A stretch of DNA of 64,000 bases from contig CAYSXY010000001.1 in NCBI GenBank assembly GCA_964435165.1, positions 43,847 to 107,846 of the forward strand, read 5' to 3'. Under the pieces are notes generated by a model. That model saw only the letters and a program-made list of their open reading frames with translations. It was not told the origin of the DNA and did not search any database. Shown here piece by piece: positions 1-64,000 of this stretch. The position numbers and the translations under genes were made by a program. This DNA is from an uncultured Rickettsiales bacterium. GTDB lineage: Bacteria > Pseudomonadota > Alphaproteobacteria > Rickettsiales > RI-342. Within the stretch, counting starts at the first letter, position 1. The number at the start of each line of letters is the position of its first letter.

Positions 1-462
1 GATGAAGCGGTGGAATTCTTCACCGCCATGCCGCTTATTCGAGAGAAATTGCTTGCATTGCAAGAAGTAGGGCTGGGCTATATCGGTATTGGTCAGTCCG
101 CCACGACCCTCTCAGGTGGGGAAGCGCAACGCATTAAACTTGCCAAGGAACTCTCGAAACGCGCAACTGGGCGCACGCTTTATATTCTGGATGAGCCGAC
201 CACCGGGCTGCATGCCGAGGATATTAATCGGCTTCTCAACGTCTTACACCGGCTGGTAGATAGTGGAAATACGATGGTGATTATTGAGCATAATCTGGAT
301 GTGATCAAAACGTCCGACTGGATTATCGATATCGGCCCGGGGGGAGGCTCCAAAGGCGGGCGGATTGTCGGCATCGGCACGCCGGAAGATATTGCCGAGA
401 TGAAAGACAGTATTACCGGGCATTATCTCAAACCCATGCTTGAGCGCAAAAAAGCAGCCTGA
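1..462 (+). CDS. uvrA: Excinuclease ABC subunit A, C-terminal fragment (gene continues upstream of the window)
   Basis: Frame open from nt 1. ABC signature [15 protein letters not shown], Walker [22 protein letters not shown], typical UvrA C-terminus. Confidence 0.92.
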
Positions 463-670
463 GCCTGAAGAATCGCCTTGGTGCGATGTTATGCTGTCGG
501 TTTTTGTGGGTTTATAGCCGTTTGCGATAATTTTGATACATGCTGCAAATGCCAGATTTTGCTGTGCTGCTCAATTCTCGTACGTTTGAGTACGATCATT
601 CCGCTGCTCGCAAAACTAACATTTTCGCTCATGTCTGAAAAATATTGCAATCGGCTATAGTGGAAGCGAG

Positions 671-1018
671 TTACACCGATTCGTCCATCATCGCTTCATG
701 ACGTGCCAAACGGCTAATTTCCAAGCGGGCATCATCCAGAATCGTATCCAGCATGGTGCGCACATATCGTTGAGGCACTCCGCGTGATGTAAGAGCCGGG
801 GTCATTTTGTCGACAAAACGATGAAATTCCTTCCCCTCCAACGCATCAAAATCGCCGCCATGCTGTTTCGCAAAGGCAAAAAAGTCCATGATGATTTCCC
901 GCACCAGCGCGGCATCAATCGATTGCCATTTCTCAGACAGCCGGTTCACAGATTGCAGGGAAAAGACAGTCGCACAAAATTCTTCGGGCGTTACTGCGCT
1001 CAGGGTATGCTGGTTCAT
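671..1018 (-). CDS. Hypothetical protein (start ambiguous, Met at 1018 or 1054)
   Basis: Only sizeable ORF here that does not depend on an implausible extension. No family recognised. Confidence 0.4.
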   Translation of the reverse strand: MNQHTLSAVTPEEFCATVFSLQSVNRLSEKWQSIDAALVREIIMDFFAFAKQHGGDFDALEGKEFHRFVDKMTPALTSRGVPQRYVRTMLDTILDDARLEISRLARHEAMMDESV

Positions 1019-1178
1019 CAAAGCCTCCGGGTTGTTTTTTGCCGTACAGCCCATTGTGAACGAAATGCGCTGCCTGTTTTTACCTTTCCGTCGCGCTCAT
1101 AACGGCGCTTTACATTATCATTACTACAATTTTCATATTTTGGAAGCATATTATCCATTCTGCCATGTTGATGGCGCA

Positions 1179-1688
1179 ATGCTGAAATTGATTATGCCTG
1201 CCAGTAACAACCCAATGAACAACGCTCCCACAAAGAGAGTCACCTGGCTTGGATGGGTGTCACGCCTGGCCCAGGCGACCATCATCATGGTTGGTGGTAT
1301 CATGGCAGTCGATTATCTGTTTCCCACTCTTCAGCCAGCGCCACTTGCGGGAGAAGTGCATCTGTTCCATAGCGATTTTTGCTCACTATGTACGCAGCAA
1401 AAAGTTTTTTTGGAGGATATAGCGCCTGACTATCCACATCATCGCTTTATCACTCATGATGTCATGACCCCGGCAGGTTATGAACAACGCAGCTTATTTG
1501 CACAGTTGCACGCAATTCCTGCACAACAGATCGGGGTGCCATTACTCATTACCAAGGACGGGTATGTCAGCGGTTATCGCAGCCCTGAGGAGACAGGCAG
1601 GTCCATCATGCGGTTATTGGATATTTATCAACCAGAGCAGCCTGCGCCACCCTCAGCGCAAGAACCCGCCGCTAATGCAACGCCGTAA
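1179..1688 (+). CDS. Membrane-anchored thioredoxin/glutaredoxin-fold protein
   Basis: ATG at 1179 inside the 888..1688 ORF. TM helix WLGWVSRLAQATIIMVGGIMAV, CxxC motif FCSLCTQQK, GVPLLI cis-Pro-like motif. Confidence 0.55.
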   Translation: MLKLIMPASNNPMNNAPTKRVTWLGWVSRLAQATIIMVGGIMAVDYLFPTLQPAPLAGEVHLFHSDFCSLCTQQKVFLEDIAPDYPHHRFITHDVMTPAGYEQRSLFAQLHAIPAQQIGVPLLITKDGYVSGYRSPEETGRSIMRLLDIYQPEQPAPPSAQEPAANATP

Positions 1689-1723
1689 TTCGTCTGGCCT
1701 TAGATAGTCTCGACACGAGATGT

Positions 1724-2011
1724 TTAATGTTCCTGGCCTTTGCTCGATTGCTTATGGGCCGCATCTGCTTCCTGACGTGAGGAATTCAGCAGGGCTTTGG
1801 CCCCCTGCAACAGTTTGTTCAACACCCTGCGCGCTGTTTTGATCAGGTTGGTGTCCGCCATTCTTGCATCTTTAAGCACAATATGCGCCTGACGTTTATC
1901 CGAAAAAACGGTTTCATCATCATCGGACTCTTCTTCTGATGCCTTCGCAGGCGGTGTGTGTTGCGTCTCTTGCACCATGAGTGTTCTATACCCTGTAGAA
2001 TATATCATCAC
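1724..2011 (-). CDS. Small hypothetical protein with an acidic stretch (EEESDDDE)
   Basis: ORF only, no recognisable family. Confidence 0.3.
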   Translation of the reverse strand: MMIYSTGYRTLMVQETQHTPPAKASEEESDDDETVFSDKRQAHIVLKDARMADTNLIKTARRVLNKLLQGAKALLNSSRQEADAAHKQSSKGQEH

Positions 2012-2204
2012 TTAAATTTAGTATGCCCCGCTCATTTTGGCCAGCAGCTTTTTTGCATACATCCTGCTAGTATTCAGAAAACCATATTAAGACGTGATAG
2101 AAAACTGGCGCCGGGCAAAAAAGCTGTTAATCTCACCTCATGCATTGTTCTGATGCATTATCTACCTGCCTGATTTTTTTTTGTTCTAACCTCTCATTTT
2201 TTAC

Positions 2205-2810
2205 ATGATAGATAGAGACATGCCGTTCATTCGCTTTTTCTCCCCATTAGGTCGGCCAGCAGGTGTGGCCATGATGATGACTATGTTGATTTTCGCAACG
2301 AATGCAGATGCGCGTGAGCCGTTTTTTGCCGAAGAAGAGCGCGTAAACCTGCAGATGATATCTTCACTGGAAGGGAAGACCCCACCTGCGGCCAAGCAGT
2401 CACAGCATGACACCATTGAGCAAGCACAGCCCGATACGGCATGGTGGCACCCTCGCCGTTTGTGGAACCAGGTGCCGGAATGGCACGAGATTGTAGCGAG
2501 CAACAAGACCGATGCGTCTCGGCCCACTGGCGATGCTCAAATGGAAAAAAAGAATGGCTGGTTCTCGCAAATGAGTGATTATGTCGACGGCTTAGCTGAT
2601 TTGCCGGAACCACCCACAGAAACCCCGCTTATTGCGCGCCCGGAGACGGTCAAAACCGACTTTAATGAAGAGCAACGCATCCGGCGTTTTGGCTACCAAC
2701 ATGCACCAACTCGTCTGCAATTTAATGCACCGGCTGGAAATGACGATCAGCTTGGTTTAGTCGTGAATGAATCCGGTGAGTTGACGATTATTAAGCCTGC
2801 CGCCCAATAA
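2205..2810 (+). CDS. Secreted hypothetical protein
   Basis: Signal-peptide-like N-terminus (AGVAMMMTMLIFATNADA). No family recognised. Confidence 0.5.
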   Translation: MIDRDMPFIRFFSPLGRPAGVAMMMTMLIFATNADAREPFFAEEERVNLQMISSLEGKTPPAAKQSQHDTIEQAQPDTAWWHPRRLWNQVPEWHEIVASNKTDASRPTGDAQMEKKNGWFSQMSDYVDGLADLPEPPTETPLIARPETVKTDFNEEQRIRRFGYQHAPTRLQFNAPAGNDDQLGLVVNESGELTIIKPAAQ

Positions 2811-2824
2811 ACAAGCGGCAGGCT
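2794..2824. terminator. 10-bp-stem hairpin between convergent genes (agcctgccgc / gcggcaggct)
   Basis: Perfect 10-bp inverted repeat spanning the stop of the 2205..2810 ORF, 24 nt from the trxA stop. No clear U-tract. Confidence 0.35.
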
Positions 2825-2847
2825 GTAAATCATATAAGAATGTTTGT

Positions 2848-3174
2848 TTAAACCGCTGCGCTTTCTTCAACCCATTCGACCAATTTAGATTTGGGCAGTG
2901 CGCCTACTTTCGTCGATGAAGGCTTGCCTCCCTTGAACATGATGAGCGTCGGTATGCCGCGCACCCCGTATTTGGTCGGGGTTTCCGGATTTTCATCAAT
3001 ATTGACCTTCACCACTTTCACTTTACCTTCCATCTCACCAGCTAATTCTTCAACGATTGGGCCGATCTGACGGCATGGGCCACACCATTCCGCCCAAAAG
3101 TCAACCAGCACCGGCTGGTCGGAATCACTGATGGTTTGTTCAAAATCCGCATCGGATGCATTGATCACTGACAT
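2848..3174 (-). CDS. trxA: Thioredoxin
   Basis: 108-aa product from [13 protein letters not shown] active site, [11 protein letters not shown]. Alternative Met at 3183. Confidence 0.93.
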
Positions 3175-3224
3175 AATCGTCATTCCTTTATCGACAATGG
3201 AGTTATACCTAAGGATGTAGGTAG

Positions 3225-6200
3225 CTATGCGGCCCGCGTCAAGCCTGCATGGTGTGTTAGCAGTCGTACCGGAATCTCCATCAGGCTGGCAGTAGCCGTC
3301 CACAGCAGATAGGACGTCAGTTGAGTGTCCGGGTAAATCTGCTCAACCAGCATGGCATAATCAGCCAGCTGCGACAGATAGGCCTGTGGTACCTCTTCGA
3401 GTTTTTTCGGCGGATTGGCATTGGTTTTGTAGTCGATCACAGCCACCTCTCCCTGCCCAACATAGAGCCGATCAATACGGCCATGGATCATCCTGCCCCT
3501 CACGACTCCGCTCACGGGCACTTCAGCGGCGCTGCCCTCCCCAAAAAAGCGATGCGATCTGTCATCATGAAGCACGGCACGCAATTGGGCGAGTATCGGT
3601 TCAGCCGTGGTTTCATCCAGCCCCTGTTGTGTTAAATAGCGCATGGCGACAGCATCGCGTTCGTTTTCCTCCAAGGTCGGTATATATTGCAACAAGCGGT
3701 GCATCCATATTCCCCGCTGGCGGGCATCCTCTGCTTTGCCAGACTGTTCGGTATCGCTGGCAAATGCTGTCTGTGCTTCTCCGGCAGAAGGCTGACTGGG
3801 CTCATCCTCTGTCGCATCTCGCTCGATTGATATCGGCATCACCGCCCAGCGTGGCAGCAGTTGCTGCGTGGTTATTTCTTCCTGTTCCGCTTTCGATACC
3901 GGCACTGCCTGTTCTTTATGCAGCACCCAGGCGGCAGGCGCCTCACCATTCTCTTGCACCATGAATGGGTGAGCATTGTCTAAGGGCTGACAGGCCCCCA
4001 ATGCGTGCATAGCATCGCTAATCTGATGGTACCAGCATTCACCCGGAACCTTTTTTGTGCTTAAACAGCCAGTGACGTAGAGTTCGTCCTCGGCACGTGT
4101 CAGTGCCACATAGAGTTTGCGCTGATATTCATGCATGTCATCGCTATGATTTGCCTCGCGCAACGCAGCGGTTGCATGACAATCCTTTGCTTTTGACGGC
4201 GCATGTAGCAGCAGAGGAAATACCCCTTCCACCGTCTGGCTAATGGCGGGAATAATGCTCGCCGTTTTCTGCTTTCCGCCGGGCATGGTGATAGTGTCCG
4301 GCAGAATCACCACCGGTGCCTCCAGCCCTTTCGCGCCATGCACTGTCATGATGCGCACCACACCCTGCATATCGGCCATATGGCGTTTTACCTCTCGTTC
4401 TTCCGAACGCATCCATGCCAGAAAATGTGGCAGAATGGGCGGATGTTCCTGCTCAAACTGTTGGCAGCGTTGGAGAAATTCATCCAACACATCCTGCACC
4501 TCTTCCCCCATACGCGTAGCAAAACGCTGTCTCGTCGCGCCATCGTCAATAATGTGCGTGAAGAGTGCCTCAATGCCGCCCTCCAGCGCCCATGTCTGCC
4601 ATTGCTCAAGCCGCCGGGTAAGTGTTTGCCAGCGCTCTTCTGCCATCCCCTGCAGGCGAGACCATAAAGACAACTCGCCACGGCCATAGGCTAGGGTGTA
4701 AAGCTCATCTTCCGACACCTCACACAGGGGAGATTTGAGAATACTCGCCAGTGTCAGGTCATCTTCCGGCAGCAATATCCAGTCTCCCAGCGCCAGCAAA
4801 TCCTCCACTGCTATGTGTTCATTCAGGCGGATGCGGTCACTCCCGCTGACCGGCACCCCTTCGCGCATGAGAGCGCGCACCAGAGCCGGTGTCATGGATG
4901 TACGTTTTTGCACGAGAATGAGTATATCGTCCGGACGAATCGCACGCCCGCGGGCCGGCAGCTCTCTGCCAGCCTCCAGCCATTGTCTGATGGCGCCGGC
5001 AATCCATTCGGCCAGGCTGTCAACGAGTTGTTGATGCTCTTCATAGTGATCGGGCAGTTGAAATTGTTTAGGCTGCATTGTTGGCGGCACCTGAAGCAGC
5101 GGCCAGCAGACAACCTTGCCCGCATCATCCTTCCGATGCACATGGTGCCGCACGGCACTGGCCTCACCCAGCGCGGCATAGTGTTCTTCTGCGGAAAACA
5201 GGTGGTCCACCAATGTTAAGACCGGCGCGGATGTGCGGAAAGATTGGGTGAGCGGAATATCCTGCCAGGGAATAGAGGCCATCTGGCTTTGCTCCGCATA
5301 GATGTGGCGCATCTGGCGATAAGCCTCCGGGTCTGCTCCCTGAAAGCGATAGATCGATTGTTTGATGTCACCCACGACAAACACGCTGCGCTCCTCACCC
5401 TGCCCGGCAAATAATTCCTCCAGCAATGCAGAGGCAATATCCCATTGTAGCGGGTTGGTATCCTGCGCTTCATCAATCAGCAGGTGGGTTATCTGATGAT
5501 CGAGTTTATATCGCACCCAGTCTTTTGATTCGCCCTCAAGCAGGGCTTTGGTTTTGTAGAGCACGTCGTCATAATCCAGCACATTGGTGCGACGCTTCAA
5601 CGACTCATATTGCTGAAGCAATGCGGTGGCACACACCATCAATGCATGGCTGTTACAGGCAATGACCCTCGCCTTCTCCTGCTCCAGCAATGATAATAAA
5701 TCATCCAACGCCTGGCGCATCAGCGCCGCTTCATGGGAATGATTGTCTTCATAGGATGGTGGATAAAGCCTGGCTTTCGGCTCTTGCTTTTGGGTAATAA
5801 ACAGCGATTGCATCAGAGGAATCAATGCCACTCTCTCGTCCGCTGAGGCGTCCAGCCATTGCTGCAATGTCGCTGCACTTTGCTTCCAGCCTTTGCTCTT
5901 CTCCTGCCGCCAGCAGGCAAGCAATTGGCGCCAGCCCTTATCCTGCCAGATTGCCGCCTTGCACCATTCTTCTCGCCAGTCTTTGTCTATGTCCTCTTCC
6001 GGCACCTGTAGTTGGTGAGCGACGGCTGCGCGCACCGAGTCAAGCGCTTCCGGGTGTGCGCGATAATATTCCACGATGCTGCGATGCTCCAGCGCTTCCC
6101 CCATCAGCGAATCAAAGGTCGTGTCATGCATTGCTGATGCTAAATGATGCATATGCTCTGCAAGTGGCTGGATATGGCTTTCCTCATCGGATGCTAATGT

Positions 6201-6701
6201 CAATTGCTGCCAAAGGTGATGCTGCGCCTGGCGAATTAACTCATTCTGCGCTTGCTCATCCATGAGGGTAAAGCCGGGCAGAATACCGGCCTCCAAGGGA
6301 AAACGCTGCAACAGCGACTGGCAGAAGCTGTGGATAGTGAGCATCTGCACGCCTTGGGCTTGATCAATAAGTGCTGCAAAAAGGCAGCGCGCACGGCGGC
6401 ACAAAGCATCATTCGGCTCCTGCCCGGTGATGACCTTCAGCATGGTGCGAAGATCCGCTTCACTGGCCGTCGCCCAGCTTTGCAATTTTTGCCTGACACG
6501 CTGAGCCATTTCCGCTGCCGCAGCGTTGGTGAAGGTGATGCACAGAATCTGCGATGGTTCGACACCCTTCAGAAGCAACCGGAGTACCCGCTCGGTCAAC
6601 ACACGGGTCTTGCCTGTTCCAGCCGCTGCAGACACCCAGACGGACGCTGACGGGTCAGCTGCCTTTGCCTGCTCTGGGGTTGGATAATGGATGGTTGCCA
6701 T
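3225..6701 (-). CDS. addA: Double-strand break repair helicase-nuclease AddA (UvrD-like helicase plus C-terminal PD-(D/E)xK nuclease)
   Basis: Walker [12 protein letters not shown], UvrD-type motifs ([53 protein letters not shown]), C-terminal GRIDRL...VIDYKT nuclease motif. Followed by trxA as in alphaproteobacteria. Confidence 0.9.
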
Positions 6702-6906
6702 AGGTTAGCAATAGCATCCGCCGACAATTTTGCCAGCGATAGTCTCATTCGTAGCGGTAATTTTCGTATGTCATAGCCGCCATCCTCTTGGCCATCACCG
6801 TCACTTCGTTCCTCAACAGCTCACGCGCGATATGATTTCGTTACATTAGGACTTTTTACACCTCTGTCGTTTTATATTGCAAATGAGTCTCACTATTGGT
6901 ATCATT

Positions 6907-6925
6907 GATAATGATTTGCATTATA
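6907..6925. promoter_or_regulatory. Fur-box-like operator upstream of bfd-bfr
   Basis: gataatgatttgcattata matches the 19-bp consensus GATAATGATAATCATTATC at about 15 of 19 positions. It lies 11 nt upstream of the bfd GTG. A weaker second match lies about 30 nt upstream. Confidence 0.55.
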
Positions 6926-6935
6926 GGGTGAAGCT

Positions 6936-7133
6936 GTGATTGTTTGTTTATGCAATGCATTAAGTGATAAGGATATCCGTCCACTGTGTTGTGAGAATAA
7001 TGGATCGATATCCGCCGTATTTAAAGGGCTGGGTTGTACCCCGCAATGTGGCAAATGCGTTGCCCATATTCGTAGTGAAATGTTTCCAGCAGATGCCGGA
7101 GGGGAGTTGACGACCGACATTACCCAATCCTGA
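6936..7133 (+). CDS. bfd: Bacterioferritin-associated ferredoxin (2Fe-2S)
   Basis: GTG start. IVCLCNALSDKDI ... CGKC cysteine pattern typical of Bfd. Directly upstream of bfr. Confidence 0.85.
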   Translation: MIVCLCNALSDKDIRPLCCENNGSISAVFKGLGCTPQCGKCVAHIRSEMFPADAGGELTTDITQS

Positions 7134-7245
7134 TTCTTGTATTACGGCCTTTATTAAGACATCAGCCGATTTTTTTTGCTGTTGATTGGTTGCTGTTGTC
7201 TGCACACGGCGCTATAATGCGCCCCTCACTTTGCTGGAGCAGGAT

Positions 7246-7704
7246 ATGGACCGTCAAATCATCACACATCTCAATACGATTCTGAAAAACGAGCTAACCG
7301 CAATCAACCAGTATTTCATGCATGCGAAGGTGATGCAGTATCGTGGGTACGATGTGTTAGCCGCAAAAACGCGTGAAGAATCCATCGATGAGATGAAACA
7401 TGCCGATACGATTTCCGACCGTATTCTGATCCTCGGCGGACTGCCTAATTTTCAGGATCTCGGCAAGCTCATGATTGGTGAGACAGTGCCGGAGATGCTG
7501 GAAAGCGATAAAAAGCTTGAAGATAAAGCTATTGCCGATCTGCAAGAGGCGATTGAATATATGGAAGAGAAACGTGATTTTGTCTCCGCCGATATGCTGC
7601 ATGAGATTCTGATTTCAGAAGAAGAGCATCGGGATTGGCTGCGTAAACAGCTTGATTTAATTGAGGCTATGGGCCTGCAAAATTATCTGCAAAAGAATGC
7701 GTAA
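7246..7704 (+). CDS. bfr: Bacterioferritin
   Basis: MDRQIITHLNTILKNELTAINQYFMHAKV..., ESIDEMKHAD, EEEHRDWL ferroxidase-centre motifs. 152 aa from the Met at 7246. Confidence 0.92.
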   Translation: MDRQIITHLNTILKNELTAINQYFMHAKVMQYRGYDVLAAKTREESIDEMKHADTISDRILILGGLPNFQDLGKLMIGETVPEMLESDKKLEDKAIADLQEAIEYMEEKRDFVSADMLHEILISEEEHRDWLRKQLDLIEAMGLQNYLQKNA

Positions 7705-7810
7705 TATTTTTTCGTAGCCGTTTTCGGTTGGATGTATCCTGATCACGACAGTGTGCTCTCTATAACGCATGACGAAACCACGTGATGGCTAAAGCGCTAC
7801 GCGCCTGTTT

Positions 7811-8497
7811 TTACTGGGGGTTATCGCGCTGCTGATCCCGTATATTCTGAAGTTGATGCGCCGTTGCCGCGTTGATCAGCGGCGTGATGGCAAATTGTGC
7901 CGCACCAAGTAAGAAGGATCGTGCGCCGGTTGCGCGGGCATTTTCACTGGATTGTACATCCTGTAGCATACTATCCGCCGCCCTGGCCTGCTCGCCGCCC
8001 ACCTTGGTTACAAATGCATCAACCTGATCCGGCGCCAGTTGATTCACTGCCTCGTTAACGCCATAGGCGCTCACCAGCCCTGCTGTCCAGCCTATGACAT
8101 CATCGGCAATGCGCGCACCAGGGTTATCAGACGCCCCTCCCAAGCGTTGACGGCGCAGACTCCATTTGGAAAAGACAAAATTCGGCAGACCGATCAGTAC
8201 CGGTAAAAAAAACCCATCGACAAAATTGCGTGCATGTTGCCGTATGCGCTTCTCGCGTCCGGCATCTGCGTGTTCACTCTGTTCATTTGCGTCAGGTGTC
8301 AAGCGATCATAGACACGCTCGGCCATGCGATGCATCGACGCCAGCACCCCGGGAAAAAAACGTGCCACCGCCCAGGTACCTGCCGATGTTGCCAGCCACG
8401 AAACCAATGCTGACGCATAGGTCTCCTGCGCGCGCTCACCAAAACTGGGGCGCTGCTTTGCAGGCTCGTCTTTTGGAACTTTTTGGGGTTGCGTCAT
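7811..8497 (-). CDS. Orphan membrane-associated hypothetical protein
   Basis: Hydrophobic helices each followed by a DRLT or RQRLG motif, related to the modules in the divergent 8657..10099 ORF. Confidence 0.5.
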   Translation of the reverse strand: MTQPQKVPKDEPAKQRPSFGERAQETYASALVSWLATSAGTWAVARFFPGVLASMHRMAERVYDRLTPDANEQSEHADAGREKRIRQHARNFVDGFFLPVLIGLPNFVFSKWSLRRQRLGGASDNPGARIADDVIGWTAGLVSAYGVNEAVNQLAPDQVDAFVTKVGGEQARAADSMLQDVQSSENARATGARSFLLGAAQFAITPLINAATAHQLQNIRDQQRDNPQ

Positions 8498-8656
8498 TTA
8501 TCATTCGCAGCGCACCTCGCCGCATCCATTCGCCATACCTGGGCAGATCATAATCGTTAATCCTCTGCTGTACATGAAGCTTTTATGACAAATAGTGAAA
8601 TATCGTGGCTTTTCTGTATATTGTAACGTGAATATAGAATTTAGCGTTGTTATGCG

Positions 8657-10099
8657 ATGGATGATGCATCCTCAGTCACTGTGATTGAGTCCAAAACAAC
8701 GGAGCCTGCACGCACCGATACCCGTACACAACCAACCCATGCTGCACCGCAAGACACTCTTTTTGCCCCATTATGGACGGCCATCAAGACCTTTGCCGCC
8801 GCCGTACCGGGATTGCTCTTTTATGCCGCTCAGCGCTCCTATTCGATGCAGAAATTTAATGAAGAAGCGGAGTATGTATCGGCAAAGAAGCGTATGGAGG
8901 ATGGCGAAGCGCCGGAGAGTTGGTTTAACGCCGAAAAAACAGACCGTACCTTAGGTGATGTTGCCCGTATTTATGAGAACAAATATGAACATGAGAAGGA
9001 AGGCAAAAGCTGGCCGGAGCGACTACGTAACACACTGCTGCACATTCCCTTTGTCGGCCCGGGAACGGCACGTGAGTATGGCGAATTCATTCCTGCATTC
9101 TGGGCATTTCCTGCCTCAGTAGCGATTGTCAAACCCTTGCTCGATCGATTATTTCCAACCGGCAAACAATCGCAGGCACTGGTTGAAACTCGCGCTACCG
9201 AAGCGGACACAACCCTTATTCGTGCAACTGGCCAGCAGCAGGAACAGATCACATCGCAGCAACCGGGATGGTTCACGCGACAGGCACGTCGCACCACTGA
9301 ATTTATTCTGAAATATCCTATCGGGGCTGCGTTTGCATTGCTGCCTTTTGCCGGTGTCGTCAATGCGCTGGATACACATGTTGGTGCGCCGAAAGATGCA
9401 GAGACCAGCACCGGCAAGCTGGCGAGGATGCAACTGCGCATTGGTCTTGGCTTCAGCACCTTCAATATTTTCTTCTCTAACGTATGGCATCCGATGGTCG
9501 ATGGCTGGATGGACCGTCTGTTCGGGCCCAAGGCAGGCTCTCCACCGCAGGAGGAGGAGCAAGAGAAAGGCTCATTGCTCAGTCGCACCGGACGGTGGGT
9601 GAAAAATGCGCTACTGGGCACCTTGACCCCTGTATTTATCGCGACGGCACCTCTGGTCGCTGCTGTGCATTATACTAATAGAGCGAATCAGGATGCACCT
9701 GCGGCTGAAGGGGAATCGCCCAGATTGGGGCAGCGCCTGCATCAGATTGGGTTCAAGCTGGGCGATGGTATTGATGCACTCTACAAACATGGGTTGGGCC
9801 GTGTGGTTAAACAGCCTGACCTGGCCGAGCGCGCCGATGAAACACTCAAACTCAGCGATGACAATCTGCAAAGCATGGCACGCATCACGACGATCTTCAC
9901 GCTGGGCTATGCCATGTATGCTGCGTTTCGCAGTGTTATCGATCCGCCGATAAAGCGCCTGTTCAATGTTGAGAATGATCGTGCTGTGCAGGCGAATGAT
10001 GTACCTCTTGCACCACAGCAAGCCGATGGTACACTGCCCGTAAGCGCCGGGCAATTGGCGCTGCAACCTCAACCAGACATGCATCGCGCCTACGCATGA
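8657..10099 (+). CDS. Orphan multi-helix membrane hypothetical protein with three internal helix-(D/K)RLF modules
   Basis: Three copies of an aromatic-rich hydrophobic segment followed by LLDRLFPTG, WMDRLFGPK and IKRLFNVEN. Confidence 0.6.
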   Translation: MDDASSVTVIESKTTEPARTDTRTQPTHAAPQDTLFAPLWTAIKTFAAAVPGLLFYAAQRSYSMQKFNEEAEYVSAKKRMEDGEAPESWFNAEKTDRTLGDVARIYENKYEHEKEGKSWPERLRNTLLHIPFVGPGTAREYGEFIPAFWAFPASVAIVKPLLDRLFPTGKQSQALVETRATEADTTLIRATGQQQEQITSQQPGWFTRQARRTTEFILKYPIGAAFALLPFAGVVNALDTHVGAPKDAETSTGKLARMQLRIGLGFSTFNIFFSNVWHPMVDGWMDRLFGPKAGSPPQEEEQEKGSLLSRTGRWVKNALLGTLTPVFIATAPLVAAVHYTNRANQDAPAAEGESPRLGQRLHQIGFKLGDGIDALYKHGLGRVVKQPDLAERADETLKLSDDNLQSMARITTIFTLGYAMYAAFRSVIDPPIKRLFNVENDRAVQANDVPLAPQQADGTLPVSAGQLALQPQPDMHRAYA

Positions 10100-10377
10100 G
10101 CGACGAAAACCCAGCCTCCCTGATTGTTGTATTGATACGTGGCGCCGATATGGATGACCAACCAATCTTTGCCTATGTCAGACTGACGGCAGACCGGCTT
10201 CCTGCGTTTTATGAAGCACAGCAGGCAGGCCATTTCGACCCGGAAGCATTCGGTACGATTATTGAAGCCGGGTATGGCGAGCCATCTAGAGAGCTTAAGA
10301 CGCGGATGGAAACAGAGTATGGCTTTGATCACGATGCACCACCGCTGCCCCTTGCATCACCTCCTGATACGGACTAA
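10096..10377 (+). CDS. Small hypothetical protein, translationally coupled to the upstream gene (ATGA overlap)
   Basis: Start overlaps the stop of 8657..10099. No family recognised. Confidence 0.5.
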
Positions 10378-10412
10378 ATCATATGCATGGTGATCAACTG
10401 GGATCAATGAAT

Positions 10413-10805
10413 ATGTATCGCAAAACAACCGATGATATTACCGTAGAAGTCATGCCGGTCTATCTGGAAGAACATTCCGACCCGGACGAGCCACGCTATA
10501 TGTGGGCCTACAAGGTGGTGATTGCCAATGGTAGCAAACGCACCATCCAACTACTCAATCGCTATTGGCGCATCACGGATGCACATGGCCGCATTCGGGA
10601 AATACGCGGTGCAGGTGTGGTTGGCGAGCAGCCGGTTTTATCTCCCGGCGAGGCCTTTGAGTATAGTAGTTGGACGCCTTTGGATACGCCAAGCGGGTTT
10701 ATGGTCGGCCAATATCAAATGCAGGCCGAGGACGGTGACCTGTTCGATTTGGATATTCCGGCATTTGCCCTTGATCTGCCGGATAATCTCAATACCCGGC
10801 ATTGA
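10413..10805 (+). CDS. apaG: ApaG (DUF525) protein
   Basis: [20 protein letters not shown]....Y.W.Y.V.I.N, RYW.ITDA.G....V.G.GVVGEQP.L.PGE.F.Y.S pattern typical of ApaG. Confidence 0.88.
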
Positions 10806-12346
10806 TGAACACGCCCCTGGAGCTTGATGGCGAGAGCCTGACAATTGAGACGCTGTGGCGCACTGCGTCGCTTGCCGCTGATACCGACTCTTCCTGGCGC
10901 ATTCAGCTTGGTGATCGTGCTATCGCGAACCTAAAGCGGGCATCGCATTATCGTGAGCAACTGGCTGAGAGTGGCAGCACGGTCTATGGCATCAATACCG
11001 GCTTTGGTTATTTTGCCAATACACGCATCTCCAGCGAAGACATCACGGCATTACAGCAAAACATCATTCTGTCGCATTGCAGCGGCGTCGGCGCGCCGTT
11101 GTCGCGCCCGCAAACGCTTGCAATGTGGTTGATTCTGCTCAATTCAGCCTGCCGGGGGCATCGCGGCCTGCATCCTGACCATGCCTCGCGCATTGTTGAT
11201 ATCCTGAATCGAGGCATACTGGCCATTGTGCCATCACGCGGCAGTGTTGGGGCATCCGGAGACCTGGCGCCAATGGCACATGCCGTCGCCGCGGTGATCG
11301 GCCATGGCGACGTGACAATGCCGGATAAGGGTAAGTTCGTTACTCTTGCTGCCGATGAGGCACTGCGGCGGATCAGTTGCGAGCCACTGACGCTCGGCCC
11401 GAAAGAAGGGTTGTGCCTGATCAATGGCACCCAATTAACGGCAGCCCTTGCAGCGCAAGCATGGATGGAGCTTAACACGTTGCTTCACAGTGCCAATCGT
11501 ATTGTCGCCATGACCATTGAGGCTATGCGTGCCAGCCATGCGATTGTGATGCCGCAACTCATCGCCGAGCAGCATCATGAAAGCACCCGGCAATGTGCGG
11601 AGGAAATTCGGCAAACCCTTCAGGGCCCGACGGAAATCTCCAAAAGCCACGCGGAATGCGAGCGGGTGCAAGACCCCTACTCCATTCGCTGCGCTCCCCA
11701 AGTACATGGTGCGGTGTTGGAAGAGTTATTACAAAGCAAGCCGGTACTGGAAGATGAACTCAACGCCACGACCGATAACCCGATCTTATTCCCGGATGAT
11801 GATTTGGTGATCCATGGCGGCAATTTCCATGCAATTTATCCTGCGCGCATCTGTGACCGGCTTGCCTCGGCGGCTGCAACGCTTGCCTGCATTTCTGAGC
11901 GGCGTATCCATATGATGATGAAAAACAATAAAAGTGGCCTGCCCGATTTTCTCATCAAAGACGGCGGGTTGAATTCTGGCTTGATGATGGCACAAACCGC
12001 CGCCGCAGCACTGGTGAGTGAGTGCAAATCCTTAAGTTTTCCTGCCAGTGTCGATTCTATTTCCACCAATAATGATCAGGAAGATCATGTCTCAATGGGG
12101 CCGATTGCCGGCCATAAGGCGCTGCAGGTGATGCAATTGCTGCAACAGGTGCTTGCAGTAGAATTGATGGCGGCCTGCCAGGGGCTTGATTTACTCGCGC
12201 CACTGACAAGCTCACAGCGCATTGAAACCATGAAGAAACGTCTGCGGCAGGAGGTCGATTTCCTGGAGCAGGATCGCATGCTGGCACCGGATATCGACGC
12301 GGCAGCGCGCCTGATTGGCCAGGGCGACATATTAACAATACAATAA
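10805..12346 (+). CDS. hutH: Histidine ammonia-lyase (MIO-dependent aromatic amino acid lyase family)
   Basis: MIO-forming GSVGASGDLAPMAH, YGINTGFG, LSHCSGVG (Ser-His as in HAL rather than PAL/TAL), NPILFP. The TGATG overlap with apaG places the ATG at 10805. No hutU/hutI nearby. Confidence 0.8.
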   Translation: MNTPLELDGESLTIETLWRTASLAADTDSSWRIQLGDRAIANLKRASHYREQLAESGSTVYGINTGFGYFANTRISSEDITALQQNIILSHCSGVGAPLSRPQTLAMWLILLNSACRGHRGLHPDHASRIVDILNRGILAIVPSRGSVGASGDLAPMAHAVAAVIGHGDVTMPDKGKFVTLAADEALRRISCEPLTLGPKEGLCLINGTQLTAALAAQAWMELNTLLHSANRIVAMTIEAMRASHAIVMPQLIAEQHHESTRQCAEEIRQTLQGPTEISKSHAECERVQDPYSIRCAPQVHGAVLEELLQSKPVLEDELNATTDNPILFPDDDLVIHGGNFHAIYPARICDRLASAAATLACISERRIHMMMKNNKSGLPDFLIKDGGLNSGLMMAQTAAAALVSECKSLSFPASVDSISTNNDQEDHVSMGPIAGHKALQVMQLLQQVLAVELMAACQGLDLLAPLTSSQRIETMKKRLRQEVDFLEQDRMLAPDIDAAARLIGQGDILTIQ

Positions 12347-12426
12347 TTTCCTGCCCTCCTACCGTAACTAAATATCAAGCAGATTCCTATATATCGTAAG
12401 GATATATTCATGACTCTTGATCTGAT

Positions 12427-14094
12427 ATGTTTGATTATAATGAAGAGGCGATTATCGACACTATCTCCAGAGAATTGGAGATTTTGTGGGCAGCCCACCA
12501 CGCGGTGGGACTTGACGGATATATGTGCCTCTACACGCTGGCCAAGCAGGATTTATGGCGTAGCAAAGAAAAAGGCGTCATGTTCTGGTTCGCCCCGCAG
12601 GATACCAGAAAGATCATTAAGCGTATTATACGACTGTATAATAAAGGCAAACTGCCAAACTCTCCTCTATTTCTTGGGCCTGTGGTGCATCAGGCCGACG
12701 AAGAAGGAAATTTGAAGCCACTGGGCTCTGGCTTTGCCTGGGCTTCCTCACTCTGTCTCGGCATTACCGACCTCGAGCCCGACAGCGAAGAGCGTGTCAA
12801 ACATCTCAACGCGCTCACCTCGCCGATGCATCGCGGGGAAGATGATTATAACGGCCTGAAAAGTATTGCCTTCAGCAATCGTGTGTTGAAACCGTCAAAA
12901 GACGGCGCCGTTGAGGGTTGCTATGAACTCTATAACGTCGCCAATGTTCCCAGTGAGCGCTATTACCCTTTTTACATGCTGTCCGGCATCGGCTATCTCG
13001 GCAAAAACGGGATGTTTGGTCAGCCGGATTTTAACCAAATCATTAATTCTGCCAGCACACCTCCCCCCAAAGATGCGTCACCGAAGGACATAGTCACCTC
13101 GCTGGCTATTGATCCGCAAATTCTCCTCGATGCATCCTATTGCTGGGATCAGTACGACCATCATCATTCTCTTTTCAAACGGTTCGGCGTTGATCGCGAG
13201 AATATTGACACGAACTTACGCTATTATCGCATGTGCGGGAATGATTTTGAGCTGCTGGATGCCACCGGCGCCAAGCATGTGGATGCCGATACGGAGGTAA
13301 GTTTTGACTTTCTGGTGGAAGGCTGGATTCCTAAAGGCGCTGTCATTGTCATCGGTGCAACCGGGGGAACGGGTAAAAGTAGTCTCGCCCATAATCTCGC
13401 CGTCAAATGCTCGATCGATTACAAGGAAGGAGAGCCGCCTCCCATGTGGCTCGGCTCAAAAATCAACCCCGATAAATGTGGCGGGATATGTGTCTATTTC
13501 TCCGGTGAAGATGGCCCTGCTATCGTTCATTCACGCGCAAAAATTTACGACCCGGAAGGCCGTGCCCAGCGCCTCATGTTCCAACGCACCAATTTTGGCG
13601 AAGGCGTCAATTTCGACATGTTCATGGAACGGCTGCACAAAATGCCGGATGTTCCGCTCGTGGTCATCGATCCGGCACGGAAATATCTCAAAGGTGACGA
13701 AGAAAATGCCGAAATAGTCAGTGATTTTTTCGAGGCCATTGAGGAATTTGCCATTGAAAAAAATGCCGCATGCGTGGTGGTGCATCACCTGATTAAAAAC
13801 GCCAAGCCAGAACGCATTGTCGATATTTATGACATGCTTCGCGGCTCACAAGTGTTTATCGATCGTCCCCGCGTCGTTATAGGCATGATGCGTGATGGCC
13901 CACGAGTGATCGCCGGGCTGGCAAAAAACAATATCCCCGCACAAATGGGAATGGTTCAGGGAGAGCGCGTCTATAACCGCAATGCCGATAAGCTGGAGTT
14001 GGAATGGATTCCAGGTATCGAAGGCGTACGCAGCGACTTGCTGACTGATGAAGAGCTTCACAAGATCATGCTCAAGCCAGACGATCAATCATGA
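12427..14094 (+). CDS. Orphan RepA/AAA_25-like P-loop (RecA-fold) protein with an uncharacterised roughly 300-aa N-terminal domain
   Basis: Walker A VIGATGGTGKSSLAHNL, Walker B-like LVVIDPARKYL, VVVHHLIKN sensor-like motif as in plasmid/phage RepA-type helicase loaders. N-terminal half unrecognised. Confidence 0.65.
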   Translation: MFDYNEEAIIDTISRELEILWAAHHAVGLDGYMCLYTLAKQDLWRSKEKGVMFWFAPQDTRKIIKRIIRLYNKGKLPNSPLFLGPVVHQADEEGNLKPLGSGFAWASSLCLGITDLEPDSEERVKHLNALTSPMHRGEDDYNGLKSIAFSNRVLKPSKDGAVEGCYELYNVANVPSERYYPFYMLSGIGYLGKNGMFGQPDFNQIINSASTPPPKDASPKDIVTSLAIDPQILLDASYCWDQYDHHHSLFKRFGVDRENIDTNLRYYRMCGNDFELLDATGAKHVDADTEVSFDFLVEGWIPKGAVIVIGATGGTGKSSLAHNLAVKCSIDYKEGEPPPMWLGSKINPDKCGGICVYFSGEDGPAIVHSRAKIYDPEGRAQRLMFQRTNFGEGVNFDMFMERLHKMPDVPLVVIDPARKYLKGDEENAEIVSDFFEAIEEFAIEKNAACVVVHHLIKNAKPERIVDIYDMLRGSQVFIDRPRVVIGMMRDGPRVIAGLAKNNIPAQMGMVQGERVYNRNADKLELEWIPGIEGVRSDLLTDEELHKIMLKPDDQS

Positions 14095-14096
14095 GG

Positions 14097-15221
14097 TTAA
14101 GCTGCTTTCGACTCTGAGCCGGTTGTTTGTTCGATATTCAACACCTCAGCCACATGCAGCGTTCGGGTTGGGAAGGCAATTTCAGCGCCATGCTCTCCGA
14201 TAATCTCGCTGATCTTCAGCAACACATCCTGCTTGATTTCATGAAAGCGCACCCATTGCGTGGTATGAGTGAAGGTATAGACAAAGAAATCCACCGAGGA
14301 AGCATTAAACGCATTAAAGTTCACAATCATGGTTTGTGATTCATCAATCTCTTCGTGCGCTTTGAGCATGGTTGTGACTGCTTCGGTAATCGCTTGCATT
14401 TTGTCAATATCGGCATAGCGAATGCCGATAGTCTCATAGATACGGCGATGTGTCATTCGTGACGGATTTTCCACCGCAATCTGGGTGAAGACGGAATTGG
14501 GCACATAGAGTGGTCGTTTATCGAAGGTGCGGATAATCGTCAGGCGCCAGCCGATATCTTCTACCGTGCCCTCAATTTGTTTATCCGGCGAGCGAATCCA
14601 GTCACCCACCTGAAAAGGCCGATCAAAATAGATCATCAAGGCCCCAAAGAAGTTAGCCAGCAGATCCTTGGCGGCGAAGCCGACGGCAATGCCACCGATA
14701 CCACCAAATGCCAGCACCCCTTCGATACTGAAACCGAGCGTTTGCAGCGAGACCAGAACCGCTGCGATGATGACGGTCGCACGAAGAATATTGGACACGG
14801 CATTAGCCGTTGTGACATCAAATTCTTTTCCCTGCTCTTCAACGCGGTGGCGAAAATTGCGTTCTCCGCTTTTAATAAAGCGCAGGAGAAACCAGGCCAT
14901 TGCAGCGATGACACCCACATCGCGAATAGGCCCGGCACCGGAGAAAATAGGCGCGCCGGTAGCGCGATAGATAATATCTGCCGCAAAACCGATACCCACA
15001 ATCCAGATCGTGGTGCGCACAGGCCGCCGCGCCGCATCGATGAGCGCGTCGTCCCAAAAGTTGGCTGTTTTCTCCAGTTTTGTATGTAATTTTTTGAGTA
15101 TACGGTTGGCAAAAAAGCTGGCCAGCTGGCTCAGAAAAATAACCACCGTAATCTGGATAATCCAATCACTGTGCTGGCCAAGATTCAGTGTTTCTCGCAG
15201 GTAAGTGACAAAGTCTTGCAT
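14097..15221 (-). CDS. Mechanosensitive ion channel, MscS family
   Basis: Several N-terminal TM helices, pore-lining GGIGGIAVGFAAKDLLANFFG, DRPFQVGDWI beta-domain motif. Confidence 0.88.
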   Translation of the reverse strand: MQDFVTYLRETLNLGQHSDWIIQITVVIFLSQLASFFANRILKKLHTKLEKTANFWDDALIDAARRPVRTTIWIVGIGFAADIIYRATGAPIFSGAGPIRDVGVIAAMAWFLLRFIKSGERNFRHRVEEQGKEFDVTTANAVSNILRATVIIAAVLVSLQTLGFSIEGVLAFGGIGGIAVGFAAKDLLANFFGALMIYFDRPFQVGDWIRSPDKQIEGTVEDIGWRLTIIRTFDKRPLYVPNSVFTQIAVENPSRMTHRRIYETIGIRYADIDKMQAITEAVTTMLKAHEEIDESQTMIVNFNAFNASSVDFFVYTFTHTTQWVRFHEIKQDVLLKISEIIGEHGAEIAFPTRTLHVAEVLNIEQTTGSESKAA

Positions 15222-15254
15222 CGTTCGCCTGTTATGATTCTATCGTTCTATCGT

Positions 15255-17459
15255 TCACGCTGGTTCGCTGGCGGTCTCATAGCGATTATGCGTCTCGCCC
15301 AGCAACTCCCAATCTTCACGACCGCGATGGTTATCAATGTAATTGACCAGCGCGGCGACCGGCGCGCGATTATACATCACGCCGATATCATCCATCATCA
15401 CACGCAGGGCTTCATCAATTGTCGCTCCGGGACGGTAGGCACGCTCGCTGACTAATGCCACGAAACTATTAGCCACAATCACCACTTGCGCTGGCGGCAG
15501 AATATCATCACCTTTGAGTCCAAGCGGTCCATTGCCATCTGCCCTCTCCTGACTTTGACGAAGAGTGTCAATCACAGGCCCATCAAATTCAATCGCTGAG
15601 AGCAAATCCGCCGTTGCCTGAATGGAATTGCGAATACGTGCCCGCCCTTCTTCATCCAGCACTTCTTTTTGCGTCAATAAGGATTCCGGTACCAGAATTT
15701 TTCCCAGATTCATCAAACGGCCTGCCGTTTCTGCCGTTTCAACCATCAGGGATACCAACCCCATTTCACGCGCCACATGGCCGGCAACAGCAGCCACTTT
15801 GCGCGAATGCGAGGCGGCATACGGATCGCGCTTATCAACAAGCGAGACCATACTTTCCACCAAATGGTGCAAAATGCGTTCGCGACGCTCTTTTTCATGC
15901 ACAAACCTGGTCTGGTCTTTTTCAATGATGAGGGTGCCGGGCGTACGCTGATTGGTTTGCGGAAGCGGGATATTCTCCAGTGGAATATGTGTGGATTCAA
16001 AAATATCCTCGCCTTCCCCAGCCCTTTCAGAAGGCACACGATGAGTGACCGTATGGGTGTTATTATCCGCCAATGCCGCCCGGCTGGCCTTCAGATAAGC
16101 GTCTGCCTTGCTGGCCCCCAGCACGGCGGTGATGGTTTTTCCGATCATGCGTCGCGGCTCCATCCGCGCACGCTCCGCTGCCACCCGGTTGGCATAGCGG
16201 TAGTAATGCTCGTTATCGATAATGAAAATAGCATTGGGTGTGGCGGAGGTAATCAATTCAAACAACTCATCCTGCTTTTCGATGCGGTTGGCCAATGCCC
16301 GATAATGGGCCGCGGCGTGTCGGGCTCGCACGGCCGTCGCGTGGCGCCACACGGCCAACATACTGACCGAGACGAGCAGCACAGCTAATAAATAGCTCCC
16401 TACCATCCATTTGCCACGCTGATCACTCTCTGCCAGCACTTCCGCGGCATCAATTTTCAGCATCATTGTCCAATTGCTATAGTTGACAGGACGGCTGGTC
16501 ATCAGCACCAGTTGATTGCGATAATCGGTGCGCAGGGCAAAAGGTGTATCCATCGTCAGCGCGTGACTGGCGGCGAGTTCAGGCGTTGATGCATCCATGC
16601 GTAGTTCAAACGCATTGTAACCACCAAGCAGCACGGGTGACATATATTCAATCTGGCTCTCAGCAACGCGACGTAGCAATAATGTTTCGACCGTCGCAAC
16701 ATCCAGCGGCTGCTCTGTCAGCATATCAAAAAAGGCGGCACTCAATGGCAACACCGCTAAAGCATAGCCTACTGGTTGACTCTCTCCGGCATCCTGCTGC
16801 ACGGCCGTCACCGGCTGCATCAGACCGATCATCCACCCATCCTCTTCATGCTTGAAAGGACCAAAGAGCAGTGACTCCGTCAATTCACGCGATTGCGCAA
16901 AGGTGCGCAGCACGGGCGGGAGTTGAAATCCTCTGGAGCTGGCTAAGATAGTGTGCGAGCGATTGATGAGCGCGATCCCACCTGCCGGTGGTCCCTCCAC
17001 CCCGGCCTTCATGGGCATCGCGGTGTTTGCGGCCGATTGATGCAGCGCTGTCGCTCTGAGCACCGTTGCATTAAGTAAGTTACGCATAAACCCGCTTTGC
17101 GCCATCATTGCCGGTGCTTCTGACGGTGCATTGGCGGTCGCTTGTTCGGTGATGAACAATTGCACGGACGGGTTGGTCGTAATGCCGTCCAGCATATCAA
17201 ACTGTTTATCCAGCCAGCGATTAATCTCTGCCACCTGATGATCCGCCATCAGGCCAAGGCGAATATGCCATTGGCGCATATCGCGCTCTTTTTCTTCATT
17301 AATATAGGAAAGCATCAGAATAAAGCCCAGCAATGCAAGCGCTGTCCAGCCTAGTGCCAGAATCAACCAGCCATAGCGCAGCCAGCGCCGGCGTGCTTGC
17401 TGCGAGGTGCGCGGCTGCATTCTGTTCTGTTCGCTCGAAACGGTGGTTGCGTCTCCCAT
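15255..17459 (-). CDS. Transmembrane sensor: large periplasmic domain, PAS, degenerate (predicted inactive) HD-GYP domain
   Basis: Two TM segments flank a roughly 300-aa periplasmic region. PAS-like IFIIDNEHYYRYAN. HD-GYP scaffold DKRDPYAASHSRKV retained, but HD is MN (15708-15713), HHE is SQE and GYP is GPL (15522-15554), and the D of the final motif is N. Confidence 0.8.
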   Translation of the reverse strand: MGDATTVSSEQNRMQPRTSQQARRRWLRYGWLILALGWTALALLGFILMLSYINEEKERDMRQWHIRLGLMADHQVAEINRWLDKQFDMLDGITTNPSVQLFITEQATANAPSEAPAMMAQSGFMRNLLNATVLRATALHQSAANTAMPMKAGVEGPPAGGIALINRSHTILASSRGFQLPPVLRTFAQSRELTESLLFGPFKHEEDGWMIGLMQPVTAVQQDAGESQPVGYALAVLPLSAAFFDMLTEQPLDVATVETLLLRRVAESQIEYMSPVLLGGYNAFELRMDASTPELAASHALTMDTPFALRTDYRNQLVLMTSRPVNYSNWTMMLKIDAAEVLAESDQRGKWMVGSYLLAVLLVSVSMLAVWRHATAVRARHAAAHYRALANRIEKQDELFELITSATPNAIFIIDNEHYYRYANRVAAERARMEPRRMIGKTITAVLGASKADAYLKASRAALADNNTHTVTHRVPSERAGEGEDIFESTHIPLENIPLPQTNQRTPGTLIIEKDQTRFVHEKERRERILHHLVESMVSLVDKRDPYAASHSRKVAAVAGHVAREMGLVSLMVETAETAGRLMNLGKILVPESLLTQKEVLDEEGRARIRNSIQATADLLSAIEFDGPVIDTLRQSQERADGNGPLGLKGDDILPPAQVVIVANSFVALVSERAYRPGATIDEALRVMMDDIGVMYNRAPVAALVNYIDNHRGREDWELLGETHNRYETASEPA

Positions 17460-17595
17460 AGTGGTGGATTATCGCGCTGTGGCCTGCCTTGTCCAGCGAA
17501 AAGCCGCACATGCTTATCGACGCAGGAAAGATTGTCAGCACTGCGGCGAATATGCTACGCATGAGCGTCTTTCATTCCATAGAGGCCGTGGCCTG

Positions 17596-18222
17596 GTGCG
17601 TACGTTACACTTCATCCTTGTGATCGCCATTCTTATCGTTAGTTCAGCGCCGGCAAGGGCGTTGTTTGATTACACGGAAACGCCATCGCATGACCTCAGT
17701 CTCTTTCCCAAATGGCTCGGCGTGTTGGAGCGCGATTCCAAACATCGTGGCCTGATGCGGCAGGAATGCCAGGAGACATCCCCCTACTGCCTTGACCAGC
17801 GCTGGCAGGATTTTCTGCTTTCATTACAAGGCCAATCGCTGGATGAGCAACTACGGCAGGTGAATCGCTATCACAACCAGGCTGATTATATTCTGGATAT
17901 GGTCAATTGGGGGGTGTTGGATTACTGGGCGACACCCTATGAATTTTTCAACCGTGACGGTGATTGCGAAGATTATGCCATTGCCAAATATATGAGCCTC
18001 AAGCAACTGGGCGTACCGCCTGAGCAGATGCGCGTGGTGGTACTGCAGGACACCAACCTGAACATTATCCATTCGGTTCTGGCTGTCTATGCGGAGGAGA
18101 CGGTGTATATTCTCGATAACCAGATTGAGCAGGTGATCACGGACCGCGACATTCGGCATTACCTGCCGATTTATTCCATCAATGAAGGCGGCTGGTGGCG
18201 GCATTTGCCGCGGAACGGATAG
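17596..18222 (+). CDS. Periplasmic transglutaminase-like cysteine protease (BTLCP, LapG-like)
   Basis: GTG at 17596 gives signal peptide VRTLHFILVIAILIVSSAPARA. Catalytic-triad context GDCEDYAIAKY (Cys codon 17965-17967), IIHSVLAVY, ILDNQ. Confidence 0.8.
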   Translation: MRTLHFILVIAILIVSSAPARALFDYTETPSHDLSLFPKWLGVLERDSKHRGLMRQECQETSPYCLDQRWQDFLLSLQGQSLDEQLRQVNRYHNQADYILDMVNWGVLDYWATPYEFFNRDGDCEDYAIAKYMSLKQLGVPPEQMRVVVLQDTNLNIIHSVLAVYAEETVYILDNQIEQVITDRDIRHYLPIYSINEGGWWRHLPRNG

Positions 18223-18408
18223 ACAGATTTGAACTGAAGGTTTTCTGCGCCCTCTCACCCTGCGGCCTTAGTCGCTGGCGCGAAGCAGCAGTTTTAAGAA
18301 TGAGGTGGCCCCGCGGCTTAGGCGGGGCCATGCTCATGACGACAGAGCATTCAGGTAGCTGCGCTATTCACATTTTCTGTGAATGGCGATGGCGGATCAC
18401 AACAGCAC

Positions 18409-20103
18409 TTACTGCTCGAGATCGCTCTCAGTATTACATTCCAGCCCATCTTCGCTCACCGCGAGTGGGTCCTGCAACACAGCCGTTCCGCAATTGACAT
18501 CGGCGCCTGTACCGGTGTCACCCGCGGCCGGGGCCAATGCACCAAGCTGATCAGCCGGGATATTGCCTAGATCCTGCGTTGCGCTGAGGTCGATATTGAC
18601 GTCAAACACGCCCACTTCATAGCTTTCAAAGCTGGTATCCTGCTCAATCGACTGCTCAGAGAAGGAGATGAGCGGACGGTTGAGATCGTTCGGGCCGAAT
18701 TCTACATCACTGGGGTCTACCGTGCCGGTTGGCGTTGGCGCGGGCGCCGGTGTGGGCGCAGGCGTCGGCTCCGGTGTTGGTTCACCTTCCGGTGGTAGTG
18801 ATACTGGCGGGTTAGGTTCCGGCGTTGGGAACTCAACCGGCGGCTGACTTACCGGCGGATTTGACGGTTCCGGCGTCGGCAATGGCGGCGCTGTCGAAAC
18901 CGGTGGGTTTGTCGGCTCCGGCGTGGTTGGTTCCGGTGTCGTTGGTTCCGGTGTGGTTGGCTCCAGCGTGGTCGGTTCCGGTGTGGTTGGCTCCGGTGTG
19001 GTTGGCTCCGGTGTGGTCGGCTCAATCACAATCTCACCACTTGGATCTTCCACCAAATATAATGCATTGATTTCACTTGTGATATTCGCCGGACGGCTAA
19101 TAGGTATATCGAAGGTGTTATCGACAGCATTAACGGCTAAGATAACTGTACCACCAGTTTTATGGTGTGTATTGGCATTAATCCGTCCATTAACCGTCAC
19201 ACCATGATCTGCAGAGGTGTGTGCATCCGATACTTTGTTGCCATCATTCAGGAATGCAAACGGCACACCATGTCCGGGTGCCGGATCATCATACGCACCT
19301 TGAAATGAGCGGGGTCTTTTACCAGCATCAACCGCGATTATGTTATCACCATCCAGGCCAATAGCAAAGGTACGCCCAGACGCCAAAATGACATTACCGA
19401 AATCTTTCTGGTTTGCGTTTAATTGACCGCCTGATTGCAACTCCACCTCTGGAGCTACAAGGGCAATCACTGCATTATCCACAATATTGGTATTAACTTG
19501 ACCGGAAACGCTGATTTTTCCGCCGGAAGCGGGAATATCAAAGTAAAAGAGGTTGTCTGTAGCCGCTACAAACTCGTCAACATCAATATCAGCAGCTGTA
19601 GCCAAAAATCCTGCACTGTAAATGGAGCCGCCAACATGCAAGCCTTTGGGACTAACAATAATAACACGCCCGTCAGCCCGTAGCGTACCATTAATTTGCG
19701 GTACTGTAGCGCTGTTAATTACACGATTCAAAACGATTGATGACGGTGCAGGTTGATTAAATTCCACTTCTCTGCCTGCATTAATATCAAAGCTGTCCCA
19801 ATCTATCGCAGCACGATCTGATAAGTCATAAACATGCTTGGTGGATGAACTCTGACCAGGAGCTGTATTTAGCACTGCAGAGCCTGCTCGCACCGCATTC
19901 ATAACTGGTAAATCCGCTGCACTGGCAAAGCGGGCGGCTTCAAATGTCACCATACCGGCAATCGCCACAGCGGAGAGGCAGCGCTGCACCGGGCTGTGAC
20001 GGCGGCTGAGCGCAGTGGAGCTGGCATAGCCATGCATGATGGCGTTGTTATGGTTGTTTTTTGCTGTGGTGCGCATGGTTATACTCCTCTGACGATCACC
20101 CAA
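18409..20103 (-). CDS. Short two-partner-secretion exoprotein (TpsA) with a Pro/Thr linker and an acidic C-terminus carrying PAAG plus two Cys
   Basis: TPS domain IDWDSFDINAGREVEFNQPAPSSIVLNRV...INGTLRADGRVIIVSPKGLHVG, then a beta-helix-like region, (PEPTT)n, and PAAG at 18520-18531. Cys codons at 18490-18492 and 18436-18438. Confidence 0.85.
   Translation of the reverse strand: MGDRQRSITMRTTAKNNHNNAIMHGYASSTALSRRHSPVQRCLSAVAIAGMVTFEAARFASAADLPVMNAVRAGSAVLNTAPGQSSSTKHVYDLSDRAAIDWDSFDINAGREVEFNQPAPSSIVLNRVINSATVPQINGTLRADGRVIIVSPKGLHVGGSIYSAGFLATAADIDVDEFVAATDNLFYFDIPASGGKISVSGQVNTNIVDNAVIALVAPEVELQSGGQLNANQKDFGNVILASGRTFAIGLDGDNIIAVDAGKRPRSFQGAYDDPAPGHGVPFAFLNDGNKVSDAHTSADHGVTVNGRINANTHHKTGGTVILAVNAVDNTFDIPISRPANITSEINALYLVEDPSGEIVIEPTTPEPTTPEPTTPEPTTLEPTTPEPTTPEPTTPEPTNPPVSTAPPLPTPEPSNPPVSQPPVEFPTPEPNPPVSLPPEGEPTPEPTPAPTPAPAPTPTGTVDPSDVEFGPNDLNRPLISFSEQSIEQDTSFESYEVGVFDVNIDLSATQDLGNIPADQLGALAPAAGDTGTGADVNCGTAVLQDPLAVSEDGLECNTESDLEQ
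18905..19025 (-). repeat. In-frame 15-bp tandem repeat encoding (T)PEPT units, about 8 copies
   Basis: ggttggctccggtgt-type units repeated head to tail. Protein reads EPTTPEPTTPEPTTPEPTTLEPTTPEPTTPEPTTPEPT. Confidence 0.9.
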
Positions 20104-20250
20104 ATAGTAGTCACACGATCTGTTGTTATTCTGGTTGAATACGGGATACCGCTGCCACCCAAAATATTTAACAAATTGTTAAAATCAAGCGCTAATTCAC
20201 CCTACTGTTTAAATTAATGCCCCCAAGCCATTGCTGTTTAACAATTATAT

Positions 20251-21933
20251 CTAGAAGCGACGGACCAGGCCAACAAACAGCCGTGGCTGATCGCCGTCAT
20301 TGCGTTCGGCGCTGACATTACGCGTCAGTGGCACGGCCAGTTCAACAAAGCCGGTGGTTTGGCTGTTGACATTGAAGCGCACGCCCGGACCGAACGAGGC
20401 AAGCGTATCGCGCCCACTCACACCTGGCAGGCCGTCTTCTTCCCATACCGCTCCAAAATCATAATAGAGATAAGCCTGGTAAGAACTGAGATATTCATAA
20501 TCGGTTGCACGACCATAGCGTAGCTCACCGCGGAAGGCGACACCATGATCGCCGGTGATTTCCGAAGGATCATAAGCCGAGCCGAACAGCGAGCCCCCTA
20601 CCCCGAACTCCTCTGACGAGAGTAACGGATCGAACGCATACTGCCCGGTGACACTCGTGAAGAGTGAGAAGTCACGCGGCAGATCCTGCAGGCGGGTGAT
20701 GGTCGCGTTAATGCTGGTAAAGTCGGCTTCGCCATCAGGCCGCGAGCGGTTGAGGCCGTCATCGCTGGCGCCAAACGCATCAATCCCCTGGCGTAACTGC
20801 ATATCCAGCAGGTTGATGCCGCGCCAATCATCGGCAACATCGAGATTGAAGCCGGCAAAGAGCGTACGCACACTGTCATCATAGAGTTCGATGCCGGAGA
20901 TATCGGTTTCCGTATCGACCATCTCAAACCCGACACGGGCAAACACATTATACGTACGAGAGCGCACAAACGGATGCTCGACAGCCACTTCAAAACGGGT
21001 GCTTTCCCCTTCGATATTCAATGGCTCAAGGAACGAGCCTGGCTCGGTCATGCTGTAGGCGCCACGCAGTTCTATCCGCGTGCCTTCATTGCCAATCTGC
21101 TGCTCATGTGCCACATCAATAAAGCGCAGTTCATCCACTTCTGAGGTGAGGATGCCACGCACTGTTGTGCGCTCATACATGCCGAGAATCGAGTTGGCAG
21201 CGGCGATGCCCGTCAACTGGTAAGGCCCAAGCAGACGGCTGCCGCGATTATCGGCCTGAATCGCCCCTTCATAAGTATCATGCCCGACGAGCAACACGAG
21301 GCTGGATGCACCAGCTTCAATCTGCGAGGGCTGGAGAATGCCGCGTGCGGTCACGCCCGGCAGATCATCGGCCAACAGCAAGTAACGCTCCAGTGTTTTG
21401 ACATTGAGCGGCTTGCTTTCCTGAATTTTCGCGGCATAGGCGCGCAGTAATTCTTCACTGCCCTTGATCTCGCCCTGAATATTCACATCGCTGATGTGAC
21501 CTTCGGCAATTTGCAATGTAACGACACCATCTTTAATGCGCTGCGGGCCGATAAAGGCACGCGAGAGGATATATCCATCACGGCGATATTTTGCCGTAAT
21601 GTTGCGTGCCAACTGATTAATCTCACGCATGGTCACACGCTTGCCGAGATAATCACTCACTTCCATTTTCAATATGTCATCGTCATAGACACTGTTGCCC
21701 TCAAACATCATATCATTGAGGACAAAGCTGACTTCCTGAATGGCGGCGTCACCAGCAGTGGTTGCGCCTTCCTGTTCAATCACTGCATCCTGCCTCGGCG
21801 TTGGAAGACTGCGCGGCAAGATGTCGCGTTGCACCCGTTCCGGCGCGGCGGTGGGGGGCACGATTTGCGCCCAGCTGGCAGAAGAAGTAGTGATGAGTAA
21901 AGCGGAAGCAAGGGCAAAAGAAAGCGAGCGCAT
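20251..21933 (-). CDS. TpsB outer-membrane transporter (ShlB/FhaC/HecB family)
   Basis: Signal peptide, POTRA-like N-terminal region (FEGNSVYDDD...LARNITAKYRRDGYILSRAFI), C-terminal beta-barrel ending in an aromatic residue (LVRRF). Immediately upstream of the TpsA gene. Confidence 0.9.
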   Translation of the reverse strand: MRSLSFALASALLITTSSASWAQIVPPTAAPERVQRDILPRSLPTPRQDAVIEQEGATTAGDAAIQEVSFVLNDMMFEGNSVYDDDILKMEVSDYLGKRVTMREINQLARNITAKYRRDGYILSRAFIGPQRIKDGVVTLQIAEGHISDVNIQGEIKGSEELLRAYAAKIQESKPLNVKTLERYLLLADDLPGVTARGILQPSQIEAGASSLVLLVGHDTYEGAIQADNRGSRLLGPYQLTGIAAANSILGMYERTTVRGILTSEVDELRFIDVAHEQQIGNEGTRIELRGAYSMTEPGSFLEPLNIEGESTRFEVAVEHPFVRSRTYNVFARVGFEMVDTETDISGIELYDDSVRTLFAGFNLDVADDWRGINLLDMQLRQGIDAFGASDDGLNRSRPDGEADFTSINATITRLQDLPRDFSLFTSVTGQYAFDPLLSSEEFGVGGSLFGSAYDPSEITGDHGVAFRGELRYGRATDYEYLSSYQAYLYYDFGAVWEEDGLPGVSGRDTLASFGPGVRFNVNSQTTGFVELAVPLTRNVSAERNDGDQPRLFVGLVRRF

Positions 21934-22288
21934 GGTTCTTTTCCATTGTTATGATGTTTATTGTAATGCATCGCACGGGCGTGCAATGGAGATGCTGATG
22001 CAAAAGCAAGTTTTTAGTCCTTTTTTTCTCACCTGTAAAGGCGCTGCTTCATAGGCCACTGATTTGCCATTATAAGTTTAACAATCGTTATGGATTCTAA
22101 AGCCACGCAGCATCAGCATTTCGTCGCAGTCAGCGCATAATGGTAAAAAAATAAAGAATTGACAGAAGCCGCGTCATTTGCTCTTAAGCGATTATTCTTT
22201 GTTTTCGTGCACGCAGCATGAACATGGCCTTGCGCCATTACATAACACACTGATAGAACATAACCGTACTTCCTAGCAGGACAGTCCC

Positions 22289-23572
22289 ATGCGCTTTGCC
22301 CACTCTCTCACCTTTGCCTGCCTCGCCAGCACCGCTTTTGTAGCTGTGGCCATAATGCCCACTCATTCGCTGGCAGCCGATAATAAGGAATCGATTGCCG
22401 ATTTGCGCAAAGAGTTGCAGGTGCAACGTGGTCGGATTGAAGTGCAGCAGCGCGCCCTGGAGACACAACTTCGGGCACTGGAGAAAAGCCAGCAACGCCT
22501 TAATAAGCAGATTAGGGATATTGATAAGTTAGAGAAACGTCTCAGCAAAGCGCTTGAAACCGCTCTGCCGGAAGAGATGGAAGCCATTGAACAAGCGGAT
22601 AGCGCTGTACCTGATCAAGTGGGAACGGAGCGTCGCACAGAAGAGATGGAAAAACCACAGGCGGTAGAGGTTGCGACTCTGGCAGATGAAGGGGGCGTCT
22701 TGCTCTCTAAAGGACAGCTTATTATTGACCCGTCGCTCGAATATTCCCGCGCTTCCACCTTGCGAGTCGCGGTGGAGGGCTTCACCATTGTACCGGCATT
22801 GAATATTGGCTCGTTTGATATTTCGCAGATCGACCGTGACACGTACAGCGCATCGCTTGGCTTGCGCTATGGCCTGACCAACCGCCTGGAGATCAGCACC
22901 CGAGTGCCGTATGTGTATCGTAATGACAGCACGCTCAGTCGGCCAATTGGCGAAGGCGTTGGCGTTGAGCGCCTGACAGATGTAAGTGGTGATGGTATTG
23001 GCGATTTGGAGTTCGGCGCTAACTATCAGTTAACCAATGGCGAAGGCGGCTGGCCCTTCCTGGTCGCAAATTTCCGCGTGAAATCGAACACGGGCACCAA
23101 TCCGTTTGAAGTGAATATTGACCCCGATACCGGGCTGCAGACAGAATTGCCGACCGGTTCCGGCTTCTGGGCTCTCTCGCCAAGCATCACCGCCATCTTC
23201 CCCTCCGACCCAGTCGTGTTTTTCGGTAATCTTGGGTACTTATATAATATGCCCAATGACTTTGGTGGCAATACGGGTGAGATTGATCCGGGCGACAGTA
23301 TCAGCTTCAGCTTTGGTATGGGCCTGGGTATTAATGATCGCACGTCATTCAATGTGGGCTATGGTCACAGCGTGGTGTTTGAAACCACACAGAATGGTAA
23401 TACATTACCCACCTCCGATGTGCTGCAGGTTGGTTCTCTCGACCTTGGTTTTTCTTATCAGGTCAATGACTCGCAGAATCTCAACTTTACCGTCAGCGCT
23501 GGCCTGACGGATGATGCACCTGATGTGCGCCTGGTGTTCCGCGCACCTTTCAGCCTCAACCTGCATGAATAG
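22289..23572 (+). CDS. Outer-membrane beta-barrel protein with N-terminal coiled coil (FapF-like architecture)
   Basis: Signal peptide ending in SLA, about 55 aa of heptad-like sequence (IADLRKELQVQRGRIEVQQRALETQLRALEKSQQRLNKQIRDIDKLEKRL), an acidic linker, then alternating-hydrophobic beta-strand region with GIGDLEFGANYQL. The CDS is secure; the functional call is architectural only. Confidence 0.55.
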   Translation: MRFAHSLTFACLASTAFVAVAIMPTHSLAADNKESIADLRKELQVQRGRIEVQQRALETQLRALEKSQQRLNKQIRDIDKLEKRLSKALETALPEEMEAIEQADSAVPDQVGTERRTEEMEKPQAVEVATLADEGGVLLSKGQLIIDPSLEYSRASTLRVAVEGFTIVPALNIGSFDISQIDRDTYSASLGLRYGLTNRLEISTRVPYVYRNDSTLSRPIGEGVGVERLTDVSGDGIGDLEFGANYQLTNGEGGWPFLVANFRVKSNTGTNPFEVNIDPDTGLQTELPTGSGFWALSPSITAIFPSDPVVFFGNLGYLYNMPNDFGGNTGEIDPGDSISFSFGMGLGINDRTSFNVGYGHSVVFETTQNGNTLPTSDVLQVGSLDLGFSYQVNDSQNLNFTVSAGLTDDAPDVRLVFRAPFSLNLHE

Positions 23573-23745
23573 CTGCCATTCTTAAACTGCATAGCTGTTA
23601 TTTTTACTTCTCGTTCATGATTATTGATTCGCAATATCTTTCATAAGTCGCTCTTATGCTTGGATTGATGCGCTTTTGAATACAGACTGTTCACCAAATT
23701 TACTTATTAACAACAAACATTAACGGGCGTTTATTTTTACTTGCA

Positions 23746-23774
23746 TGTTTGAAAAAGGCTATTATGCATAGTGC
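23746..23774 (+). promoter_or_regulatory. Candidate sigma-70-type promoter for the repeat-protein gene
   Basis: TTACTT-17 nt-TATTAT about 90 nt upstream of the ATG at 23866, in an AT-rich 290-bp spacer. Sequence pattern only. Confidence 0.25.
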
Positions 23775-23865
23775 GCAGGTAAAGGCGTTTTTGAATATTG
23801 ACTATTCGTTCATTTTTAAATTCGTCGCAAATAAATCTCATAAATATCCGTTCTGGAGGATTACA

Positions 23866-25986
23866 ATGAATTTTAAAACTCTTCTTGGCACAACGTCTGC
23901 CGTTGCTCTGTTGGCTTCCGTAGCCAGCACCCCGGCTTACGCTGTGGACGATGCCATTGATGGCAACAAGAACGACAACAACACCGTTGACCAGTCGCAA
24001 GACACCAACGATGCGTCGTTTAATGATAACAGCGAACTGACCGATAACTCGGACAACTCGATTGATACCGATAATTCAATCGATACCGATAACTCGGACA
24101 ATTCGGATAACTCGATCGATACCGCTGATTCGTACAATGCTGACAACACGAACAATTCGGACAACTCCGTAGACACCGATGTTGACAACAGCAACAACGC
24201 TGATAACTCGGATAATTCGGATAATTCGATCGACACCGCTGATTCGTACAACGATCAGTCCGATAACTCGGTTGATAATGACTACGATTTCGACAATGAT
24301 GTTGATACTGATGTTGACAACAGCAACAACTCCGACAACTCGGACAACAGCTCTGTTGACACCGACAATTCCGACAATTCGGATAACTCGATCGATACCG
24401 CTGATTCGTACAACACGGATAACACGAACAATGCCGATAACTCGGACAATTCGGACAATTCCGTAGATACCGATACCGACAATTCCGACAACTCGGACAA
24501 CTCGGACAATTCGGATAACTCGATCGATACCGCTGATTCGTACAACGATCAGTCCGATAACACCGATAACTCGGATAACTCGATCGATACCGATACCGAC
24601 AATTCGAACAACTCCGATAACTCGGACAATTCGGATAACTCGATCGATACCGCTGATTCGTACAACGATCAGTCCGACAATTCGAACAACTCGGACAATT
24701 CGGACAACAGCTCCATTGATACCGACAATTCGAACAACTCCGATAATTCGGACAATTCGGACAACTCCATCGATACCGCTGATTCGTACAACGACAGCTC
24801 CGATAACTCGATTGATACCGATACGGACAACTCGATCGACAACGACTATTCGTATGACAATGATACGGATACCGATGTGGATAACTCCGACAATTCGGAC
24901 AATTCGGTTTACACCGAAACCAACACGGACAACTCGGACAACAGCCTGGTGACCACAACCACCACGCAAACCGATTCGTTCAACACCGATACGGATACCG
25001 ATGTTGATAATTCCGATAACTCGGATAACTCGATCGATACCGCTGATTCCTACAACACGGATAACAGCAATAACTCGGACAATTCGAACAATTCCGACAA
25101 CTCCAACAACTCGGATAACTCGAACAACTCCGACAACTCGATCGATACCGATACGGACAATTCGGACAATTCGACCACGGATATCGCTGATTCCTACAAT
25201 ACGGATAACAGCGACAACTCCGATAACTCGGTGAATGATTCGTACAATACCGACAACACGAACAACTCGGATAACTCCGACAATTCGGACAACTCGGTAT
25301 ACACCGAAACCAACACCGACAATTCCGATAACTCGGACAACTCGGACAACTCGACCACCGATATTGCTGATTCCTACAACACGGACAACAGCAACAACTC
25401 GGACAACTCGAACAACTCCGATAACTCCGATAATTCCGACAACTCGGTGAACGATTCCTACAACACCGCTGATTCGAACAACACTGACAACTCCGATAAC
25501 TCGGACAACTCAGTGAATGATTCGAACAATACTGAAGGTTCGTACAACACCACTGATAACTCCGATAACTCGGACAACAGTGACAGCTCGGTGAATGATT
25601 CCAATAACACCGACGATTCGTACAACGTTTCGGATTCGGATAACGACAACAACTCGTACAACACGACTGATTCGAACAACGATAACAGCGATAACAGCAT
25701 GAATGATAATCGCACCATCGTTGACAACAGCGTGAACGTGACGAGCGGTGATGTTCTGTTCCAGGGTAACAGCCAAGTTACCGCTTCGGTTCTGAACTCG
25801 ACCGTTGCTAACTCGACCGTGAACTGGGATCTGCAAGATGTGACCATTCAAGGTAACCGTCTGCAAGGTGAAGCCTTCAAAGGTTCCAGCGGTATCAACG
25901 CAGCGAACATGAACACCGGCGTGAACTCCAATGTTCAACAGTCGATTTCGGTTCGTGCGACCATCAACAATGGCGTAACCCCGTAA
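23866..25986 (+). CDS. Secreted 706-aa D/N/S/T-rich repeat protein with a C-terminal Q/N/G-rich module (candidate major fibre subunit, FapC-like)
   Basis: GGAGGA RBS 6 nt upstream of the ATG at 23866. Signal peptide MNFKTLLGTTSAVALLASVASTPAYA. About 563 aa of DNS-type repeats. C-terminus GNRLQGEAFKGSSGINAANMNTGVNSNVQQSISV is shared with the two downstream small proteins. Confidence 0.85.
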   Translation: MNFKTLLGTTSAVALLASVASTPAYAVDDAIDGNKNDNNTVDQSQDTNDASFNDNSELTDNSDNSIDTDNSIDTDNSDNSDNSIDTADSYNADNTNNSDNSVDTDVDNSNNADNSDNSDNSIDTADSYNDQSDNSVDNDYDFDNDVDTDVDNSNNSDNSDNSSVDTDNSDNSDNSIDTADSYNTDNTNNADNSDNSDNSVDTDTDNSDNSDNSDNSDNSIDTADSYNDQSDNTDNSDNSIDTDTDNSNNSDNSDNSDNSIDTADSYNDQSDNSNNSDNSDNSSIDTDNSNNSDNSDNSDNSIDTADSYNDSSDNSIDTDTDNSIDNDYSYDNDTDTDVDNSDNSDNSVYTETNTDNSDNSLVTTTTTQTDSFNTDTDTDVDNSDNSDNSIDTADSYNTDNSNNSDNSNNSDNSNNSDNSNNSDNSIDTDTDNSDNSTTDIADSYNTDNSDNSDNSVNDSYNTDNTNNSDNSDNSDNSVYTETNTDNSDNSDNSDNSTTDIADSYNTDNSNNSDNSNNSDNSDNSDNSVNDSYNTADSNNTDNSDNSDNSVNDSNNTEGSYNTTDNSDNSDNSDSSVNDSNNTDDSYNVSDSDNDNNSYNTTDSNNDNSDNSMNDNRTIVDNSVNVTSGDVLFQGNSQVTASVLNSTVANSTVNWDLQDVTIQGNRLQGEAFKGSSGINAANMNTGVNSNVQQSISVRATINNGVTP
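24022..25710 (+). repeat. Coding low-complexity array with 9-nt (Asp/Asn-Asn-Ser) periodicity and higher-order ADSYN punctuation
   Basis: gataactcg, gacaattcg and gacaactcc units repeated. Nine ADSYN-containing motifs by my count (IDTADSYN x7, TDIADSYN x2). Synonymous codon alternation breaks up perfect DNA identity. Confidence 0.92.
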
Positions 25987-26029
25987 TATACGGAGTGTAA
26001 CCAACGTTGTTACGATTTGCGGGAAGTGC

Positions 26030-26055
26030 CGAATTCGGCACTTCCCCTTCGTAAC
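26030..26055 (+). terminator. Strong stem-loop after the repeat-protein gene (possible attenuating terminator)
   Basis: gggaagtgccg aatt cggcacttccc, an 11-bp perfect stem 44 nt after the stop. No strong U-tract. Confidence 0.4.
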
Positions 26056-26136
26056 ATCAACCACAATATGTTATATCAAACCAGCAGGATCCTTCCTTTT
26101 GCTTTGATGTAACAACCTAATATCAGGATAACGATA

Positions 26137-26700
26137 ATGCGCTTACGCAAGTCGACCATTGCTATGACCTTTGTCGCGGTTGCCGCACTTGTAGGCTTCC
26201 GCCCAGCGGTTGCCGACCAGCCTGTGTTCAATTACAGCCCAATGTATGGTCCGGCTCATCAGGTATCCAACCTGTTTTTCCCTGGAGAACTTAGCCCGTG
26301 GCGTGACCTTTCTCTTCCGTGGAACGCCAGCACTGATGCAACCTGGCTGCGTTATGCCGAGAATTATGGCCCGGCACTGCCTCTGCCATCAATTCTGGAA
26401 GGCTCACCTTCTTCTGTGAGTATGACATTGGCTACCAATATGGAATTCTTCAATGCTCAAACGCTGCAGGATGACAATCTGAATGAGATGCGGGGTGCAT
26501 TCGCCGCTGAAACGTTGGGTGTGTCGATTCTGGAAGCGGCGGCTGTGCAAAACACCATCAATGGTGATTCCATTACCGGCTATAACCGCCTGCAGAATGA
26601 AGCCTTTCAAAATTCAAGCGGTGTGATCAGCGTGATTCAGAATACCGGTAATAATGTCATTATTCAGAACTCGACCATCGTCAACCTGCATATGGAATAA
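26137..26700 (+). CDS. Small secreted protein carrying the shared C-terminal Q/N/G module (FapB-like candidate)
   Basis: Signal peptide ...FRPAVA. LNEMRGAF motif. C-terminal YNRLQNEAFQNSSGVISVIQNTGNNVIIQNSTIVNL is about half identical to the C-terminus of the repeat protein. Confidence 0.7.
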   Translation: MRLRKSTIAMTFVAVAALVGFRPAVADQPVFNYSPMYGPAHQVSNLFFPGELSPWRDLSLPWNASTDATWLRYAENYGPALPLPSILEGSPSSVSMTLATNMEFFNAQTLQDDNLNEMRGAFAAETLGVSILEAAAVQNTINGDSITGYNRLQNEAFQNSSGVISVIQNTGNNVIIQNSTIVNLHME

Positions 26701-26772
26701 TTTACGCTGCATCCGGTCGCCAGGCGTGATAAGGACGGTGCTCGTACACGAAACAAAGACGAAAACAGGGAT

Positions 26773-27465
26773 ATGCGGCACATACTGACATTACTTGTAA
26801 CGATGATGGCCCTACAAGGGGCGCCCGCCCATGCGCAATTGGCATTATGGGATACGGTCGGCGGCAATTTTTCAGTTCCGGTGCAAACCATCTCCGAAAG
26901 GCGCTTTAGTGGTGTCATCCCTCAACAAAAAGATTTCAGCTGCGGTTCGGCTGCACTTGCGACACTCCTGACCTATCACTATGAGCGACCTATTACGGAG
27001 GAAGAAGCGCTGGAAGCCATGTATGCAGTCGGCGAACAGGAAAAAATCGAGCGTGAAGGCTTCTCCCTTCTGGATATGAAAAATTATCTGGCCACTCTGG
27101 GGCTGCGCGCCGATGGCTATCGTCAATCGCTTGATCAACTGAGTTCAGTAGGCATCCCAGCTATCGTCCTCATTAACTATAATGGCTATTTGCACTTTGT
27201 TGTTATCAAAGGCGTTACCGACGATGATGTATTGGTGGGCGACCCAGCGCTAGGCCTGCGCAGCATGGGGCGTGAGAAGTTTGAATCGATGTGGAACGGT
27301 ATTCTCTTTGTCATTCGTGACGATATTGATATCGCCAAAAGCAATTTCAACCAAATAACGGAATGGGCCATGATTGGTCAGGCTCCGATTACTGCACAGG
27401 CAACCTCTTTGCAGGATTTATCGAGCTTCTATCTCAATCTGCGCACCGCACCGAACTATTATTAA
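26773..27465 (+). CDS. Periplasmic C39-family cysteine peptidase (FapD-like, stand-alone, no ABC transporter)
   Basis: Signal peptide ...LQGAPAHA. QQKDFSCGSAALATLL (Cys codon 26941-26943), YLHFVVIKG (His), VLVGDPALG (Asp). Confidence 0.85.
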   Translation: MRHILTLLVTMMALQGAPAHAQLALWDTVGGNFSVPVQTISERRFSGVIPQQKDFSCGSAALATLLTYHYERPITEEEALEAMYAVGEQEKIEREGFSLLDMKNYLATLGLRADGYRQSLDQLSSVGIPAIVLINYNGYLHFVVIKGVTDDDVLVGDPALGLRSMGREKFESMWNGILFVIRDDIDIAKSNFNQITEWAMIGQAPITAQATSLQDLSSFYLNLRTAPNYY

Positions 27466-27467
27466 GG

Positions 27468-28013
27468 ATGATGACGTTCATGACCGTTGGATTTAGTGCA
27501 TCTCTTTCTCGCCTGACACAGAGTGCTGCCACTGTGGCATTGCTGCTCTCACTGGCGATGCCGGCCCACGCTTTTATTGATGATGTGCCCGATAGTGGCG
27601 CCGACGCAGAGGCATTTTTTGGGGCTGAAAACAAGGTAAGTGACGAGGAACTTTCCGGGATGCGTGGAGCGTATATCGACGCAAATGGCTTGGAAGTGAA
27701 TTTCACCCTGACGACACAAACTATTATCGATGGCCGTGTGGTCCATGAAGTGCGACTGACACCTCAAGTGACACCGACTTTCAACGTCAATGACCTATCC
27801 AAGCTGGTTCGTGTTGGTGAAGGCAATATTGCCTACCCGCAAGAGCTGCTGAATGACGCGAACCGTATCATGACTGTGATTCAGAACACAAATGATAACA
27901 CGGTGATTCAAAATCTGAACCTGCTCGATCTTGAAGTTGATAATGTGCAGGATTTCTACAATCAGCAAATGACTGGCATGGTCAATTTCTCTGCCGTTCG
28001 CGCTTTACGATAA
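27468..28013 (+). CDS. Small secreted paralogue of the 26137..26700 product
   Basis: Met cluster at 27468, 27471 and 27480 just after the C39 stop. Signal peptide ...LSLAMPAHA. LSGMRGAY motif and RIMTVIQNTNDNTVIQNLNLL module. Confidence 0.65.
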   Translation: MMTFMTVGFSASLSRLTQSAATVALLLSLAMPAHAFIDDVPDSGADAEAFFGAENKVSDEELSGMRGAYIDANGLEVNFTLTTQTIIDGRVVHEVRLTPQVTPTFNVNDLSKLVRVGEGNIAYPQELLNDANRIMTVIQNTNDNTVIQNLNLLDLEVDNVQDFYNQQMTGMVNFSAVRALR

Positions 28014-28068
28014 GCAGGCAAGCGCCGCTGATCCAGCCGTTATGTAATAACCGCCGCCTCAGCGTGCA

Positions 28069-29298
28069 CTAAATCACGCCGAGTGATTTCCCGACACGCT
28101 CGAAGGTGTCCAGTGCAAAACTGACTTGATCGTCGGTAAGCGCAGCATTCATTTGAATACGAAGCCGTGCTGCTCCTTCCGGCACAACGGGATAGCCAAA
28201 TCCTGTAATGAAGATGCCTTCTTCCAATAGCGCCTGACTCATCTTAATCGCAAATGAGGTTTCTCCCACAATAATTGGGATAATGGCAGATGGGCCATCC
28301 AGTGGCGTGAATCCTTTTTCTTTCAATCCATTGTGCATCATGGCGACGAGTTCATGCAGCCTGGCCAGGCGCTCCGCTTCACGTTCCATCACCCGGATCG
28401 CTTCCAGCGCGCTGGCTGCTACGGTAGCCGGCAATGCGTTGGAGAAGAGTTGCGGCCGTGAGACCTGATAGAGATATTCAATGACCGGCGCCGGAGCCGC
28501 CACATAGCCACCGGCCGCGCCCCCCAATGCTTTGCCCAGGGTTCCGGTGATAATATCAACCTCACCTTCCACCCCAAAATACTCCGCTGTGCCGCGGCCA
28601 TGCGCCCCCATCACCCCCACGCCATGACAGTCATCCACCATCAATAACGCGTCATATTCCTTACACAGCGCAATGATGTCAGGCAGTGGGGCAATATCAC
28701 CCTCCATGCTGAACACGCCATCCGTAATGACCAAACGTCGCCGTGCTTCGCCTGTTTCTTTCAGTTGAGCTTCCAGATCATCCATATCAGCATGTTGGTA
28801 GATCATGCGTTTTGCCTTTGACATGCGGCAGCCATCAATGAGCGATGCATGGTTCAGCGCATCGCTGATGATCACATCCTCCGGCCCGGCCAGCGCTGGA
28901 ATCACGCCGGTATTTGCCTGCCAGCAAGAAGGATAGGTCAAGGCAGCGTCGCATTGGTGTAATTGCGCCAGCGCCGATTCAATCTCCTTATGGATAGTAA
29001 AACTACCGCAGATAAAGCGAACGGATGCCGTGCCGGCACCATACTGATCCAGTGCCGCCTTACCGGCTGCGACAACCTGTGGATGATTGGCCAGCCCCAA
29101 ATAGTTATTGGCGGATAACACCAGCACATGCCCGGCATCGTCCATGTCCACTTCCGTATCCATCGGGCTTTCAATGGCATGGTGCGCTTTGTAGGTGCCT
29201 TTATCGCGCATATGCAGAAGATTAGCTTCTATCTGATGAACAAAATCCGAACGCGCGGCAGATCCCTGATGAATAGGCTGGTTTAGTGCATGCGACAT
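28069..29298 (-). CDS. kbl: Glycine C-acetyltransferase (2-amino-3-ketobutyrate CoA ligase)
   Basis: Collinear with remembered E. coli Kbl: NNYLGLANHP, ASVRFICG, ISDALNHASIIDG, DGVFSMEGD, DDCHGVG, ITGTLGKALGGAAGGY (PLP Lys), ending GKSLGVI. Confidence 0.88.
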   Translation of the reverse strand: MSHALNQPIHQGSAARSDFVHQIEANLLHMRDKGTYKAHHAIESPMDTEVDMDDAGHVLVLSANNYLGLANHPQVVAAGKAALDQYGAGTASVRFICGSFTIHKEIESALAQLHQCDAALTYPSCWQANTGVIPALAGPEDVIISDALNHASLIDGCRMSKAKRMIYQHADMDDLEAQLKETGEARRRLVITDGVFSMEGDIAPLPDIIALCKEYDALLMVDDCHGVGVMGAHGRGTAEYFGVEGEVDIITGTLGKALGGAAGGYVAAPAPVIEYLYQVSRPQLFSNALPATVAASALEAIRVMEREAERLARLHELVAMMHNGLKEKGFTPLDGPSAIIPIIVGETSFAIKMSQALLEEGIFITGFGYPVVPEGAARLRIQMNAALTDDQVSFALDTFERVGKSLGVI

Positions 29299-29327
29299 AA
29301 ATTCTCCCCTTTAAGTCTTATAGCTTT

Positions 29328-29358
29328 TCCCACCAATTTCTGTACAGAAATTAGTGGG
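29328..29358. promoter_or_regulatory. Palindrome upstream of kbl (candidate operator or 5'-UTR hairpin)
   Basis: cccaccAATTTCTGTACAGAAATTagtggg. The 18-bp core is a perfect palindrome, with its proximal edge about 30 nt (centre about 45 nt) upstream of the kbl ATG. Confidence 0.35.
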
Positions 29359-29721
29359 TCGTTCAGACGCCACTAAGGCTTACGCGCCAACTATGGCGCG
29401 GGCAGCAGTCGCGGCCTCATAGCCATTCAGATTGTATGAAAATTAATGTGAATGGCTATAGAGAGTGTCATCACATTCTCTATCTTGTGACGACACTCTC
29501 TATGTCATTTTATATAATAATGCGATCAGCGATGGAATCATGATGTATGCCATATGAATGCTTGCAGCGCATAGCCGTCATGTGCAAATGCTGTGATTTC
29601 AAGCGGCTATGACGCAAAACTTTCACCATTCTGTCATTCGATTGTCTTCATTGCAGGATACTCTTAATTTATCCAAACAGATGATGTTTTTGCACACAGA
29701 TTCAGTTTCAGCGTATAGGAG

Positions 29722-29757
29722 GCGGGGCCGGTAGCAAAGCGGCCCCGCAATTTTTTT
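29722..29757 (+). terminator. Rho-independent terminator oriented for the + strand, with no annotated + strand gene upstream
   Basis: gcggggccg-gtagcaaag-cggccccgc followed by aattttttt. 9-bp GC stem plus a 7-T run. Confidence 0.55.
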
Positions 29758-29792
29758 GTCTTCCCGACTCTTTGATTCTATTGATTGGTTTC

Positions 29793-30242
29793 TCAATCAA
29801 TCTGCCGGATGGTATCCAGATGGCGAATAACATTAACTGTCATATCGCCAGAACCAATCGCTTCCTTTTCATAACAGAAGGCATAGTGATTTCCTTCAGA
29901 GAGAGAGATAGGAAGCGGTGCCAGCACCAGCTCTTGTTCGGGAGCGGAAGCATCTTTCCATATCCATGGAATACGTACTTCAACAGTTCCAAGTGTCTCT
30001 GACTGAAACATTGCGGCGTAGAATAACGGTTTGTCGCGATGTCTCGGTATGTAGTCCGGCGGCGAGACTTCGTTGAAGCGTATCAGTTTGCCTTGGCCAA
30101 AACTATATGGTTTTTGCTCTTTTTCTGAAAGTTCTGAGCAGAGCTTAGCATAGTCAGGTTGCAAGAGACGCCCGGTCGTTGCCCATAATAATACGCTCAG
30201 CACCAGTAAAGCGATGATTGAGACAACGACTTTTCTACTCAT
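29793..30242 (-). CDS. Membrane-anchored hypothetical protein
   Basis: N-terminal anchor MSRKVVVSIIALLVLSVLLWA. No family recognised. Confidence 0.55.
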   Translation of the reverse strand: MSRKVVVSIIALLVLSVLLWATTGRLLQPDYAKLCSELSEKEQKPYSFGQGKLIRFNEVSPPDYIPRHRDKPLFYAAMFQSETLGTVEVRIPWIWKDASAPEQELVLAPLPISLSEGNHYAFCYEKEAIGSGDMTVNVIRHLDTIRQID

Positions 30243-30261
30243 GATCAGTCACCTTGCGCTT

Positions 30262-32235
30262 TTACACTTTTGCTAATTTGACTTTTGCCAGACCAGGCTT
30301 GGGCGTGAGAGAAGCGGCATGATGCAAACGGCGCAGACAATCGGCGATGGATACCGCATCCAATTGTGCTTCCTCAATCATCTGCTGCGGCGATGCCTGC
30401 TGCTGAAAACGATCCGGCAATGTCAATGTGCGCAATTGCAGGCCTGTATCCAGTGCACCGGTTTCTGCCAGATAATGCATCACCTGAGCACCAAAGCCAC
30501 CACGCGCTCCTTCTTCAAGTGTGACGAATGTATGGTGATGTCGCACCAACTGATTAATCAGTGCGGTATCCAACGGCTTGGCAAAGCGGGCATCGGCCAG
30601 CGTAATCGGCAATCCCTCTGCCTCCAGCCAGTTTGCCGCCTGCTCTGCATCGGCCAGACGCGAGCCGAACGACAATAATGCTATCCCCGCTCCCTCGCGC
30701 AGGATGCGTCCTTTTCCTATCTCCAAAGGCGCAGGATGACTAGGAATGGTCGCGCCGACTCCCTCGCCTCGAGGGTAACGCACAGCGCTGGGTGCATCGT
30801 CAATCACCGCTGCTGTCGCCACCATGCGGCTCAGTTCCGCCTCATCGGCAGCGCCCATGACGACCATGTGAGGGAGCATGGAGAGATAGCCGATATCAAA
30901 GCTGCCGGCATGGGTGGGGCCATCGGCTCCGACCAGCCCGGCGCGGTCTATGGCAAAACGCACCGGCAGCTGTTGAATCGCGACATCATGCACCACCTGG
31001 TCATAGGCACGCTGAAGAAAGGTGGAATAAATAGCAGCAAACGGCTTATACCCTTCCGCAGCCAACCCGGCGGCAAATGTCACCGCATGTTGTTCGGCAA
31101 TGCCGACATCAAAACAACGCTCAGGAAAGGCCTTGGCAAATTTGTCCAGCCCCGTGCCACTCGGCATCGCCGCGGTGATCGCTACGATTCGGTCATCACG
31201 CTCTGCCTCGGCAATCAGGCTATTGGCAAAGACGCTGGTATAGCTCGGCGCTTTTGGCGCTGACTTGACCTGCGCGCCGGTGCGTATATCAAACTTTGCT
31301 ACACCGTGATATTTATCGGCGGAGGATTCCGCCGGTTCATAACCATAGCCTTTTTTAGTGACGACGTGGACCAGCACGGGGCCAGAATCGCGCTGATCAC
31401 GAACATTTTTGAGTACAGGCAACAGATGGTCGAGGTTATGGCCATCAATCGGGCCGACATAGTAAAACCCCATTTCTTCAAACAAGGTCGCTCCGGCAGA
31501 TGCGCCGCCGGTTGCCAATGTACGAGCATAATGTTCAGCAGTTCGCGCCACCTGCGCCAGCGGACGCGGAAAACGCCGCAAAATACTTTTACCTAAATCG
31601 CGTAAGTGGTGATAGCCACGCGAGGAGGCAAGGCGAGCAAGATAGGTGCTCATCGCTCCGGTTGGCGGCGCAATGGACATATCGTTGTCATTTAAAATCA
31701 CAATCAAGCGTGTACCCAATGCCCCGGCATTATTCATCGCCTCATATGCCATGCCAGCGCTCATGGCCCCGTCACCGATAACGGCGATCACTTCATGATC
31801 TTCTCCTCGAAGATCCCGCGCCACGGCCATGCCCAACCCCGCCGAAATAGAGGTGGAGCTATGCCCGGCGCCAAAACTGTCATGTTCACTTTCACCGCGT
31901 TTGGTAAAGCCGGACAATCCATCTTTCTGGCGAATCGTGCGAATGCGGTCCCGCCTGCCGGTGAGAATTTTGTGGGGATAGGCCTGATGCCCCACATCCC
32001 AAATCAGCTTATCTTTGGGCGTATCAAACAGATAATGCAATGCTGTGGTCAACTCGACAACACCAAGGCCAGCCCCCAGATGACCACCCGTGGAAGCCAC
32101 TGCGTTGATGGTTTCGCGCCTGAGTTCATCTGCTAACTGTGGCAGATCAGATTCGTTTAACTGGCGTAGTGCCTGAGGCGTGTCCACCTGATCCAACAGC
32201 GGGGTTACATGTTTTAACGTCTGCATGTCGGACAT
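30262..32235 (-). CDS. dxs: 1-deoxy-D-xylulose-5-phosphate synthase
   Basis: [47 protein letters not shown] motif. Met at 32235 ([15 protein letters not shown]) preferred over 32271. Confidence 0.93.
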
Positions 32236-32460
32236 GCACCATTCCTTTTCACCGGTTGTAGGTATGTTCACTCTTCTTCATAGCATGGTTCGGCCTAAAC
32301 GCCAATAAATGCTCATTCGCGCCAATAATATCCGGTCGGCTTTCCTTGCGTGTTCGTTTTTTCTGTGCATACTCGCGCCATGCTGCCAGGGCATGATCAT
32401 ACTTAATGTTGCCCGATGTCAGATCGACCGTAAGTTCCATCATCGTGAGTCATCGCATCC

Positions 32461-32958
32461 ATGGTGCTTTTTCGCAGTTTTCTACTGTTCGTATTTTTGT
32501 GCATTAGCTGGTATATCATGTCCGGCTTTGACAAGCCATTTTTCCTGATTTCCGGCGTTATCTGCAGCTTTTTATGTGTCGTCATAGTTCACCGTATGGA
32601 TGTGATCGACGATGAAGGCCAGCCACTCCATTTGAGCCTTGGCGCCCCACTTTACTGGTTATGGCTGTTTAAAGAAATGTTTCTCTCCAGTGCGCGTGTG
32701 GCGCACGTTACGCTGGCAGAAAATTTGCGCATTGACCCTGATTTTGAGACGATTGTGAGTAATCAACATGATCCTGGCAGCCATGCTGCCTACGCCAACT
32801 CCATTACCCTGACACCGGGCACCGTATCGGTCAATATTGAGCAGGAAGATGATGAAACCGCGCATATTTATGTCCATGCGCTGGAGAAAAGCAGCCTAAA
32901 AGACCTGAAAGACGGGCGTATGCAGCAATGGGTCAAACGACTGACGGGGATGTCGTAA
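32461..32958 (+). CDS. mrpE: Mrp/Mnh antiporter subunit E
   Basis: MnhE-like size and N-terminal TM pair. First gene of an overlapping Mrp-type operon. Confidence 0.75.
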   Translation: MVLFRSFLLFVFLCISWYIMSGFDKPFFLISGVICSFLCVVIVHRMDVIDDEGQPLHLSLGAPLYWLWLFKEMFLSSARVAHVTLAENLRIDPDFETIVSNQHDPGSHAAYANSITLTPGTVSVNIEQEDDETAHIYVHALEKSSLKDLKDGRMQQWVKRLTGMS

Positions 32959-33272
32959 TGCAGGTGATTGATATTGCACTGATAGCGATTCTGGTCAGTA
33001 TGGCGCTGGTGATTATCCGCGGCATTCTGGGCCCATCAATTCAGGATCGTCTGCTTGCTGTGAACGCATTTGGTAGCAACACGGTCATTGCCATCGCCTT
33101 GCTCGCTTTCATGGTCGATAATATGATGTTTATCGATATCGCGCTGGTCTACGCACTGATTAACTTCACCAGCACCATTGCTATGCTGAAATTCTTTCGT
33201 TATGGCAGCTTTGATCACCAGGTCGTTGAATCCAGTGATGATCATATTTTGCATGGGCAGGAGAAGCCATGA
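32958..33272 (+). CDS. mrpF: Mrp/Mnh antiporter subunit F
   Basis: TAATG overlap with mrpE. ILGPSIQDRLLAVNAFGS motif typical of MnhF. Confidence 0.8.
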   Translation: MQVIDIALIAILVSMALVIIRGILGPSIQDRLLAVNAFGSNTVIAIALLAFMVDNMMFIDIALVYALINFTSTIAMLKFFRYGSFDHQVVESSDDHILHGQEKP

Positions 33273-33622
33273 TGATCATTGACTGGTTTAGTTATGGCCT
33301 GATTATTTTAGGAGCGTTTTTTACGCTGACTGGAGCAGTCGGCATTGTACGCATGCCGGATTTCTTTAATCGCCTGCACCCGGCAGGGCTCAAAGATTCG
33401 ATGGGCATTCCGCTGGTCACCTTTGGGTTGATGTTACAGGCCGATAGCGCGCTAATTGCCATTAAGCTACTGTTTCTAATGCTTTTTCTTCTTTTCACCA
33501 ATCCGACATCGTCGCACGCACTTGCAAAAAGCGCCGTATTGAACGTCACGGATGAGAAAAAAGGCAACGGCCATCGTCAATCGGCCGTCGCCGCATCTAC
33601 GTCAAAGAGGCGTAAGTCATGA
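33269..33622 (+). CDS. mrpG: Mrp/Mnh antiporter subunit G
   Basis: GAVGIVRMPDFFNRLHPAGLKDSMG motif typical of MnhG. Confidence 0.85.
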   Translation: MMIIDWFSYGLIILGAFFTLTGAVGIVRMPDFFNRLHPAGLKDSMGIPLVTFGLMLQADSALIAIKLLFLMLFLLFTNPTSSHALAKSAVLNVTDEKKGNGHRQSAVAASTSKRRKS

Positions 33623-34203
33623 CAGAAATGGTGTTTGGCATATCAACGCACACGGTGCTTAACCTGGTTGTTCTAACCTTTCTCGTCGTTGTGGCAGGCG
33701 CGATCATCAAAATGAGCGACATGCTGGCAGCCGCTATGTTGTCTGGGATTTTCAGCCTGTTGATGGCATTGATGTATCTCATTTTAGAAGCGCCGGATGT
33801 GGCCATTACCGAAGCTGCCGTTGGGGCAGGCATTAGCACCATTATGCTATTGGCGACACTCGTCTTTACCGGGCGTGAAGAGGCGTGCGTTAATAAGCAC
33901 GCTTTGCCCGGTCTGATAGTTGTCACGGTGGTAGGAGCTTCGCTGATATACGCCACCTCCGATATGCCGCATTTTGGCGATGATGCCGCGCCGGCTAATC
34001 GACATGTGGCCCCCTATTACATTCAGCAAATGAAGCCGGAAATCGGCATCCCCAACATTGTGACCGGTGTATTGGCCAGCTATCGTGCCTGGGATACATT
34101 TGGCGAAGTCATCGTGGTGTTTACGGCCCTGACTGCCGTCTTGCTATTGCTCTCGCCACGCCGGGGCGGGCAATCCAGGCGGAAGGAGAAGCCGGATGCG
34201 TGA
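33619..34203 (+). CDS. DUF4040 / MrpA-C-terminal-like subunit fused to an MnhB-type N-terminal segment
   Basis: LEAPDVAITEAAVGAGIST (DUF4040-like) and NIVTGVLASYRAWDTFGEVIVVF (MnhB-like). Confidence 0.7.
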   Translation: MTEMVFGISTHTVLNLVVLTFLVVVAGAIIKMSDMLAAAMLSGIFSLLMALMYLILEAPDVAITEAAVGAGISTIMLLATLVFTGREEACVNKHALPGLIVVTVVGASLIYATSDMPHFGDDAAPANRHVAPYYIQQMKPEIGIPNIVTGVLASYRAWDTFGEVIVVFTALTAVLLLLSPRRGGQSRRKEKPDA

Positions 34204-34651
34204 TCAACTCGTTCTGCGTATTGTCTGCAAAATTCTGCTGCCTTTTATCTTCCTTTTTGGGCTGTATGTGCTGATGCATGGAAAATATAGTCCAGGTGGA
34301 GGGTTTCAGGCCGGGGCCATCCTGGCAGCAGGATTCATTATCTATGCGCTGATTTTTGGTGTGCACCATCTGCAGCGTGTCGTATCGCTTCACCTGTTAA
34401 AATGGTTAAGTGCTGTTGGCGTGTTCATGTATGTTGGCGTGGCTATCGGTAGCCTGTTTCTTGGCGGCAACCTGCTTAATTACAATGTCTATTTTGAAAA
34501 CCCGCTGGTCGGTCAATTCTGGATGATCATGATCGTCGAGTTAGCGATTGGCCTGAGCGTCACCTGCGTGCTGACCAGTATTTTCATTGCTTTTGCCACC
34601 CATTCACCCGACGCAGTGGAAGAGGCAATGGAGGAGATCGCTGATGTATAG
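34196..34651 (+). CDS. mrpB: Mrp/Mnh antiporter subunit B
   Basis: HGKYSPGGGFQAGAILAAG motif. Confidence 0.8.
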   Translation: MRDQLVLRIVCKILLPFIFLFGLYVLMHGKYSPGGGFQAGAILAAGFIIYALIFGVHHLQRVVSLHLLKWLSAVGVFMYVGVAIGSLFLGGNLLNYNVYFENPLVGQFWMIMIVELAIGLSVTCVLTSIFIAFATHSPDAVEEAMEEIADV

Positions 34652-35072
34652 TGGCATAGATCTGATCGGCCATTACAATTACTGGGTCACCATTGTTTTG
34701 ATGATGATGGGCCTCTATATCGTGATTGTCAGCAACAATCTGGTCAAGCAATTGATCGGACTTGGTGTTTTTCAAACATCCGTCCTGCTTTTCTATATTT
34801 CGGTTGCCTGGGTTGAAGGTTCTGTTGCGCCTATTCTTGTGGAAGGGCAGTATTCATACAGCAACCCCCTGCCCCATGTATTGATGCTCACCGCTATTGT
34901 GGTTGGTGTCGCTACCATTTCTGTCGGACTGGCCATTGCCGTGCGTATCAAACAGGCCTATGGCACTATTGATGAGTCTGAGATTATTGCAGAAGATAAT
35001 GCGGAACTGGCCGGTAAAACGCGGCCTAAAAAACGAGAATCATCGGCTTCATCACGGAGGTCTGGCTCCTGA
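34644..35072 (+). CDS. mrpC: Mrp/Mnh antiporter subunit C (NuoK-like)
   Basis: ATG at 34644 overlaps the mrpB stop. Three TM helices, NLVKQLIGLGVFQTSV. Confidence 0.8.
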   Translation: MYSGIDLIGHYNYWVTIVLMMMGLYIVIVSNNLVKQLIGLGVFQTSVLLFYISVAWVEGSVAPILVEGQYSYSNPLPHVLMLTAIVVGVATISVGLAIAVRIKQAYGTIDESEIIAEDNAELAGKTRPKKRESSASSRRSGS

Positions 35073-36613
35073 TGCTTCCTCACCTGCCGATCTTACAGGT
35101 TATCATTCCCATGATTGCCGCCGCACTATGCGTCATCATGCCGCGCGGTGGCATGGCCTGGGTGGTTGCGGTGATCGGCAACTGGTTGACCTTCGGCGTG
35201 GCCATGGCATTGTTTCTGCAGACCAGTCATCACCATGTGATTTACTATGAATTGGGTGACTGGGTAGCGCCTTACGGTATTCAGTACCGCGTTGATCGGC
35301 TGGCCGTCTTCATGTTCATGATCGTCAGCTTTGTTGGGGCAATTGCCATTTTATTTGCCCGTGACAGCGTTGAACAGGACGTTCCGAAAGCAAAGCAGCC
35401 ATTATTTTACACGCTCTACTTGTTATGCATGGCCGGGCTGCTGGGGATTGTCGGCACAAATGACGCCTTTAATCTCTATGTGTTCTTAGAAATTTCATCT
35501 CTGGCAACGTATGCCTTGATTGCCATGGGACGTGATCGCCGGGCCCTGTCTTCGTCTTTTCAATATTTGATCATCGGCACAATCGGGGCGACATTTTTCC
35601 TGATCGGCGTCGGCCTGCTCTACATGATGACCGGCACGCTCAATATCAGCGATTTAGCGCAGCGTTTGCCTGACATTAGCGACACAAAACCGGTGCTGGC
35701 GGCCTTTGCCTTTATCGTGGTGGGGCTGAGCATGAAAATTGCCCTCTTCCCGCTGCATATGTGGTTGCCGAATGCCTATAGCTTTGCGCCGCATTTTGTC
35801 TCGGTGTTTATTGCCGCCACGGCCACCAAGGTCGGTGTCTATGCGTTGATTCGCATGTTGCTCAGCCTGTTCGGTTATGAATTCACCTATGAGACTATGC
35901 CATTAGGTGAAATTCTGCTGCTGCTGTCAGTACCTGCCATTCTTGTTGGCTCATTCGTTGCTATTTATCAGTTAAATATCAAACGAATGCTTGCCTATTC
36001 CAGTGTCGCTCAAATTGGTTACATCGTGATGGGGCTGGGTCTTGGCACGTTTGATGGCCTGCGTGCCAGCATTGTTCATCTGGCCAATCATGGGATCACC
36101 AAGGCCGCTTTATTTATGGTGGTAGGGTGTGTGGCGTATTCATTTAGCCGGGTGGGCATTACCAAGCTGAAGATCACCAGTTTTTACGGCATTGCCCGCC
36201 ATATGCCATTCACTTCCATGGCGTTTGTATTTGCCGGGCTGGCGTTGATCGGTGTTCCTCTCAGCGGTGGTTTTATCAGTAAATGGTATTTGCTCAATGC
36301 CGCTGTGGATGATGGCTGGTGGATTATGGCACTGGTCGTCGTGGCGGGTTCGCTGCTTGCGCTGATCTATATCTGGCGCGTGGTGGATGCGATGTATTTT
36401 GCCCAGCCGGGCCCGCGCAGTGCTGCGCTTAAAGAAGCACCCCCTGGTATGTTGATTCCTACCTGGATGATGGTTCTGGCCAGTTGGTATGTAGGCATCG
36501 ACACACAATTTACGGCGGCTGTTGCAACGGAAGCGGCGCAGATTCTGTTGGCTGACTCCATGCCTGTCTCACCCGGGACGATGTCGATTGTGTCCGGCGA
36601 GGTACAGCCATGA
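35072..36613 (+). CDS. mrpD: Mrp subunit D-like proton-conducting antiporter subunit (NuoN/M-like), copy 1
   Basis: Proton_antipo_M-type polytopic protein. LFPLHMWLPNAY, KRMLAYSSVAQIGY. Confidence 0.85.
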   Translation: MLPHLPILQVIIPMIAAALCVIMPRGGMAWVVAVIGNWLTFGVAMALFLQTSHHHVIYYELGDWVAPYGIQYRVDRLAVFMFMIVSFVGAIAILFARDSVEQDVPKAKQPLFYTLYLLCMAGLLGIVGTNDAFNLYVFLEISSLATYALIAMGRDRRALSSSFQYLIIGTIGATFFLIGVGLLYMMTGTLNISDLAQRLPDISDTKPVLAAFAFIVVGLSMKIALFPLHMWLPNAYSFAPHFVSVFIAATATKVGVYALIRMLLSLFGYEFTYETMPLGEILLLLSVPAILVGSFVAIYQLNIKRMLAYSSVAQIGYIVMGLGLGTFDGLRASIVHLANHGITKAALFMVVGCVAYSFSRVGITKLKITSFYGIARHMPFTSMAFVFAGLALIGVPLSGGFISKWYLLNAAVDDGWWIMALVVVAGSLLALIYIWRVVDAMYFAQPGPRSAALKEAPPGMLIPTWMMVLASWYVGIDTQFTAAVATEAAQILLADSMPVSPGTMSIVSGEVQP

Positions 36614-38109
36614 ACTGGATGTCGGACTCTCCCTCCACCCTGCTGTGGATGACGCTGGCCCTGCCCCTGGCGGTTGCTGTTCTTCTGCCGCTGTTTCATC
36701 GCAAACCGGATGTGCGAGAGGCGGTCTCGTTATTGGGCGGCATGCTGTTGGCGGCAACCAATCTTAGTCTGCTCGACCATTTTCATGCCGGTGCCAGGCC
36801 GCAGGTAACGCTTGTGCAGTTACTGCCAGAGCTAAGCCTATCACTCAAACTGGAGCCGCTCGGCATGCTGTTTGGGTTGATTGCCTCGCTGCTGTGGGTG
36901 GTGACGACGATTTATGCCATTGGCTATATGCGTGGGAATAAAGAACAACACCAGACACGCTTTTTTATGTGCTTTGCCGTGGCCATCACCTGCGCCATGG
37001 GCATTGCCTATGCCGAAGATCTTTTTACCACTTTTGTCTTCTATGAAGGTATGACCCTGGGCACCGTTGCTCTGGTGACGCATGCCGGTACACAGAACGC
37101 ACGCATGGCGGGCCGCACCTATCTCGGCGTTTTGATGGGCACCTCGCTTGGGCTGTTATTACCTGCCATTATCTGGGTCTGGTATCATGCAGGCACACTG
37201 GATTACCAATATGGCGGTATTATCCGCAATATCTGTGGCTGGCCGCTTGGTCTGATGCTGCTGCTTTTCGCCTATGGCACGGCCAAAGCCGCCCTGATGC
37301 CAGTGCATCGCTGGCTGCCTGCCGCTATGGTCGCCCCTACCCCTGTCAGTGCCTTACTCCATGCCGTGGCTGTGGTGAAAGCCGGGGTGTTTATTATTGT
37401 CAAAGTGCTGGTCTATATCTTCGGCGTTGATTACATGGCGATGATTACAGAGAGTCATTGGATCGCCGGAAGCTGGCTCGCCTGGCTTGCCGGATTGACC
37501 ATTCTGATCTCATCTCTCATTGCCTTGCAGCAGGATAATCTAAAGAAGCGGTTGGCTTATTCCACTATTTCGCAACTCTCCTATGTTGTGATGGCCGCTG
37601 CCATTTTCACCGATTATGCACTCGTCGGGGCCATTACCCACATTGCGGCCCATGCATTGGGTAAAATCACCCTGTTCTTTGGTGCAGGCGCGATATACAC
37701 CGCGTCCGGCAAGAAAAATGTCAGTGAATTGGATGGCATTGGCAAGATGATGCCGGTCACCATGATCGCCTTTAGTATCGGTATATTGGTGATGATTGGC
37801 CTTCCGCCCACCGTTGGTTTTTTAAGTAAGTGGTATATGCTCAAAGGGGCATTTCTCGCCGAGCATTATGTCGCATTTGGTGTGTTTATCGCCTCTACTT
37901 TGCTGAACGGGGCTTACTTCCTGCCCATTATTTATCAGGCCTTTTTCCTTGATCCACCTGCACGCAAGAAACGTCATGGGGAGGCCCCGCGCAGCATCCT
38001 CATTGCCATTTCTATCACGGCCACCGCCTGTATCGGCTTTTTCCTGTTCCCGGAAAGCATTGAAGACATTATCTTTACGCTGATTCCTAAAGATCTGCTG
38101 CATTACTGA
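36610..38109 (+). CDS. mrpD: Mrp subunit D-like antiporter subunit, copy 2
   Basis: MPVHRWLPAAMVAPTPVSALLHA, KKRLAYSTISQLSY. Confidence 0.85.
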   Translation: MNWMSDSPSTLLWMTLALPLAVAVLLPLFHRKPDVREAVSLLGGMLLAATNLSLLDHFHAGARPQVTLVQLLPELSLSLKLEPLGMLFGLIASLLWVVTTIYAIGYMRGNKEQHQTRFFMCFAVAITCAMGIAYAEDLFTTFVFYEGMTLGTVALVTHAGTQNARMAGRTYLGVLMGTSLGLLLPAIIWVWYHAGTLDYQYGGIIRNICGWPLGLMLLLFAYGTAKAALMPVHRWLPAAMVAPTPVSALLHAVAVVKAGVFIIVKVLVYIFGVDYMAMITESHWIAGSWLAWLAGLTILISSLIALQQDNLKKRLAYSTISQLSYVVMAAAIFTDYALVGAITHIAAHALGKITLFFGAGAIYTASGKKNVSELDGIGKMMPVTMIAFSIGILVMIGLPPTVGFLSKWYMLKGAFLAEHYVAFGVFIASTLLNGAYFLPIIYQAFFLDPPARKKRHGEAPRSILIAISITATACIGFFLFPESIEDIIFTLIPKDLLHY

Positions 38110-38120
38110 GGCTATTTTCC

Positions 38121-38390
38121 ATGTCGACGCAACCGCCACGCTATTCCGATTTTAGTCCAACGCTGCTCAAACGCCTGTGGACATGGTTTGCCATTATCCT
38201 GTTGGCGACGCTGATTGCCAATGCCTTCGTTCCGCTGCACGGACATTTTGGGCTGGATGCCACACCGTTCTTTTTTGCCTGGTATGGATTTGCCAGCTGT
38301 GCGGCAATTGTTATTTTTTCTAAATGTCTGGGATTACTGCTCAAACGCCCGCAGGATTATTACGTTCAACAGTCCAGGGAGACACGTTGA
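38121..38390 (+). CDS. Small two-helix membrane protein inside the Mrp operon
   Basis: Two predicted TM helices. Stop overlaps the next start (TGATG). Confidence 0.5.
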   Translation: MSTQPPRYSDFSPTLLKRLWTWFAIILLATLIANAFVPLHGHFGLDATPFFFAWYGFASCAAIVIFSKCLGLLLKRPQDYYVQQSRETR

Positions 38391-40201
38391 TGGCGGTTGA
38401 TCCGGTCACCACAATCAACACCATTAGCTATTTCGGCTCTCCCGGCCTGTTATTGATGGCAGGCGGATTGTTGATGCTGGCGCTGCCGGTGAAGCTGCGC
38501 GACCATGTGAGCCTGCTGCTTCCCTGCCTGGTACTGCTCGATATCTGGCAACTTTCACCCGGCGACCGGCTAGACTTTGTCGCTCTCGGTCACAGCTTTC
38601 ACCTGATGCATGTCCATGCATACAGCACTATTTTCGCCACCGCTTTCGCCCTGGCGGCATTGGGAGGGGCGATGTTCGCTTTTGGCAAAGGCCGACATAT
38701 CGAGCTGCCTGCGGCTTTTGTCTATGCTGGCAGCGCCTTATGTGTTGTCTATGCCGGAGACATGCTGACCTTCCTGATTTTCTGGGAATTGATGGCGATG
38801 GGGTCGCTTCTGGTGGTATGGGCTGGCGGCACGCCTATGGCGCGCCGTGCCGGGATGCGCTATGCGGCCATGCACTTTCTCGGCGGCGTCCTGCTGATGG
38901 AAGGCATCACCACCTATATCGGCCTGGTCGGGCATGATGAAATCACCGCCTTCGCCATTCACCTGCCCTCGCTTTTTGCCTGGCCTGTGGCCGCAGACCC
39001 TGCTCTGGCGACACTCAGCGCACAGCAGCAAACATTGATGCAAATTGCCATCTGGCTGATATTTATCGGCATCCTGATCAATCTCGCCGCGCCTCCTTTT
39101 TCTCCCTGGCTCGCTGACAGCTATCCCGAAGCCTCTCCGAGCGGCACGGTGTTTCTTTCGGCCTTTACCACCAAAACCTCTGTTTTTGCTCTCCTCATGC
39201 TGTTTCCGGGCACGGAGTTGTTGATTTATCTCGGGCTGTTCATGGTATTTTACGGCATTGTCTATGCCATGCTGGAGAATGACATACGCCGCATCCTGTC
39301 TTACAGCATCGTCAATCAGGTCGGGTTTATGACGGTTGCGATCGGCATCGGCACCCCGCTGGCGTTGCTTGGAGCCGCCGCGCACGCATTTTGCCATATT
39401 ATCTATAAAGGCCTGTTGATGATGTCTGCCGGGGCGGTGATTGAGCAAACCGGCAAACGCTTATGTACTGAGCTTGGCGGGCTGTATCATTCGATGAAAC
39501 TGACCACTATCTGCGGCATTATCGGGGCGCTGGCCATCTCGTCCTTTCCACTAACCTCCGGTTTTATCAGTAAGTCTCTCATCAGCTCTGCCGCCGCCGA
39601 TGAGCATTTAACCACCATCTGGTTCCTGCTGATGGCAGCCAGTGCCGGCGTGTTTCTCCATGCCGGCATTAAATATCCCTGGTTTGTCTTTTTCCAGCGC
39701 GATAGCGGCCTGCGCCCCAAAGACCCGGGCGGGACGATGAATGCTGCCATGATTGGCTTTAGCCTCCTGTGTCTGATTCCGGGCCTGTGGCCGGAGATGG
39801 TCTATCACCTACTGCCCGTGATGCCGGATTATGAGCCTAATACTGTCAGCCATTGGGTGGCACAATTGCAGCTTCTGCTCTTCTCCGGCCTTGCCTTTTT
39901 TATCATGCTTCCCTGGCTGCAGCGATCGTTGACGATCAGTCTCGATATTGACTGGGTATGGCGCGTACCAGCCTATCGCTTTCTACGCTGGAGCCTGTGG
40001 GTTCTCACCTGCGGCGTTGAGGGCATTAAGGAACTTGGGCTGCTGCTCTATCGCCTTGGCGCGCGCATTATTTCCACCTATCATTGCCCGGAAGGTATTT
40101 TCGCTCGCAATGCCGTGGCGGGAGCCTCAGTGATGTGGGTCAGCATTATGCTTGGTATCTACCTGCTGATCTATTTTTGGGGCTCCGGGCTACAATTTTG
40201 A
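38390..40201 (+). CDS. Third large NuoL/MrpA/MrpD-like antiporter subunit
   Basis: ATG at 38390 (MAVDPVTT). PFSPWLADSYPEASPSGTVFLSAF, RRILSYSIVNQVGF. Confidence 0.8.
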   Translation: MAVDPVTTINTISYFGSPGLLLMAGGLLMLALPVKLRDHVSLLLPCLVLLDIWQLSPGDRLDFVALGHSFHLMHVHAYSTIFATAFALAALGGAMFAFGKGRHIELPAAFVYAGSALCVVYAGDMLTFLIFWELMAMGSLLVVWAGGTPMARRAGMRYAAMHFLGGVLLMEGITTYIGLVGHDEITAFAIHLPSLFAWPVAADPALATLSAQQQTLMQIAIWLIFIGILINLAAPPFSPWLADSYPEASPSGTVFLSAFTTKTSVFALLMLFPGTELLIYLGLFMVFYGIVYAMLENDIRRILSYSIVNQVGFMTVAIGIGTPLALLGAAAHAFCHIIYKGLLMMSAGAVIEQTGKRLCTELGGLYHSMKLTTICGIIGALAISSFPLTSGFISKSLISSAAADEHLTTIWFLLMAASAGVFLHAGIKYPWFVFFQRDSGLRPKDPGGTMNAAMIGFSLLCLIPGLWPEMVYHLLPVMPDYEPNTVSHWVAQLQLLLFSGLAFFIMLPWLQRSLTISLDIDWVWRVPAYRFLRWSLWVLTCGVEGIKELGLLLYRLGARIISTYHCPEGIFARNAVAGASVMWVSIMLGIYLLIYFWGSGLQF

Positions 40202-40324
40202 ATCTATACGTTCCATAGGACAGAGCACCACGCCTTCAGGCGTGAGTGAATGAGTATCCGGACTGTACAAGCAGGATGGTGAACGCATTGCGTTCGTATC
40301 CCCGCAGGGAAAACGACCCCGGGT

Positions 40325-40816
40325 TTACCCGGGGGTATGGATTACCCATGCCGGGCCGGAGACGCGATCACCTGTATTGATCCCTAATGTTTGGGTGACG
40401 CCGCCGAACAATTCCAGCACCGCGATCACCGGGGCGGGTGACGAAATACGCTCGGTAGAGTGCGGCGTTGCATTGCGGTGGATATGAATGATTGTTCCAT
40501 CGTTGCGAATGAATAACATATCAAGCGGCAGGAATGTATTTTTCATCCACATGGTCGCCTGCTGTTCCTGGTCAAAAATAAACAGCATGCCAGTGTTTTT
40601 CGGCATGTCCTGGCGATACATCATGCCAATGGATCTAGTCGTGGGTGTATTGGCTATTTCAACCTCAAAGCGGTGTGATGTTCCGTTTTTCGAGTTGATC
40701 GTAAGCGCGTGTTTTTCCTGTGGTGGCAATGGTTCCCCGGCGGGTTTATCGCCCATTGCCCATGCCTCAAGCGAGGCACAGAACATCAATATCACGCTAT
40801 ATAATATAATTTTCAT
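40325..40816 (-). CDS. DUF192 family periplasmic protein
   Basis: Signal peptide MKIILYSVILMFCASLEAWA from the Met at 40816. GMLFIFD....TMWMKNTFLPLDMLFI motif. Confidence 0.75.
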   Translation of the reverse strand: MKIILYSVILMFCASLEAWAMGDKPAGEPLPPQEKHALTINSKNGTSHRFEVEIANTPTTRSIGMMYRQDMPKNTGMLFIFDQEQQATMWMKNTFLPLDMLFIRNDGTIIHIHRNATPHSTERISSPAPVIAVLELFGGVTQTLGINTGDRVSGPAWVIHTPG

Positions 40817-40901
40817 ATTAACCTCGTATAATATGCCTATAGACTGGAGTTGTAATGCGTTCCGACACACCATCGTCATAACATAGAGTGGAGTTGAAAA
40901 A

Positions 40902-41402
40902 ATGGTGAATATCCCAGGAGGTGGCAACCGGAAAAGTGCGGCGAGTGAAGCAATCAAAGAAGCACTGGTGAAATCAGGCGGCAAAATGTCGATGAAAGAA
41001 GCCATTCAGGAAGCGCGGGAGAGTAGTGGCGGTAATGAGAGTTACGAAGACCGAACCAAAAAGCGCATGGAAGAAATTAAGAAAAAAATGCTGGACGAGG
41101 CCGGTAGTCGCGGTGGGGTGGCATTGCCCGGTACCGATGCCAGCAGTAACACCGGCTTGTCAGACAAGGCAAAAGAAGCGCTGGAAGAAATGGCGCGTAT
41201 GAAAGCGGAGAAAGAAGAGAAGCGGGAACGCCGTCGGCAAAAACTGACAGGAGAAGATGGCGCAAAAAAGAAAAAGAAACGCGGCTTCTTTGCCTCGGGG
41301 GATAATAAGCAGGAAACCGATACCTGGGGCGGCGCCGTTGAAAAAGATGCCTGGGGCCGACCGGTTCAGCGCGATGCCTGGGGCAGCATCATCGAGGATT
41401 AA
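40902..41402 (+). CDS. Lys/Glu-rich hypothetical protein with C-terminal D(A/T)WG repeats
   Basis: Charged low-complexity ORF. DTWGGAVEKDAWGRPVQRDAWGSII. Confidence 0.45.
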   Translation: MVNIPGGGNRKSAASEAIKEALVKSGGKMSMKEAIQEARESSGGNESYEDRTKKRMEEIKKKMLDEAGSRGGVALPGTDASSNTGLSDKAKEALEEMARMKAEKEEKRERRRQKLTGEDGAKKKKKRGFFASGDNKQETDTWGGAVEKDAWGRPVQRDAWGSIIED

Positions 41403-42778
41403 TGGCCTCGCGCCGCGCGTAATTCCTCCGCAATCAGAAACGCCATTTCCAGACTTTGGGAATGATTGAGGCGTGGGTCACAATGTGTATGATAGCGTTC
41501 GCGCAAGTCCACTTCCGAGATTGCCTGCGCTCCTCCGAGGCATTCCGTTACATCCTGCCCTGTCATCTCAAAATGCACGCCACCGGCAACGGTTCCTTCT
41601 GCCTGGTGAATCGCAAAAAACTGCTTTAATTCAGTCAGAATATCATTAAAGCGACGGGTTTTGATGCCATTGGGTGATTTGATGGTATTGCCATGCATCG
41701 GATCAGACGACCAGATCACCTGGCGGCCTTCAGCTTTTACTTTTCGTAATAATGGCGGCAATAACTCGCCGATCTTCTCTGCTCCCATGCGGGTAATCAG
41801 CACGAGCCGCCCGGCCTCATTCTGAGGGTTGAGGGCATCAATAACCTCAATCAGTTCATCGGGCTGCATGGATGGGCCGACCTTCACCCCAACCGGGTTG
41901 CCAATACCGCGCATGAACTCGATATGCGCATCACCGAGCTTACGAGTTCGGTCTCCAATCCACAGCATATGGGCCGAAAGGTCATAAATCAGGCCTGTTG
42001 CATCTTCAATGCGGGTCAATGCCTCTTCGTAGTTGAGCAACAGCGCTTCATGCGAACTGTAGAAATTGACTTCCTTCAACTGTTGAATCTGGTCAATCGG
42101 CAAGCCGCACGCCTGAATAAAATCCAGACATTCATTGATCTGGCGAATCAGATCGGTAAAGCGGCTACGCTGAGGCGTGCGCTCCAGAAACTCGCTATTC
42201 CATTCACTGATGCTGGGAAGCGCCGCGTGTCCTTTTGCCAATGCACGCAGAAAGTTCAATGTGGCGGCAGATTGCTGATAGGCCTCGACCATCCGCTGCG
42301 GGTCCGGCTTGCGCAGCTCACTGTCGGCAGCCATGGCATTGACCATATCACCACGATAACTGGGATATTCGACTCCCTCAATCATCTCTGTCGGGGCGGA
42401 ACGTGGTTTGGCAAACTGCCCGGCGATTCGTCCCACCTTAATCACCGGTACGCCGCCGCCATACATTAATGCCACCGCCATTTGCAGCAGTGTTTGAAAA
42501 TAGTGTTTGAGGTTGTAATAGTTGAACTCTTCAAAGCTTTCGGCACAATCTCCTCCTTGCAGGAGAAACGCTTCACCGCGACTCACTTTCGCCAAATCCT
42601 GTTTAAGCGAACGTATTTCATTGGCCGCGACTAGCGGAGGCATTTTGCGTAATGTCTGCTCCACCGCTTTCAGCGCTGCCGGGTCATCATAATCCGGCTG
42701 CTGCTTAATCGGGAATTCGCGCCAGCTATCGATGGTCCAATCCGTATTATGGGTTGCTTTTTGCGCTGTCTTTGCCAT
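41399..42778 (-). CDS. 3-deoxy-7-phosphoheptulonate (DAHP) synthase, class II
   Basis: About 459 aa. WREFPIKQQPDY, GDCAESF, RIAGQFAKPRS, and the GNT and HCDPRLN regions typical of plant-type/class II enzymes. Confidence 0.9.
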   Translation of the reverse strand: MAKTAQKATHNTDWTIDSWREFPIKQQPDYDDPAALKAVEQTLRKMPPLVAANEIRSLKQDLAKVSRGEAFLLQGGDCAESFEEFNYYNLKHYFQTLLQMAVALMYGGGVPVIKVGRIAGQFAKPRSAPTEMIEGVEYPSYRGDMVNAMAADSELRKPDPQRMVEAYQQSAATLNFLRALAKGHAALPSISEWNSEFLERTPQRSRFTDLIRQINECLDFIQACGLPIDQIQQLKEVNFYSSHEALLLNYEEALTRIEDATGLIYDLSAHMLWIGDRTRKLGDAHIEFMRGIGNPVGVKVGPSMQPDELIEVIDALNPQNEAGRLVLITRMGAEKIGELLPPLLRKVKAEGRQVIWSSDPMHGNTIKSPNGIKTRRFNDILTELKQFFAIHQAEGTVAGGVHFEMTGQDVTECLGGAQAISEVDLRERYHTHCDPRLNHSQSLEMAFLIAEELRAARGH

Positions 42779-42859
42779 ATGCCTGCATCACTACTTTCAC
42801 ATTATTCCAAACCAAAGCCACATAGCCTAGCATAAGGCGCAGGTCAAAGAGAAGGTTTA

Positions 42860-43729
42860 TTGCAGTTTATGGCCCCCACCCCTACTCACAAACAATTTGT
42901 CGCGTTTCAGGGTATCCATGGTGCCCACTCGGATATGGCCTGCCACCACGCACACCCTTATTATGACACCCTGCCCTGCGCCAGTTTTGACGATGTGTTC
43001 GATGCCGTTGCCTCGGGCAAGGCAGAGCTTGGCATGGTGCCCATCGAAAACTCTCAGGCCGGGCGTGTGGCGGAAATGCACCTGCTGCTCCCGCAGTCCG
43101 ATTTGCATTTTGTCGGAGAATATTTTCATCGGGTCGAACATCACTTGCTCGCACCTAAAGATGCCTCACCTGAGACCATTTCCACGGTCTATTCTCACCC
43201 ACAAGCCTTGATGCAATGTCGGGAATCCTTGCAAAAGCTCGGCATCAAAGAACATCGCGCCCATTCAGACACGGCAGCCTCGGCCCGCGATGTCGCCAAA
43301 TGGAATGACCCGACCATCGCCGCTATCGGCTCACGACTCGCCGCCGAATTATACGGCCTACAGATCATCGCAGAGAATATTGAAGATTCGCACGACAATG
43401 TGACGCATTTCATCACGTTGTCACGCGAGCCGCTGGAACCTGACCCTGCCAAACAGCAAGTATTGACAAGCCTGCTGTTCACTGTGCGGAACATCCCTTC
43501 TGCCTTGTTCAAGGCACTGGGGGGCTTTGCTACCAATAATGTCAACCTGGTCAAACTGGAGAGTTACATTGTGATGCCGGCGCGGGGTAAGGCACAGTTT
43601 TTCATCACCTTTGAAGGCCACCCGCAGGATCGGAATGTCCAGCTGGCGCTGGAAGAACTTGGCTTTTTCTGTACGCAGATCAATGTGCTGGGTGTGTATT
43701 ACGCCGACCCGTTTCGCTATAGCGACTGA
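42860..43729 (+). CDS. pheA: Prephenate dehydratase
   Basis: VAFQGIHGAHSDMAC, VPIENSQAGRV, ACT-domain region TSLLFTVRNIPSALFKALGGFA...NLVKLESY. Confidence 0.88.
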   Translation: MQFMAPTPTHKQFVAFQGIHGAHSDMACHHAHPYYDTLPCASFDDVFDAVASGKAELGMVPIENSQAGRVAEMHLLLPQSDLHFVGEYFHRVEHHLLAPKDASPETISTVYSHPQALMQCRESLQKLGIKEHRAHSDTAASARDVAKWNDPTIAAIGSRLAAELYGLQIIAENIEDSHDNVTHFITLSREPLEPDPAKQQVLTSLLFTVRNIPSALFKALGGFATNNVNLVKLESYIVMPARGKAQFFITFEGHPQDRNVQLALEELGFFCTQINVLGVYYADPFRYSD

Positions 43730-43772
43730 TGTAGGCCCTTGTTGAGGAATCCTTTAAGGATTTCAACAGAGC

Positions 43773-44354
43773 CTAAGTCCCCAGCCCGTCGATGGTCTCC
43801 AGCGGGTCTTCTCGTGGGCGGAACAAAAAGCGTTTATAGAGCACGCCTGGGCTGATCACATCCGGAAAAATGAGGAAGTCGTAATTGTAATACATCTCAG
43901 CGATGATGACATTTTCTCCCAATTCCAACTCAAATGCACCCGGCATGTTGGCAATCGCCCCTTCTGCCCCTATTTTACTTGCAATTTCCAGGCCGCCATC
44001 AAAGCGCTGCCAGCTTACGCGCGTTTCGTCATTATCCGGCCCGTAGCAACAGGTGACTGAGGAGATAAAGATACGGGCGTTGGAACCATCCATATTAAAC
44101 GGGTCCATCAGCAAATCGGCTGAATCCATAAATTGGGTAATCACCTCTTCATTCACCGCCGCTAGCTGCGCCACCACGTTCGACATCGTCGCCGCCGTCT
44201 TATCCATTTTCTGGTGTAACAGGATATAGCGGGTTGTCTCAACCGAGCCCAAAATGAGCAGCACCAACATGGGCAGCACCAGTGCAAACTCAATCACTGC
44301 CACGCCGCGTTGATTATGCCAATATTGCGTCAGTAAGTGGCGAAGAGAGTTCAT
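43773..44354 (-). CDS. TadE/TadG-like pseudopilin-type protein
   Basis: N-terminal QRGVAVIEFALVLPMLVLLILGSVETTRY. Confidence 0.7.
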   Translation of the reverse strand: MNSLRHLLTQYWHNQRGVAVIEFALVLPMLVLLILGSVETTRYILLHQKMDKTAATMSNVVAQLAAVNEEVITQFMDSADLLMDPFNMDGSNARIFISSVTCCYGPDNDETRVSWQRFDGGLEIASKIGAEGAIANMPGAFELELGENVIIAEMYYNYDFLIFPDVISPGVLYKRFLFRPREDPLETIDGLGT

Positions 44355-44842
44355 TAGAATGGCTCATTTTTGACAATAGCATTCGATTGGAGATTCAAGG
44401 TTTCACCGCCAAATGACGAGAATATGGGCGTTAAGAAACTCCAATTATAACGGGCCTGGATCAATACCAGTTGCCCGGCTCCGCCGGGATTGATCGGCAC
44501 ACCCGGCAACACCAGCGGATTACCGGCATTTAACTGTTCAAAATCGACATACACATCGGCTGTGATAAGTAATTTTTCCGGCTTGAGAAGACCGACAGAA
44601 TCTTCATTTACAATACGTTGCAATAGCTCAGCGCGCGTTTCTTCCGCGCCGGAGACGCCTGTGATGTTTACGCGTGCAGCATTACCCACGGCGCCCTCCA
44701 GGATTACCGCCGTCAGCATCACAATGCCCAACTCGATGATGCCAAGAATAGTGAAAAGATAAATCGGGGCAATCAGCGCAAACTCTAGCATGGTTGCACC
44801 GCGGTGTTCTTTTCTAAATTGCTGTAATTTTTTGAGAATCAT
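44354..44842 (-). CDS. TadE-like protein
   Basis: N-terminal HRGATMLEFALIAPIYLFTILGIIELG. Confidence 0.7.
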   Translation of the reverse strand: MILKKLQQFRKEHRGATMLEFALIAPIYLFTILGIIELGIVMLTAVILEGAVGNAARVNITGVSGAEETRAELLQRIVNEDSVGLLKPEKLLITADVYVDFEQLNAGNPLVLPGVPINPGGAGQLVLIQARYNWSFLTPIFSSFGGETLNLQSNAIVKNEPF

Positions 44843-45089
44843 CTCATTTCATTCCAAGGACATACTTAGTGTTTAATGTACTTTATAAGCATTAATAAAA
44901 TATGTATTAAATACCCTAATCACACATATAATTTATTATTATCAACTGTTTATGTTGGAAGTGCCGGGCTGAATGATCTGCCAATCTCCGCCGTTTATTG
45001 CGAAGAGATACTCAAAGACTCGCCGGTTGATCGGGGCCTCAAATAGCGCTACATACTGCATTTGCTCAGAAAAACTGCGGAATACGCCT

Positions 45090-47822
45090 ATGAAAGCCTT
45101 GCCCAAAAAATACAACAACAAGGAACAGGAAGCCCATTGGCAACAGTTCTGGGAAGAGAACAAGGTCTATCGCTGGGAACAGGATTTGCCGCGCGAGCAG
45201 ACTTTCGTGATTGATACCCCTCCCCCCACCGTATCTGGCACATTGCATATGGGGCATATTTTCAGCTATTCACAGGCGGATTTCATCGCGCGTTATCAAC
45301 GTATGGCGGGTAAGACGGTGTTTAATCCGGTGGGGTTTGATGATAATGGTCTGCCAACCGAACGGCTGGTAGAAAAGAAAAAGAAAATCCGCGCCGTTGA
45401 TATGAGCCGCGAAGAGTTTATCGCCCTGTGCGAGCAGGTCTCGGCTGAATCGCGGGCTGAGTTTCGTGCCCTGTTTCAATCCATGGGCTTCAGTTATGAT
45501 TGGGAGCAGGAGTACCACACTATCAGCGAACATGCGCGGCGCATCTCGCAGCTTTCATTCCTTGATCTGTTTCATAAAGACCTCGCCTACCGCAAGCTGC
45601 AACCCATGCTGTGGGACCCGGTGGACCAAACCGCCATCGCCCAGGCGGAGGTGGACGATAAGGAGATGGAGTCCAAAGCGAATACTATTCAATTTGGCTT
45701 GATAGAAAAAACGAAATGGGAAGCTGGAGAGCGCCCAAAATGGGAATCGCTCAAGAAAGTAGAGATTATGACCACTCGGCCAGAACTACTGGCTGCATGC
45801 GTCTCGCTGATGTGCCATCCTGATGATAAGAAAAAACTGGAGCAATATTACGCTGTCACCCCTCTTTTCAATGTAATTGTGCCTATTAACGCTGACCCTA
45901 AAGTAGATAAGGAAAAGGGTACTGGATTAGTCATGTGCTGTACTTTTGGCGATGAAACGGACATTCAGTGGTGGCGAGAACATCATTTGCCCATGCGGGT
46001 GATTTTGAATAAGTATGGTAAACTTGATTTTCCAATCGATTACGCTGAGGGCGGGCTACCTGCATCAATTAATTTTGCAGGAGAACTACTGAACACACAT
46101 ATGAGAGAAGCTCTTAGTTCTGCTGCTCAAATACCTACATTTAACGTAACTTCCATTACCTCCCAAAGCTGTTTAAATATAGATTCTGCGATTGAGTTCG
46201 CGGAATCACTTAACGGCTTAAAAGTCACCGCCGCCCGCGCTAAAATCCTCGAACTGCTTGAAGCATCCGGCGATCTGGTGGAAAGCAAACCTATCGTCCA
46301 TGCCGTGAAGTGTGCTGAGCGCTCAGGTGCACCGCTGGAGATTCTCCCCACACCGCAATGGTTTGTCCGGGTATTGGAGCAAAAAGATGCGCTGAAAGAA
46401 AAAGCGGATGAATGCACCTGGTATCCGCCGCATATGAAAGTACGGATGGATCAGTGGATCGATGGGCTGAACTGGGATTGGTGTATCTCGCGCCAGCGTT
46501 ATTTTGGCGTGCCCTTCCCGGCCTGGTATTCCAAACGGGCGGGTGAAGAAGGCAAAATTATCATTGCCGAACCGGACCAACTGCCGGTTAATCCACTGGT
46601 GGAGAAGCCCAAAGGCTATGAAGAAGGCGAATATGAAGCGGACCCGGACGTGATGGACACCTGGGCGACCAGCTCGACCTCGCCACAAATCAGTTCTCAT
46701 GCCATTACAAATGATTACGCTCTTGATTTAGAGCGCCATAGCAAGCTATTTCCCGCTGATTTGCGACCGCAGGCGCATGAGATTATCCGCACCTGGGCAT
46801 TTTACACACTCGTCAAAGCCCACCACCATGAAAATCGTATTCCCTGGAAGAATCTGATGATCTCCGGCTGGTGCCTGGCGGAAGACAAAACCAAAATGTC
46901 AAAATCCAAGGGCAATATTGTCGACCCGGTGCGGCTGATTGAGCAGCATGGGGCCGATGCGGTGCGCTATTGGGCCTCGACCTCCAAGCTTGGCACGGAC
47001 ACCGCATATTCCGAAGAGACGATCAAGGTGGGACGCAAACTGCTCACCAAATTGTGGAATGCCACCAAATTTGCCGCCACGCATCTGGATAAATTGCCGG
47101 AAGCATTTTGGGAGCAACCCATCCCCGCAGCAACGCTGACAGAAGATGGCTATATTCATAATATAACCGATCGGTGGATTCTTTCGCGCCTACACCAATG
47201 CATCAACAAAGCGACAGAACAATTTGAATGTTATGAATATGCGATGGCGCGCGTCGCGATTGAAGATTTCTTCTGGAATGATTTTTGCGATAATTATCTT
47301 GAACTGTGTAAAACGCGCGTTTATGGCGAGTCCGGTGATGATCCTAAAGGTCAATTGAGCGCTGTCTACACGCTCTATCATTGCCTGAATACCATTCTAC
47401 GCCTGTTTGCCCCGTTTGTGCCGCATCTGTGTGAAACACTGTTCAGCCATATTTTTGCCGAGGAGCATCAGCGCATCGGCAGCCTCAATGCACGTGGAAG
47501 CTGGCCAGATGCGAGCCTGTTCCCCTATGACGATAAAGCCGAAGGTGCAGGCATTGCCGCTGTGCAGATTCTCGGTGCGATTCGCAAACTCAAGGCTGAG
47601 CATGCCGTGTCCATCAAATATCCGCTGGAAATCGCTCATGTGCAAGCGACCGCCAATCACAGCCTACCCGCAGGGTTAGAGTCTACCTTCTCGGACATTA
47701 AAGCCGCCGGTAATGCCAATCAGTTGGTGATTTCCGACGAAGTGCTGGATGAGCAGGTGGACAGCGAAGATGGCCATTACCGTCTTCAAGCCCGCTTTGC
47801 AGCGCAGGCGGAAGTGGCCTGA
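45090..47822 (+). CDS. valS: Valyl-tRNA synthetase (archaeal-genre sequence type)
   Basis: Met at 45090 (MKALPKKYNNKEQE). PPPTVSGTLHMGHIFSY, GFDDNGLPTE, CTFGDETDIQWW, KMSKSKGN. Confidence 0.9.
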   Translation: MKALPKKYNNKEQEAHWQQFWEENKVYRWEQDLPREQTFVIDTPPPTVSGTLHMGHIFSYSQADFIARYQRMAGKTVFNPVGFDDNGLPTERLVEKKKKIRAVDMSREEFIALCEQVSAESRAEFRALFQSMGFSYDWEQEYHTISEHARRISQLSFLDLFHKDLAYRKLQPMLWDPVDQTAIAQAEVDDKEMESKANTIQFGLIEKTKWEAGERPKWESLKKVEIMTTRPELLAACVSLMCHPDDKKKLEQYYAVTPLFNVIVPINADPKVDKEKGTGLVMCCTFGDETDIQWWREHHLPMRVILNKYGKLDFPIDYAEGGLPASINFAGELLNTHMREALSSAAQIPTFNVTSITSQSCLNIDSAIEFAESLNGLKVTAARAKILELLEASGDLVESKPIVHAVKCAERSGAPLEILPTPQWFVRVLEQKDALKEKADECTWYPPHMKVRMDQWIDGLNWDWCISRQRYFGVPFPAWYSKRAGEEGKIIIAEPDQLPVNPLVEKPKGYEEGEYEADPDVMDTWATSSTSPQISSHAITNDYALDLERHSKLFPADLRPQAHEIIRTWAFYTLVKAHHHENRIPWKNLMISGWCLAEDKTKMSKSKGNIVDPVRLIEQHGADAVRYWASTSKLGTDTAYSEETIKVGRKLLTKLWNATKFAATHLDKLPEAFWEQPIPAATLTEDGYIHNITDRWILSRLHQCINKATEQFECYEYAMARVAIEDFFWNDFCDNYLELCKTRVYGESGDDPKGQLSAVYTLYHCLNTILRLFAPFVPHLCETLFSHIFAEEHQRIGSLNARGSWPDASLFPYDDKAEGAGIAAVQILGAIRKLKAEHAVSIKYPLEIAHVQATANHSLPAGLESTFSDIKAAGNANQLVISDEVLDEQVDSEDGHYRLQARFAAQAEVA

Positions 47823-47848
47823 CAACGCGCGATTAAGGCAACCGCCCT

Positions 47849-48682
47849 CTATGCGGCTTTGACAACCGTATCAATTTCTTTCAGCGATTCGAGCAGCCCT
47901 TCCAAATCATCGGTTGGTACCATGCAAGGGCCATCGCTGGGGGCGTTATCGGGGTCCTGATGCGTTTCCATAAACAAGGCGGCGACCCCCACCGCCACGG
48001 CTGCGCGTGCTAAGGTGGGCACAAACTGGCGCTGGCCACCGCTGGCCCCGCCCAAGCCACCCGGTTGCTGCACGGAGTGAGTTGCATCCATCACCACCGG
48101 ATAGCCGCTCTCGGCCATGATGGGAAAAGAACGAAAATCCGTCACCAGAGTGTTGTAGCCAAATGATGTCCCGCGATCGGTCAGCAAAATGCGCTCATTA
48201 CCGGTGGAAGCCACTTTTTTGGCTACATTCGCCATATCCCATGGCGCGAGGAACTGGCCTTTTTTAATATTGACCACGCGGCCTGTCTGCCCGGCGGCCA
48301 GCAACAAATCTGTCTGGCGGCAGAGAAAAGCCGGAATTTGCAATACATCCACTACACTACCGGCGATGCTGGCCTGCTCTTCCGTATGGACATCGGTGAG
48401 AACTGGCACCTCGAACTGCTCACGTATTTCTTCAAACACCGCTAATGCCTTGGTCAGGCCTAATCCGCGCGGCGCATCGACACTGGTTCGGTTGGCTTTG
48501 TCGTAGGAGGTTTTGTAGATAAAGCCGATATCCAACCGCTCAGTAATGCGTTTGAGGCGCTCGACCATCATAAAGGCATGGTCACGGCTTTCCATCTGGC
48601 ATGGGCCGGATATCAAGGTAAAGGGTCGATCATTTGCAATGGTCAGGTCGCCCAGGGCAACGGGTTTAGCAGTCATATACAT
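47849..48682 (-). CDS. kdsA: 3-deoxy-8-phosphooctulonate synthase
   Basis: GPCQMES, KTSYDKANR, LQIPAFLCRQTDL, NIKKGQF, DATHSVQ. Confidence 0.92.
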   Translation of the reverse strand: MYMTAKPVALGDLTIANDRPFTLISGPCQMESRDHAFMMVERLKRITERLDIGFIYKTSYDKANRTSVDAPRGLGLTKALAVFEEIREQFEVPVLTDVHTEEQASIAGSVVDVLQIPAFLCRQTDLLLAAGQTGRVVNIKKGQFLAPWDMANVAKKVASTGNERILLTDRGTSFGYNTLVTDFRSFPIMAESGYPVVMDATHSVQQPGGLGGASGGQRQFVPTLARAAVAVGVAALFMETHQDPDNAPSDGPCMVPTDDLEGLLESLKEIDTVVKAA

Positions 48683-48719
48683 ACTCTATCTTTTGTCACT
48701 TTGTTGTGAGCAGTTTGTC

Positions 48720-50117
48720 TCACAGATCATCCAGTGCTTTGACGATCTCTTCCGTCATCTTCTTGGCATCGGCAAACAGCATCATCGTGTTGTCTTTGTA
48801 GAACAGGCTGTTTTCAATACCCGCATATCCGGCAGACAGGCTGCGCTTGATGAAGAGTACCGTCTGTGCTTTTTGCACTTCCAGCACCGGCATACCATAA
48901 ATCGGGCTGGAAGGATCATCCTTGGCCGCCGGATTGGTGATGTCATTAGCGCCAATCACATAGACGACATCGGTGCTGCCAAAATCGCGGTTGATTTCTT
49001 CCAACTCAAACACCTGATCATAAGGAATATTCGCCTCGGCCAGCAACACATTCATATGGCCTGGCATCCGGCCAGCCACCGGGTGAATGGCAAAGCGCAC
49101 TTCGACCCCTTCTTTTTCCAGAGTCTCGGTGAGTTCTTTTACCGCATGTTGCGCCTGTGCCACCGCCATGCCATAGCCCGGCACGATAATGACGGATTGC
49201 GCGTTTTTCATCAGGTACGCTGCGTCCTCAGCGCTACCGGGACGCACCGTCTTGTCGCCCGTATCGGCGGCAGCCGCTTCATCTCCACTGGCACCAAAGC
49301 CGCCAAGAATCACGCTGATGAAGGAGCGATTCATCGCCCTGCACATAATGTAACTCAGGATAGCGCCACTGGCTCCGACCAATGCACCGGTAATGATCAA
49401 CAGGTGGTTATTCAATGTAAAGCCAATGCCCGCCGCTGCCCAGCCCGAATAGGAATTGAGCATGGAGACGACCACCGGCATATCTGCCCCGCCGATCGGA
49501 ATGATAATCAGAATACCGACCACCAGCGCAATGGCTGTCATGATCCAGAATAATTGCGGTGATTGGCTGGTGCATACCATCAGGAGCAGTACGAGTATCG
49601 CAATGCCGAGCAAGGCATTGAGCTTATGCTGGCCGGAAAAGCGCACCGGAGCGCCACTGACAAGCCCTTGCAATTTGGCAAAGGCGACAATCGAGCCGGT
49701 GAAGGTAATCGCCCCAATGACAGAACCCAGTGCCATTTCGATGATGCTGCCGATTGGCACCTGGCCGACCGTCCCGATGCCATAGGATTCAGGCGAGAGG
49801 AATGCTGCGCCGGCGATGAACACAGCGGCCAGCCCTACCAGCGAGTGAAAAGCCGCCACCAGTTGCGGCATCGCGGTCATGGCGATTTGTCTGGCAATCA
49901 TGGCACCGATAGTACCACCAATGACCACGCCGAAGAGAATCATCGGCAGCCCTTCGACCGTCGGCAGTAAGAGTGTTGTCACCATAGCAATGGCCATGCC
50001 AGCCATGCCATAGAGATTTCCCCGGCGCGCAGAGACCGGCGAGGACAGGCCTTTCAGGGCTAAAATAAAGCAGATGGACGCAATTAAATACGCAAGTGCT
50101 GTCAGGTTTGCGCTCAT
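48720..50117 (-). CDS. pntB: NAD(P) transhydrogenase subunit beta
   Basis: Polytopic N-terminus plus C-terminal dIII domain ([23 protein letters not shown]). Confidence 0.93.
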
Positions 50118-50527
50118 GCCTTGCCTCCTTCATCCGCGGCCTTCTTCACCGGTGAGTCTTTTTTCTTGAACATCTCCAGCATGCGCCGAGTGACGATAAA
50201 GCCACCGAAAATATTGACAGACGCCAGGACAACGGCAAAGAAACCGAGTGTGTTGGAAAGTCCTGTGCCCTGCGCACCGAGGGCGATAATCGCCCCGACA
50301 ATGACAATGCCGGAAATGGCATTGGTAACCGCCATCAGCGGCGTGTGAAGCGCCGGCGTGACCTTCCACACTACATAATAGCCGACAAAGCAGGCGAGAA
50401 CGAACACAGTCAGGCTAATGAAAAATGCATCCGGGCCTGCGCTCATCTGCTGCTGGATTTGCAGCGCTTCTGCCTGCTCTGCCAGTTTCGTCGCGTTTTC
50501 TTTAATTTGCTGGAGTCCTTCATTCAT
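50114..50527 (-). CDS. pntAB: NAD(P) transhydrogenase subunit alpha, part 2 (membrane)
   Basis: Small 4-TM protein between pntAA and pntB with overlapping stops and starts. Split-alpha arrangement. Confidence 0.88.
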
Positions 50528-51675
50528 GCCGCTTGCTCCTTCTGCTTCGCATTCCTGGCAAATGCCGGATGAATCACCACGCCGTCTTTTGTGATTAATG
50601 CCCCGGCCACGATGTCATCCTCAACATCCAATATGCATCGTTTGGTTTCTTCGTCATAGAGCAGCTGCATCAGGCTCAGCAGGTTACGCGCATAGAGCCG
50701 ACTGGCATCCGCAGCGACACGACTGACAATGTCTGTATAGCCCAGAACGGTGACCTCATGTTTGGTGGTTGCTTTGCCGGGTTTTGTCACGGCACAATTG
50801 CCCCCGGCCGGTGCGGCGAGATCAACAATCACCGCGCCTGCTTTCATGCTCTTAACCATGGCTTCACTGATCAATTCCGGCGCGGGTTTGCCCTGAATCA
50901 GGGCTGTGGTGATGACCAGATCCTGCTTGGCTATTTCCTCCTCCAGCTTGGCCTGCTGGCGTTTTTTGTAGTCATCGCTCATCTCTTTTGCGTAGCCACC
51001 TTCGGTTTCGGCATCTTCATCGGCCTCCACCTCGATAAAGGTTCCCCCAAGGCTTTCCACCTGCTCTTTGACTGCCGGGCGTACATCAAAGGCTGAGACC
51101 ACGGCACCCAGGCGTTTTGCAGTGGCAATGGCCTGCAATCCCGCCACCCCGGCTCCAATAATCAGCACTTTGGCCGGCGGCACCGTGCCGGCTGCCGTCA
51201 TCATCAGCGGAAACAGCTTGCCCATCGCGCTAGCGCCTTCAATCACAGCGCGATAGCCCGCCAGGTTGCTTTGTGAACTCAACGCATCCATCGATTGTGC
51301 CCGGGAAATACGCGGGATCAATTCCATCGCTAATGCGTCGATCTTCCGTTTGCCACATTGGTTGATGAGATCTGTACTTTGGTGAGGATTCAGCAAGCCA
51401 ACAAGCAGACTGCCGGATGGCAACTGCGTCCGCTGTTCTTCCTCCGGCGCATTCACGCAGAGGATAGTCGTTGCATCTTTAAGTGTGGTCTCTAACGTAC
51501 TGCCAATTGTGGCACCCGCATCCCGAAAATCGCTGTCGGCAATGCCTGATGCTGTACCCGCTCCCTTTTCGACCGACACGGTAATGCCCATCGCCACATA
51601 TTTTTTAATGGTATCCGGCGTCGCCGCCACACGTTTTTCATCTTTTTGGCGCTCTTTGAGCACGGCAAGTTTCAT
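50524..51675 (-). CDS. pntAA: NAD(P) transhydrogenase subunit alpha, part 1 (dI)
   Basis: Alanine-dehydrogenase-like fold, [22 protein letters not shown] Rossmann motif. Confidence 0.93.
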
Positions 51676-51759
51676 CGCATCCCCCCTGTCCTATTCGCTC
51701 AACGGATGTAGCGGATGATTGCGATTAGTGCAATGAAAGAGCGCGGTTATGCGCTCGCC

Positions 51760-52164
51760 TTACTTGGCTGAGACTGCCGCTTGCTGCGCTTTGATGAAAC
51801 GTCGATATTGAAACGCCGCATGCATGCCGCGTGAGGATAACGTAAACAGGACAATGGCCACGGCGACATAATGCAGGGTTGGTAATTCCCCTGCTACCTG
51901 GTCGGTGAAGGTGATGCCAAGCATATAGAGCCCTAACACGGTCAGAACAACGATCGCCGACATGCTTTTCATGAAGTAAAAAACAAGCGCAAACGCGGCG
52001 ATGACAAACGCATCGAACAATAATACCGGGTAAAAAAGCTTGCCGACAACGGCCAGAAGAATCGCAAAGATGAGGATCAATTTACCGGTCAGGTTGATGA
52101 CCTGCAGGGCCTCGACCTGATCGCTGAGTTCGGTTTTGCCTAACAGGCTGAAATGACGAAACAT
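51760..52164 (-). CDS. Hypothetical 4-TM membrane protein
   Basis: Hydrophobic ORF. Met at 52164 preferred. GC hairpin (51739-51756) just downstream. Confidence 0.5.
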   Translation of the reverse strand: MFRHFSLLGKTELSDQVEALQVINLTGKLILIFAILLAVVGKLFYPVLLFDAFVIAAFALVFYFMKSMSAIVVLTVLGLYMLGITFTDQVAGELPTLHYVAVAIVLFTLSSRGMHAAFQYRRFIKAQQAAVSAK

Positions 52165-52375
52165 GATCCACCTCTTGCGTTTCTTAAGTGAAACGCTCCA
52201 TGCGCTCATGTGCTGCTGAGGCTGCGCACCCCCCTGGCCGCCAGTCCCCGCTGCACTCGCATAGTATGCGATGAGCTTATAACTCCATATTGATGGCTTT
52301 TATTTAAAATTTTATGAAACGGCGATGATGGTTATGTGACGTTTATCAATCAGTTATTTATTGTATATTCAGCCA

Positions 52376-53416
52376 TTACGGGCAGGGGTTGTGATGTTCG
52401 CTGTGTATTGTCTCAATACCTTCCAGCACATCATCGCTGAGCGTCAGGTCAATACTGGCGACATTATCCCGCAATTGTTGCATGGTCGTTGCCCCGATGA
52501 TGTTGCTGGTGACAAATGGCCGCGTGTTGACATAGGCTAAAGCCATTTGTGCCGGATCAAGCCCATGCTGTCGGGCCAAGGTCACATATTTATCGGTCTG
52601 CTGGTTGGCCAGAGATGATGTGTAACGCTGAAACCGCTCGAACAGCGTCAAACGCGCCCCTTCCGGTTTCTTGCCGTCGGCATATTTACCAGAGAGCACA
52701 CCGAATGCTAAGGGCGAATAGGCAAGCAGCCCGCATTGCTCGCGGATCGAGACTTCAGCCAGGCCCACCTCGTAAGTGCGATTCAACAGGTTATAGGGGT
52801 TTTGCACCGACATCACACGCGGCAGGCCTTTGGCTTGTGCCAGATGCAGGCAATGCATCACTCCCCATGGCGTCTCGTTGGACAGGCCGATATATCGCAC
52901 CTTGCCGCTTTCCACACATTCCTGCAGGGCTGTCAGGGATTCTTCCAGCGGAATACTGTCATCCGGCTCCTGATGTTTATACCCAAGCTGGCCGAAAAAA
53001 TTGGTACTCCGGTCAGGCCAATGTAATTGCAGCAGGTCAATGTAATCCGTTTGCAAGCGCTCAAGACTGCCTTCGACGGCTGCGAGAATATGCTCGCGGC
53101 TTAACCGGGTTTCCCCACGGCCAAGATAGGTAAACCCGTCAGAACGGCCTGTCACTTTTGTCGCCAGAATGACCTTGTCACGATTGCCGCGCGCGCTCAG
53201 CCAACTACCGATATAGCGTTCCGTTTTTCCTTGTGTTTCGGCTTTTGGTGGCACCGGATACATCTCAGCCGTATCAATGAAGTTGATGCCATGCGCTAAG
53301 GCATAATCAAGCTGTTCATGTGCTTCGTCTTCGCTGTTCTGCTCGCCCCATGTCATGGTGCCGAGACAGATCACACTCACATCAATCCCTGTGGTGCCAA
53401 GCGTGCGGTATTCCAT
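52376..53416 (-). CDS. NADP(H)-dependent aldo-keto reductase (Tas/YdjG-like)
   Basis: MEYRTLGTTGIDVSVICLGTMTWG, GINFIDTAEMY, LQLHWPD, GLSNETPWG. Confidence 0.88.
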   Translation of the reverse strand: MEYRTLGTTGIDVSVICLGTMTWGEQNSEDEAHEQLDYALAHGINFIDTAEMYPVPPKAETQGKTERYIGSWLSARGNRDKVILATKVTGRSDGFTYLGRGETRLSREHILAAVEGSLERLQTDYIDLLQLHWPDRSTNFFGQLGYKHQEPDDSIPLEESLTALQECVESGKVRYIGLSNETPWGVMHCLHLAQAKGLPRVMSVQNPYNLLNRTYEVGLAEVSIREQCGLLAYSPLAFGVLSGKYADGKKPEGARLTLFERFQRYTSSLANQQTDKYVTLARQHGLDPAQMALAYVNTRPFVTSNIIGATTMQQLRDNVASIDLTLSDDVLEGIETIHSEHHNPCP

Positions 53417-53493
53417 ATGCGTATCCCCCTCATGTTGGGGAATGATCTATCATAAGCCCGGGATGATGAGCAAGCCTCTGTGCCAGACGGCGG

Positions 53494-53631
53494 CTATTCT
53501 TCATCCATATGTGATTCGAATAAATAGCCCAGATCTTTAAACATTTGCCACAACACAATCGGCAAAATAAACAGTGGTATCAACAGGGCCACTAATGGCC
53601 ATGATTGTAGCGCCGTCCAAAGTTCCACCAT
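53494..53631 (-). CDS. Candidate 45-aa hydrophobic small protein
   Basis: Hand-translated, below the ORF-track cutoff: MVELWTALQSWPLVALLIPLFILPIVLWQMFKDLGYLFESHMDEE. Preceded by GGAGGGAGAG about 5-8 nt upstream of the ATG. Confidence 0.3.
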   Translation of the reverse strand: MVELWTALQSWPLVALLIPLFILPIVLWQMFKDLGYLFESHMDEE

Positions 53632-53834
53632 ACCGCTCTCCCTCCTTTTTCCTTCATTCTATATTCGCTCTCCCAATTACTGTCATATCACATTATTTAA
53701 AACTTTCAAGCCTTTGTTTTATATCAATAAAACCGGCAAACATACATGCAGGTTGTTTGTGGGAAAATAGCGGTTCTATTTTTCCGTAATTATAGTAGCT
53801 TGCGGGTCATACTCCTTTTGCGTGAAGATAACGC

Positions 53835-54758
53835 ATGGCCCATACTCATCCATTACCCGATCTCAATCACGATAATCAGCGGTTGATCGCCATCGCGTTC
53901 TGGCTCAATACCGTCTTCGTGGTGGTGGAAGTTGTCGGGGGCATCTGGGTGGATAGTATCGCCATCATCGCTGATGCCCTGCATGACTTTATGGATAGTT
54001 TAGGCCTCGGCCTGGCATGGTTTTTGACACGCATTGCCTCCAAACGGCCGGATGCCACATATACTTATGGCTATCAGCGCTTCACCCTTGTTTCTGCACT
54101 GCTCACCGGCTGCCTGATTATGGTCGGCCAGCTACTGGTGATATTGGAAGCCGTGCCCCGTCTCTGGCAGCCGGGTGAGCCGTTTGGACCCGGTATGATG
54201 ATACTTGCCCTGCTGGGAATGGCAGTGAATGGCATCGGCGCCTATGTCCTTTCCAAAGGGTCCGGCGTGCAGTCACGCCTGTTGACCTGGCACTTACTGG
54301 AAGATGTGCTGGGGTGGGCGGCCGTGTTGCTGGCGGCGTTACTGATCATCTGGCAGGGCTGGCATTGGGCGGACCCTGTGCTGGCTGTTGGAATTGCCGT
54401 TTATGTCTCGTTCAGTGCGTTCCGGCATTTGAAAAAAGCACTGTTTATTTTACTGCAATCCGTACCGGAAGGCTTTGATCAGCAGGCATTTGTCGCGGAT
54501 TTACACCAGCTGGATGGGGTGCAGGACAGCCATGATCTGCATATCTGGAGTCTGGATGGAGATCATCATATTCTGTCTGTTCATTTAGTGCTGCAAGAAG
54601 CAGTCCATGCCGAGCAGCGGCAACAGATACGACAAGCTGTGGAGACGCTGGCGAATCGCTATGGCAGCCCGGTTCATACGACCGTTGAGATGGAAGATGC
54701 AACCTTTCCCTGCCCGCATGCAGATGATCAACTCTATATGCAAAGAGCGGATGATTGA
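53835..54758 (+). CDS. Cation diffusion facilitator family divalent-metal efflux transporter
   Basis: Six TM helices, IIADALHDFMD and HLLEDVLGW metal-site motifs, C-terminal cytoplasmic domain. Confidence 0.88.
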   Translation: MAHTHPLPDLNHDNQRLIAIAFWLNTVFVVVEVVGGIWVDSIAIIADALHDFMDSLGLGLAWFLTRIASKRPDATYTYGYQRFTLVSALLTGCLIMVGQLLVILEAVPRLWQPGEPFGPGMMILALLGMAVNGIGAYVLSKGSGVQSRLLTWHLLEDVLGWAAVLLAALLIIWQGWHWADPVLAVGIAVYVSFSAFRHLKKALFILLQSVPEGFDQQAFVADLHQLDGVQDSHDLHIWSLDGDHHILSVHLVLQEAVHAEQRQQIRQAVETLANRYGSPVHTTVEMEDATFPCPHADDQLYMQRADD

Positions 54759-54817
54759 TTCCTGGTGCGGCTTGGGCTAATCCTTATTTAGAATTATTCT
54801 AACCACAGGCATCACCT

Positions 54818-56278
54818 ATGGCGCGCACGGCTCTTTTATGGTTCCGGCAGGATTTACGACTCAGCGACAATCCTGCCCTTCAACATCTGTTGAATGAAGA
54901 TTATGTCATCATCCCGCTTTACATCTGGGATGATGCACTGGACGCACCCTATGCCAGCGCAGGTGGTGCGGCACAGTGGTGGCTGCATCATAGCCTGGCG
55001 ATGTTGCGTGATTCCCTCGAATCATATGGCAGTCGGCTTATTCTGCGAAAGGGAGAGCCGTCCGATATATTGACGGAAATAGCAGACGCTACCCAGGCTA
55101 GTGCCATTAGCTGGAATCGCTGTTACGAGCCTGCGGTCATTGCGCGAGATAAAGCCATCAAACAATCGCTGAAGGATGCTGGATTGGAGGTCAGCAGCCA
55201 TGCTGCCAGCCTGCTTTTTGAGCCATGGACGATTCAGAATAAGAGCGGTGAGGCTTTTAAGGTCTACTCCCCCTTCTGGCGGCATTGCCTCAAAGAATCC
55301 GAACCACGCAGCCCCTATGACAAGCCAGAGGATATTCCATCGCCCGGGCAGTGGCCACCCTCCGACAGGCTAGATGATTGGCAATGGCTGCCAAGCGCGC
55401 CGGATTGGGCCGGAGGATTACGCGATGCCTGGAAGCCGGGAGAGACGGCGGCGCATCGGCGATTGCAGGCATTTCTTGACGAGCAGGTGGTTGATTATAA
55501 AGAGCAGCGTGACAGACCGGATTGCGACTCCACCTCACGCCTGTCCCCCTACCTCCATCATGGGGAAATCAGCCCGCATCAGATATGGCATAGCGCCCGG
55601 CAGGCCTATGGGCAAGCGGATGATAAAGCCACGCGAAAGGCGATTGATAAATTCCTCAGCGAAGTTGGGTGGCGTGAATTCTCATACCATTTGCTCTATC
55701 ACTTTCCGACCTTACCAGAAGAGAATTTTCGTCCTGAATTTGATGATTTCCCGTGGAAGGAAGATGATGAAGCCTTAACGCGTTGGCAGCGAGGACAAAC
55801 CGGCTATCCCATCATCGATGCCGGCATGCGTGAATTGTGGCACACAGGCTGGATGCATAACCGGGTGAGGATGATTGTCGCCAGCTTTCTCATCAAGGAC
55901 CTGCTGCTGCATTGGCGTCATGGCGAGGATTGGTTCTGGGATACGCTGGTGGATGCCGACCTTGCAAACAATGCCGCCAGTTGGCAGTGGGTTGCAGGCA
56001 GCGGGGCAGATGCTGCGCCTTATTTTCGTGTGTTTAACCCGATACTTCAGGGTAAAAAATTCGACCCTGACGGCGTGTATGTGAAGCGCTGGGTGCCGGA
56101 ACTGGATAAGCTGCCTGCAGAGCATCTTCATGCGCCGTGGGAAGCGCCCGAGGAAGTGCTGAACAAGGTCGGCATCACGTTGGGCGATATCTATCCCATG
56201 CCCATCGTTGATCATGCGGCGGCACGCGACCGGGCACTCACGGCATTTGAGCAGATTAAAAAGAAGAAAGCGGCGTGA
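54818..56278 (+). CDS. phrB: Deoxyribodipyrimidine photolyase (class I CPD type)
   Basis: LLWFRQDLRLSDNPAL, TGYPIIDAGMRELWHTGWMHNRVRMIVASFL, NNAASWQWVAGSGADAAPYFRVFNP. Confidence 0.9.
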   Translation: MARTALLWFRQDLRLSDNPALQHLLNEDYVIIPLYIWDDALDAPYASAGGAAQWWLHHSLAMLRDSLESYGSRLILRKGEPSDILTEIADATQASAISWNRCYEPAVIARDKAIKQSLKDAGLEVSSHAASLLFEPWTIQNKSGEAFKVYSPFWRHCLKESEPRSPYDKPEDIPSPGQWPPSDRLDDWQWLPSAPDWAGGLRDAWKPGETAAHRRLQAFLDEQVVDYKEQRDRPDCDSTSRLSPYLHHGEISPHQIWHSARQAYGQADDKATRKAIDKFLSEVGWREFSYHLLYHFPTLPEENFRPEFDDFPWKEDDEALTRWQRGQTGYPIIDAGMRELWHTGWMHNRVRMIVASFLIKDLLLHWRHGEDWFWDTLVDADLANNAASWQWVAGSGADAAPYFRVFNPILQGKKFDPDGVYVKRWVPELDKLPAEHLHAPWEAPEEVLNKVGITLGDIYPMPIVDHAAARDRALTAFEQIKKKKAA

Positions 56279-57327
56279 ACATCCTGCTGGTTGCCAGCCC
56301 TGTTGATCTGATGCAAAGCGGTCATGTGGGCGGCGTCACAAGGGTCATTGAGACGCATGCACGCATCCTCTCTCAACATGCGAATGTCAGCATCCTCGCA
56401 CCGGAAGGGTCTCACTGCCCGCCACATCATGTGATTGGCATCAAGGGTGCCTTGCAACCATCCTTACCACGATTGACAGCTCATGCACCTTATCCAATAC
56501 CACCCAACGGTGTATTAGCCGCCGGTTGGTCGTATATCCATGCGCATCAGCACAACTATGACATGGTGATTAATTATGCACAGGACTGGCTGCCTTTTTA
56601 TCTGAGCGGCAAATTGGCTTGTACAGTTTTTCATTATCTTAACCTGCCCTCTATCCACCCGACCGTGGACCAAATGATTCAACAATTCGCTTCAACACAT
56701 GCCTCACATATCGCCGTGATGAGTAAAGCACAACGGCACTCTCTTAAACTGCCGAGTACATGCCGACTGATTCCTTTCGCGTTGGCTGAACAGGATTATC
56801 CCTTTTATTCCGAGCCAGAGAGTTATCTGTGCTATGCGGGCCGCATCGCCCCGGAAAAAGGAGTAAAAGACGCGTTGCAAGCCGCCGCCTCGTGCCGTCG
56901 AAAGCTCGTCGTAGCGGGTATTGTCGATGATGCCGATTATTTCGACACACTCTCACAACGTTACGAGAAAACTCTCGATTATCGCGGTCATCTGGAGAAA
57001 AACGCTCTGCTGAATGTCATCAAAAAAGCACGCGCGATGCTTGTTCCGTCGCACTGGCTGGAAGTCTTCGGGGTTGTCGTGCTGGAGTCTTTGCTTTGTG
57101 GCACGCCGGTCATTGCATATCGATGCGGTGGGCCAGAAGAGATTGTGCTACACGATCAAACAGGATTTCTGGTCGCGCAGGGTGACCAGGATGCGCTAAG
57201 CGCGGCGTGCCAGAAGGTGGACCGCATTGATCGTCATCAGTGCCGGGTATTGACGGCTGAGCGTTTTAACCTGTCAGGTATGGAGCAACAATTGATGCAT
57301 TGGTTGCATGCAGAAAAGACACATTAA
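56275..57327 (+). CDS. Glycosyltransferase, GT4-like (GT-B fold)
   Basis: GTG overlaps the phrB stop. C-terminal E..G.V.LE....G.PVIA....G..EIV motif. Confidence 0.7.
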   Translation: MNILLVASPVDLMQSGHVGGVTRVIETHARILSQHANVSILAPEGSHCPPHHVIGIKGALQPSLPRLTAHAPYPIPPNGVLAAGWSYIHAHQHNYDMVINYAQDWLPFYLSGKLACTVFHYLNLPSIHPTVDQMIQQFASTHASHIAVMSKAQRHSLKLPSTCRLIPFALAEQDYPFYSEPESYLCYAGRIAPEKGVKDALQAAASCRRKLVVAGIVDDADYFDTLSQRYEKTLDYRGHLEKNALLNVIKKARAMLVPSHWLEVFGVVVLESLLCGTPVIAYRCGGPEEIVLHDQTGFLVAQGDQDALSAACQKVDRIDRHQCRVLTAERFNLSGMEQQLMHWLHAEKTH

Positions 57328-57674
57328 CGATATCGACGCCGATCACTCACGATAACCGTCTCTGCCTGGCGCACGGCGCCGGGTTTGGATACGGCTATCT
57401 CCGCCGTGATAACCTTATCGTGCTGGCCTATTGCGTCGAGCATCTCATGAATCATCGCTTCGATTAACTGCCACGGCTTGTGTTGCGCCCGTTCAATCAT
57501 CAACTCTGCAAGCGCGGCATAATCGAGTGTGTCCGCCAGATCATCACTTAAGCCTGCTGCGGCATTATCAACCTCCAACAGGATATCCATCGTCACAGGC
57601 CGCGCCTGTTGTTGTTCCCATTCATAGACGCCAAGCATCACCTGTGCCTTGAGTGCCTTGATTTCGATGTTCAT
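57324..57674 (-). CDS. folB: Dihydroneopterin aldolase
   Basis: Met at 57674. GVYEWEQQQARPVTMDILLEV, DTLDYAAL, LIEAM pattern. Confidence 0.8.
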   Translation of the reverse strand: MNIEIKALKAQVMLGVYEWEQQQARPVTMDILLEVDNAAAGLSDDLADTLDYAALAELMIERAQHKPWQLIEAMIHEMLDAIGQHDKVITAEIAVSKPGAVRQAETVIVSDRRRYR

Positions 57675-58396
57675 ACCAGTTGTTCCCCGCCATCGGCATA
57701 AAGGCATTGCCCGGTCAGCGATTCCTGCTCCAGCAGAAATGCAGTGAGTTCCGCCACCTGTTCGGGTGTTGCCAGTGCCTTCATTGGTAGATGATCAGCA
57801 TGTTGTTGCATATAGGATTCATCATAATCAGGTGATGGCAATACCAACCCGGGACAGACGGCATTGACACGAATTTTCGGCGCCAGTTCATAGGCTGTCA
57901 TTTTCGTTGCCTCCAACAATGCTTTTTTGGAGATCAAATAAGGGAAAAAAGGCGAGTGATTGCGGGTGATGTGGGTGTCGATGAGGTTAACGATGGCACC
58001 CTGTTTCACCTCATGGGCAAAGGCCTGCATCAGCATCACCGGTGCTTTCAGATTAATATTCATATGGCGGTCATAATCCTGCTCGGTCATTTGCCGAAAT
58101 GGGGTGCGCTCAAAAATCGAGGCGCTGTTGACGAGTGCCTGCAAGTGCGGCATGGCGCCGCATATGGTCTGCATCATCGCATGCCAGCAACCCGGCTCAG
58201 CGACATCCTGCTGATGCAACAGCACATGGCGATTCAGTCGACGAATCTCATCGGCAGTTTTAGCCGCCTCTTTATGTGAGCCGTTATAGTGAATGGCAAC
58301 ATCCCAGCCTTTCGCTGCAAGATGCAGGGCAACGGCACGCCCTACCCGTTTGGCTCCTCCAGTCACCAGCACTGCTTTACTTTCAGCCAGACTCAT
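57671..58396 (-). CDS. SDR-family oxidoreductase (pteridine/dihydromonapterin reductase-like by context)
   Basis: TGGAKRVG cofactor motif, YLISKKAL (YxxxK). Overlaps folB and udg in one operon. Confidence 0.75.
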   Translation of the reverse strand: MSLAESKAVLVTGGAKRVGRAVALHLAAKGWDVAIHYNGSHKEAAKTADEIRRLNRHVLLHQQDVAEPGCWHAMMQTICGAMPHLQALVNSASIFERTPFRQMTEQDYDRHMNINLKAPVMLMQAFAHEVKQGAIVNLIDTHITRNHSPFFPYLISKKALLEATKMTAYELAPKIRVNAVCPGLVLPSPDYDESYMQQHADHLPMKALATPEQVAELTAFLLEQESLTGQCLYADGGEQLV

Positions 58397-59085
58397 GACG
58401 TGACAGCCTCATGCGTCAGCAACGCAGCTCTTGCCATCACCGCATCAAACATGGATTCGTTCAAACGCCCGGTATTCACATTATAACGCGAACAATGATA
58501 GCTGTTGATCAATGTGACGGAGCGACCACCAAGCTGAAGCTTATGCTCCGCCCCATGGGCGAAGGCAAAGGCTGATTGCCGGAGACCGCAGGCCTTTAAT
58601 ACCGATTGATGGGCAATTCGCCCCAGCGCCAGCATGACCTTCAGCTGTGGCATGGCCTGTAGCTCAGAGGTTAAGTAAGGCAGGCATTGTGTCATCTCCT
58701 GCGTGGTCGGTTTGTTTTGTGGCGGAACGCAGCGCACCGCGTTGGTGATGCGAGCATTGACCAATGCCAGCCCATCATTAGCGGACTCACCAAAGGTTCC
58801 GTTGGCAAATCCATGGCGAATGAGCGCCGGGTACAACAGCAAACCGGCATAATCACCGGTGAATGGCCGCCCGGTACGGTTGGCCCCTTTCAGACCCGGC
58901 GCCAGCCCCACTACCAGCAATGCGGCATCCAGACTGCCGAATGCTGGCACGGCACCGTTGAAAAACTCCGGATATTCAACTTGATTATCATGACGAAAGG
59001 CCACTAGACGGTCACAGTGGCCACAATTTGGCTCAGGTTCAATGCCTTGTGCAGATTCAGCCTTGCGTAACGCGGCGCTTTTCAC
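58393..59085 (-). CDS. Uracil-DNA glycosylase superfamily protein (family 4/5-like)
   Basis: VVGLAPGLKGANRTGRPFTGDYAG motif, HCSRYN near the C-terminus. Confidence 0.8.
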   Translation of the reverse strand: MKSAALRKAESAQGIEPEPNCGHCDRLVAFRHDNQVEYPEFFNGAVPAFGSLDAALLVVGLAPGLKGANRTGRPFTGDYAGLLLYPALIRHGFANGTFGESANDGLALVNARITNAVRCVPPQNKPTTQEMTQCLPYLTSELQAMPQLKVMLALGRIAHQSVLKACGLRQSAFAFAHGAEHKLQLGGRSVTLINSYHCSRYNVNTGRLNESMFDAVMARAALLTHEAVTS

Positions 59086-59145
59086 TATATGTCAATGCCC
59101 TATTACAAAGTGGTTCATTCATTGAGCGAAGGAATAGCATAGCCC

Positions 59146-59547
59146 ATGGCCCGCGTCACCGTTGAAGATTGTATCGAAAAAATACCAAACCGTTATGAGC
59201 TGGTTGCGATGGCAGCCCGCCGTGCCAAGAATATTTCGGCCGGTGCCGCCCTTACTTTGCCACGTGATAATGACAAGGATGCGGTGATTGCGCTGCGTGA
59301 AATTGCCGAGGGGACGATTGATCTCGACCAGTTGCAGGACGAAGTTGTTCAAGGGTTCCAGCGTAAGCAGTTGATTGAATCACTAGCCAAGACAGGCGGC
59401 GAAGTGATGGCGGAAGGCGATGCTCACAAGCAGGAAATTGACGCCGTCTTCGCGGAAGAGCAAGGCACAACAGCCCAGCCGGATAATAAATCACTCGACG
59501 ATGCCGGCATGTCATTTGCCGGTGAAGATGTTGACGCCGAAGACTAA
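59146..59547 (+). CDS. rpoZ: DNA-directed RNA polymerase subunit omega
   Basis: [30 protein letters not shown]. Confidence 0.93.
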
Positions 59548-59597
59548 GCCTGAGTTCCAGCGCTACATCATTTCATTTCTTATTTTGGCCACATTTA

Positions 59598-61781
59598 TCA
59601 GGCCGGTAGAACCATCACTGCGCGCGCGCCACCCGTGCGGCTATTTTCCAACACCAGTCGACCACCATGATCTTCCATGATTTTGCGGACGATCGCTAAC
59701 CCCAGGCCGGTTCCCCGGCTGCGCGTGGTCACATAAGGCTCCGTCAGTTGCGCCATTAATTCCTGGGGAAAGCCTGGGCCGTTATCCTCGACCGTGATAT
59801 GACACTCCCCTCCATGTTCGCGCAGGCTGACAGTAATGCTCGGCTCGGCAGTTCCTTGCTCATGCAGCACTTCTGCCGCATTTTTCAGCAAATTCCCCAA
59901 TGCCCGGCCTATCTGCCCGGCGTCGCAGCGGCGAGTGATTTTATTTTCCGGCACTTGTTTGGTGAAGCGAATATCCCCGGCACGCCCCTGCTCGGAGAAG
60001 GTGGCTTGTGACACCACATCGCGCAGATTGGTTTCATGCATATCGGGGGCAGGCATGCGGGCAAACGTGACGAATTCTTCGACCATCGCACGGATATCAC
60101 CCACATGGCGGACGATCGTTCCGACATATTTATCGAACAACTCGCTTTCTTTTGGCTCTTCAAGCTTGTTGCCATATTTGCGCTTGAGCCGCTCGGCGGA
60201 AAGCTGAATTGGCGTCAGCGGGTTTTTGATTTCATGGGCAACACGGCGGGCAACATCCGCCCAGGCGGCGTGGCGCTGCGCCTGCACCAGCCTGGTAATA
60301 TCGTCAAAGGTCACAATGTAGCCTTCCAGCATGACATCCTGCATGTCAGCCGCGACTCTAACATGAAGCGTCAGGGGTGTTTCTCCCTCACGTTCCAATG
60401 TGACATCGCCCTGCACGGTTTCCGACGGCTCGGCCTGCACCTGTTCCAATAATGCCGCCATTTCCGGAAGTAGTGTTGCCAGTTTGGTGCCGCCTACCTG
60501 CTTTTCGCCGATCTGCAACAGCTTTTCTGCCGGGCGATTCATCAGCATAATGCATTGGGCTTTGTCCAGAGCAATCACCCCTGCAGATACGCCGGCCAGT
60601 ACATTTTCAATAAAACGGCGGCGATCATCCAACTGGCGATTCACTTCGACCAGGGCCTTGCGTTGATGCCCCAGTTCGGTTGTCATACTGTTGAAAGCGT
60701 CCGCGAGCTCCCCCAGCTCATCGTCGCTGCGACCACCGTGAACGCGTGCCGAAAAATCCCCTGAACGGATGCGCTCCGCTGCCGATGCCAATTGGCCAAT
60801 CGGCCCCAGCAGTCGCCCGGCCAGATGCAACCCAACCCACAGTGCTGCCAGAAGCAGTAATAAGGTGACCAGTACAAAAATACCGAAAAACTGCCAGCGT
60901 AATTTGGTAATATGCTGCTGCAGTTCCTGATACTGCGCCATGCCGCCGCGCGAACGATCCAAATGGCTCAGCACTTTGGGATCAATAAAGCGTCCGACCA
61001 GTAAAAACCCATTCACGACACTATCCAACCCTACCAATGCCCGCACCCGGTCTTCCGTCTCGCTGGAGAGAATGACCACATCACCATTTGCGGCTTGCTG
61101 CATGGCCTCTATGGGCAGTTTTTCAAAGGTAAACGCAAAGCTTAAGGAAGAGCGTGCGATCATTTTATCCGGTTGAAAGACGATCAATTCCGTTACGCCG
61201 CGCAGGTTAGATTGCCCTGTGAGAAAGCGATTAAATAATTGTGTGTTTGCCCGCAATATCTGGGCCTGGCGATCAATATCGCCAGCAATCGCTAATGCAT
61301 CGGCACGGATGGTATTGCGATGCTCTTCAACATAGGCCTCAGCGACTGCGACAGATTCTTCCAGTGCCATACGCACCTTGGTATCAAACCAAATCTGAAT
61401 GCCGCCATAGAACAAATAACCGGCCAGAACCGAGACGACGACCCCCGGCCCAATGGCGAGGAACGAAAATGCCATCACCAACCGGCGCAATAAGCGTGTA
61501 CGTCGTGCATCGTGCAAGGTGCGCCAGATTGTGACCACCTGTTTGCCAACCACCACGGCGAGTGCCAGCAGCAAGAGCACGTTGACGGTAATCAGAATCC
61601 CGACTTGCTGGGGAGTAGCATTAAGCGGTGATTCAACGGATGAGAGTAAGATATAGGTCGAGACGGCTGAGAGAAAGGCCATGACCGCCAGGCTGATCGC
61701 GATATAACGCGATAAGGATTTTGGCCAGCCCAGTGCGCTGAGTGAGAGAGGAAAGCGGGAATCAGGTGTCGTTAACTGCAT
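59598..61781 (-). CDS. ntrY: NtrY-like PAS/HAMP sensor histidine kinase
   Basis: N-terminal TM cluster, HAMP, PAS, H-box VAHEIKNPLTPIQLSAERLKRKY, N/G boxes. Met at 61781 avoids overlap with dusB. Confidence 0.85.
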   Translation of the reverse strand: MQLTTPDSRFPLSLSALGWPKSLSRYIAISLAVMAFLSAVSTYILLSSVESPLNATPQQVGILITVNVLLLLALAVVVGKQVVTIWRTLHDARRTRLLRRLVMAFSFLAIGPGVVVSVLAGYLFYGGIQIWFDTKVRMALEESVAVAEAYVEEHRNTIRADALAIAGDIDRQAQILRANTQLFNRFLTGQSNLRGVTELIVFQPDKMIARSSLSFAFTFEKLPIEAMQQAANGDVVILSSETEDRVRALVGLDSVVNGFLLVGRFIDPKVLSHLDRSRGGMAQYQELQQHITKLRWQFFGIFVLVTLLLLLAALWVGLHLAGRLLGPIGQLASAAERIRSGDFSARVHGGRSDDELGELADAFNSMTTELGHQRKALVEVNRQLDDRRRFIENVLAGVSAGVIALDKAQCIMLMNRPAEKLLQIGEKQVGGTKLATLLPEMAALLEQVQAEPSETVQGDVTLEREGETPLTLHVRVAADMQDVMLEGYIVTFDDITRLVQAQRHAAWADVARRVAHEIKNPLTPIQLSAERLKRKYGNKLEEPKESELFDKYVGTIVRHVGDIRAMVEEFVTFARMPAPDMHETNLRDVVSQATFSEQGRAGDIRFTKQVPENKITRRCDAGQIGRALGNLLKNAAEVLHEQGTAEPSITVSLREHGGECHITVEDNGPGFPQELMAQLTEPYVTTRSRGTGLGLAIVRKIMEDHGGRLVLENSRTGGARAVMVLPA

Positions 61782-61795
61782 GCGCTGCCAAATGG

Positions 61796-62863
61796 TCAGT
61801 GCATCGCACGGTGATGACCGCACTCTATCAATGGTTCATAAAAACCGCGAATCGTGTCGATCACACGCTGTGGGTCCGTCAGCTTGTTGGCCTGATGGCG
61901 AAACTCAGCCGATCCGTGCAGACCCGAGCTATACCAGCCAACATGCTTGCGGGCAATGCGCACACCGTTTTCAGCGCCGTAAAAATCGATCATTTCCTGA
62001 TAATGATTCAGTATAAGCTCTAGTTGCTCGCTTAAGACCGGGTCGTCCGGCACCTCACCTGTCTCCAGATAATGTGCCATTTGTCCCGGAAACCAGGGAC
62101 GGCCATAGGCACCACGGCCAATCATCACGCCATCCGCACCGGACTGCGCCAACGCATCATCTACATCTTCACGCGTGGTAATATCGCCATTGACAATCAC
62201 CGGCAGGTTTACTGCCTCTTTCACGTCACGCACGAAGGCCCAGTCGGCATGCCCTTTATACATCTGACAGCGTGTGCGGCCATGGATGGTAATCATTTTG
62301 ATGCCAACATCTTCAGCAATGCGGGCCAGTGTCGGGGCGTTGCGGCAATCATGATCCCAACCAGTACGCATTTTCAAGGTGACGGGAATGGAGACTGCTT
62401 TTGCGGTTGCCTCCAATATTCTGCCGGCCAGTGCCTCGTCTTTCATCAATGCCGACCCGGCATAGCCGTTGACTACCTTTTTCACCGGACAGCCAAAATT
62501 AAGGTCAATCAGTGTTGCACCACGATCTTCATTGAGTTTGGCGGCTTCCGCCATCACCTGCGGATCGCACCCGGCCAGTTGCACAGCAAATGGATATTCC
62601 ATGGCATCAAAGGTCGCTTTTTGCATCGAGTTACGCGTCTCCAGAATCATTGCCCGGCTGGCAATCATCTCCGAGACAACCATGCCCACGCCGTAGCGCT
62701 TGGCAATGCGGCGGAATGGCAGATCGCTCACACCGGTCATCGGCGCCAGCAGCACATTATTCGGCAATTCAATATCGTCGATGCGTATCTTAGGGCGAAT
62801 CGCCGCACCGTTGATTGAGCCTGCGGCTTGTATGTTATGATGTTCGTGCGGTTGCGTTTGCAT
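61796..62863 (-). CDS. dusB: tRNA-dihydrouridine synthase B (NifR3 family)
   Basis: [32 protein letters not shown]. Confidence 0.9.
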
Positions 62864-63007
62864 TGCGTCTTTGTCCGGCTTGATTCACTCTATTCGTTCA
62901 TATTTACGTGTCTGTTGGGCGATACTCTCTTGTGCTATACGCGTATTTGCATCATAGCAATGGTGATGCAACAGCGCTTATAACCTGAAAACGCCTAGAT
63001 TTCCAGC

Positions 63008-64000
63008 ATGTCAGCACATCTGCCACGCATTGCCGCTATTATTGTCGCTGCCGGGTCCGGCACAAGGGCGGGAGGTGATGTTCCCAAACAGTATCAACCC
63101 ATCGCAGGGCAGCCCGTTTTACGTCATACCATCTGGCATTTTGTTGCGCACCCCGCCATTAGCAGCGTGCGGGTAGTGATTCATCCGGATAATGAGGCTC
63201 TGTATCTACAAGCGACAGAAGGACTCGCCCTTGCCGACCCCGTGCATGGTGGGTCAACGCGTCAGGATTCTGTCCGGCTGGGGCTGGAAGCGCTGCGCGG
63301 CGCAGACCAGCCCGATTATGTGCTGGTTCATGATGCTGCCCGGCCATTCGTAACTGAGACTATCATCAGCGCCGTGATTAACGCCATGCAGGAACATGAT
63401 GTTGCTATCGCCGCCTGCCCGGTGACAGACACGATTAAGCAGGTGGATGCACTTCACATCACCGATACGCTGGATCGCTCCCGCCTATGGGCCGCACAAA
63501 CACCGCAGGGCTTTGTGTTTCAAACATTGTATGATTTGCATCAACGCTTGGATGGTAGCGAATTTGGCGACGACGCGGCATTGGCGGAAAGCATGGGGCT
63601 TACAGTGGCCATCGTGCCATCCTCGCCTTACAATACCAAACTCACCACGGCAGAGGATATGACAATGGCATCACTGAGGCTAAGTGGCAGCATGGCGCCA
63701 CGTACCGGCATGGGGTTTGATGTGCATCGGCTGATTAAAGATGAAGCACGGCCCTTGATGCTGTGCGGTGTGGAAGTGCCATCCATGCTGGCGCTGGAAG
63801 GTCATTCCGATGCGGATGTTGGGTTACATGCACTGACAGATGCCGTGCTCGGCTGCATTGCTGATGGAGATATCGGCATGCATTTTTCACCCAAAGATGA
63901 GCGATGGAAAGATTGTGACTCCAGCCATTTTTTGCAGGAAGCCTGCCGCATGGCGAGTGAGAAAGGTGGACAGATACAGCATGTGGATGTCACATTGATT
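63008..64000 (+). CDS. ispDF: Bifunctional IspD/IspF (MEP cytidylyltransferase / MEcPP synthase), 3'-truncated by the window end
   Basis: Hand-translated open frame from the ATG at 63008: MSAHLPRIAAIIVAAGSGTRAGGDVPKQY (IspD), continuing without stops into GMGFDVHRL...GHSDADVGLHALTDA (IspF). Confidence 0.88.
   Translation, partial: MSAHLPRIAAIIVAAGSGTRAGGDVPKQYQPIAGQPVLRHTIWHFVAHPAISSVRVVIHPDNEALYLQATEGLALADPVHGGSTRQDSVRLGLEALRGADQPDYVLVHDAARPFVTETIISAVINAMQEHDVAIAACPVTDTIKQVDALHITDTLDRSRLWAAQTPQGFVFQTLYDLHQRLDGSEFGDDAALAESMGLTVAIVPSSPYNTKLTTAEDMTMASLRLSGSMAPRTGMGFDVHRLIKDEARPLMLCGVEVPSMLALEGHSDADVGLHALTDAVLGCIADGDIGMHFSPKDERWKDCDSSHFLQEACRMASEKGGQIQHVDVTLI

Follow-up and report, generated by a model that had tools for sequence, protein, structure and literature searches.

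What is the role of a long protein built largely of aspartate, asparagine, serine and threonine, and by which route could it reach the cell surface? The question is raised by a gene in the 64,000-nucleotide stretch of DNA analysed here (the window), which comes from an uncultured Rickettsiales bacterium. An original prediction had described its product as an acidic, probably disordered and cation-binding brush attached to a small fibre-forming or anchoring module.

The Array Gene and Its Product

The gene and its parts, all on the forward strand, are:

23855–23859, +: Shine-Dalgarno sequence GGAGG, 7 nt 5' of the ATG (direct sequence reading)
23866–25986, +: coding sequence of the array protein, 706 aa, with ribosome-binding site and Sec signal peptide
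23866–23943, +: Sec signal peptide, 26 aa, cut after AYA (sequence reading)
23944–24021, +: mature N-terminal segment, short, polar and non-repetitive (translation)
24022–25710, +: D/N/S/T array of 563 residues, exactly 563 in-frame codons of the coding sequence
25711–25983, +: C-terminal Fap-like module, the last ~85–91 aa (alignment of 23 homologous modules)

The mechanical open reading frame begins at TTG 23749, and the favoured start is the ATG at 23866. The signal peptide is of typical form (MNFKTLLGTTSAVALLASVASTPAYA, followed by VDD), and all homologues of the protein have an equivalent N-terminus. The array is real: its codons are in frame, D/N/S/T make up 86% of its residues (N 26.8%, D 26.6%, S 21.8%, T 10.7%), and the DNA has a strong 9-nt periodicity, with an autocorrelation of 0.51 at lag 9 and 0.49 at lag 18 versus ~0.2 at other lags and 0.27 in a neighbouring gene. 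It is also as acidic and polar as first described, with a net charge of about −154, a GRAVY of −1.9, a single Gly and no K, R, H, C, P or W.

Other parts of that description have to be modified. The triplets said to form nearly the whole protein do occur in runs of 2–9 (D/N)-N-(S/T) units, but they account for 53% of the array (43% if strict DNS is required) and are interrupted by IDTADSYN, VDTD(T/V)D, VNDS(Y/N)NT and VYTETNT. Motif counts in the protein are 81 for DNS, seven for IDTADSYN, two each for TDIADSYN and VYTETNTDNS, and three for VDTD.DNS. Hydrophobic residues had been called essentially absent, but A/V/I/L/M/F account for 9% of the array and Tyr for 3.4%, and their placement is regular.

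The array protein matches no family in Pfam or NCBIfam, and a PDB sequence search with it returned only chance-level matches, FapC not among them. Patterns for RTX, EF-loop, TSP3, curlin and LPXTG gave 0 matches in the protein, while SDSD was found once and DSS twice. Two antisense open reading frames across the array (312 and 297 aa) were rejected as low-complexity by-products, rich in Cys/Arg/Pro or Ile/Val/Arg; neither a start context nor a homologue was found for them.

Repeat Structure and Reliability of the Sequence

Tandem repeats were called by TRF in the array at periods of 9, 18, 36, 54, 60, 66 and 120 nt. The youngest higher-order repeat is the best of them:

24434–24810, +: period 120 nt (40 aa), 3.1 copies, 85% matches

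Alternation of synonymous codons had been proposed to limit DNA identity between units and to protect the array from recombinational collapse. This idea was rejected in a direct test versus random synonymous assignment: adjacent DNS units have identical DNA in 8 of 40 cases (5.5 ± 2.2 expected), and codons three positions apart (+3) are the same in 114 of 213 cases (111 ± 7 expected). Moreover, long repeats are in excess, the longest exact repeat in the coding sequence being 59 nt (29 ± 4 in synonymous shuffles), with 230 repeated 18-mers in the gene (94 ± 22 in the shuffles). This excess is a signature of recent duplication, the opposite of repeat avoidance.

Since the longest exact repeat is 59 nt, k-mers longer than this can span the array. 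Two independent Logan contigs from run SRR7048223 agree with the window, one over 21032–24115 with 1 mismatch and the other over 24648–29389 with 0 mismatches. The second one exactly reproduces 63% of the array (24648–25710), but 24116–24647, which is overlapped by the 120-nt repeat, is the sole stretch unbridged by independent assembly. The uncertainty is limited to copy number within 24116–24647.

A Fap-Like Operon

The array gene occupies the second position of a five-gene operon, whose order is FapF-like channel, array protein, small subunit, FapD-like C39 peptidase and FapE-like protein. The other features of the operon are:

22289–23572, +: FapF-like outer-membrane channel; signal peptide, coiled coil at about residues 30–120, then beta-barrel
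26008–26114, +: two strong stem-loops directly 3' of the array-gene stop codon
26137–26700, +: small subunit, 187 aa; signal peptide, pro-region and one Fap-like module (family alignment)
26773–27465, +: FapD-like periplasmic C39 cysteine peptidase; signal peptide, Cys57 in FSCGSAAL and His141 in LHFVVIKG
27468–28013, +: FapE-like protein, 181 aa; signal peptide and family alignment with invariant R-G

The channel protein matches FapF in the PDB (5o65) with an E value of 6.9e-30 over residues 124–421 and the NCBIfam FapF model over its full length (3.4e-51); its 174 bits are below the equivalog cut-off of 700, so it is to be taken as a homologue and not as an equivalog. It also matches FilC in NCBIfam (2.9e-17) and Phenol_MetA_deg in Pfam (9.6e-11). 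The peptidase is recognized by Pfam Peptidase_C39 (7.5e-25), NCBIfam FapD (1e-48; 166 bits, cut-off 330) and FilB (4.5e-40).

The small subunit, detected in 60 of the 90 sources searched (the window is among the 90, as are some duplicates of a single region), has a degenerate double-glycine-type motif, NLNEMRGA followed by F, and its module ends in SGVISVIQNTGNNVIIQNSTIVNL. A motif resembling a double-glycine leader is likewise present in the FapE-like protein (VSDEELSGMRGA followed by Y), whose C-terminal sequence is VIQNTNDNTVIQN; in genes 3 and 5 together, such motifs occur in 50 of the 90 sources versus 0 in shuffles. NCBIfam FapE is weakly matched by 3 of 21 members of the FapE-like family (E 0.0035 or weaker) and gene 5 of the window has no match, while the position after the C39 gene and the N-terminal processing motif agree with FapE (PMC5557850). 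No further gene of the operon fits FapA, no Csg family of Pfam or NCBIfam was matched among the locus proteins, and the three subunit proteins gave no match to any Fil model.

The stem-loop region folds at −58.8 kcal/mol (z = −8.5 versus shuffles), and the first stem-loop has an 11-bp G+C-rich stem (GGGAAGUGCCG paired with CGGCACUUCCC). The terminator scan did not call these structures because a T-run is missing after them. They could possibly be an attenuator or an mRNA 3' stabilizer behind the large-subunit gene, and hairpins 3' of the stop would fit an array gene expressed above the downstream genes.

The C-Terminal Module

The 23 homologous modules have the conserved sequence ...VTASVL..TVANSTV....GNRLQGEAFKGSSGINAANMNTGVNSNVQQSISV... 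and, in hhalign, match the small-subunit family with a probability of 95.9% (E 5.9e-9), which supports the proposed attachment of a small fibre-forming type of module, here a Fap-like one, to the array. Five of the 23 relatives weakly match NCBIfam FapB (2.8e-4), and the window protein matches neither FapB nor FapC. The strict Fap repeat G-x4-N-x3-G-x6-N occurs in neither the window protein nor any of the 23 modules, whereas a relaxed pattern (N/Q) gives a single match at residue 676 of the array protein. A PDB search with the module profile stayed at chance level, with no chain matched, FapC included. AlphaFold2 (AF2), run on the module with a 20-row alignment, placed a single, low-confidence hairpin at the G-x4-N-x3-G motif (pLDDT 49.1).

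Relatives and Distribution

An alignment-based scan found 531 FapF-like relatives among GTDB species representatives, whereas a search for related loci with a single FapF-like protein had returned no loci. About 45 related loci, spread over Alpha-, Beta-, Gamma- and Deltaproteobacteria, encode a protein with a signal peptide, a long polar array and one C-terminal module, and the array is N-terminal to the module in all of them. The array type is common to many proteobacterial homologues, a point that the original prediction had missed; since similar proteins occur in many proteobacteria, the array protein is one member of an unstudied family and no one-off.

Several related loci have near-identical DNS arrays with V(D/N)TADS(Y/N)N punctuation, and ADS(Y/N/Q/G)N recurs in DNS arrays of Chromatiaceae (22 and 17 copies) and Desulfocapsaceae (11 copies), with fewer than 0.2 expected. 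Betaproteobacterial homologues have G/A/S/T/N arrays with 1–9% acidic residues and an unchanged architecture; in Nitrosomonas europaea and other betaproteobacterial relatives the gene order is large, small, D, E, F. One related protein (locus L002) carries DNDGxD motifs. Modules that are 63–81% identical accompany proteins of 288–544 aa. As far as these comparisons go, conservation in the array concerns the overall composition and a short motif, (I/V)(D/N)TADS(Y/N)N, while unit number and length seem to change fast.

A protein-word search with the 94-aa C-terminus gave no match, in an index that misses even the array protein of the window, and a search with the 23-module profile gave 21 proteins, the majority of them small subunits or C-terminal fragments, from an index that misses long array proteins. 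Exhaustive phmmer with the C-terminal 100 aa gave 26 matches, mostly fragments of 94–170 aa. Array proteins of this kind are systematically cut short in short-read metagenomes and, therefore, under-counted in protein databases. A literature search on the array sequence and FapF-like systems found nothing relevant.

Comparison with Known Systems

The Fap system of Pseudomonas consists of FapA–F, with FapC as major subunit, FapB as nucleator, FapE as minor subunit, FapD as C39 peptidase and FapF as channel. The window locus shares with it clear FapF and FapD homologues and weakly similar FapE and FapB, Sec-dependent N/Q/G/S-rich subunits with a G-x4-N-x3-G...QQ motif, a repeat common to the large and the small subunit, and a variable polar region that is presumed to be exposed. 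However, whereas three repeats and the order fapABCDEF are reported as near-universal in Fap (PMC12822426), each window subunit has one module instead of three imperfect repeats, and the order, which in Fap is (A)BCDEF with an optional FapA, is here F-like, large, small, D-like and E-like, without FapA. In the module, the last N of the strict Fap repeat is replaced by Q, and QQ is preceded by two additional residues. A canonical-looking double-glycine leader motif is present in the FapE-like protein and the small subunit, in contrast to Fap proteins according to Rouse et al. (PMC5557850). The host belongs to the Alphaproteobacteria, a class absent from the Fap listing in PMC3792158 and in which Fap has not been reported (PMC12822426, PMC3792158). 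The expected difference of the array from FapC linkers and curlin repeats was borne out: the variable region of Fap consists of inter-repeat linkers, whereas that of the window protein is a 563-aa N-terminal extension before a single module.

The "putative pilus system" Fil of Acinetobacter, for which no characterization was found in the literature, also has a C39 peptidase and a FapF-type outer-membrane protein, but the FilB and FilC scores of the window proteins are below their FapD and FapF scores, and the subunits match no Fil model. Curli (CsgA/CsgB via CsgG) are alike in their unfolded N/Q-rich subunits, dedicated ATP-free outer-membrane channel, extracellular polymerization, and major and minor subunits with a common repeat. 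They differ in lacking homology and in their channel family; moreover, curlins have no long low-complexity extension, and their repeat S-x5-Q-x-G-x2-N-x-A-x3-Q is absent from the window protein.

Hundreds of Asp and Ser(/Asn) residues in di- or tripeptide units are also found in staphylococcal SD-repeat stalks (Clf/Sdr) and in the (DSS)n of dentin phosphophoryn, which serve either as an extended stalk or to bind Ca2+ or mineral as a polyanion. The array is their compositional analogue only: sequence and organism are unrelated, its D-N-S units are punctuated by conserved hydrophobic residues, genes for modification enzymes are missing nearby, and in SD-repeat adhesins of Gram-positive bacteria the repeat is followed by an LPXTG sortase signal, whereas the protein of this Gram-negative host has no LPXTG and hardly any SDSD or DSS. 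A possible parallel is offered by RTX nonapeptide proteins, whose acidic repeats are unfolded inside and Ca2+-bound outside, which aids export. However, the array has no GGxGxDxUx, one Gly and no match to Pfam HemolysinCabind, and RTX proteins are type 1 secretion substrates, whereas the route of the window protein would be Sec plus the FapF-like channel.

Proposed Function and Alternative Explanations

The explanation that we favour, with slightly better than even confidence, is a non-canonical Fap-type fibre system whose large subunit has the array as its variable, polyanionic N-terminal part. The array protein would cross the inner membrane via Sec and would be kept unfolded in the periplasm by its lack of K, R, H, C, P and W, few hydrophobic residues and charge of −154. 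It could then thread a FapF-like trimeric channel, as FapB, FapC and FapE do in Pseudomonas, where the substrates of FapF are exported unfolded and secretion requires FapD, a C39 peptidase of the periplasm (PMC5557850); the C39 peptidase of the window would mature the small subunit at its double-glycine-like site. Outside the cell, the C-terminal module would stack with small-subunit modules to form a cross-beta fibre or a cell-surface anchor, while the array would form an acidic coat, extended and strongly hydrated, that projects outward, probably with bound divalent cations, much as the variable FapC linkers are thought to be exposed (PMC3792158). Given the even spacing of the hydrophobic residues of the array, short amphipathic strand-like segments such as V-D-T-D-T-D and I-D-T-A-D-S-Y-N may be able to adopt a beta conformation, perhaps only once their charge is neutralized.

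The array itself might instead be the structural core, a cation-dependent, beta-rich assembly (solenoid or stacked sheet) with units of 6–36 residues as imperfect repeats, in which I/V/Y/T/N would lie on one face and D/S on the opposite one, neutralized by Ca2+ or Mg2+. We consider this unlikely, although a striking regularity speaks for it: 54 of 58 hydrophobic residues over 580 residues stand on one residue parity, 45 of 49 unique inter-hydrophobic segments (42 of 44 in another count) have an even length, Thr and Asp are split between the two parities (48 versus 14 and 55 versus 102, respectively), and single extra residues compensate for odd numbers of triplets. The bias recurs in two independent arrays (L036, 18/20; L015, 21/27), Pro is absent and Gly nearly so, and (V/I)(D/N)TADS(Y/N)N is kept across classes. 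This strict parity hints at a latent beta-strand character and, together with the scarcity of Pro and Gly, which are usual in brushes, disfavours a featureless brush. Nevertheless, parity is significant in just 3–4 of the 15 homologous arrays tested and is thus no family-wide rule; it may also arise passively from duplication of even-length blocks (18, 60 and 120 nt, or 6, 20 and 40 aa). The range of unit lengths is incompatible with a regular beta-solenoid, which was set aside, and the net charge also stands against a core. AF2 on the mature protein gave no secondary structure (pLDDT 31.7), a result compatible with disorder and uninformative without an alignment. Quite unlikely, too, is a bolder reading in which the array would be a new extracellular material, a parity-constrained, cation-gated, beta-forming polyanion, and the clade a distinct, hitherto unrecognized functional-amyloid-like system. 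The charge of the polyanion would drive it out of the cell by way of an energy-independent pore of the FapF type, and it would set outside as an Asn/Thr-laddered acidic sheet with an Asp/Ser face, serving as a cation or mineral template; the clade would be common among environmental proteobacteria, its subunits would each have a single module, and its initiator would undergo true double-glycine processing.

It is improbable that the array is mainly an export aid, a polyanion driven outward through the energy-independent FapF-like pore by a periplasm-negative Donnan potential and kept from sliding back by extracellular cations, in a ratchet like the Ca2+-induced folding of RTX proteins, any surface role being secondary. 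The complete absence of K, R and H from 563 residues, the high negative charge, the invariably N-terminal position of the array and a FapF system without a known outer-membrane energy source (PMC5557850) would suit this idea, but betaproteobacterial arrays with 1–9% acidic residues keep the same architecture, which makes negative charge dispensable for export within this family; in addition, short-array members of 94–170 aa exist, and the conserved ADS(Y/N)N motif would be left unexplained. A mucin-like stalk glycosylated on Ser/Thr or Asn, as in the staphylococcal serine-aspartate repeats, is very improbable. The array has 29 N-x-S/T sequons and 33% Ser plus Thr, and SD-repeat stalks of Gram-positive adhesins are generally known to carry sugars; yet no glycosyltransferase was found in the five-gene operon or its immediate neighbours, the bacterial sequon D/E-x-N-x-S/T occurs at just 3 sites in the protein, and periplasmic glycosylation is hard to square with unfolded export via a narrow FapF-type pore. 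An assembly artefact of collapsed or chimeric repeats, or an unexpressed gene, is barely credible. A k=31-type assembly of run SRR7048223 breaks at both ends of 24116–24647, the exact 706-aa product is unrecorded elsewhere, and the predominance of C-terminal fragments among database relatives indicates that such arrays do break assemblies. However, the frame is intact over 2.1 kb with a ribosome-binding site, signal peptide and conserved C-terminus, the independent contig is identical over most of the array, exact repeats are short, and the same architecture is found in isolate genomes and in contigs of ~0.1–0.5 Mb.

Significance

To our knowledge, Fap is one of just two well-studied bacterial functional-amyloid secretion systems. 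By sequence comparison, the window locus belongs to a large sister group of Fap, that of the 531 FapF-like relatives, and represents a type of locus that appears not to have been described before. This group departs from the reported rules of Fap in its single-module subunits, one of them fused to a fast-turnover polar array that is extremely acidic in several lineages, and it may serve as a natural test of the export range and driving force of FapF channels. We know of no target of Pseudomonas FapD, and the motif ...EL..(M/L)RG(G/A) followed by (F/Y), counted above in 50 of the 90 sources, is a candidate substrate site for FapD-type peptidases. Homologues are carried by the culturable bacteria Nitrosomonas europaea, N. 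eutropha, Thiobacillus denitrificans and Salinisphaera dokdonensis, and these hypotheses are therefore directly testable.

The array gene and its operon

The Asp/Asn/Ser/Thr array at 24022-25710 of the window occupies exactly 563 codons in frame with a single gene, the second of five co-directional genes, and its product is no singular oddity, belonging to a variant of the Pseudomonas functional-amyloid (Fap) system that is both widespread and uncharacterised.

Features of the Fap-like operon (window coordinates)
22289-23572, +, gene 1, FapF homologue (PDB 5o65, E 6.9e-30; NCBIfam FapF, 3.4e-51)
23866-25986, +, gene 2, array coding sequence, 706 aa
24434-24810, within gene 2, youngest higher-order repeat (TRF; 120-nt unit, 3.1 copies, 85% matches)
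26137-26700, +, gene 3, small subunit, 187 aa, signal peptide
26773-27465, +, gene 4, FapD-like C39 cysteine peptidase (FapD match 1e-48)
27468-28013, +, gene 5, FapE-like, 181 aa, signal peptide

The mechanically called open reading frame of gene 2 starts with a TTG at 23749; translation almost certainly begins with the ATG at 23866, since a GGAGG lies 7 nt upstream and a textbook signal peptide opens there (MNFKTLLGTTSAVALLASVASTPAYA, cleaved before VDD). The array protein is Sec-exported and its architecture is conserved in many genomes; the genes around its own encode a homologue of FapF, a C39 peptidase of the periplasm and two small secreted proteins, and its C-terminal module recurs in the small subunit. 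Judging by its matches, gene 1 is clearly homologous to FapF, the Pseudomonas amyloid exporter, the NCBIfam match being full-length with a score under the equivalog cut-off. The gene 4 product has a signal peptide, Cys57 and His141, while those of genes 3 and 5 match no curated family and carry C-terminal N/Q/I-rich motifs (SGVISVIQNTGNNVIIQNSTIVNL and VIQNTNDNTVIQNLN, respectively). The remaining window is ordinary alphaproteobacterial chromosome (AddA-type helicase, NtrY, DXS, IleRS), and no species representative exceeds 72% identity to its DXS, the best matches all being from Alphaproteobacteria.

A two-partner secretion pair adjoins the operon (18409-21933, - strand), comprising a ShlB/FhaC-type TpsB and a TPS-domain protein with about ten tandem PEPTT units. 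An adjacent TpsB gene occurs in six more distinct alphaproteobacterial loci (L005/L010, L013, L018, L020, L021 and L023), three of which (L005/L010, L020 and L023) also contain the TPS-domain gene, and the linkage looks conserved within this alphaproteobacterial clade.

Composition, repeats and assembly of the array

Asn (26.8%), Asp (26.6%), Ser (21.8%) and Thr (10.7%) make up 86% of the array, which lacks Lys, Arg, His, Cys, Pro and Trp, contains a single Gly, and has a net charge of about -154 and a GRAVY of -1.9. The 563-residue array is real, as originally predicted, and all the named motifs are found (DNS 81 times, IDTADSYN seven, TDIADSYN two, VYTETNTDNS two and VDTD.DNS three); the predicted 9-nt periodicity is borne out by DNA self-identity, which reaches 0.51 (lag 9) and 0.49 (lag 18) where other lags give about 0.2 and the neighbouring gene gives 0.27, and periods from 9 to 120 nt are nested in the array (TRF). 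The description of nearly the whole protein as triplets was too strong, (D/N)-N-(S/T) triplets forming 53% of the array, in runs of 2-9 units, and strict DNS 43%; so was that of hydrophobic residues as essentially absent, there being about one I/V/Y/F/L per ten array residues.

The alternation of synonymous codons had been taken as a sign of selection against DNA identity. This proved wrong when, in 500 shuffles, synonymous codons were exchanged between positions encoding the same residue: identical neighbours are not depleted and long exact repeats are in excess, and the array DNA shows recent block duplication, with no selection against identity.

Codon-alternation test (observed; shuffles)
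Adjacent DNS units with identical DNA: 8/40; 5.5 +/- 2.2
Same codon three codons on: 114/213; 111 +/- 7
Longest exact repeat: 59 nt; 29 +/- 4
Repeated 18-mers: 230; 94 +/- 22

Two contigs of an independent assembly of run SRR7048223 reproduce exactly 1,063 of the 1,689 array bases: L001 corresponds to window 21032-24115 (one mismatch) and L090 to 24648-29389 (no mismatch). These matching contigs largely exclude misassembly, which the original prediction had named as a refutation, and with it the reading of the array as an artefact. The only unbridged stretch, 24116-24647 (532 nt), overlaps the young 120-nt repeat, and the copy number within it is the sole remaining doubt on the array assembly. 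With no exact repeat in the array gene longer than 59 nt, breakage is expected of a short-k assembler but not necessarily of one using longer k. The 706-aa product was not found on record in large protein collections, where most of the relatives found are C-terminal fragments (94-170 aa) on short contigs; array genes are systematically cut short in short-read assemblies, and the family is poorly represented in these collections.

Relatives and comparison with canonical Fap

A search with the window's FapF-like protein yields more than 1,000 homologues, and among GTDB species representatives an alignment-based scan picked out 531 FapF-like loci, 80 of which were fetched. The closest relatives (46-59% identity) are from uncultured 'Rickettsiales' or Alphaproteobacteria MAGs; more distant carriers include Nitrosomonas, Thiobacillus, Massilia, Methylobacter, Chromatiaceae, Salinisphaera, Neptunomonas and Desulfocapsaceae. 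An HMM search, with the model built from the C-terminal ~90 residues of four large proteins, shows that about 45 loci share the design of a signal peptide, a long low-complexity region and one C-terminal module (consensus ...VT.S.L..TV..S.V.F....G.N.V...AF.GA.GI.AV.QN(T/S)G.N(S/A)NTQQ.(V/I)TV). The module and the small subunit's C-terminal part are homologous (hhalign 95.9%, E 5.9e-9); NCBIfam FapB is weakly matched by five of 23 modules (best 2.8e-4), and FapE by three of 21 gene-5 relatives.

Compared with the published Fap repeat pattern (PMC3792158), the module has the G-x4-N-x3-G but differs in two extra residues before QQ and in a Q for the final N, and none of the 23 modules matches the strict pattern. 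Since the module resembles the Fap repeat without matching it strictly, the system is a distant Fap relative outside the canonical family. According to a 2025 survey (PMC12822426), canonical Fap subunits have three repeats and the gene order is fap(A)BCDEF, almost without exception, and the present family contradicts this picture of Fap as invariant. No paper on this variant was found in a literature search.

Some relatives carry at least seven tandem modules (N.I.DNAF.NAKGAFNVLQN.SINS.VQQGMAIAA.VN) in place of the low-complexity array, a design nearer to FapC or CsgA: the proteins P0157 (556 aa) and P0148 (5934 aa, 11 matched stretches), and genes at L046 11022-12899 and L042 11171-13300. The system can be tested in culturable bacteria. 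In Nitrosomonas europaea ATCC 25978 (L055 4902-9263) the order is large, small, C39, FapE-like and FapF-like, as in the culturable carriers at L067, L074, L085 and L068; the public record of the N. europaea large-subunit gene has a masked (N) stretch inside the array. In two related loci, L002 (5929-7827, - strand) and L008 (4279-5871, - strand), a calcium-binding-type repeat protein is encoded divergently from the FapF-like gene, the former having RTX-like GGxGxD repeats after a tandem run of about 35 GGGT units and the latter a HemolysinCabind Pfam match.

Array types and hydrophobic register

Array composition varies with lineage: the alphaproteobacterial clade, like some Gamma and Delta members, has acidic D/N/S/T(/G/K) arrays (13-25% acidic), and Burkholderiales, Thiobacillus and others have G/A/S/T/N arrays (1-9% acidic). 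DNS runs punctuated by V(D/N)TADS(Y/N)N are also present in two Chromatiaceae MAGs (L028, 'DNSDNSDNSVDTATADSNN', and L032) and a Desulfocapsaceae MAG (L036, 'NSVNTADSYNTDDNS'), and the window's array type is not unique; Salinisphaera dokdonensis, Neptunomonas and Nitrosomonas mobilis have DNS-rich arrays with other punctuation. ADS(Y/N/Q/G)N is found 10 times in the window's array, 22 in L028, 17 in L032 and 11 in L036, against fewer than 0.2 in composition-preserving shuffles. Because identity between the FapF-like proteins of these three loci and that of the window is only 39-43%, the shared motif reflects either old conservation or convergence, and on either account this short motif is under selection, beyond composition alone. 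Array length is labile, modules 63-81% identical in one clade belonging to proteins of 288 to 544 aa; the shortest members have 94-170 aa, many being truncated gene calls at contig ends.

Across 580 residues, 54 of the 58 I/V/L/F/Y/W/M residues in the array fall on one residue parity, and 45 of 49 distinct inter-hydrophobic segments (42 of 44 in a stricter count) are of even length. An odd number of triplets between two anchors is offset by one added T, A or S, which brings the spacing back to even, as in IDTADSYN-T-(5 triplets), IDTADSYN-(2 or 4 triplets) and ...DNS-S-IDT. This parity, which the original prediction did not mention, is regarded as a real feature of the array, an unexplained register rule in low-complexity sequence. 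Because the two parities differ in make-up (48 Thr and 55 Asp on the hydrophobic parity, 14 and 102 on the other), the punctuation motifs V-D-T-D-T-D and I-D-T-A-D-S-Y-N are read as short strand-like stretches of amphipathic character, with register maintained across the spacers. L036 (18/20) and L015 (21/27) show a significant bias of this kind and L002 (35/54) a marginally significant one, and it is absent from most other family arrays tested; none of 12 G/A/S/T-type arrays tested shows an even-spacing bias, one of them (L081) being biased the opposite way. Parity could be partly inherited via growth by even-length blocks of 6, 20 or 40 aa.

Proposed mechanism and alternatives

From knowledge of Fap export (PMC5557850), the array chain would stay unfolded in the periplasm and then pass through the FapF-like channel; a cross-beta fibre or anchor would form from the C-terminal module together with modules of the small subunit, and the array would be displayed outside as a hydrated polyanion, probably with divalent cations bound. 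The original interpretation is retained in part, as an acidic array on a small fibre-type module, and loses its codon argument. AF2 gave a pLDDT of 31.7 and no secondary structure for the mature array protein without alignment, and 49.1 with one hairpin over GINAAN...VQQSIS for the module with a 20-row alignment; both results are compatible with a subunit unfolded as a monomer and otherwise uninformative.

The parity of hydrophobic residues weighs against a featureless random coil, as does the absence of Pro and, but for one residue, Gly, and it would favour a cation-dependent beta assembly of the array itself, against which stand the irregular unit lengths and the charge. Alternatively, the array might mainly drive export, through its charge and an external cation ratchet; however, the arrays of beta-proteobacterial relatives are non-acidic. 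A glycosylated stalk would be a further role for the array, but no glycosyltransferase lies nearby.

Candidate peptidase site and minor features

A double-glycine-leader-type motif, placed after the Sec signal peptide and a short pro-region, is found in the FapE-like protein and in some loci also in the small subunit (window 27468-28013 and 26137-26700, L002, L005, L008 and about 45 further loci). The window's FapE-like protein has VSDEELSGMRGA before Y, and the family form is xxD.EL..(M/L)RGG before F. Shuffled sequences contain no match to the motif, against 56 matches in 50 of the 90 sources searched, among which are the window and some repeated copies of one region. The periplasmic C39 peptidase may cleave here, and as a candidate site for a FapD-type enzyme the motif is a clean one; to our knowledge, the substrate of the C39 peptidase in Pseudomonas Fap is not yet known.

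Antisense open reading frames of 312 and 297 aa cross the array at 24020-24969 (- strand) and were rejected as genes, being Cys/Arg/Pro-rich or Ile/Val/Arg-rich low-complexity by-products. Directly 3' of the array stop codon, two very stable stem-loops lie at 26008-26114 (fold of 25975-26140, -58.8 kcal/mol, z = -8.5), with no T-run after them; they may serve in attenuation or in stabilising the mRNA, and would fit a higher expression of the array gene than of the downstream genes.
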